From the NCBI RefSeq assembly GCF_000026545.1, contig NC_011601.1: 64,000 bases of DNA. The stretch is one strand, 5' to 3'. The translations under genes and the position numbers were made by a program. The notes below the pieces were generated by a model, which was given only the letters and a program-made list of their open reading frames with translations, was not told the origin of the DNA and ran no database searches. Positions 1-64,000 of the stretch are shown here, piece by piece. Source of the DNA: Escherichia coli O127:H6 str. E2348/69 (lineage in GTDB: Bacteria; Pseudomonadota; Gammaproteobacteria; Enterobacterales; Enterobacteriaceae). How positions within the stretch are numbered: position 1 is the stretch's first letter; each line of letters begins with the position of its first letter.

Positions 1-1774
1 CAATCTCTCTTTTAGCCTGCAACGCGGTGAGACGCTGGCAATTGTTGGCGAATCCGGCTCCGGTAAGTCAGTGACTGCGCTGGCATTGATGCGCTTGTTG
101 GAACAGGCGGGCGGTTTAGTGCAGTGCGATAAAATGCTGTTGCAGCGGCGCAGTCGCGAAGTAATTGAACTTAGCGAGCAGAGCGCTGCACAAATGCGCC
201 ATGTGCGCGGTGCGGATATGGCGATGATATTTCAGGAGCCGATGACATCGCTGAACCCGGTATTTACTGTGGGTGAACAGATTGCCGAATCTATTCGTCT
301 GCATCAGAACGCCAGTCGTGAAGAAGCGATGGTCGAGGCGAAGCGGATGCTGGATCAGGTACGCATTCCGGAGGCACAAACCATTCTTTCACGTTATCCG
401 CATCAACTCTCTGGCGGGATGCGCCAGCGAGTGATGATTGCGATGGCGCTGTCATGCCGCCCGGCGGTGCTGATTGCCGATGAGCCAACCACCGCGCTGG
501 ATGTCACTATTCAGGCGCAGATCCTGCAATTAATCAAAGTATTGCAAAAAGAGATGTCGATGGGCGTTATCTTTATCACGCACGATATGGGCGTGGTGGC
601 AGAGATTGCCGATCGGGTTCTGGTGATGTATCAGGGCGAGGCGGTGGAAACGGGTAGCGTCGAACAGATTTTTCATGCACCGCAACATCCTTATACCCGT
701 GCGCTGTTAGCTGCTGTTCCGCAACTTGGTGCGATGAAAGGGTTAGATTATCCCCGACGTTTCCCGTTGATATCGCTTGAACATCCAGCGAAACAGGAGC
801 CACCCATCGAGCAGAAAACGGTGGTGGATGGCGAACCTGTTTTACGGGTGCGTAATCTGGTCACCCGTTTCCCTTTGCGCAGCGGTTTGTTGAATCGCGT
901 AACGCGGGAAGTGCATGCCGTTGAGAAAGTCAGTTTTGATCTCTGGCCTGGTGAAACGCTATCGCTGGTGGGCGAGTCTGGCAGCGGTAAATCCACTACC
1001 GGGCGGGCGTTGCTGCGCCTGGTCGAATCGCAGGGCGGCGAAATTATCTTTAACGGTCAGCGAATCGATACCTTGTCATCCGGTAAACTTCAGGCATTGC
1101 GCCGCGATATTCAGTTTATTTTTCAGGACCCTTACGCTTCGCTGGACCCACGTCAGACCATCGGTGATTCGATTATCGAACCGCTGCGCGTACACGGTTT
1201 ATTGCCAGGTAAAGAAGCGGCTGCACGTGTTGCGTGGTTGCTGGAGCGCGTGGGCCTGTTACCTGAACATGCCTGGCGTTACCCGCATGAGTTTTCCGGC
1301 GGTCAGCGCCAGCGCATCTGCATTGCTCGCGCGTTGGCATTGAATCCAAAAGTGATCATTGCCGACGAAGCCGTCTCGGCGCTGGATGTTTCTATTCGCG
1401 GGCAGATTATCAACTTGTTGCTCGATCTCCAGCGTGATTTCGGCATTGCGTATCTGTTTATCTCCCACGATATGGCCGTGGTAGAGCGGATTAGTCATCG
1501 TGTGGCGGTGATGTATCTCGGGCAAATTGTTGAAATTGGTCCACGGCGCGCGGTCTTCGAAAACCCGCAGCATCCTTATACGCGTAAATTACTGGCGGCA
1601 GTTCCGGTCGCTGAACCGTCCCGACAACGACCGCAGCGTGTACTGCTGTCGGACGATCTTCCCAGCAATATTCATCTGCGTGGCGAAGAGGTTGCAGCCG
1701 TCTCGTTGCAATGCGTCGGGCCGGGGCATTACGTCGCACAACCACAATCAGAATACGCATTCATGCGTAGATAA
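1..1774 (+). CDS. gsiA: Glutathione ABC importer ATP-binding protein, 5'-partial (frame open to window start; two ABC cassettes)
   Basis: Frame from nt 2 encodes Walker A GESGSGKS before the first ATG; second Walker A further in; LSGGQ signatures; gene order matches recalled K-12 gsi operon. Confidence 0.9.
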
Positions 1775-1793
1775 CATTCAGGCGGAGAATAAA

Positions 1794-3332
1794 ATGGCAA
1801 GAGCTGTACACCGTAGTGGGTTAGTGGCGCTGGGCATTGCGACAGCGTTGATGGCATCTTGTGCATTCGCTGCCAAAGATGTGGTGGTGGCGGTAGGATC
1901 GAACTTCACCACGCTCGATCCATATGACGCGAATGACACGTTATCTCAGGCCGTAGCGAAATCGTTTTACCAGGGGCTGTTCGGTCTGGATAAAGAGATG
2001 AAACTGAAAAACGTGCTGGCGGAGAGTTATACCGTTTCCGATGACGGCCTTACTTACACCGTGAAACTGCGGGAAGGAATTAAATTCCAGGATGGAACCG
2101 ACTTCAACGCAGCGGCGGTAAAAGCGAATCTGGACCGGGCCAGCGATCCGGCGAATCATCTTAAACGCTACAACCTGTATAAGAATATTGCCAAAACGGA
2201 AGCGATCGATCCAACAACGGTAAAGATTACCCTCAAACAGCCGTTCTCAGCGTTTATTAATATTCTTGCCCATCCGGCGACCGCGATGATTTCGCCGGCA
2301 GCGCTGGAAAAATATGGCAAGGATATTGGTTTTCATCCGGTGGGAACCGGGCCGTATGAACTGGATACCTGGAATCAGACCGATTTTGTGAAGGTGAAAA
2401 AATTCGCGGGTTACTGGCAGCCAGGATTGCCCAAACTGGACAGCATAACCTGGCGTCCGGTTGCGGATAACAACACCCGCGCGGCAATGCTACAAACCGG
2501 TGAAGCGCAGTTTGCTTTCCCCATTCCTTACGAGCAGGCCGCATTGCTGGAGAAAAACAAAAATATCGAGTTGATGGCCAGTCCGTCAATTATGCAGCGT
2601 TATATCAGTATGAACGTGACGCAAAAGCCGTTCGATAACCCGAAGGTCCGTGAGGCGCTGAATTACGCCATTAACCGCCCGGCGCTGGTGAAAGTGGCCT
2701 TCGCGGGCTATGCAACGCCAGCTACTGGTGTGGTACCGCCGAGTATCGCCTATGCGCAAAGTTATAAACCGTGGCCTTACGATCCAGTGAAAGCGCGCGA
2801 ATTACTGAAAGAGGCGGGATATCCCAACGGTTTCAGTACCACGCTGTGGTCGTCACATAACCACAGCACCGCGCAGAAAGTGCTGCAATTTACCCAGCAG
2901 CAGTTAGCGCAGGTCGGGATTAAAGCCCAGGTGACTGCGATGGATGCCGGACAGCGGGCGGCAGAAGTCGAAGGTAAAGGGCAAAAAGAGAGCGGCGTGC
3001 GGATGTTCTACACTGGCTGGTCGGCTTCAACCGGCGAAGCTGACTGGGCACTATCGCCGCTGTTTGCCTCGCAAAACTGGCCACCAACGCTGTTTAATAC
3101 CGCGTTTTACAGCAATAAACAGGTGGATGACTTCCTGGCTCAGGCACTAAAAACTAATGATCCGGCGGAAAAGACCCGTTTATATAAGGCGGCGCAGGAT
3201 ATCATCTGGCAAGAGTCGCCGTGGATCCCGCTGGTGGTAGAAAAACTGGTGTCGGCACACAGTAAAAACCTGACCGGTTTTTGGATCATGCCAGACACCG
3301 GCTTCAGCTTTGAAGACGCAGATTTGCAATAA
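1794..3332 (+). CDS. gsiB: Glutathione ABC transporter periplasmic binding protein
   Basis: Signal-peptide-like N-terminus [26 protein letters not shown]; family 5 SBP-like; ORF-track start at 1527 is an upstream in-frame extension overlapping gsiA. Confidence 0.9.
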
Positions 3333-3349
3333 GCAACGCAGGGAGTGGA

Positions 3350-4270
3350 ATGCTTAATTACGTTATCAAACGCTTGCTGGGGTTGATTCCGACGCTGTTT
3401 ATCGTCTCGGTGCTGGTGTTTTTATTTGTCCATATGCTGCCCGGCGATCCGGCGCGATTGATTGCCGGGCTCGAAGCTGATGCGCAGGTTATAGAACTGG
3501 TGCGTCAGCAGCTGGGGTTGGATCAGCCGCTGTATCACCAGTTCTGGCACTATATCAGCAATGCTGTGCAGGGGGATTTTGGCCTGTCGATGGTGTCGCG
3601 TCGTCCGGTTGCTGATGAGATTGCCAGCCGCTTTATGCCAACGCTGTGGCTGACCATAACCAGTATGGTCTGGGCGGTGATATTTGGTATGGCGGCGGGA
3701 ATTATCGCCGCCGTCTGGCGTAACCGTTGGCCGGATCGATTGAGTATGACCATTGCGGTGTCGGGGATCTCGTTTCCGGCATTTGCTCTGGGGATGCTTT
3801 TAATTCAGGTATTCTCCGTTGAACTGGGCTGGCTGCCTACCGTGGGAGCAGACAGTTGGCAGCACTACATTTTACCCTCCCTGACGCTCGGCGCGGCAGT
3901 GGCCGCCGTGATGGCGCGCTTTACCCGCGCATCGTTTGTCGACGTTTTAAGCGAAGATTATATGCGTACCGCGAGGGCGAAAGGGGTGAGCGAAACCTGG
4001 GTTGTCCTCAAGCACGGGCTACGCAACGCGATGATCCCGGTAGTGACCATGATGGGCTTACAGTTTGGCTTTTTGCTCGGTGGTTCCATCGTGGTGGAGA
4101 AAGTTTTCAACTGGCCCGGACTTGGACGCTTACTCGTTGACTCCGTAGAAATGCGCGATTACCCGGTGATTCAGGCGGAAATTCTGCTTTTCTCGCTGGA
4201 ATTTATTCTTATCAACTTAGTGGTGGATGTGCTTTACGCCGCCATTAACCCGGCTATCAGGTACAAGTAA
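3350..4270 (+). CDS. gsiC: Glutathione ABC transporter permease
   Basis: 306-aa polytopic membrane protein of DppB/OppB type, immediately downstream of gsiB. Confidence 0.9.
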
Positions 4271-4272
4271 GG

Positions 4273-5184
4273 ATGCGACTATTTAACTGGCGACGTCAGG
4301 CGGTGTTAAACGCCATGCCACTGGTCAAACCTGACCAGGTACGTACACCGTGGCATGAATTCTGGCGACGATTTCGCCGTCAGCATATGGCGATGACCGC
4401 CGCATTGTTCGTTATTTTATTGATTGTGGTGGCCATTTTTGCACGCTGGATTGCTCCCTATGACGCCGAAAATTATTTTGATTATGACAATCTGAATAAC
4501 GGACCTTCTTTGCAGCACTGGTTTGGCGTCGATTCACTGGGGCGTGACATTTTCAGCCGTGTCCTGGTTGGTGCGCAAATCTCGCTGGCGGCGGGCGTGT
4601 TTGCCGTGTTTATCGGTGCGGCGATCGGGACGTTGCTGGGCTTGTTGGCTGGATATTATGAAGGCTGGTGGGATCGGCTGATCATGCGCATTTGCGATGT
4701 GCTGTTTGCCTTCCCGGGTATTTTACTGGCGATCGCTGTTGTTGCGGTGTTGGGAAGCGGCATTGCTAACGTGATTATCGCAGTCGCCATTTTTTCCATC
4801 CCCGCGTTTGCCCGACTGGTGCGCGGCAACACGCTGGTGTTGAAACAGCAAACCTTTATTGAGTCAGCACGCAGTATTGGTGCCAGCGATATGACCATTT
4901 TATTGCGTCATATCCTGCCTGGGACCGTCTCTTCTATCGTGGTGTTTTTCACCATGCGCATTGGTACCTCGATTATCTCTGCCGCCAGCCTGTCATTTCT
5001 CGGCCTCGGTGCGCAGCCGCCGACACCAGAGTGGGGAGCAATGCTCAATGAGGCACGGGCGGATATGGTTATCGCGCCGCATGTCGCTGTTTTTCCGGCC
5101 CTGGCTATTTTTCTGACCGTACTGGCGTTCAATTTGTTGGGCGATGGTTTACGCGATGCGCTGGATCCGAAAATTAAAGGATAG
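4273..5184 (+). CDS. gsiD: Glutathione ABC transporter permease
   Basis: 303-aa DppC/OppC-type permease, tightly spaced after gsiC. Confidence 0.9.
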
Positions 5185-5360
5185 TTACGTTTGAATATTG
5201 CTTGAAAGGGTAATCACCTCACAGGAAATTATTGCCCTAAGCAAGTGTTGTAACTTTCTGCTGATTTTGTAGAATCGGGTAATTTGGTTAAAAAGCCGCA
5301 GCAAGGGACTATTTTGCAGCGGCACAGCGTTCAGACAGTTATTTTGTTAAATGTATTAAC

Positions 5361-7709
5361 ATGCTGAGTTTATACGAAAAGATAAAGATAAGGCTGATAA
5401 TTTTATTTTTATTGGCAGCACTGTCATTTATTGGTCTTTTTTTCATCATTAACTATCAACTGGTATCGGAACGCGCGGTAAAACGTGCCGATAGCCGCTT
5501 TGAACTTATTCAGAAAAACGTTGGCTATTTCTTTAAAGATATTGAACGTTCGGCCCTGACATTAAAGGACTCACTATATTTATTAAAAAATACAGAGGAG
5601 ATTCAACGCGCCGTAATTCTGAAAATGGAAATGATGCCATTTTTAGACTCGGTGGGACTGGTACTTGATGATAATAAATATTATCTCTTTTCGCGGAGGG
5701 CGAATGATAAAATCGTTGTTTATCATCAGGAACAAGTAAATGGACCGCTTGTCGACGAGTCAGGGCGGGTTATTTTTGCCGATTTTAACCCATCGAAACG
5801 ACCGTGGTCGATGGCTTCAGATGACTCTAACAACAGCTGGAACCCGGCATACAATTGCTTTGATCGTCCGGGTAAAAAATGTATCTCTTTTACGCTACAC
5901 ATCAACGGCAAAGATCATGATTTGTTAGCAGTAGATAAAATTCATGTCGATTTAAACTGGCGATATCTGAACGAGTATCTTGATCAAATCAGCGCTAATG
6001 ATGAAGTTCTATTTTTAAAGCAAGGTCATGAGATCATTGCTAAGAATCAACTCGCTCGTGAAAAATTGATTATTTATAATAGCGAAGGTAATTATAATAT
6101 TATTGATTCTGTCGATACGGAATATATTGAAAAAACATCAGCGGTGCCAAACAACGCATTATTCGAAATCTATTTTTATTATCCTGGTGGTAATTTATTG
6201 AACGCATCAGATAAACTTTTTTATCTGCCGTTTGCTTTCATTATTATCGTATTGCTGGTGGTTTATTTAATGACCACTCGAGTTTTCCGTCGGCAATTTT
6301 CTGAAATGACCGAACTGGTTAATACGCTGGCGTTTTTGCCTGACTCTACGGATCAAATCGAGGCCCTGAAGATTCGTGAAGGCGATGCGAAAGAGATTAT
6401 CAGTATCAAAAATTCGATCGCGGAAATGAAAGATGCTGAAATTGAACGGGCAAATAAATTGCTCTCGCTGATCTCTTACGATCAGGAAAGCGGTTTTATT
6501 AAAAATATGGCGATTATTGAGTCCAACAATAATCAGTATCTGGCTGTGGGGATCATCAAACTGTGTGGTCTGGAAGCTGTGGAAGCGGTGTTTGGTGTTG
6601 ATGAACGCAATAAAATCGTCAGGAAATTGTGTCAGCGAATTGCCGAGAAATATGCGCAATGCTGCGATATCGTGACATTTAATGCCGATCTCTATTTACT
6701 CCTGTGCCGGGAAAATGTACAGACGTTTACCCGTAAGATAGCGACGGTAAACGATTTTGACAGCAGTTTTGGCTACTGCAATCTGCGCATCCATAAGTCT
6801 GCTATTTGTGAACCTTTGCAGGGGGAAAACGCCTGGAGTTACGCAGAAAAGCTGAAACTGGCGATTTCCAGTATCCGCAACCATATGTTCTCAGAGTTTA
6901 TTTTCTGTGATGATGCGAAACTCAACGAAATAGAAGAGAATATCTGGATTGCGCGTAATATTCGCCATGCAATGGAAATTGGCGAACTATTCCTGGTCTA
7001 TCAACCGATTGTTGATATTAACACCCGCACCATTTTGGGCGCGGAGGCGTTGTGCCGTTGGGTGTCTGCGGAGCGGGGGATTATTTCACCGCTGAAGTTC
7101 ATTACCATTGCTGAAGATATCGGGTTTATCAATGAGCTGGGCTATCAAATTATTAAAACCGCGATGGGTGAATTCAGACATTTTAGCGAGCGTGCGGTCC
7201 TGAAGGACGGTTTCTTACTGCATATTAATGTTTCGCCCTGGCAGTTAAACGAACCACACTTTCATGAGCGTTTTACTACCATCATGAAAGAAAATGGCCT
7301 GAAGGCGAACAGCCTTTGTGTTGAGATCACTGAAACCGTGATCGAGCGAATTAATGAACATTTCTATCTCAATATTGAACAACTGCGTAAACAAGGGGTA
7401 CGGGTATCGATTGATGACTTTGGCACCGGTTTGTCAAACCTGAAACGTTTTTATGAAATGAATCCAGACAGTATAAAGGTGGATTCGCAATTTACCGGCG
7501 ATATTTTCGGTACTGCGGGAAAAATTGTGCGCATTATTTTCGATCTGGCACGCTATAACCGGATCCCGGTGATTGCGGAAGGCGTAGAGAGCGAAGACGT
7601 TGCGCGTGAATTAATCAAATTAGGATGTGTTCAGGCTCAGGGGTATCTGTACCAGAAACCCATGCCATTCTCCGCCTGGGATAAAAGTGGAAAATTAGTA
7701 AAAGAGTAG
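5361..7709 (+). CDS. pdeI: Membrane-anchored c-di-GMP phosphodiesterase (EAL domain)
   Basis: 782 aa; N-terminal TM segment; EAL motif in [10 protein letters not shown]-rich gene; matches recalled K-12 yliE. Confidence 0.85.
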
Positions 7710-7716
7710 TTTACGT

Positions 7717-9045
7717 ATGTCCAGAATCAATAAATTCGTACTTACAGTCAGTCTGCTGATTTTTATCATGATTTCAGCAGTTGCCTGCGGGATCTACACT
7801 CAAATGGTAAAGGAACGGGTGTATGGCCTGAAACAGTCCGTTATTGATACTGCTTTTGCGGTGGCAAATATTGCTGAATATCGGCGTAGTGTGGCAATTG
7901 ATCTCATCAACACGCTAAATCCTACGGAGGAACAGCTGTTGGTTGGCTTACGCACAGCTTACGCCGACTCGGTTTCACCCTCTTATTTGTACGATGTCGG
8001 TCCTTATCTGATTTCCAGTGACGAATGTATTCAGGTAAAGGAGTTCGAGAAAAATTATTGTGCAGATATTATGCAGGTTGTTAAGTATCGACATGTCAAA
8101 AATACAGGGTTTATCTCTTTTGATGGTAAAACCTTCGTCTATTACCTCTATCCGGTAACTCACAATCGTAGTCTGATATTTTTGCTTGGTCTGGAACGTT
8201 TTTCTTTACTGTCAAAATCGCTGGCGATGGATAGCGAGAACCTGATGTTCTCCCTGTTCAAGAACGGTAAATCGGTGACCGGTGATGAATATAACGCTAA
8301 AAACGCCATCTTCACTGTTTCGGAAGCGATGGAGCACTTCGCCTATTTGCCGACCGGATTGTACGTATTTGCGTATAAAAAAGATGTTTATTTGCGGGTT
8401 TGTACGTTGATTATTTTCTTTGCCGCATTGGTGGCTGTGATATCGGGTGCCAGTTGCCTCTATCTGGTACGCAGAGTGATTAATCGTGGTATTGTGGAGA
8501 AAGAAGCCATTATTAATAACCATTTTGAACGCGTACTGGATGGCGGGCTTTTCTTTTCGGCTGCCGATGTCAAAAAACTCTACAGTATGTATAACTCGGC
8601 ATTCCTGGACGACCTGACCAAAGCAATGGGCAGAAAATCCTTTGACGAAGATTTAAAAGCGCTGCCGGAAAAAGGCGGTTATTTGTGCCTGTTTGACGTC
8701 GATAAATTCAAAAACATCAACGACACCTTCGGTCATTTGCTGGGCGATGAAGTGTTGATGAAAGTGGTGAAAATCCTTAAATCACAGATCCCGGTAGATA
8801 AAGGTAAAGTTTACCGCTTCGGAGGTGACGAATTTGCGGTGATTTATACTGGCGGCACGCTGGAAGAGTTGCTATCGATTCTAAAAGAAATCGTTCATTT
8901 CCAGGTGGGAAGCATTAATTTAAGCACCAGTATCGGTGTAGCGCATTCAAATGAATGTACTACCGTTGAACGCTTGAAAATGCTGGCGGATGAGCGGCTG
9001 TATAAGAGTAAGAAAAACGGCAGGGCGCAGATTAGCTGGCAGTAA
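7717..9045 (+). CDS. dgcI: Diguanylate cyclase (GGDEF domain), membrane-anchored
   Basis: 442 aa; GGDEF motif in [12 protein letters not shown]; follows pdeI as K-12 yliF does. Confidence 0.85.
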
Positions 9046-9055
9046 TCATTATTCG

Positions 9056-9085
9056 CAGGCCGGACAAATGATTTTGCCCGGCCTG
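9056..9085. terminator. Bidirectional hairpin between convergent dgcI and rimO
   Basis: Inverted repeat CAGGCCGG ... CCGGCCTG with 14-nt loop in the 46-bp convergent intergenic gap. Confidence 0.5.
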
Positions 9086-9091
9086 AATTAA

Positions 9092-10417
9092 TTAAACCCG
9101 GCTACCCCACAAATCGTACTCATCGGCGTGCTCGACTTTCACTCGCAGGATATCACCCGGCTTAACGTTGGTTTCACCATTGAGATAAACCGCGCCGTCG
9201 ATTTCCGGTGCATCTGCCATGCTGCGACCAATCGCGCCTTCTTCGTCCACTTCGTCGATAATCACCAGAATTTCACGGCCCACTTTCTCTTGCAGGCGCT
9301 CGGCGGAAATTTGCTGCTGCAACTGCATGAAACGGTTCCAGCGTTCTTCTTTCACTTCTTCCGGAACCTGGTCAGGCAGGGCATTGGCGTCTGCACCTTC
9401 AACCGGGCTGTATTTAAAGCAGCCAACGCGATCCAGACGTGCTTCTTTCAGGAAGTCGAGTAGCATCTGGAAATCTTCTTCCGTCTCGCCAGGGAAGCCA
9501 ACAATAAAGGTTGAGCGTAGGGTCAGTTCCGGGCAGATTTCGCGCCACTGTTTGATGCGCGCCAGTTGGCGATCTACAGAACCCGGACGCTTCATCAGTT
9601 TGAGAATGCGCGGGCTGGCGTGCTGCAACGGAATGTCCAGATACGGCAGGATTTTGCCCTCTGCCATCAATGGGATGACGTCGTCCACATGCGGATAAGG
9701 GTAAACGTAGTGCAGACGTGTCCAGATCCCCAGTTTCGATAACTGTTCGCACAGGCTGACCATGCTGGTTTTTACCGGCTCGCCGTTGTGGAAGCCAGTA
9801 CGATGTTTAACATCGACGCCATACGCGGAAGTATCCTGCGAGATCACCAGAATTTCTTTAACGCCCGCATCAACCAGACGTTTCGCTTCACTTAACACTT
9901 CGCCAATCGGACGGCTCACCAGATCGCCGCGCATAGACGGAATAATGCAGAAGGTGCAGCGGTGATTACAGCCTTCAGAAATTTTCAGATAGGCATAATG
10001 ACGCGGCGTCAGTTTCACACCTTGTTCTGGCACCAGGCTCAGAAATGGGTTGTGTTTCGGTTTTGGTACGTAGTGATGAACGTGCTCCAGAACCTGCTCA
10101 TAGCTATGAGGCCCAGTGATTTCCAGCACTTTCGGGTGGACTTCGCGGATCTGATCTTCTTTTGCCCCCAGACAACCGGTCACAATTACCTTGCCGTTTT
10201 CATTCAACGCTTCACCAATGGCTTCCAGTGATTCTTGTACCGCGCTGTCAATAAAGCCGCAGGTGTTGACGATCACCATGTCCGCATCATCATAGCTCGG
10301 TACCACGTCATAACCTTCAGTGCGTAGTTCGGTGAGAATACGCTCTGAATCGACAAGGTTTTTCGGACAGCCAAGGGAAACAAAGCCGATTTTCGGCTGG
10401 GGAGTTACTTTGCTCAT
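9092..10417 (-). CDS. rimO: Ribosomal protein S12 methylthiotransferase (radical SAM)
   Basis: 441 aa; N-terminus [25 protein letters not shown]; radical-SAM Cys motif CNHRCTFC. Confidence 0.9.
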
Positions 10418-10629
10418 AGCTTAAAAAATATTCAGTTACAGGAAAGGTCAGGGCAGGGATTCTACAGAGTTCTGGATAAAATTTGTATCGCAATCTCATT
10501 CGCTGGCGGAGTTGAAGGAAATGTAAATTTTGTTAATTCGGCGTGAAGAATTGATCCTGGACAGCATTTTGCTCAAAAAACAGCCATACTATTTAGTTGC
10601 AACAAGGCTGGAAAGAGGAGGATCGAAGT

Positions 10630-11013
10630 ATGTTCGTTGACAGACAGCGAATCGATATGCTGAACCGGTTGATCGACGCACGCGTTGACCTCGCCGCATA
10701 CGTGCAACTGAGGAAGGCAAAAGGATACATGTCCGTCAGCGAAAGCAATCATCTACGAGATAACTTTTTTAAACTGAATCGCGAACTGCACGATAAATCG
10801 CTGCGGTTGAATCTTCATCTGGATCAGGAAGAGTGGAGTGCTCTTCATCATGCTGAAGAAGCATTAGCGACAGCCGCAGTATGTTTGATGAGTGGGCACC
10901 ATGATTGCCCGACTGTTATTACCGTCAACGCCGATAAGCTTGAAAATTGTCTGATGAGCTTAACGCTGAGCATCCAGAGCCTGCAGAAGCACGCCATGCT
11001 TGAGAAGGCCTGA
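10630..11013 (+). CDS. bssR: Biofilm regulator BssR
   Basis: 127 aa starting MFVDRQRIDMLNRL; ORF-track start 10597 is an upstream extension. Confidence 0.85.
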   Translation: MFVDRQRIDMLNRLIDARVDLAAYVQLRKAKGYMSVSESNHLRDNFFKLNRELHDKSLRLNLHLDQEEWSALHHAEEALATAAVCLMSGHHDCPTVITVNADKLENCLMSLTLSIQSLQKHAMLEKA

Positions 11014-11020
11014 AAACTAA

Positions 11021-11041
11021 GGGGGAGAAAGCGTCTCCCCC
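11021..11041 (+). terminator. Rho-independent terminator after bssR
   Basis: GGGGGAGA-aagcg-TCTCCCCC hairpin followed by T-rich tract. Confidence 0.7.
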
Positions 11042-11123
11042 TTCATGTTTAAGTTTTTGTAAAAATGAATTTGTTATCTCCTCCACTGACTACGCTTTAA
11101 GCCAGAGTCAATCCGGAGGCGTT

Positions 11124-12239
11124 ATGCATCGACAATCCTTTTTCCTTGTGCCCCTTTTTTGTCTTTCTTCCGCTCTCTGGGCAGCTCCTGCAACGGTAAA
11201 TGTCGAAGCACTGCAAGACAAACTCGACCATCCCTGGGCGCTGGCCTTTTTACCCGATAATCACGGTATGTTAATCACTCTGCGCGGCGGCGAGTTGCGT
11301 CACTGGCAAGCAGGAAAAGGATTATCTGCGCCGCTTTCCGGAGTGCCGGACGTTTGGGCGCACGGGCAGGGCGGCCTGCTGGACGTGGTTTTAGCGCCCG
11401 ATTTTGCTCAGTCGCGCCGCATCTGGTTAAGTTATTCCGAAGTTGGCGATGATGGCAAAGCCGGAACTGCTGTGGGTTATGGCCGCTTAAGTGATGATCT
11501 CTCAAAAGTGACCGACTTCCGCACCGTTTTTCGTCAGATGCCAAAACTGTCTACCGGCAACCATTTTGGCGGGCGGATGGTATTTGACGGTAAAGGTTAT
11601 CTTTTTATTGCTCTGGGCGAAAACAATCAGCGCCCGACGGCGCAGGATCTGGATAAATTACAGGGCAAACTGGTGCGTCTGACCGACCTGGGAGAAATCC
11701 CGGATGATAATCCTTTTATAAAGGAATCTGGTGTGCGCGCCGAGATCTGGTCTTATGGCATTCGTAATCCGCAAGGAATGGCGATGAATCCGTGGAGTAA
11801 TGCACTATGGCTGAATGAACATGGCCCGCGCGGTGGTGATGAAATTAATATTCCGCAAAAAGGCAAAAACTACGGCTGGCCGCTGGCAACCTGGGGAATC
11901 AACTATTCGGGCTTTAAGATACCGGAAGCGAAAGGGGAGATCGTCGCCGGGACCGAGCAACCTGTTTTTTACTGGAAAGATTCGCCCGCCGTGAGCGGCA
12001 TGGCCTTCTATAACAGCGACAAATTCCCCCAGTGGCAGCAAAAATTATTTATTGGCGCGCTGAAAGATAAAGATGTCATTGTGATGAGCGTCAACGGCGA
12101 CAAAGTGACAGAAGATGGCCGTATTTTAACGGACAGAGGGCAGCGAATTCGTGATGTTCGCACTGGACCCGACGGTTATTTATACGTTCTCACCGACGAG
12201 TCCAGTGGGGAATTACTTAAAGTTAGCCCACGCAATTAG
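11124..12239 (+). CDS. yliI: Soluble aldose sugar dehydrogenase (beta-propeller, PQQ-dependent)
   Basis: 371 aa with signal peptide; position and sequence as recalled for K-12 yliI. Confidence 0.85.
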
Positions 12240-12862
12240 CTAACGGGAATCATCACCACTTTGCGCACTGCGGGGCGTTCAGTGAGTTGCTGATACCAGC
12301 GTTGCAGATTTGGTCGCGGTGTCCAGGTCAGGCCAACGTTAAACAAATTGTAGATGAACGGTGCGATAGCGATATCGCCCACGCCAAACTCGTCGCCTGA
12401 GAACCATTTTACTTTTGCCAGTTCCGCATCGAGCAGGGCAAACAGGGCGTCGCACTCTTTGCAACTGGCATCAATGGCGGCCTGATCGCGCTCTTCCGGT
12501 GGTGTTCTGACTAATCCCATCAGGATCCCGCGATGAGCATTACTGAGCGTCTGGTTTGCCCAGTCCATCCATTTTTCTGCTTCCGCACGACGTGCCGGTG
12601 AGTCGATCCACAGGCGTTTTTGCCCGTACTGTGCCGCCAGATAGCGGACAATGGCGTTTGATTCCCAAAGAATGAGAGCACTTTCGTCGTCACGCAACAA
12701 CGGCACCAGCCCGTTAGGGTTCATCGCCAGAAAATCAGCATCGTGATTTATCCCAAACTCACGGCCCGCGAGAATTTGCTCATAAGGTAGTTCCAGTTCT
12801 TCGAGCGTCAGCAATACTTTTTTTACGTTGGTTGAATTATTCCGACCCCACAGCGTAATCAT
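12236..12862 (-). CDS. gstB: Glutathione S-transferase
   Basis: 208 aa from [19 protein letters not shown] fold; convergent with yliI. Confidence 0.85.
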
Positions 12863-13108
12863 ACTCACCCCTTTTCCGACAGGCAGCCACAGGCTGAACA
12901 GGACTCCGATGGTGAAGTAAAGTTAACTTTTAAGCAACAGCTGGCAAAAAAATGACACCAGAAGCAGCGAAGCGGCAGGATATTGCATAAACTTTAAAAA
13001 CTTTACCAACTTACGGTTTCTTTAAGTTTGTGTGTGCGTTATTAATCACCGAACTTATCATACGGCGATATAACGTATTTTTTTTGAATGGATACTCGGG
13101 TGGCATTT

Positions 13109-14311
13109 ATGACGCAATACTCCTCTCTCCTTCGTGGTCTTGCAGCGGGTTCTGCATTTTTATTCCTTTTTGCCCCAACGGCATTCGCGGCGGAACAAAC
13201 CGTTGAAGCGCCGAGCGTGGATGCGCGTGCATGGATTTTAATGGATTACGCCAGCGGTAAAGTGCTGGCAGAAGGCAATGCGGATGAGAAACTGGATCCC
13301 GCGAGCCTGACTAAAATTATGACCAGCTATGTGGTTGGGCAGGCGCTTAAGGCCGATAAGATTAAACTCACCGATATGGTGACGGTCGGTAAAGATGCCT
13401 GGGCGACGGGAAATCCGGCACTGCGTGGTTCATCGGTAATGTTCCTCAAACCGGGCGATCAGGTTTCGGTGGCAGACTTGAACAAAGGTGTGATTATCCA
13501 GTCCGGTAATGACGCCTGTATTGCGCTGGCTGATTACGTTGCCGGGAGCCAGGAGTCATTTATTGGTTTGATGAATGGTTATGCCAAAAAACTGGGTCTG
13601 ACCAACACTACCTTCCAGACGGTGCACGGCCTGGATGCGCCGGGGCAGTTCAGTACCGCGCGCGATATGGCATTGCTGGGTAAAGCATTGATCCACGATG
13701 TGCCGGAAGAGTACGCCATTCATAAAGAGAAAGAGTTCACCTTCAACAAAATTCGTCAGCCTAACCGTAATCGTCTGCTGTGGAGCAGCAATCTGAATGT
13801 TGATGGCATGAAGACAGGAACCACGGCAGGCGCGGGATATAATCTGGTTGCTTCGGCTACCCAGGGCGATATGCGTTTAATCTCCGTAGTGCTGGGGGCG
13901 AAAACTGACCGTATCCGTTTTAATGAGTCTGAGAAATTATTGACCTGGGGTTTCCGCTTCTTTGAAACCGTGACGCCAATTAAACCTGATGCCACATTTG
14001 TGACTCAGCGCGTCTGGTTTGGTGATAAGAGCGAAGTGAATCTCGGGGCAGGCGAAGCGGGCTCAGTGACCATACCGCGTGGGCAGCTGAAAAACCTGAA
14101 GGCGAGTTATACGTTAACGGAACCGCAGCTTACCGCACCGCTGAAAAAAGGTCAGGTTGTCGGCACCATTGATTTCCAGCTTAACGGTAAATCCATTGAG
14201 CAGCGTCCGCTGATCGTGATGGAAAATGTGGAAGAGGGCGGATTCTTTGGTCGGATGTGGGATTTCGTGATGATGAAATTCCATCAGTGGTTCGGCAGCT
14301 GGTTCTCTTAA
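13109..14311 (+). CDS. dacC: D-alanyl-D-alanine carboxypeptidase (PBP6)
   Basis: Signal peptide; SxxK motif in ASLTKIM; SGN motif in IQSGNDA; 400 aa from [10 protein letters not shown]. Confidence 0.9.
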
Positions 14312-14318
14312 TCTTCTG

Positions 14319-14351
14319 ATAACCGGATGGCGCGAAACGTCATCCGGTTAT
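14319..14351. terminator. Bidirectional hairpin between convergent dacC and deoR
   Basis: Perfect 11-bp inverted repeat ATAACCGGATG / CATCCGGTTAT with 11-nt loop. Confidence 0.6.
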
Positions 14352-14357
14352 ACGTCA

Positions 14358-15116
14358 TTAATACATCAACTTAATACGCTGCGTCTGCGCGTACTTCACA
14401 TACTCATCTTCCGGGCAACAATCGCTCACAACAATATCAAAGCGTTTCAGGTCACCCATGCGCGCCGGACGCACCTTGCCAAATTTACTGTGGTCGACAA
14501 CCAGCACATGCTTTTGCGCCATCGACATGGCCCAGTGTTTTACCGGCAACTCTTCAAGATTAAAGCAGGTAGCGCCTTTACTGACATGCACGCCCGCAGC
14601 GGAATAAAAAGCGATATCCGGGCAAAAATTATTCAGCGTTTGCTGAAAATCGATGGGTTTGAAAATGGCGTTGCTGGCGTGAAATTCACCACCGCAAAGA
14701 AACGCGCGGCAATGGGGTTTCTCTTTCAGCGCCAGAAAAGTATTTAGCGAATAACAAACGGCGGTAAAAGGGATTTCATTATCAATTGCTTCAATAATCC
14801 ACGGCGTGGTGGTGCCACAGTCAAAAAAGAGGGTCTGATCGGGTTCTATCAGCGTCGCAGCCAGTTTTGCCGCCCGGCGTTTTTCTTCCACCAGGCGGGA
14901 TTTTTGATCGCTTAACAGGTAATGGCTGGCGCTGCGTGGTTCCAGAACAATATAGCCGCCGAGCAAAACGACGGGCGCACTGTGGTTGTTCAGATCGCGA
15001 CGAATCGTCATCTCCGAAACCCCAAGCAGGGCGGCGGCGTCTTTAAGATGTAACTTATCACTGCGTTTTAATTCTTGCAGCAGCTGCCCGATACGCTCTT
15101 CGCGACGTGTTTCCAT
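14358..15116 (-). CDS. deoR: DeoR-family transcriptional repressor of the deo operon
   Basis: 252 aa; N-terminal HTH; DeoR C-terminal sugar-phosphate binding domain. Confidence 0.9.
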   Translation of the reverse strand: METRREERIGQLLQELKRSDKLHLKDAAALLGVSEMTIRRDLNNHSAPVVLLGGYIVLEPRSASHYLLSDQKSRLVEEKRRAAKLAATLIEPDQTLFFDCGTTTPWIIEAIDNEIPFTAVCYSLNTFLALKEKPHCRAFLCGGEFHASNAIFKPIDFQQTLNNFCPDIAFYSAAGVHVSKGATCFNLEELPVKHWAMSMAQKHVLVVDHSKFGKVRPARMGDLKRFDIVVSDCCPEDEYVKYAQTQRIKLMY

Positions 15117-15173
15117 AATCCCTCTGAATAGTTATTGAAGCGAGCCGCTCAATACTACACTTTTTAGCAGAGA

Positions 15174-15770
15174 TCAGTCACGCACCCAGCCTTTGCGGAT
15201 CGGTAATGCAAAACAGAAGCGATACCACGATTGCAGACGTTGATAGAGTTTATGCCCCATCGCTTGCCAGATAATCTGGGCGCTAAGGCAGCCAATCATA
15301 CCTGCCAGCAATCCACCGAGCATATCCAGCGGCCAGTGGACGCCAAGATAAACGCGCGACCAGGCAATGACGACGGCCAGCACCATTAAAAGTGAGCCGG
15401 ACCACAGGCGATGCCAGCATAAAAATGCCAGTGCAAAGGTGAAAATCACCGTACCGTGATCGCTCGGGAATGAGTCATCCGCCGCATGATGCAGGAAGTT
15501 ATAGCCGATATTTTCGACAAAGGGTCGGTCGTGCGGAAAAAGATGTCCCATCGTCCAGGACACAAACAGGCTGACCGCCAGCGCGATAGCGATTTTTATC
15601 ACCAGTTGCCGTTGTGCTGTAAGCCCCCACAACCAAAGTACTGCGGCCAGCAACGGCACCACGGTAATCAAATCTTTAGCAATAAAAATCGCCAACGAGA
15701 TCATCCACGGCGCAGAGTCTGGCGTTGCGTTAATAAGAGAGAATAGAGAGAGATTCAAATTTTCCAGCAT
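15174..15770 (-). CDS. ybjG: Undecaprenyl-pyrophosphate phosphatase (PAP2 family)
   Basis: 198-aa polytopic membrane protein with PAP2 motifs (PSDH, GVHWPLD); start chosen at MLENLNLSLF. Confidence 0.85.
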   Translation of the reverse strand: MLENLNLSLFSLINATPDSAPWMISLAIFIAKDLITVVPLLAAVLWLWGLTAQRQLVIKIAIALAVSLFVSWTMGHLFPHDRPFVENIGYNFLHHAADDSFPSDHGTVIFTFALAFLCWHRLWSGSLLMVLAVVIAWSRVYLGVHWPLDMLGGLLAGMIGCLSAQIIWQAMGHKLYQRLQSWYRFCFALPIRKGWVRD

Positions 15771-16054
15771 AACTTCCCGACACAAAGTGATTAAAAGGGA
15801 GCCAATACAGGCAAGTCGTTGAGAATAAAGTGCAGGTTAAACTGGGTAAAGCGGCATCGTCTTATTTCCCTCAAGCGGCCTGTTTACGGTAGGTGATTGT
15901 AACGGGCAAAGGTTAAATAAAACTTAAAGAAAGCGTAGCTATACTCGCAATAATGTAAGAATGTGCTTAACAGTGGTTTCAGCTACAAAATTTGCTTTCT
16001 CGTTAGCTGCGCTTTTATTAAACTTTGCGCGATTATTATTGGCGAAGAAATTGC

Positions 16055-17287
16055 ATGCAAAATAAATTAGCTTCCGGTGCCAGGCTTGGACGTCAGGCGT
16101 TACTTTTCCCTCTCTGTCTGGTGCTTTACGAATTTTCAACCTATATCGGCAACGATATGATTCAACCCGGTATGTTGGCCGTGGTGGAACAATATCAGGC
16201 GGGCATTGATTGGGTTCCTACTTCGATGACCGCGTATCTGGCGGGCGGGATGTTTTTACAATGGCTCCTGGGGCCGTTGTCGGATCGTATTGGCCGCCGT
16301 CCGGTGATGTTGGCGGGAGTGGTGTGGTTTATTGTCACCTGTCTGGCAATATTACTGGCGCAAAACATTGAACAATTCACCCTGTTGCGCTTCTTGCAGG
16401 GCATAAGCCTCTGTTTCATTGGCGCTGTGGGATACGCCGCAATTCAGGAATCCTTCGAAGAGGCGGTTTGTATCAAGATCACCGCGCTGATGGCGAACGT
16501 GGCGCTGATTGCTCCGCTACTTGGTCCGCTGGTGGGCGCGGCGTGGATCCATGTGCTGCCCTGGGAGGGGATGTTTGTTTTGTTTGCCGCATTGGCAGCG
16601 ATCTCCTTTTTCGGTCTGCAACGAGCCATGCCTGAAACCGCCACGCGTATAGGCGAGAAACTGTCGCTGAAAGAACTCGGTCGTGACTATAAGCTGGTGC
16701 TGAAGAACGGCCGCTTTGTGGCGGGGGCGCTGGCGCTGGGATTCGTTAGCCTGCCGTTGCTGGCGTGGATCGCCCAGTCGCCGATTATCATCATTACCGG
16801 TGAGCAGTTGAGCAGCTATGAATATGGTTTGCTGCAAGTGCCTATTTTCGGGGCGTTAATTGCGGGTAACTTGCTGTTAGCGCGTCTGACCTCGCGCCGC
16901 ACCGTACGTTCGCTGATTATTATGGGCGGCTGGCCGATTATGATTGGTCTGTTGGTCGCTGCTGCGGCAACGGTTATCTCATCGCACGCGTATTTATGGA
17001 TGACCGCCGGGTTAAGTATTTATGCTTTCGGCATTGGTCTGGCGAATGCGGGACTGGTGCGATTAACCCTGTTTGCCAGCGATATGAGTAAAGGTACGGT
17101 TTCTGCGGCGATGGGAATGCTGCAAATGCTGATCTTTACCGTCGGTATTGAAATCAGCAAACATGCCTGGCTGAACGGGGGCAACGGACTGTTTAATCTC
17201 TTCAACCTTGTCAACGGCATTTTGTGGCTGTCGCTGATGGTTATCTTTTTAAAAGATAAACAGATGGGAAATTCGCACGAAGGGTAA
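16055..17287 (+). CDS. mdfA: Multidrug efflux MFS transporter
   Basis: 410 aa from [20 protein letters not shown]; 12-TM MFS-like hydropathy. Confidence 0.9.
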
Positions 17288-17290
17288 AAA

Positions 17291-17321
17291 AATGCCTGAT
17301 TGCTTTGTGCGATCAGGCATT
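17291..17321. terminator. Hairpin between convergent mdfA and ybjH
   Basis: AATGCCTGAT ... ATCAGGCATT inverted repeat, A-run on the + side. Confidence 0.55.
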
Positions 17322-17327
17322 CTCGAA

Positions 17328-17612
17328 TTAATGGTGATGGTCGTCAATCTGGTGTTCGATAACCATCCCTTCACTTACGCTGGCAAGATGGCGAACATAA
17401 GGATGCGGGCGGTAAGCCGGAGCTGGCGCAGGAGCCACATAGACGGTTTGCGGCACAGTCGCGACGCTGACCGCTTGTGGAACGCTGACTGAATCAGGAA
17501 CCACAACCACTTTGTATCCACTCGGCACATCGACGGTGACACTTTGCGCCATCGCCACACCAGTAAAGCCCATTAAAAGCGCGCCCAACAGTAGACAATT
17601 TTTCATAATCAT
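17328..17612 (-). CDS. ybjH: Small secreted protein YbjH
   Basis: 94 aa with signal peptide MIMKNCLLLGALLMGFTGVAMA. Confidence 0.8.
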   Translation of the reverse strand: MIMKNCLLLGALLMGFTGVAMAQSVTVDVPSGYKVVVVPDSVSVPQAVSVATVPQTVYVAPAPAPAYRPHPYVRHLASVSEGMVIEHQIDDHHH

Positions 17613-17697
17613 TTTGCCTGAAATAATGCAGTGGGTTAATTTCCGCGAATTATGCAGCCTTCATTCAGGCATTGTGTTGCCGGGCGTGCTGCCGTTT

Positions 17698-18513
17698 TTA
17701 TTGCTTAAATGGCACTTCGTGTTTAAGAACTTTATCGATCACATCCAGTACGCCTTCACGGTTATTGGAGCCTGCCCGGTATTTAGCCGCTGCGACGACC
17801 GCGCTGCCGGCATTTTCCATTGCAAAACTAAAGCCTGCTTGACGCAGCATCTCAATATCGTTACCACCATCGCCAAAGACCACCACTTCGCTGTCGTCTA
17901 TTCCCCATAATTTCTGCAGTTGGCGAAGGCCATTGGCTTTATGTACACCGGGGATAATCAGATCGATGCTGCCGTTGCCGGTATGGACCGGTACCATGAT
18001 ATCGCCGATGGCCTCATGTAATGCTTTTTGCACTTGTGGGATCAGTTCGTCAGAGAGATTAAGGCCAAATTTAAAGAAGATATCTTCTAAGTTGTCAAAG
18101 TTATCGACGTATTCCAGACGGTGATAATACATTTCCGCCACCGTTTTCATGGCATCGTCATATTTTTTGAGGGTATAGGCGCTATTTTTTCCGCAGGCAA
18201 TAATTTCCACTTCCGGGCGCGTCAGCAAATGTTCCACGACAGTAGTAAACGCATCCTTCGACAGCTCGCCATTAAAAACATCTTTGCCTTCGCTCACTAC
18301 CCAGCCGCCGTTTTCAGCCACAAAGGCAATTTCATTAGCAATTTCAGGAAAGAAAGAGATCAACTGATAATATTGATTCCCGCTGGCGACCACAAAGCGA
18401 ATGCCTTGTGCTTTCATTTGCTGATACTGAGCCATAAACCGCTCACGGTTATAGGTTTTTTGATCGCTTAAGAAAGTACCATCCATGTCTACCGCAATTA
18501 ATTTAATGCTCAT
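17698..18513 (-). CDS. ybjI: HAD-family sugar/FMN phosphatase
   Basis: HAD motif I in LIAVDMDGT near N-terminus; 271 aa. Confidence 0.85.
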   Translation of the reverse strand: MSIKLIAVDMDGTFLSDQKTYNRERFMAQYQQMKAQGIRFVVASGNQYYQLISFFPEIANEIAFVAENGGWVVSEGKDVFNGELSKDAFTTVVEHLLTRPEVEIIACGKNSAYTLKKYDDAMKTVAEMYYHRLEYVDNFDNLEDIFFKFGLNLSDELIPQVQKALHEAIGDIMVPVHTGNGSIDLIIPGVHKANGLRQLQKLWGIDDSEVVVFGDGGNDIEMLRQAGFSFAMENAGSAVVAAAKYRAGSNNREGVLDVIDKVLKHEVPFKQ

Positions 18514-19721
18514 CAACTATTCTCCATCGCCGTCTGCGTTTTGGTATCGGGTTTGGCGACGGCTTTCGCGACAATAGCCGCGAGAATAACCAGCGCCAGT
18601 ACAACCATCATTGCACTACGTAATCCATAATGTTCGCCGAGATAGCCCAGCAGCGGCGGCCCGACGAGGAAAGCCAGATAACCGGTCGTAGCTACCACGC
18701 TGACGCGGGTTGGTGCATCGGGGCCGGTATCGCTGGCGGCAGAAATAGTCAGCGGGAAGCCCAACGAGGCACCCAGTCCCCAAAGTACAACAGACACCCC
18801 AGCGACCCAGGCGCTATCGACAAAAATAATCAGCCCAATACCCAACGCCCCCATTAGTGCACTGGCCCGAACCACGGCAACGCGACTGTAACGGTCAATG
18901 AACCAACCGCCGGTAAAGCGTCCAACGGTCATCCCCAGGGTAAAACCGGCATAAATCAGCGAGCCGGAAGTAGGGCTAAAACCGTGACCGTCAACCATTA
19001 ATAAGGGTAACCAGTCGTTGGCAGAACCTTCGGCAAAGGCCATCGCCAGCACCACAACACCAATCAGCAGCAACTGGATATCGCGATAAAAAGGTACGCC
19101 TTTTTCACCATGCTGGGTGCCATCGGCAGCATTTTTGCCCGTACCGTCAGGGATTGCCTGAATGGCGATATAAATAGGTGCGATGCCTACCAGCGCCGCC
19201 AATAAAATATGCACCGTTGCCGGAACGCCAAAGGCCGTAAGTGCCATCCCGACACCTGCGCCTGCCAGAGTGCCCAGGCTATAAAAACCGTGCATCATCG
19301 GTAAAACCGTCTTATTCATTTCTCTCTCAACGGTGGCACCTTCAACGTTTATCGCCACTTCCGCAGAACCAAAACTAGCCCCAAAGACGCCGAGACCAAC
19401 GGCAAAGAGCAAGGGCGATGTCAGCCAGAGTGCCAGACTTAATATCATCATCCCAATCAATGCGCAGGACATCGTCACAAGGATGACATTACGCGTCCCA
19501 AAGCGTTTCACTAACCACGCCGAGCAGAGAATACCGCTCATTGAACCGATCGACAGACCAAAGAGGACTCCGCCCATTTCAGCGATCGAAACAGAAAGAA
19601 TATCGCGGATAGCAGGCGTACGGGTTGCCCAGGACGCCATTAACAGGCCCGGCAAAAAGAAGAACATAAACAGCGCCCAGGTTCGGCGTTTCAATGCATT
19701 ACGTGAAGAATTTACGGTCAT
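18513..19721 (-). CDS. ybjJ: MFS-type inner membrane transporter
   Basis: 402-aa polytopic membrane protein; overlaps ybjI start. Confidence 0.85.
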
Positions 19722-19804
19722 AGATCACGTCAAAATAAGAAGAGGGAAGACAACATTAGCAAGGTTGTGTACATTTGTACACAATTGCAGAGAGAGGAAA
19801 TGAC

Positions 19805-20341
19805 ATGCGTCGCGCTAACGATCCGCAACGGCGAGAAAAAATTATCCAGGCCACGCTGGAGGCGGTGAAACTTTACGGAATACATGCTGTTACACACCGC
19901 AAAATTGCTACCCTTGCCGGGGTGCCGTTGGGATCGATGACCTACTATTTTTCAGGCATTGATGAGTTGTTGCTGGAGGCGTTCAGCCGTTTTACTGAGA
20001 TCATGTCCCGGCAATATCAGGCATTTTTTAGCGATGTTAGTGATGCTCCAGGCGCATGCCAGGCTATCACCGATATGATCTACAGCTCACAGGTCGCAAC
20101 GCCGGATAATATGGAGCTGATGTACCAGCTCTACGCGCTGGCTAGCCGAAAACCGCTATTAAAAACGGTAATGCAAAACTGGATGCAGCGCAGTCAACAA
20201 ACGCTCGAACAATGGTTTGAACCCGGAACCGCCCGCGCGCTTGATGCGTTTATTGAGGGGATGACGCTGCATTTTGTCACCGACCGTAAGCCGCTATCAC
20301 GCGAGGAGATTTTGAGGATGGTTGAGAGGATTGCTGGGTAG
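19805..20341 (+). CDS. rcdA: TetR-family transcriptional regulator RcdA
   Basis: 178 aa from [21 protein letters not shown]; TetR-type N-terminal HTH. Confidence 0.85.
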
Positions 20342-20344
20342 TAG

Positions 20345-20370
20345 ATAAATTTCAGGCAACAAAAAACCCA
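20345..20370. repeat. attL core (26-bp direct repeat)
   Basis: Identical 26-mer found again at 54489..54514. Confidence 0.85.
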
Positions 20371-20445
20371 TTTATGTAAACGGGTTAATGAAAACAATAA
20401 CTTAGAGTAAAAACAATAAGTTGGGTTGGTGGTCAGTGGTGGTTA

Positions 20446-21498
20446 TTACGGGGTAATGCCAACCGCTGCCGCCACTTTGTCGCCACTTGGCAGCGTTGCC
20501 AGAGGATTGAAACGGAGCGCCGTTTCCAGATGATCCGGTGCCAGATGTGCGTAACGCATAGTCATTTTTATATCGTGGTGTCCGAGAATTTTTTGTAAAG
20601 CCAGAATGTTTCCACCCGACATCATGAAGTGCGCCGCAAACGTATGGCGCAGAACGTGTGTGGGTTGACCGCGAGGGAGCACGATAGACGTTTTTTCCAT
20701 CACGGATAAAAATTGAAAATAGCAGTCTGTGAAGAAATTGAACCCATCAAGCGCCATGATCTCTTCGTAAAGCTCTTTACTGATAGGGATGCTTCTGTTT
20801 TTCTTCCCCTTCGCTCTTACAAAGGTAATTCGGTATTTGGTCACCTGTGAGCGGGTAAGATTTACGTCTTCTCGCCAGCGTGCGCCTGTGCTTAAGCATA
20901 TCTTAACTACCAGTGCCAGAATTGGGTCCTGACGTTTGCAATCAGCTAGTAATTCAACAATCTGCTCATGGGTAAGCCATGCCATCTCTTTTTCTGCGAT
21001 GGTGAATTTTCGCATGTTCTCCAGTGGGTTCGGATACGACCATTCGCCCAGGCGGGATAGTTCGCTAAAAACACTACTTAGATAGCTTTGCTCCAGGTTA
21101 ATGGTGACCGGGCTTGCTCCTTTCTTCCATTTCTCACTGAAGTAGATCTCACCTGTCAGGCGTTTATCTCGATAGTGGGCAAACATTTTAGAGGTTAGAT
21201 CAGTTGCAAGGGGATTGCCCAGAGCGTCAACCATCAGCAGCAATTTGTCATAGACATGCTGCCCAGCAGTCAGAGATTTACCATGTAGTTTGAACCATAG
21301 CTCAACCACGTCTTTCAGTGTTCGACGATCCACTGATTCACCCAGCCAGGGCTTTGCTTCGGTTTCTTCCATCGTGTGACGCTCAAAAGCCAGTGCTTCG
21401 CCTTTGGTGGCGAATTGTTTACGCACACGACGCCCACTACGTCCGGCGGGGTAACATTCGCAAAGCCATTTTCCTGTGGTGAGTTTTCGTACTGCCAT
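20446..21498 (-). CDS. int: Tyrosine integrase, P2 Int-like
   Basis: 350 aa; similarity to P2 Int by eye; C-terminal catalytic region with RHTFA, HxxR and terminal Tyr motifs (LGHHDIKMTMRYAH). Confidence 0.9.
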   Translation of the reverse strand: MAVRKLTTGKWLCECYPAGRSGRRVRKQFATKGEALAFERHTMEETEAKPWLGESVDRRTLKDVVELWFKLHGKSLTAGQHVYDKLLLMVDALGNPLATDLTSKMFAHYRDKRLTGEIYFSEKWKKGASPVTINLEQSYLSSVFSELSRLGEWSYPNPLENMRKFTIAEKEMAWLTHEQIVELLADCKRQDPILALVVKICLSTGARWREDVNLTRSQVTKYRITFVRAKGKKNRSIPISKELYEEIMALDGFNFFTDCYFQFLSVMEKTSIVLPRGQPTHVLRHTFAAHFMMSGGNILALQKILGHHDIKMTMRYAHLAPDHLETALRFNPLATLPSGDKVAAAVGITP

Positions 21499-21504
21499 AA
21501 TAAA

Positions 21505-21553
21505 GCCCTCATATCAGAGGGCTAAATTTAACTGTATGTTTGACCAGTGGTCA
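21505..21553. promoter_or_regulatory. Hairpin plus perfect 15-bp palindrome between KAP-NTPase gene and int
   Basis: GCCCTC-atatca-GAGGGC hairpin (21505..21522), then TTGACCAgTGGTCAA palindrome (21539..21553) flanked by TGTATG repeats. Confidence 0.35.
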
Positions 21554-21584
21554 ATGTATGGTTTAGTTTATTCAAACAATGCTT

Positions 21585-23102
21585 TTAATCAAATGATGTG
21601 GCCAGTTCAATTAATTCAATGTAATTATGTAAGGCATAAAAAGATGTATTCAGACCATTCTCTATAAGGGCTCCTTGCAAATACTTTATAGCTGTATCAC
21701 CATCAATAGGGCCTTGTTGAGATATAATCATTAGTGAATTTTGCCCATTGTTTTTTATACTTGATTTAAGCATGTTTATATTATTAATAAAATACAATGC
21801 AACATCTAAGTAATTTATTAATGTTAAATTTATTTTGGGCTCAATCTGTGAGATGAATAATCTACTGCTCGCCGTTCTATAGATATAATTGACACCTATT
21901 CTTTGCTGATTTGTATCAAGATTTAATTCAAGGATGGCTTGAGAAACACCTTTTAAATTGGAGCTTTGCTTTATCGAATCAGTGAAACGTTGTGCTGCAT
22001 TTCTTCGACCAATTAGTCCATCTATAATTTGACGTTCCTTATCATATATAATCATTAGCGAAATTATAAAAATATAATCTACTTTCTTTTTGACTAAATC
22101 AGATTTAAGAATGTCTATTAACCTTTCAGTATTTCGGATTGAGTCTCTTAGATTTAACCCAAATGCTTCAAATACGTTGGAAATATTTATTGAAAAGTCT
22201 TCTAATGTTGCTGTTAGTGGGTGTGTTTTTGATGTGATATTTTCAAAATCGGTACCAATATAATCACCAACAACACCATTAATTAAATCTTTAAGCTCAG
22301 GTTGTTTTAAAGTAAATCTTCTATGAAAAAAACGGCCTAAATAGTCATTTGCGGAAAAATCATTACCGTAAACATTCTTGATTGAATGTTGTAATTGATC
22401 TGTGTCAGTAGCAATAATAAAGACAAAATTTTTAATATCGAATATATGTTTAACAATCTCTAAAAGAGAAATTGCATAATCTGGCCTGCATCTGTCTAAT
22501 TCATCTATAAAGATAAATATAGGACATGAAAAACTATTTTCATATGCCAACCTAGACCATAACGTTAGTTCTTTTTTTAATACCTTAATGCTCTTCAGTT
22601 TTTCCTGGTGTTCCTTCAGCATTATTAATGAGGCTTCTTTGGCTATATCACCTACGTTATCTACTCCTGCATAAGTCTTGATTAGGCCAGATATGATTTC
22701 AGGTAGAACACCTTTTGTAAAGCGTCCGATAGCATGGCCGCTTTGTATCAATCGAGCATCAAGTTTTCCTGCATATGTTTGCAATTGTTGTGACAAAGAA
22801 GAAAAAAGGGTTAAAAATGCATCATCAGAAAAGTCTTGCTTCCAGGCATCAATGTAAACGCATGGGTGTGCATCTTTTATTGAGTTATAAAATCTCTTTA
22901 TGAAAAAACTTTTACCAGCTCCCCATTCTGCATTAAGGTTGATTACCGTGTTGTTCTTTTGCCCCTTTTCCTTAAGATAAAAATATAGATATTCTGCATA
23001 GTGTCTCCGATTAAGTTTGTCTTTGGAAAGAATTTCCTCTTCGTCGTCTAATATAAAGGTAGTTTCTTCATCCCAGTTCCAATTACAATCACCACATTTC
23101 AC
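21585..23102 (-). CDS. KAP-family P-loop NTPase (cargo; candidate defence/abortive-infection protein)
   Basis: Walker A in NAEWGAGKSFF and Walker B in IFIFIDELDRCRPD, the spacing and context typical of KAP NTPases; AT-rich; not part of P2 or 186 core. Confidence 0.7.
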   Translation of the reverse strand: MKCGDCNWNWDEETTFILDDEEEILSKDKLNRRHYAEYLYFYLKEKGQKNNTVINLNAEWGAGKSFFIKRFYNSIKDAHPCVYIDAWKQDFSDDAFLTLFSSLSQQLQTYAGKLDARLIQSGHAIGRFTKGVLPEIISGLIKTYAGVDNVGDIAKEASLIMLKEHQEKLKSIKVLKKELTLWSRLAYENSFSCPIFIFIDELDRCRPDYAISLLEIVKHIFDIKNFVFIIATDTDQLQHSIKNVYGNDFSANDYLGRFFHRRFTLKQPELKDLINGVVGDYIGTDFENITSKTHPLTATLEDFSINISNVFEAFGLNLRDSIRNTERLIDILKSDLVKKKVDYIFIISLMIIYDKERQIIDGLIGRRNAAQRFTDSIKQSSNLKGVSQAILELNLDTNQQRIGVNYIYRTASSRLFISQIEPKINLTLINYLDVALYFINNINMLKSSIKNNGQNSLMIISQQGPIDGDTAIKYLQGALIENGLNTSFYALHNYIELIELATSFD

Positions 23103-23127
23103 TATGAAGTCTCCATGAAAAATTTAC

Positions 23128-41756: not shown

Positions 41757-42792
41757 GACCAGTTACATCCTTTCCACTCAAATTAGTCAGCGTATTGTCC
41801 AGCGGTTGTTTACCTGCCAGTGCATTAAGCATTGTCGTGGCAAAGTTCGGGTCATTCCCCAGCGCCGCCGCCAGTTCGTTCAGTGTATCCAGTGCCGCAG
41901 GTGCAGAACCCACCATTGCCGCAATCGCCGATTTCACAAATGCCGTGGTGGCAATTTGTGTATTGTTGACCGACTGTGCCGCAGTAGGTGCGGTTGGCGT
42001 TCCGGTGAGTGCCGGACTCGACAGCGGCGCTTTCAGTGCCAGCGCATTGTTAATGGTGGTACTGAATTTCGGATCATTGTTAATGGCTGCGGCTATTTCT
42101 TTCAGCGTGTCCAGCGTGGCTGGCGCACCATTAATAAGAGCCGTCAGAGCCGCCTGAACAAACTCGGTGGTCGCAATCTGCGTGGTGTTATTCCCTGCTG
42201 CTGGCGTTGGCGCTTTGGGTGTCCCGGTAAACGTCGGACTTTCTTTGGGTACATACTGTGAATGCGGGTCCGGTGCGGCAAGATGTTTTGCCATCTGATC
42301 ATCCGCGTACACCTTCAGCTCCAGTGCCTTGTCATCCACATACTTGCGGGTTGCTAGCACTACAGCAGGGTCGATTTTCAGGGTGATATTGTCCGTGCTG
42401 CTGGTAATCAGCACCATGCGCACGGTCTGAGTGCGCCCGCTACCTTCAGCCAGTTGCGGCTTATAGCTTTCCGGGCAGTTGCCCACGGCAATCAATGCCC
42501 CGGACTCATCAAACAAGCCCACTTCACGTATCCACCAACCGCCCTCGTTTTCAGGAATCACCTGTTCGGCAATAATCTGACTGCTGTTCTGCGGGTCGAT
42601 ATAGAGCATATTCAGCGCAGCCCGGCGTTTCTCATTTACCAGTGCAGTCTGCTTTGAGTCTGGCGTTGGCAATACTCCGCCGCCATCGCCGACCGCCATA
42701 TGGGTAATTTTTAGCGGCACACCGAGCGCGGCGGCGCTGGCAAGTTTCGCCGCGCCAATATCCGTCAGCAGGGTATAAAATTTTGTGCTCAT
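41731..42792 (-). CDS. H: Tail fiber protein H, N-terminal constant portion only
   Basis: N-terminus matches P2 H by eye (MAVGDGGG, ESYKP.LAEGSGR, NDPNFATTM.NALAGKQP); ends at 353 aa versus ~670 in P2, exactly at site A. Confidence 0.8.
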   Translation of the reverse strand: MSTKFYTLLTDIGAAKLASAAALGVPLKITHMAVGDGGGVLPTPDSKQTALVNEKRRAALNMLYIDPQNSSQIIAEQVIPENEGGWWIREVGLFDESGALIAVGNCPESYKPQLAEGSGRTQTVRMVLITSSTDNITLKIDPAVVLATRKYVDDKALELKVYADDQMAKHLAAPDPHSQYVPKESPTFTGTPKAPTPAAGNNTTQIATTEFVQAALTALINGAPATLDTLKEIAAAINNDPKFSTTINNALALKAPLSSPALTGTPTAPTAAQSVNNTQIATTAFVKSAIAAMVGSAPAALDTLNELAAALGNDPNFATTMLNALAGKQPLDNTLTNLSGKDVTGLLTYLRLA

Positions 42793-43394
42793 GGATTCAC
42801 TCTCATTGTGTCAATAACATGGACCGCCCCGCCTTCATGCGCGGTGCCGCCAGAAATAATTGTTTCGTTGATATACGGATAGATCGTGATTTCTTCGCCA
42901 AGATAGCTGGCGGCCCCCACCCAATGCGGACCGCTGGTCTGCAGATTGATGGACATGCCGATCATGTGACGGCTACATGGTTTGGCATCGCTTATCAGCC
43001 GCTCAAGTTCCAGATAGGTATCTTCAGTGATGCCCTGGTCCTGCACGCAGATATCCAGGCGAAACGTGCCCGGTGCCTCTCCGGTCTGCCACCACTCAAT
43101 AATGCGGATCAGAAAGCCGAACGGCTCCACCACCCGCCGCACGGCACTGGTGGTTCCTTTATGCTGATGAATATAAAAAGCATCCTTCACCACCTGACGT
43201 TTGACGCTTTCTGTCCAGCCCTCGTCCCAGCGATCCACAGAGAACGCCCAAGCGAGATAAGGCAGGAAACTGACCGGACAGGTTGCCGGATTCCACAAGT
43301 CACGCAGCGGCACCTGCAGATCAGAAATCCCGCTGCAGGTTTGCGCCAGTCGGCGCTCCAGTGGCGTTGAACCCGGTGGCAGCAGACTATTCAT
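42789..43394 (-). CDS. I: Baseplate protein I (P2 gpI-like)
   Basis: 201 aa; LWNP.TCP...LPYLAWAFSVDRWDE matches P2 I. Confidence 0.85.
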   Translation of the reverse strand: MNSLLPPGSTPLERRLAQTCSGISDLQVPLRDLWNPATCPVSFLPYLAWAFSVDRWDEGWTESVKRQVVKDAFYIHQHKGTTSAVRRVVEPFGFLIRIIEWWQTGEAPGTFRLDICVQDQGITEDTYLELERLISDAKPCSRHMIGMSINLQTSGPHWVGAASYLGEEITIYPYINETIISGGTAHEGGAVHVIDTMRVNP

Positions 43395-44295
43395 CCGTAC
43401 CCCCGTTGGTCACGCTCCACTGCGTACATGATGCCGCCTGCGTTTTGTTCAGGACCACATCTGCCAGCGGGGAAGCCAGCTCCACACGCTGAACACCCTC
43501 AACATGCAGCGCGGCAAAAATGGCGCTACGGCGAATATCCCGACCAAGCCGCGTCTGACTGGCGATGTACCTCTGCAGGCTGGCTTTTGCCGCTGCCATT
43601 ACCGGCTCTGCTTCCGGCCCCGGATAGAGAAAAATGGTGGCTTCCACGCGGTACGGGATGATTTCCGCGCTGCGAACCGTCAGACGGTCAGCCACCGGGC
43701 GGACGTTCTCACTGTTCAGGGCTTTCTCCACCACATCCAGCAGGTCTTTTTCTGCTGTTCCGTCGCCTTCACGGCTTAGGACCGTAAGCACCACCTCTGC
43801 AGGTGCCGGACTGGTTGCACTGGCATCCGCCACCCGACCGTCGGCGCTTCGTGCATGAAACTCATAAGCGGCAGTTGGCCCAGCAACAGAAAGCCCTTCA
43901 AAGGCTGCAGGCACACGCAGGCGTAACGCTTCATCACTTTCCATCACAGCCGCAACGGGCGGTACAGCGTCATCATCAGCAGGTGTCACCGTCAGGCGTT
44001 TCACGTTGTAGTTAGCAGCGAGATGGTCAAGATCGCCGCCCATCGCGTAAGCCACCATCACAGCCTGCGCGGCTTCGTTAATGCGCTGGCGCAGAAGCAA
44101 CTCACGGTAAGCGTTCTCCTGCAGCAATTTGGTGACGGGTTCAGATTCCAGTTCCAGCGTACGCATCACTGCTTCCTGCTCATCTTTCGGATGAAGCGCC
44201 ACAAATTCTGCCTTGCGTTCGGCAAGCAGCGTCTCAAAGTCCGGCACATCCACAATCTGCGGCGCAGGTAACTGCGAAAGGTCAATCACTGCCAT
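43387..44295 (-). CDS. J: Baseplate protein J (P2 gpJ-like)
   Basis: Start MAVIDLSQLPAP gives 302 aa as in P2 J. Confidence 0.85.
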   Translation of the reverse strand: MAVIDLSQLPAPQIVDVPDFETLLAERKAEFVALHPKDEQEAVMRTLELESEPVTKLLQENAYRELLLRQRINEAAQAVMVAYAMGGDLDHLAANYNVKRLTVTPADDDAVPPVAAVMESDEALRLRVPAAFEGLSVAGPTAAYEFHARSADGRVADASATSPAPAEVVLTVLSREGDGTAEKDLLDVVEKALNSENVRPVADRLTVRSAEIIPYRVEATIFLYPGPEAEPVMAAAKASLQRYIASQTRLGRDIRRSAIFAALHVEGVQRVELASPLADVVLNKTQAASCTQWSVTNGGTDE

Positions 44296-44641
44296 TCTCT
44301 GCTCCTGTTGATACGGAAAGGGAAACAGGCACACCGTTATTCCGCCGCCCGGTCAGCTCCACCACCATTGAACCGTCAAAATTGCTGTTGATGGTGATGG
44401 AATCCAGCGTCAGCCGTGGCTCCCAGCGACTCAGCGCCACATACACTGCCGACATGACCTGCAGGCGTAATGCCGGATTTTGTGGCTGATCTATCAGTGC
44501 CGACAGCAGGGAACCATATTCCCGGCGAGCAATGCGGCTACCCTGCGGTGTCAGCAGAATGTCCCGCACCGACTGGCGCAGATGGTCAATATCAGTAATG
44601 GCTTTACCGCTGGTATTGTTCATCCCGCTATAAAGCGTCAT
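44282..44641 (-). CDS. W: Baseplate wedge protein W (gp25-like)
   Basis: 119 aa; gp25/GPW-like sequence (ITDIDHLRQSVRDILLTPQGSR). Confidence 0.85.
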   Translation of the reverse strand: MTLYSGMNNTSGKAITDIDHLRQSVRDILLTPQGSRIARREYGSLLSALIDQPQNPALRLQVMSAVYVALSRWEPRLTLDSITINSNFDGSMVVELTGRRNNGVPVSLSVSTGAENGSD

Positions 44642-45216
44642 ACCGGGCCTCCGGTTGTATCGCCGCCTTTCAGGACGCCAGTATGCTGATGCACATCAAC
44701 CACGATCCCGTTAGAACTCATCGCACCGCCGCCCTGGGTAACGCCGCCATTGATCACTACTTCACTATTAATACGCGTGCGGTCAGCCTCCAGCACAAAC
44801 TCACTGGTTTTCAGGGTGATATTGTCGGCAGCCTCAATAACCATGGATTTGATGCCCCTGACATACCAGCGCCCGGTGGCGGGTTCGTATTCAAACCAGC
44901 CACCGTCAGGATGTTCTGTCACGCAGGCGTCCGCCGACGTCGACGGTGGTGCGAACTGATTCGAATAGACAGCGGGCAGCGCAAAGGCGGTCTCCAGATT
45001 GCCGCCCAGACTCAGCAGCACCACCTGCTCACCTTCCGATGGTCGCCACCATGTCCGGGCATTCCCGGCACGCAGGGTCAGCCAGCTGATCCAGTTGGTT
45101 TCTAAGTCGCCTGTTTTCACCCGGCAAAGCCAGTTTTCCCTGTCCACTTCCGTGACTACACCAGTGCGGATCAGGTTGGTGATAAGGCGCATGATTTCGG
45201 TTAGTTGTGCATTCAT
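44638..45216 (-). CDS. V: Baseplate spike/hub protein V
   Basis: Start MNAQLTEIMRLITNLIRTG aligns with P2 V N-terminus; ORF-track start 45237 is a TTG extension. Confidence 0.8.
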   Translation of the reverse strand: MNAQLTEIMRLITNLIRTGVVTEVDRENWLCRVKTGDLETNWISWLTLRAGNARTWWRPSEGEQVVLLSLGGNLETAFALPAVYSNQFAPPSTSADACVTEHPDGGWFEYEPATGRWYVRGIKSMVIEAADNITLKTSEFVLEADRTRINSEVVINGGVTQGGGAMSSNGIVVDVHQHTGVLKGGDTTGGPV

Positions 45217-45261
45217 CCTTCTATAGTTGCAAAGCAAGATTTTTTTTCATCGTTGTGGCAG

Positions 45262-45279
45262 TGTATGATTTTTGGCACA
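45262..45279. promoter_or_regulatory. Late promoter activator dyad (TGT-N12-ACA) between V and cargo gene
   Basis: TGTatgatttttggcACA; likely remnant of the V-operon late promoter carried with the inverted block. Confidence 0.4.
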
Positions 45280-46453
45280 ATTGAATTCTCATATGGAGAT
45301 GACTGAAATGATCTTTGCTGCACGTTACTTGGTCGAGTTGCCTTATGTCCTCAATATTCCAGATGGTGATTATGATTTTCTATATGAAAATAACCATTTA
45401 CGCTTAACAGTTCACAACGATTACTATGCACTATTTAAAGATGCAAGCTTATTCCCTCAAACCCTATTAATCGGTACCAGAGAACAACTACTACCACATC
45501 ACACAAATGAAAGAGGGATAATGAAATGCCGGACTATTATTTCTCTCGCCAACTATTGGGAATGTTTTGACCTTTTAGAAATATCACATGAAGAACTAAT
45601 CAACTCTATAAGAAACCAAATAAGGAAAGAAGATAACTTCCCATCTGTGGAAGATGCTGAGATGCTCCTATCCAAAATGAGCCAGCAAGATATAGATAAA
45701 AAAATAGAGTTAGAGAGAAAAATAAAAACTGCTAGAGAGATATTTCCACCTAAAAGATCAGAGGAATGTATCGGAATAATAAACCACTTTATAAAACAGT
45801 ATAGAGTTGCCTTTAAAGATCAATTTGCAGACGAGATATCTCTTTATCAAGTTGGCTCAGGATTTACCAACGGAGTGTTACAAGAGCATTATTGCGATGG
45901 TATTAAGATAAGTGCAATTCCTTTAGTTGGAGTAATCACCCCATTAATGAGAGAAAGCTGGTATAAACACGATGAAAGTCTCATTGATAATTTCAAAAAA
46001 CGTTTAATGTCAAATGAATTCAATGAACATCCTGAACTATTATTGATTAGAGCAGACAATCTTGTTCATAAAGGTGCATTTAGATCAGCCGTAATTGAAG
46101 CATCAGCAGGCCTTGAAAGCTATATTCTCAGAAAAATTATTAATGCCTTTCATCGCAATGGTATCAATGAATGCCAGACAAAAGAAACATTAAATAAAAA
46201 CTGGAAGTTCGATGATAGATGTAAAAAACTATTCAAACAACTCTTTAACATCTCTGTACCCGAAATTGCGCCACTTGAGTGGCAACATGCAAATAAAAAC
46301 AGGAAAGAATTACGTGACAAAATAGCTCATACATCACATGAACCAACAGAGAAAGAAACAAAAGAATTTATAAAAAGCATCAATTTATTAATTGAAAAAA
46401 TAGACTCATACTTTAAGAAAATTAATGAATCTAACGAATCAAAAAATTTATGA
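45272..46453 (+). CDS. Hypothetical 393-aa protein (AT-rich cargo at Z/fun-equivalent position)
   Basis: Long AT-rich ORF; no core-phage homolog recognised; Rx4-6H-like motifs (RADNLVH, RDKIAH); true start may be 45293. Confidence 0.6.
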   Translation: MAQLNSHMEMTEMIFAARYLVELPYVLNIPDGDYDFLYENNHLRLTVHNDYYALFKDASLFPQTLLIGTREQLLPHHTNERGIMKCRTIISLANYWECFDLLEISHEELINSIRNQIRKEDNFPSVEDAEMLLSKMSQQDIDKKIELERKIKTAREIFPPKRSEECIGIINHFIKQYRVAFKDQFADEISLYQVGSGFTNGVLQEHYCDGIKISAIPLVGVITPLMRESWYKHDESLIDNFKKRLMSNEFNEHPELLLIRADNLVHKGAFRSAVIEASAGLESYILRKIINAFHRNGINECQTKETLNKNWKFDDRCKKLFKQLFNISVPEIAPLEWQHANKNRKELRDKIAHTSHEPTEKETKEFIKSINLLIEKIDSYFKKINESNESKNL

Positions 46454-46489
46454 TTATCTCTTCTATAATATCAAAATCAGTATCATAAA

Positions 46490-46515
46490 TTCCAAGTAAC
46501 CTACGTTTATGAAAA
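46490..46515. repeat. gix/hix-like 26-bp recombination site B
   Basis: TTCCAAGTAACCTACGTTTATGAAAA, ~55 bp upstream of invertase start; 18/26 identical to reverse complement of site A. Confidence 0.55.
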
Positions 46516-46570
46516 TGCAGAGATAATGGCTAACTGGCATCATCCACGGTTTTTATTCAGGGGATTGATC

Positions 46571-47137
46571 ATGCTTATTGGCTATGTACGCGTGTCAACA
46601 AATGACCAGAACACCGATTTGCAACGTAATGCACTGAACTGCGCGGGATGTGAGCGGATTTTTGAGGATAAAATCAGTGGCACTAAGTCCGACAGACCGG
46701 GGCTTAAAAAACTGCTCAGGACACTATCGGCAGGAGACACTCTGGTTGTCTGGAAGCTGGACAGGTTGGGGCGCAGTATGCGGCATCTTGTTACGCTGAT
46801 AGAAGAGTTGCGTCAGCGTGGCGTGAATTTCCGAAGCCTGACTGACAGTATTGATACCAGCACCCCAATGGGCCGTTTCTTTTTTCATGTCATGGGGGCC
46901 CTGGCTGAAATGGAACGCGAACTGATAGTTGAACGTACCATGGCAGGGCTGGCTGCAGCTCGTGCCAAAGGCAGAGTAGGTGGACGCCGTCCTAAGTTGA
47001 CCACCGAACAGTGGGCACAGATTGGGCGTTTACTCGAGGCCGGAGAATCAAGACAGCGTATTGCACTGATTTTTGATGTAGGCGTTTCTACCATTTATAG
47101 AAAATTTCCGGCAAATAAGAGCAATGAATCCCCCTGA
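46571..47137 (+). CDS. pin: Serine site-specific DNA invertase (Pin/Gin/Hin family)
   Basis: Start MLIGYVRVSTNDQ with catalytic Ser; near-identical by eye to e14 Pin / Mu Gin; C-terminal HTH. Confidence 0.9.
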   Translation: MLIGYVRVSTNDQNTDLQRNALNCAGCERIFEDKISGTKSDRPGLKKLLRTLSAGDTLVVWKLDRLGRSMRHLVTLIEELRQRGVNFRSLTDSIDTSTPMGRFFFHVMGALAEMERELIVERTMAGLAAARAKGRVGGRRPKLTTEQWAQIGRLLEAGESRQRIALIFDVGVSTIYRKFPANKSNESP

Positions 47138-47185
47138 ATCAGCATTATTTTGATTATCCCTGCAAGCAGACAAATACCGTCATTT

Positions 47186-47203
47186 TGTGTGAATAACGGT
47201 ACA
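47186..47203. promoter_or_regulatory. Late promoter activator dyad (TGT-N12-ACA) upstream of FI
   Basis: TGTgtgaataacggtACA ~77 bp upstream of FI ATG. Confidence 0.55.
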
Positions 47204-47279
47204 ACTGCGCTTAGCTGTTTGTCAGGCACAATCACTTCAACATAGGGCGAAGCCTAATCCAATCAGGAGGTTCGCCACT

Positions 47280-48452
47280 ATGGTTCAGGATTACCACCAC
47301 GGGGTGCGCGTTGTTGAAGTCAACGAAGGTACCCGATCCATTACCACGGTGAGCACCGCCATCGTGGGCATGGTCTGCACGGGCGATGATGCCGATGCAA
47401 AAATGTTTCCTCTTAATAAACCCGTGCTGATCACTGATGTGCTGACTGCCAGCGGTAAAGCGGGTGAGTCCGGCACGCTGGCCCGTTCGCTGGATGCCAT
47501 CTCTGACCAGGCAAAACCCGTGACCGTTGTTGTGCGTGTGCCGCAGGGTGAAACGGAAGAAGAAACCACGACCAATATCATCGGCGCAGTGACTGCTGAA
47601 GGTAAAAAAACAGGCATGAAAGCCCTGTTATCTGCCCAGACACAGCTCGGCGTTAAACCGCGCATTCTCGGCGTGCCAGGTCACGATAACAAAGCCGTTG
47701 CGACTGAGTTGCTGAGTGTGGCGCAAAGCCTGCGTGGGTTTGCCTACCTGTCAGCGTATGGCTGCAAGACGGTACAGGAGGCGATCACTTACCGTGAAAA
47801 CTTCAGCCAGCGCGAAGGAATGCTGATCTGGCCCGACTTTACTGGCTGGGACACGGTGCTGAATGCCGAAGCAACGGCATATGCCACCGCCCGTGCGCTT
47901 GGTCTGCGTGCCAAAATTGATGAGCAGACCGGGTGGCACAAAAGCCTGTCCAACGTGGGCGTGAACGGTGTCACCGGAATTTCTGCAGATGTGTTCTGGG
48001 ATCTGCAGGACCCGGCAACCGATGCAGGTCTGCTGAACCAGAACGACGTCACCACGCTTGTGCGTAAAGACGGTTTCCGCTTCTGGGGTTCCCGCTGCCT
48101 GAGTGATGACCCGCTCTTTGCCTTCGAAAACTACACCCGCACGGCGCAGGTGCTGACGGACACAATGGCAGAAGCGCACATGTGGGCAGTGGACAAACCG
48201 CTGAACCCGTCGCTGGCGCGCGACATTATCGAGGGCATCCGCGCCAAAATGCGCAGCCTGGTCAGTCAGGGGTATCTCATTGGTGGTGATTGCTGGCTGG
48301 ACGAGTCGGTGAACGACAAAGACACTCTGAAAGCCGGAAAACTCACCATCGACTACGACTACACGCCAGTGCCGCCACTTGAAAACCTGATGTTGCGTCA
48401 GCGCATCACCGATCAGTACCTGGTGAATTTCGCCAGCCAGGTCAGCGCGTAA
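47280..48452 (+). CDS. FI: Tail sheath protein (P2 gpFI-like)
   Basis: 390 aa; position and size as P2 FI. Confidence 0.9.
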
Positions 48453-48461
48453 GGGGACAAC

Positions 48462-48977
48462 ATGGCTTTACCACGCAAATTAAAACACCTGAACCTGTTT
48501 AACGACGGGAACAACTGGCAGGGGATCGTTGAGTCGCTGACGCTGCCGAAATTCACCCGCAAATATGAGAAGTATCGCGGTGGCGGAATGCCGGGGGCAG
48601 TGGATGTGGATCTGGGGCTTGATGACAGTGCGCTGGACACAGAATTTACCATTGGTGGTACTGAACTGCTGCTGTTTAAGCAGATGGGCAAAGCCACGGT
48701 GGATGGCATCCAGTTGCGCTTTACCGGCTCTATCCAGCGTGACGATACCGGGGAAGTGCAGGCCGTGGAGCTTGTGGTGCGTGGACGTCACAAAGAAGTG
48801 GATTCCGGTGAGTGGAAGACGGGCGAAAGCAACACCACCAAAGTGACCAGTACCAACAGCTACGCGAAGCTGACCATCAATGGTGAGGTGCTCTATGAAG
48901 TGGACCTTATCAACATGGTGGAAATTGTGGACGGTGTGGACCTGATGGAAGCGCACCGCAACGCCCTCGGCCTCTGA
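48462..48977 (+). CDS. FII: Tail tube protein (P2 gpFII-like)
   Basis: 171 aa following sheath. Confidence 0.9.
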   Translation: MALPRKLKHLNLFNDGNNWQGIVESLTLPKFTRKYEKYRGGGMPGAVDVDLGLDDSALDTEFTIGGTELLLFKQMGKATVDGIQLRFTGSIQRDDTGEVQAVELVVRGRHKEVDSGEWKTGESNTTKVTSTNSYAKLTINGEVLYEVDLINMVEIVDGVDLMEAHRNALGL

Positions 48978-49031
48978 TATATCTGAACGGCGCGGGATAC
49001 CGCGCCAGAACCCAATTGACAGGACAGCAAA

Positions 49032-49334
49032 ATGAGCGATAAGCAGACTGAAAAGACCATTCAACTGGATACCCCCATCAAGCGCGGTAAAACAGAAATC
49101 ACCGAAATTGTGCTGCGTAAACCGCAGTCCGGTGCGCTGCGCGGTACACGCCTGCAGGCCATTATGGATATGGATGTAAACGCGATGATGACCGTGATCC
49201 CCCGCATCTCCAGTCCGGCACTGACTGCACAGGAAATTGCAGAGATGGACCCGGCAGATCTCACTGCCATGTCGGTTGAGGTTGTCACTTTTTTGTTGAA
49301 GAAGTCGGTGCTTGCCGGTTTACCGACAGCCTGA
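49032..49334 (+). CDS. E: Tail assembly chaperone E
   Basis: 100 aa; slippery heptamer near 3' end. Confidence 0.8.
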   Translation: MSDKQTEKTIQLDTPIKRGKTEITEIVLRKPQSGALRGTRLQAIMDMDVNAMMTVIPRISSPALTAQEIAEMDPADLTAMSVEVVTFLLKKSVLAGLPTA

Positions 49335-49468
49335 CGGTTGACGATCTGGTGGCAGATATCGCCACCATTTTTCACTGGCCGCCATCCGTTACTGACGTTA
49401 TGCCGCTGACCGAAGTGCTGGAATGGCGGTATAAAGCGATTCAGAGAAGCGGGGCCAACGATGAGTGA
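49032..49468 (+). CDS. Tail assembly chaperone E+E' (programmed -1 frameshift product)
   Basis: Slippery T-run then G at 49289..49295; hand translation of the -1 frame stays open to TGA at 49466..49468, overlapping T start. Confidence 0.65.
49289..49295 (+). other. -1 frameshift slippery site TTTTTTG
   Basis: Heptamer present in-frame near end of E. Confidence 0.65.

Positions 49469-64000: not shown

Follow-up and report, generated by a model that had tools for sequence, protein, structure and literature searches.

The 86-bp gap (positions 21499–21584) that separates a KAP-family NTPase gene from the integrase gene int in a 186-like prophage of Escherichia coli is probably the int control region, containing a promoter with a LexA box, a dyad resembling the CII operator of phage 186 and a terminator-like hairpin. 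What sequence analysis and comparison with relatives showed directly is that the motifs are present, how rare they are, where they lie and how far they are conserved. The conserved feature of the gap is best read as a putative recA-type sigma-70 promoter on the minus strand, with a LexA box in the spacer between its -35 and -10 elements.

The int–cI interval and the palindrome

The window (the whole stretch of DNA that was analysed, 64,000 nucleotides) matched the chromosome of E. coli E2348/69 at 100% and contained a 186-like prophage of 34.2 kb, which adjoins rcdA and is bounded by a 26-bp direct repeat (20346–20371 and 54489–54514). On the lysogenic side, reading along the minus strand, the order was cI (24102–24677), a second CI-like gene encoding a 307-aa protein with two N-terminal helix-turn-helix domains (23128–24051), a PDC-S20-like KAP-family NTPase cargo gene (21585–23102; Pfam KAP_NTPase, 9e-46; PADLOC PDC-S20, 5e-78), the 86-bp gap and int (20446–21498). 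According to the list of open reading frames, int encodes a 350-aa tyrosine recombinase (Pfam Int_N, 4e-32; Phage_integrase, 1e-20) and its start codon is at 21496–21498; the protein was 55% identical to 186 Int. We propose that the transcript of the KAP gene runs into the int control region. In phage 186, cI and int overlap without a gap, and int is annotated as being co-transcribed with cI. The prophage also contains cII (25051–25560; Pfam Phage_CP76, 1e-43), whose product was 72% identical to 186 CII and nearly identical to it in the N-terminal region with the helix-turn-helix motif, as well as a gene for a DinI-domain, Tum-like protein (ORF 30148–30453; DinI domain, 1e-22).

The integrase of this prophage was found in 1,134 of 5,426 complete E. 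coli genomes. When genomes were compared, similarity extended from int through the hairpin and the palindrome and ended at about 21557–21572, whatever lay beyond. IMG/VR loci and annotated genomes together contained at least 10 different contents between int and cI. The commonest state was a 63-aa ORF alone, and the others included two other KAP NTPases, an OLD-like nuclease accompanied by a long CI, and several unknown inserts. A 2026 preprint describes the integrase-to-primase interval as a minor P2 defence hotspot. As the elements of the gap are present both beside varied cargo and without cargo, the gap sequence belongs to int and predates any one cargo. The earlier note raised the idea that cargo insertion had led to the takeover of a binding site here. 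This distribution does not support it, as the promoter, box, dyad and hairpin occur in many cargo-less relatives and the same elements stand beside at least 10 different cargo contents. With regard to sampling, a scan of genome contigs with a degenerate int 5' pattern recovered only 3 loci, and a second IMG/VR scan using a Klebsiella integrase returned mostly the same loci, with Int about 99% conserved.

The earlier note had drawn attention to a hairpin, a 15-bp palindrome and two copies of TGTATG, all of which are present in the gap between the KAP gene and int. The palindrome, TTGACCAGTGGTCAA (21540–21554), has perfect 7+1+7 symmetry and is flanked by the TGTATG copies (21533–21538 and 21555–21560). 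While the hairpin was indeed exceptional (see below), the palindrome was not; six perfect 7+1+7 palindromes were observed in the window compared to 3.6 expected, which is not beyond chance. There was no second copy of it in the window, where the sole further match within 3 mismatches was a weak one at 37586. Most relatives, including all of those without cargo, read TTGACACTGGTTAT at this position, with loss of the symmetry, which was absent from other alleles as well. Among the sampled relatives the palindromic allele was confined to cargo-bearing loci, which carried a KAP NTPase, the OLD-like nuclease or other contents. Absence of the palindrome from elements without cargo had been named beforehand as an observation that would count against a role for it, and the cargo-less relatives do lack the palindrome as such. 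Its left arm coincides with the -35 hexamer described below, and its right arm falls within the LexA box. The LexA box also holds the left TGTATG, which corresponds to the ATACAG half of the box, and the right TGTATG is a half-site of the CII-type dyad. Judged from its sequence, the palindrome is a by-product of one allele, in which TTGAC of the -35 element is complementary by chance to GTCAA inside the LexA box.

It could be argued that the palindrome is instead an operator for a dimeric protein (Int at an arm-type site, IHF or another host factor) that was acquired with the cargo. Its perfect symmetry would suit such a role, as would the restriction of this allele to cargo-bearing loci. However, the symmetry is missing from the majority allele and others, the sequence is single-copy and occurs at a frequency close to chance, and no particular cargo is as old as the flanking sequence. 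The att regions also argue against this explanation. The 26-bp att core is located at 20346 and 54489, and no TGTATG was found within several hundred bp of either core. The repeated motif in the att arms is CGCCAT (54430 and 54441), like the 186 consensus, and AAACAATAA is present there twice. Thus, the earlier suggestion of an Int arm site was not borne out, and we consider it very unlikely that the palindrome is an operator acquired with the cargo. The element was also rejected as a cI operator or other reiterated operator, as no similar copy was found in the pR/pL region, and immunity type varied among relatives while the int-proximal element was unchanged. By eye, the only resemblance to an IHF site was a near-miss to WATCAANNNNTTR inside the cargo-specific 3' end of the KAP gene. 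What stood of the proposal that the gap carries a protein-binding site was the part concerning a host factor, in that a conserved LexA box overlaps the palindrome, together with a CII-type dyad; the palindrome itself did not qualify.

The putative promoter, LexA box and CII-type dyad

A consensus scan identified a promoter-like sequence, TTGACC-18-TAAATT, around the LexA box on the minus strand, the spacer being 17–18 nt. The -35-like hexamer TTGACC is at 21549–21554 (TTGACA in the majority of relatives), and the -10-like hexamer TAAATT is at 21525–21530, with TTAAAT (21526–21531) as an alternative register. Across the variants the -10 element read TAAATT, AAAAAT, GAAAAT or ATAAAT. Its two most important positions, A2 and T6, as well as TTGA of the -35 element, were invariant except in one rearranged locus. 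The predicted transcription start (21517–21519, minus strand) lies inside the 5' arm of the hairpin; it was placed downstream of both elements, at 7–8 nt from the -10 element and 38 nt from the centre of the dyad's right half-site, in accordance with the geometry of pE (PMC6593788). The conserved order on the minus strand was ATGTATG, 12–13 variable bases, CATACAT, TTGAC(A/C/T), ACTG(G/T)-N8-ACAGT and (T)AAAwT, followed by the hairpin with GGAGG or GAGGG in its 3' arm, a T-run and the ATG.

SOS boxes have a CTGT-N8-ACAG core with an AT-rich centre and the consensus TACTGTATATATATACAGTA. The putative LexA box in the gap, CACTGGTCAAACATACAGTT (21530–21549, minus strand), has the palindromic form CTG-N10-CAG and fills the promoter spacer; relatives read CACTGGTTATACATACAGTA and TACTGTTTTTATATACAGTA, among others. 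Sites were scored with a position weight matrix (PWM) trained on 22 SOS boxes of E. coli, of which only the recA site was verified against sequence. The int box scored 18.1 bits, inside the range of the training sites (12.8–27.0 bits), and ranked second of about 64,000 window positions, with 0.07 sites of at least 18.1 bits expected by chance. Only three LexA-like sites were found in the 64 kb. The other two form a tandem pair upstream of the DinI-domain gene (29960–29994; 24.0 bits at 29960 and 16.0 bits at 29975), which served as a positive control, and the next best score was 9.9. Similarly, ACTGK-N8-ACAGT occurred in the window only at the int box and at the promoter of the DinI-domain gene, compared to 0.07 expected occurrences. 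The second tandem box and the majority allele of the int-proximal box had 15 consecutive bases in common, TGGTTATACATACAG. The DinI-domain gene with its tandem boxes corresponds to the LexA-controlled tum gene of 186; to our knowledge, tum is the only gene of 186 that is known to be LexA-controlled.

A LexA box of at least 14 bits, ending 29–32 nt upstream of the int ATG, was present in 92 of 92 related IMG/VR loci; these loci are mostly non-independent, as the relatives share 99% identical Int, and only the allele classes, together with the Yersinia and Vibrio phages described below, contribute real divergence to this comparison. No other box of at least 14 bits was found elsewhere in the 92 loci (466 kb). 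The boxes of relatives scored 16–25 bits, the allele in the window (18 bits) being the weakest. Yersinia phage vB_YenM_31.17, with 47% identity in Int, had a LexA box of 27.0 bits upstream of int, and a Vibrio phage with a related int had a 26.0-bit box just upstream of the likely int ATG. In contrast to these phages, no LexA box reaching 12 bits was found in the examined stretch of seven phages with other int–cI arrangements. In five of these, int abuts the repressor gene (186, RE-2010, ST15-OXA48phi14.1, Kp4848-2 and Kp4852-2); the remaining two were YenM_06.16-2, which has a 69-nt gap, and phiO18P, which has an intervening gene. YenM_324, with an intervening gene between int and the repressor gene, had a 15.5-bit match that was located inside the repressor gene and not upstream of int.

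The dyad (21554–21579) lies upstream of the -35 element and consists, on the minus strand, of a left half-site TTGTTTG (21579–21573), a 12-nt spacer and a right half-site CATACAT (21560–21554). GenBank annotation and sequence give the 186 CII operator at pE as ATGTTTG-N13-CAAACAT, and each half-site in the window matched its counterpart at six of seven positions. With respect to the promoter that CII activates in 186, the half-site centres are at -38 and -58 (PMC6593788); for the int dyad they fall at about -38 and -57 when counted from the predicted start. The prophage possesses the cognate cII gene, and a pE-type CII site at the start of this gene, TGTTTG-N13-CAAACA (25052–25076), matched the annotated 186 CII site in position and half-sites. 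Within the 64 kb, TGTWTG-N12-14-CAWACA was found only at the int dyad (21555–21578) and at pE (25052), compared to 0.03 expected occurrences, and in 80 relatives the pattern was again restricted to the int and pE positions. The half-sites of most relatives read ATGTATG and CATACAT, one locus (L084) had half-sites of near-exact pE type, and the int-proximal dyad of the Yersinia phage had the exact TGTTTG-N13-CAAACA core. The half-sites were kept although the spacers beside them (at least 13) and the cargo ends were unrelated. Simple linkage to int does not explain their conservation; the left half-site formed an island of conservation between unrelated sequences. No dyad was found upstream of int in eight checked phages with other int–cI arrangements, and the Vibrio phage had a LexA box but no recognisable dyad. 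A second LexA box at the position of the dyad was considered and rejected on the basis of its spacing (ATG-N18-CAT).

The dyad half-sites of the window and of most relatives are separated by 19 bp centre to centre, compared to 20 bp at pE; spacing of 20 bp was found in the Yersinia phage and a few others. A 1-bp change in spacing reportedly weakens CII binding strongly. Moreover, with a near-consensus -35 element, an activator may not be needed at the int promoter. 186 is stated to have pE as its single CII-activated promoter (PMC7708051). These considerations bear on another explanation, in which the promoter and the LexA box are real, int responds to SOS only, and the dyad either serves a dimeric protein other than CII or has decayed to a remnant. 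The 19-bp spacing and the central A/T swap in both half-sites, which characterise most E. coli and Klebsiella variants, would be in keeping with such a situation, as would the -35 element and the Vibrio phage with its box alone. However, the exact N13 form of pE in the Yersinia phage and the near-exact half-sites of L084 argue against this explanation, as do a pattern found otherwise only at pE, a position that matches -38/-58 of the predicted promoter, and a left half-site retained amid unrelated sequence. We therefore regard control of int by SOS only, with a dyad unrelated to CII, as rather unlikely. As to CII itself, the chances that it would bind the int dyad appear roughly even, and LexA control of int is considerably more likely than CII binding.

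The hairpin upstream of int

The GC hairpin (21504–21523, minus strand) has a 7-bp stem with five G-C pairs, formed by the 5' arm AGCCCTC (21523–21517) and the 3' arm GAGGGCT (21510–21504), and a 6-nt loop (21516–21511). The 3' arm contains the int Shine-Dalgarno sequence, GAGG(G). Directly after the stem is a T-run (21499–21504, minus strand) that abuts the int ATG and reads TTTATT in the window and TTTTTT in most relatives. The hairpin therefore has the form of an intrinsic terminator, i.e. a stable GC-rich stem-loop followed by a U-run on the transcribed strand. Its folding energy was -14.7 kcal/mol in 41 nt (z = -4.0), and none of 200 shuffled sequences was as stable. A scan of the window returned it as the top terminator-like match on the minus strand, and no other terminator-like structure was found between the KAP gene and int.

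The stem was retained in 20 of 20 unique variants. Pair 7 was A-T in 8 of these variants and T-A in 11, in L084 pair 5 was T-A instead of C-G, changes to G-U were seen at two other pairs, and unpaired cells numbered two. Pairs were counted by script; the MAFFT alignment had placed the 3' arm out of register. The compensatory changes at two pairs indicate that pairing has been maintained in evolution. The proposal in the earlier note of an attenuator that uncouples int from the lysogenic transcript fits the hairpin, which is terminator-like on the int strand and combines the T-run and the Shine-Dalgarno sequence with compensated pairing. The hairpin was absent from Yersinia phage vB_YenM_31.17 and from the Vibrio phage. 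The Yersinia phage has an AT-rich stem upstream of the dyad in place of the GC hairpin, and in the Vibrio phage the gene upstream of int is divergent.

RNA beginning at the predicted int start did not form the stem when folded (-4.3 kcal/mol, z = +0.26), whereas read-through RNA from the cI–cargo operon was able to form the hairpin (-14.7 to -23.8 kcal/mol). Since the predicted start is inside the 5' arm, only read-through RNA would fold the hairpin. These properties fit an insulator that would terminate or silence foreign read-through and spare the local transcript.

A simpler interpretation is that the hairpin is merely the terminator of the cI–cargo operon, with the rest of the gap being functionless and int expressed by leaky read-through as in 186. 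It is in line with this interpretation that the hairpin is the sole terminator-like structure between the KAP gene and int, that 186 int is co-transcribed with cI, and that the palindrome is within chance. However, it leaves unexplained why CTG-N10-CAG, TTGA, A2 and T6 of the -10 element and the dyad half-sites are constant beside many cargo ends, and why the only other LexA-like sites are upstream of the DinI-domain gene. The elements are also found in a Yersinia phage with an Int of only 47% identity. Furthermore, a terminator that buries the int ribosome-binding site would leave almost no expression unless a promoter exists. We consider it unlikely that the gap contains nothing more than a terminator.

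The conserved block of about 70 nt that ends in the hairpin could also be taken for a small RNA, such as a derivative of the upstream operon's 3' UTR. Apart from the terminator-like hairpin at its end, the observation that suggests this is a sub-threshold match to the Rfam RyhB model (RF00057) at 21497–21565, with 26.1 bits and an E-value of 0.007–0.011. This score is far below the gathering score of 55, and RyhB was rejected as an identity. The match amounts to a generic hairpin, a U-tail and a few short words, and conservation among relatives does not extend to the 5' stem of the model. In addition, the conserved dyad halves, -35 element, CTG/CAG and -10 element fit DNA sites rather than RNA pairing, and we view a small RNA as extremely improbable. 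The elements of the gap are better accounted for by a control region with a LexA-box promoter, a CII-type dyad and a hairpin.

Proposed control of int and comparison with known systems

The start of transcription, its termination, the binding of LexA and CII and the regulatory scheme set out below are inferred from sequence and comparison. LexA would keep int off in the lysogen. DNA damage would switch int on together with the LexA-controlled DinI-domain gene, and the SOS-induced Int would be available for excision. During the establishment of lysogeny, CII would raise int transcription, in the manner of lambda CII at pI. Within the hairpin, the 5' arm would correspond to the stretch from the -10 element to the start, and the 3' arm to the ribosome-binding site. 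Read-through RNA from the cI–cargo operon would have both arms and would be terminated or untranslatable, and RNA from the int promoter would be without the 5' arm and would be translated.

We tentatively suggest a broader interpretation, in which one 186-like branch has freed int from the repressor operon and provided it with a two-input promoter (LexA and CII) and with insulation, creating a slot for swappable defence cargo. The branch with its own putative int promoter would comprise the E. coli and Klebsiella phages and Yersinia phage 31.17, with the Vibrio phage sharing the LexA part only. Of the two inputs, release of LexA would provide Int at induction, and CII at establishment. The terminator and the mask on the ribosome-binding site would act only on foreign read-through RNA. 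Such insulation would let the int–cI interval swap KAP NTPases, an OLD-like nuclease and PARIS-like pairs with the control of Int undisturbed.

In the 186 model, Int is produced from the repressor transcript, LexA acts only via Tum, and CII has a single target promoter. The parts described here are ordinary and known, and their arrangement is not described for P2/186-like phages in the literature searched. No report of LexA-controlled int in P2/186-like phages was found in that literature, which is not proof of novelty. If the proposed control is correct, a large and clinically common prophage branch wires int differently from 186, such that Int would be silent in the lysogen, directly induced by damage and probably boosted by CII. 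It would also explain how defence genes are swapped between cI and int without breaking integration and excision. For annotation, the conserved stretch that borders this hotspot would be labelled as a candidate promoter and operator, and not as an att-related site. E2348/69 is a well-studied EPEC strain.

The closest counterparts of the int promoter are recA and other promoters with an SOS box. The assignment of the -35 element, box and -10 element within the recA promoter is established, and we verified the layout TTGATA, CTGTATGAGCATACAG, TATAAT upstream of recA in 5,421 genomes. In relatives of the prophage the corresponding layouts are TTGACA, CTGTATAAAAAAACAG, TATAAA and TTGACA, CTGGTTATACATACAG, TAAAAA. 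The -35 element, the 16-bp CTGT-N8-ACAG core and the -10 element occur in the same order with the same spacing. Unlike recA, the putative int promoter drives a phage integrase rather than a repair gene, and it has an extra upstream dyad as well as a hairpin that overlaps the stretch between the -10 element and the start.

The tandem LexA boxes that precede the DinI-domain, Tum-like gene have their counterpart in the p95/tum promoter of phage 186, where LexA represses an antirepressor gene. Whereas int is expressed from the cI transcript in 186, it appears to have been added to the SOS-controlled set here. The int dyad resembles 186 pE in having inverted 7-bp half-sites about two helical turns apart that are centred, at int by prediction, near -38 and -58. 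It differs from pE in its 12-nt rather than 13-nt spacer, in the TGTATG-type half-sites of most relatives and in the good -35 element of the int promoter. In phage lambda, CII raises int transcription at pI. This promoter is a functional analogue, as the CII target would be int in both cases.

LexA-controlled promoters of integron integrase genes (intI) offer another parallel, in which a tyrosine recombinase gene is under putative LexA control. The integron integrase is said to be under LexA, with recombination thereby coupled to DNA damage. The int gene of the prophage belongs to another recombinase lineage and another type of element, and intI promoters contain neither a CII-type dyad nor an embedded terminator. 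SOS regulation of superintegron integrases is referred to in PMC3323433. Finally, the hairpin resembles the intrinsic (Rho-independent) terminators that insulate operons in its GC-rich stem, short loop, T-run and compensated pairing. It differs from them in being located downstream of a -10 element and upstream of an ATG, with a 5' arm that transcripts from the local promoter are predicted to lack and a 3' arm that constitutes the Shine-Dalgarno sequence.

Cargo on both sides of int

The interval between int and the repressor gene cI (21585-24051 in the window) is a swap slot. We compared its contents in the window prophage and in related phage and prophage loci (L002-L005, L006-L106 and L109). 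In some relatives the interval held a 63-aa ORF alone, in some it contained an OLD-like nuclease and a long CI, and in others it was occupied by one of several uncharacterised inserts of 1-2.6 kb. Three distinct KAP NTPases with a mutual identity of 28-31% were found at this position across the relatives, and the interval of Yersinia phage vB_YenM_31.17 encoded a PARIS-like pair consisting of an AAA_15/AAA_21 ATPase and a DUF4435 protein. Cargo was also present between int and the att site in some relatives (585-1813 in L004 and 620-952 in L003), an example being a Panacea-domain protein with its partner. The int-att stretch forms a small additional hotspot, across int from the int-cI slot.

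Tandem repressor genes and the Tum-like region

Two CI-family repressor genes are arranged in tandem on the minus strand of the window. The gene at 24102-24677 encodes an ordinary CI of 191 aa, and the gene at 23128-24051 encodes a 307-aa CI-like protein with two Phage_CI_repr helix-turn-helix domains and a CI C-terminal domain. As a long CI is the sole repressor in some other relatives, such as the 312-aa protein that adjoins the OLD-like nuclease in L005, the cargo of the window prophage may include a second immunity specificity.

Two overlapping putative LexA boxes, TACTGTAAATATAAACAGTG and CAGTGGTTATACATACAGCA, were identified downstream of the replication gene (29960-29994). The second box has 15 consecutive bases in common with the majority int-proximal box of the relatives. 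Two overlapping ORFs of 62 and 101 aa follow these boxes (30021-30453), the 101-aa ORF encoding a DinI domain. The LexA-controlled antirepressor Tum of phage 186 is a single protein of about 146 aa; the presence of two overlapping ORFs here therefore suggests that the Tum-like gene may be split or frameshifted.

Sequences around int and the att cores

A sub-threshold match to the Rfam RyhB family at 21497-21565 (minus strand; 26.1 bits, E about 0.01; gathering score 55) is probably due to chance, as it rests on the int-proximal hairpin with its U-tail and on short words. In one relative only (L083, IMGVR_UViG_2609459954_000004, about 3896-4009), the putative LexA box, −10 hexamer and hairpin of the int control region were all kept, and the −35 hexamer and entire dyad were replaced by unrelated GC-rich sequence, a pattern suggestive of a breakpoint within this region, left by a rearrangement or an insertion. 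In Vibrio phage 10N.222.45.E8_PE002 (L089, 1401-1487) a 26-bit LexA box falls within the annotated int coding sequence. The GTG annotated as the start (1487) probably lies upstream of the true one; translation from an ATG near 1401 yields an N-terminus that aligns with the other integrases.

The att core of the window prophage is a 26-bp repeat, TAAATTTCAGGCAACAAAAAACCCAT, at 20346-20371 and 54489-54514. Two AAACAATAA repeats 19 bp apart adjoin attL (20392-20419), and two CGCCAT repeats 11 bp apart adjoin attR (54430-54446). Both sets are likely sites for Int or an accessory factor, and the CGCCAT repeats match the 186 arm-type consensus YAYCGCCAYTY.

What the first reader, a model, noticed from the sequence alone, without database searches (positions are those of the whole stretch)
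49289..49468. Conserved E/E' programmed -1 frameshift
A run of six T followed by G lies in-frame near the end of E. The -1 frame stays open for ~58 codons and terminates a few bases into the tape-measure gene, reproducing the E/E' arrangement of P2 (equivalent to G/GT in lambda). This supports the tail-assembly module being intact even though the fiber module is scrambled.
Basis: partly seen in the sequence, partly recalled or inferred. Interest (0 to 1): 0.25.

Follow-up and report, generated by a model that had tools for sequence, protein, structure and literature searches.

The report
P2-type E/E' tail-chaperone frameshift site
This is the well-known programmed -1 ribosomal frameshift that lets P2-like phages make two tail-assembly chaperones (E and E+E') from one start codon. 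It is intact in this E. coli prophage, so the finding is correct but ordinary.

Summary
Six T plus G lie at 49289-49295 and are read in the E frame as ACT TTT TTG, a canonical X_XXY_YYZ heptamer, 14 codons before the E stop. The -1 frame runs 57 sense codons to TGA at 49466-49468, 8 nt into the tape-measure gene (ATG 49461).

The fused 145-aa product hits Pfam Phage_TAC_7 (residues 9-88) and Phage_P2_GpE (residues 107-143). It aligns without gaps across the shift site to P2 E+E' (49% identity; E' part 56%, both 57 aa).

The heptamer sits at the homologous codon in P2. Of 125 distinct related loci, 124 carry an in-frame slippery heptamer, and 112 of them carry TTTTTTG. In 79 close relatives the T6 length never varies.

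The locus is 100% identical to Escherichia phage 500465-1 and to the E2348/69 chromosome. It occurs in about 1000 of 5426 complete E. coli genomes.

No convincing 3' stimulatory structure was found, as reported for P2.

Side observations:
- A family-wide Shine-Dalgarno-like RAG GTG lies 7 nt upstream of the heptamer, with synonymous-site bias.
- One relative has an extra T that fuses E and E' in one frame.
- The prophage is otherwise defective: the V-W-J-I-H' block is inverted, and S and H are truncated.

Verdict: already known, low interest.

The parts
48462..48977 (+). FII, major tail tube gene (upstream neighbour)
   Evidence: Pfam PF04985 Phage_tube, 4.8e-60
49032..49334 (+). Gene E (zero-frame product, 100 aa), tail assembly chaperone
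   Evidence: Pfam PF10109 Phage_TAC_7 at residues 9-88, 1e-18; phrog_103 'tail protein', 2e-42; 43% identity to P2 E by tblastn
49278..49282 (+). GAGGT, candidate Shine-Dalgarno-like 5' element (GAGG ends 7 nt before the heptamer); weak in this window
   Evidence: Anti-SD duplex of the 24 nt upstream is -10.3 kcal/mol against -9.0 +/- 3.8 for synonymous resampling, so it is not distinguishable here. Across the family the figures are -13.0 against -8.4, and the synonymous positions of RAG GTG are biased. A function is inferred only.
49289..49295 (+). Slippery heptamer T_TTT_TTG (X_XXY_YYZ) in the E frame
   Evidence: Same heptamer at the homologous codon in P2, where the frameshift site is annotated. 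Conserved in 112 of 125 distinct loci, with another slippery heptamer in 12 more.
49295..49468 (+). E' extension in the -1 frame (57 codons plus TGA); E+E' = 49032..49295 joined to 49295..49468, 145 aa
   Evidence: Pfam PF06528 Phage_P2_GpE at residues 107-143, 2.9e-18. phrog_1756 matches residues 85-145, spanning the junction. 56% identity to P2 E'. No stop in the -1 frame within 12 codons downstream in 27 of 27 representatives.
49304..49327 (+). Candidate hairpin GUCGGU-(12 nt)-ACCGAC, 8 nt 3' of the heptamer; unproven
   Evidence: -7.8 kcal/mol. The 60-nt fold has z = -0.06 against shuffles. There is one compensatory U-A to C-G change, a single event, and four invariant pairs. The hairpin is not conserved in P2.
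49349..49468 (+). 39-aa ORF from GTG, annotated in RefSeq as a separate 'GpE family phage tail protein'; here read as an annotation artefact of the unjoined E' frame
   Evidence: Homology to P2 E+E' continues 18 codons upstream of this GTG to the heptamer. The SD for this GTG is weak, -5.9 kcal/mol.
49461..52538 (+). T, tape measure gene (downstream neighbour; its start overlaps the E' stop by 8 nt)
   Evidence: Pfam PF10145 PhageMin_Tail, 2e-18; intact 1025-aa ORF

Best explanation
This is the programmed -1 ribosomal frameshift site of the E/E' tail-assembly-chaperone gene pair of a P2-like (Peduoviridae, Wadgaonvirus-type) prophage.

Most ribosomes translate E (49032-49334) and terminate, giving the 100-aa chaperone E. 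A minority slip back one base on T_TTT_TTG (49289-49295), while tRNA-Phe on UUU and tRNA-Leu on UUG occupy the P and A sites. They continue in the -1 frame for 57 codons and terminate at 49466-49468 inside the start of the tape-measure gene. This gives the 145-aa fusion E+E'.

By analogy with lambda G/GT, the shared E part would bind the tape-measure protein and the E' part would recruit tail-tube subunits. The frameshift efficiency would then set the E : E+E' ratio needed for tail assembly.

Shown here: the sequence anatomy, the homology of both parts, the frame switch exactly at the heptamer, and the conservation. Inferred from P2 and lambda work: the actual slippage, its efficiency, and the chaperone roles.
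For: - Anatomy: the heptamer is in phase, the -1 frame is open, and the E' stop overlaps the T start by 8 nt.
- Synteny FI-FII-E-T-U-D, supported by Pfam hits.
- The fused product hits PF10109 plus PF06528 and phrog_103 plus phrog_1756, the latter spanning the junction.
- Gapless BLASTP to P2 E+E' across the shift site: 49% identity, E = 4e-51; E' part 56% identity; both E' parts 57 aa.
- P2 is annotated with a join and a '-1 translational frameshift' site at the same heptamer.
- PMC3091744 states that P2 shifts at TTTTTTG to give a 91-aa E and a 142-aa E+E'.
- tblastn of the fusion protein finds 425 phage records; 388 cover at least 80% of it, and the listed full-coverage hits are each in two pieces, that is, in two frames.
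- All 17 diverse relatives with separate frames show a -1 arrangement, with an in-frame heptamer in the overlap.
- In loci collected through an E' motif independent of the slip site (pooled with the earlier loci), 124 of 125 distinct loci have an in-frame X_XXY_YYZ; 112 of them have TTTTTTG.
- Reading-frame signals switch at the heptamer. Downstream, the zero frame stops within 12 codons in 20 of 27 representatives and the -1 frame in 0 of 27. Upstream, the zero frame stops in 0 of 27 and the -1 frame in 10 of 27.
- Heteropolymeric heptamers occupy the same place in some relatives: G_GGA_AAG in Mannheimia, C_CCT_TTC in Klebsiella ST16-OXA48phi5.4, and G_GGT_TTT in L200. These can only work by tRNA re-pairing.
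Against: - Nothing here demonstrates slippage in this strain.
- The prophage is defective elsewhere (S and H truncated, baseplate block inverted), so the operon may not be expressed or needed.
- U_UUU_UUG is not among the motifs listed as most efficient in E. coli (PMC4066793).
- No convincing 3' stimulator was found.
- RefSeq annotates E' as a separate small gene.
Confidence: 0.93

Rival explanations
1. E' is an independent small gene of 39 aa, initiated at GTG 49349, as RefSeq/PGAP annotates it ('GpE family phage tail protein'). No frameshift is involved.
For: Separate CDS in NC_049342, in E. coli RefSeq genomes and in several phage records. A GTG exists at 49349.
Against: - Homology to P2 E+E' in the -1 frame starts at the heptamer, 18 codons upstream of the GTG.
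- phrog_1756 aligns to residues 85-145 of the fusion.
- The SD for the GTG is weak, -5.9 kcal/mol.
- The -1 frame is open from the heptamer in every relative, and the heptamer itself is conserved, which an independent gene would not require.
- P2, PSP3 and KL3 are annotated as joins.
- From my recollection of its abstract (the paper could not be opened), Christie et al. 2002 verified the fusion polypeptide.
Confidence: 0.03
2. The frame change is made by RNA polymerase. Transcriptional slippage on the T6 run adds one U to a fraction of the mRNAs, and standard translation of those mRNAs gives E+E'.
For: - The site is a homopolymer run.
- A sister clade carries T7 (L083, L084).
- One relative (L003) has a DNA-level +1 T that fuses the frames, which shows the run is prone to length change.
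Against: - Per the review PMC5009743, productive transcriptional slippage in bacteria is described for runs of about 9 A or T; T6 is short.
- Relatives use heteropolymeric X_XXY_YYZ heptamers at the same place (GGGAAAG, CCCTTTC, GGGTTTT), which cannot support polymerase slippage.
- The run is always phased as X_XXY_YYZ.
Confidence: 0.04
3. This is a decaying gene: a single ancestral E-E' ORF broken by a 1-nt deletion in a defective prophage, so the two frames are a pseudogene artefact.
For: The prophage is defective elsewhere. One relative (L003) does have a single fused ORF.
Against: The split arrangement is the rule, not the exception. It holds in 124 of 125 distinct loci and in functional phages including P2, PSP3, Fels-2 and phiCTX. 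The window sequence is 100% identical to many other copies. L003 is the outlier within its own clade, which otherwise has T7.
Confidence: 0.005

Closest known systems
Bacteriophage P2 E / E+E' (FETUD operon; Christie et al. 2002, J Bacteriol 184:6522; NC_001895 P2p25/P2p26)
   Same: - Same position between FII and T.
- Same TTTTTTG heptamer at the homologous codon (..G/T-F-L|V..).
- Same 57-aa E' extension.
- Same 8-nt overlap of the E' stop with the T start.
- 49% protein identity without gaps.
- Same Pfam families.
   Different: - E is 100 aa against 91 aa; the zero-frame tail after the heptamer is 13 codons against 7.
- The small GCCGAAnUCGGY hairpin present just 3' of the heptamer in P2 and many relatives is absent here. 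A different 6-bp hairpin lies 8 nt downstream.
- The upstream SD-like element is weaker here (GAG GTT against AAG GTG).
Escherichia phage 500465-1 (NC_049342, Wadgaonvirus) and Fels-2/SEN8-type Salmonella phages
   Same: 500465-1 is 100% identical over 48900-49600. SEN8, Fels-2 and RE2010 are 85-86% identical at nucleotide level, with the same heptamer and frame layout.
   Different: In those records E' is mostly annotated as a separate ORF rather than as a join. That is an annotation difference, not a biological one.
Phage lambda G / GT tail assembly chaperones (Levin et al. 1993; Xu, Hendrix and Duda 2004, 2013, 2014)
   Same: - Same logic and gene position (between the tail tube gene and the tape measure gene).
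- A -1 shift near the end of the short ORF.
- The ratio of the two products is thought to be critical.
- Neither product is in the virion (PMC5009743).
   Different: No Pfam family of the lambda G/T type was hit. The heptamer differs: G_GGA_AAG in lambda (from memory). Lambda is a siphovirus, whereas this is a contractile-tail phage.
E. coli dnaX -1 frameshift (A_AAA_AAG with a 5' internal SD and a 3' hairpin)
   Same: Tandem-slippage heptamer. A Shine-Dalgarno-like sequence upstream is a possible parallel to the RAG GTG element seen in P2-like E genes.
   Different: - The dnaX SD lies 10 nt upstream and is an experimentally shown stimulator (PMC5009743). Here the core ends 7 nt upstream and is untested.
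- No strong 3' hairpin is present here.
- The product logic is different.

Membership tests
P2-type E/E+E' frameshifted tail assembly chaperone pair | Located between the tail tube gene (FII) and the tape measure gene (T) in an FI-FII-E-T-U-D operon | tested here: met
   Pfam hits for sheath, tube, PhageMin_Tail, GpU and GPD on the flanking ORFs
P2-type E/E+E' frameshifted tail assembly chaperone pair | The zero-frame product is a gpE homologue (Phage_TAC_7, PF10109) | tested here: met
   67.5 bits against a cut-off of 25; E = 1e-18
P2-type E/E+E' frameshifted tail assembly chaperone pair | The -1 frame encodes an E' homologue (Phage_P2_GpE, PF06528) contiguous with E at the shift site | tested here: met
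   65.5 bits against a cut-off of 23; gapless alignment to P2 E+E' across the junction
P2-type E/E+E' frameshifted tail assembly chaperone pair | In-phase X_XXY_YYZ slippery heptamer (TTTTTTG in P2) inside the zone where both frames are open | tested here: met
   T_TTT_TTG at 49289-49295, the only in-phase heptamer in the 55-nt overlap zone
P2-type E/E+E' frameshifted tail assembly chaperone pair | No credible independent translation start for E' | tested here: met
   There is no ATG, GTG or TTG in the -1 frame between 49280 and 49348. The first candidate is GTG 49349, with a weak SD (-5.9 kcal/mol), and it lies inside the conserved region.
P2-type E/E+E' frameshifted tail assembly chaperone pair | A fusion protein is actually made by -1 frameshifting (about 10% in P2, from my recollection of the Christie 2002 abstract) and is essential for tail assembly | not testable with these tools
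   Needs a reporter assay, a western blot or mass spectrometry, plus complementation
Lambda G/GT family (by sequence) | Sequence membership in the lambda gpG / gpT Pfam families | tested here: not met
   Only PF10109 and PF06528 were hit at E <= 0.01. It is a functional analogue, not a sequence member.
dnaX-type stimulated -1 frameshift signal | Internal SD 9-14 nt 5' of the heptamer, plus a stable 3' stem-loop | tested here: inconclusive
   The SD-like GAGG ends 7 nt upstream; it is weak in the window and stronger across the family. The 3' hairpin is -7.8 kcal/mol with a single covariation event, and the 60-nt fold has z = -0.06.

The most novel reading that the evidence does not exclude
The P2-family frameshift may not be stimulator-free, as is usually stated. 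A conserved Shine-Dalgarno-like RAG-GTG(-RTC) element ends about 7 nt 5' of T_TTT_TTG. Its synonymous positions are strongly biased: 23 of 25 G-ending codons at position -4 and 24 of 26 GTG at position -3. Anti-SD duplex energy averages -13.0 kcal/mol against -8.4 for synonymous resampling. Pairing of this element with 16S rRNA in the elongating ribosome could raise slippage on a heptamer that is not among the most efficient in E. coli. The window carries a weakened version (GAG GTT) together with a clade-specific 3' hairpin, which might compensate.
Probability: 0.25. Interest if true: 0.3.

Novelty: already known. Interest (0 to 1): 0.08.

Why it matters
Its main value is for annotation. RefSeq/PGAP and many phage records split this recoded gene into 'phage tail assembly protein' plus a 39-aa 'GpE family phage tail protein' in about a thousand complete E. 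coli genomes. The real product is a 145-aa E+E' fusion.

Biologically it shows only that this defective E2348/69-type P2-like prophage keeps an undecayed tail-chaperone recoding signal.

The one open point of some interest is whether the family-wide SD-like element upstream of the heptamer is a real 5' stimulator.

Tried and rejected
1. **Downstream stimulatory structure.** Folds of 60, 100 and 150 nt after the heptamer gave z = -0.06, -1.29 and -2.50. The only well-placed element is a -7.8 kcal/mol hairpin at 49304-49327. On 12 distinct clade sequences it has four invariant pairs and one compensatory pair from a single event, and it is absent in P2. I rejected it as demonstrated and kept it as a candidate.

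2. **NCBIfam scan of E and E+E'.** No family was hit.

3. **Reading Christie et al. 2002 (PMC135442).** The paper is not held, so the roughly 10% efficiency and the fusion-polypeptide evidence rest on my recollection of the abstract and on secondary citation in PMC3091744.

4. **A_AAA_AAG heptamers at 28346 and 29162 with long -1 frames.** These looked like further recoding candidates. They lie in spurious ORFs inside the 804-aa gpA-like replication gene 27452-29866, so I rejected them.

5. **Apparent loci without a heptamer in the first census.** On inspection these were artefacts of my frame-window logic in GC-rich genomes. All had TTTTTTG, TTTTTTC or TTTTTTT, except one AT-rich chance match, L136.

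6. **Inverted repeats at the ends of the inverted V-W-J-I-H' block.** None was convincing.

7. **PADLOC on the 393-aa cargo ORF.** No hit.

Full report
**Observation**

The sequence at 49280-49299 is GGTTGTCACTTTTTTGTTGA. Six T occupy 49289-49294 and G occupies 49295.

The ORF 49032..49334 (100 aa) reads this stretch as ...GTC ACT TTT TTG TTG AAG.... The run is therefore phased T_TTT_TTG, the canonical X_XXY_YYZ pattern, 14 codons before the stop at 49332-49334.

The -1 frame is open from 49280 to TGA 49466-49468. That gives 57 sense codons after the slip. The 1025-aa tape-measure ORF starts at ATG 49461, so E' ends 8 nt inside it.

**Is it more than chance?**

The heptamer by itself is not significant. 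TTTTTTG occurs 31 times on the two strands of the window. Four of 99 in-phase heptamers in ORFs of at least 80 aa have a long -1 extension near a stop. The other three simply run into a neighbouring or enclosing real gene, for example the gpA-like gene 27452-29866.

The significance comes from homology and conservation, set out below.

**What it is**

The flanking ORFs are:

| Gene | Coordinates |
|---|---|
| Tail sheath | 47280-48452 |
| Tail tube FII | 48462-48977 |
| Tape measure | 49461-52538 |
| gpU | 52535-53020 |
| gpD | 53017-54117 |

All were assigned by Pfam.

The conceptual fusion 49032..49295 + 49295..49468 is 145 aa long. It hits PF10109 (Phage_TAC_7, 'E, or 41 or 14') at residues 9-88 and PF06528 (Phage_P2_GpE) at residues 107-143, each at about 1e-18 and far above the curated cut-offs. 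PHROGs gives phrog_103 for the E part, and phrog_1756 for residues 85-145, which spans the junction.

P2 itself (NC_001895) is annotated with E, a joined E+E' CDS and a 'site of -1 translational frameshift'. Its sequence has GGT TTT TTG at the corresponding place.

BLASTP of the window fusion against the P2 fusion gives 49% identity over 139 residues, with no gap across the junction (..VVTFL|VEEVGA.. against ..VVGFL|VAELGA..). The E' parts are 56% identical and both are 57 aa. The 8-nt overlap of the E' stop with the T start is also the same.

**Comparative evidence**

The 701-nt region is 100% identical to Escherichia phage 500465-1 (Wadgaonvirus, Peduoviridae) and 85-97% identical to Klebsiella, Salmonella (Fels-2, SEN8, RE2010) and Yersinia P2-like phages.

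tblastn of the fusion finds 425 phage records. Of these, 388 cover at least 80% of the fusion, and the listed full-coverage hits are each in two pieces, that is, in two frames.

In 79 close IMG/VR relatives (43 distinct sequences, at least 97% identity) the T6 run is invariant in length and position. One has TTTTTTA.

In 18 diverse relatives (P2, PSP3, ENT90, phiCTX, Burkholderia KL3 and vB_CB1, Ralstonia, Acidovorax, Vibrio MAR, a Zymomonas plasmid prophage, Mannheimia and others) the E-to-E' transition is -1 in 17. The overlap zone contains an in-phase heptamer:
- TTTTTTG in 13;
- TTTTTTC, TTTTTTT, GGGAAAG and CCCTTTC in the others.

A further 120 IMG/VR loci were collected through the E' motif A-x-IFHWPP, independently of the slip site. 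Pooled with the earlier loci, they give 125 distinct 270-nt segments. Of these, 124 have an in-phase X_XXY_YYZ heptamer, 112 of them TTTTTTG, mostly exactly 72 nt upstream of the motif. The one exception is an AT-rich chance match.

Reading-frame signals flip exactly at the heptamer in 27 representatives:

| Region | Zero frame has a stop within 12 codons | -1 frame has a stop within 12 codons |
|---|---|---|
| Upstream of the heptamer | 0 of 27 | 10 of 27 |
| Downstream of the heptamer | 20 of 27 | 0 of 27 |

**Mechanism**

The best-supported mechanism is tandem -1 tRNA slippage on U_UUU_UUG. It produces E, and as a minority product E+E'.

PMC3091744 summarises the P2 case: TTTTTTG, a 91-aa E and a 142-aa E+E'. 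It also reports that no downstream hairpin is found in P2, KS5, KS14 or KL3.

The role of the two proteins is inferred from lambda G/GT. G and the G part of GT bind the tape measure, the T part recruits tube subunits, and the roughly 30:1 ratio is critical (PMC5009743).

I could not open Christie et al. 2002. From my recollection of its abstract, E' was essential and fusion polypeptides showed about 10% shifting.

**Rivals**

- *Independent initiation at GTG 49349.* This is how RefSeq annotates it. It is contradicted by homology to P2 E+E' over the 18 codons between the heptamer and that GTG, by the junction-spanning phrog_1756 match, and by a weak SD.
- *Transcriptional slippage.* This is disfavoured because relatives use heteropolymeric heptamers at the same site and because T6 is short relative to the roughly 9-nt runs described for bacteria. 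A minor contribution is not excluded.
- *Pseudogene split.* This is excluded by the universality of the arrangement.

**Stimulators**

*3' side.* Folding the 60 nt after the heptamer gives z = -0.06. A 6-bp hairpin at 49304-49327, 8 nt downstream, has -7.8 kcal/mol. It shows one compensatory U-A to C-G change in the Kapieceevirus/Gegevirus clade, but that is one event with four invariant pairs. It is not conserved in P2. This is not convincing.

*5' side.* Across 28 representatives the 24 nt upstream pair with the 16S 3' tail at -13.0 kcal/mol on average. Sequences resampled with synonymous codons average -8.4.

Codon -4 is G-ending in 23 of 25 cases, against a background of 0.47. Codon -3 is GTG in 24 of 26 cases, against a background of 0.58.

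These tests ignore phylogenetic relatedness, so they overstate significance. The window's own version (GAG GTT) is not distinguishable from its null: -10.3 against -9.0 +/- 3.8.

The GAGG/AAGG core ends 7 nt before the heptamer. The review gives 9-14 nt for -1 stimulators. Sharma et al. searched 6-17 nt.

U_UU.U_UU.G is not among the motifs they list as most efficient in E. coli. A stimulator would therefore make sense, but this remains a hypothesis.

**Context**

The window matches the EPEC E2348/69 (O127:H6) chromosome at 100% over 41500-46700. The prophage abuts ybjL.

Relative to phage 500465-1, the window differs as follows:
- Window 41744-45216 (V, W, J, I and the first ~1 kb of H) is inverted.
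- The rest of H and the fibre-assembly genes are replaced by 45217-46497, which carries a 393-aa ORF of unknown function.
- S is truncated at the junction.

FI-D is 97.4% identical to the phage, with ORF lengths equal to those annotated there. The prophage as a whole is probably defective, so an intact signal does not imply use.

**Novelty and score**

This is a textbook recoding site in a very common prophage: about 1000 of 5426 complete E. coli genomes carry the region. It is already known, and I score interest at 0.08.

The only residual novelty is the possible 5' SD-like stimulator in the family (probability about 0.25, modest interest).

Noticed in passing
window 49270-49288; related loci L002, L083-L098, L099-L218 (30 nt upstream of the heptamer): A Shine-Dalgarno-like RAG-GTG(-RTC) element is conserved just 5' of the slippery heptamer in P2-like E genes. 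Synonymous positions are biased: 23 of 25 G-ending and 24 of 26 GTG. Anti-SD pairing averages -13.0 kcal/mol against -8.4 for synonymous resampling. The window has a weaker version, GAG GTT. It may be a 5' frameshift stimulator, but it is untested, and I did not find it described in the papers I could read.
   Followed up: partly
L003:1742-1749 (IMGVR_UViG_2734481921_000002): This relative (82% nt identity) has T8 where its own clade (L083, L084) has T7. E and E' are therefore fused into a single 141-aa zero-frame ORF. It is either a homopolymer sequencing error or a natural allele that would make only E+E'.
   Followed up: partly
window 41744-45216 and 45217-46497: Relative to phage 500465-1, the baseplate/fibre block V-W-J-I plus the 5' ~1 kb of H is inverted. 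The 3' part of H and the fibre-assembly genes are replaced by 1.28 kb. Gene S is truncated at the left junction (RefSeq: 'missing C-terminus'). No inverted repeats were found at the ends. The arrangement is natural: it is 100% identical in three E2348/69 / O127:H6 assemblies and covered at 80% or more in 15 complete E. coli genomes. The prophage is probably defective.
   Followed up: partly
window 45272-46453 (+): A 393-aa ORF sits between the inverted baseplate block and the invertase, at about the position where P2 carries Z/fun between G and FI (from memory). It matches phrog_28299 (unknown function, 3e-277). It has no PADLOC hit and only a sub-threshold Pfam hit. It is possibly a moron or defence cargo.
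   Followed up: partly
window 49349-49468; NC_049342 24374-24493; NZ_CP059840.2 3281248-3281367: RefSeq/PGAP and many phage records annotate E' as a stand-alone 39-aa 'GpE family phage tail protein' rather than as a ribosomal-slippage join with E. This is a systematic mis-annotation affecting roughly a thousand complete E. coli genomes.
   Followed up: yes
L220 (NZ_CP059840.2 3278179-3281255), compared with window 49461-52538: In the CP059840.2 assembly of E2348/69 the tape-measure gene is flagged 'frameshifted' (3077 nt). In the window it is an intact 3078-nt ORF of the same length as in phage 500465-1. The likely cause is an assembly indel in that record, or a difference between strains or assemblies.
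   Followed up: no
window 46526-47137 (+): A serine recombinase / DNA invertase (Pfam Resolvase plus HTH_7) lies immediately upstream of FI, next to the rearranged fibre region. In 500465-1 it flanks an invertible fibre-tip segment that is missing here.
   Followed up: no
related loci: 2-16 nt after the heptamer (for example L002, L083, L118): Many P2-like phages, but not the window's clade, have a small palindrome GCCGAAnUCGGY starting 2 nt after the heptamer. It is encoded by A-E-[LVF]-G of E'. Its spacing is too short for a classical 3' stimulator, and the region is doubly coding, so its meaning is unclear.
   Followed up: no
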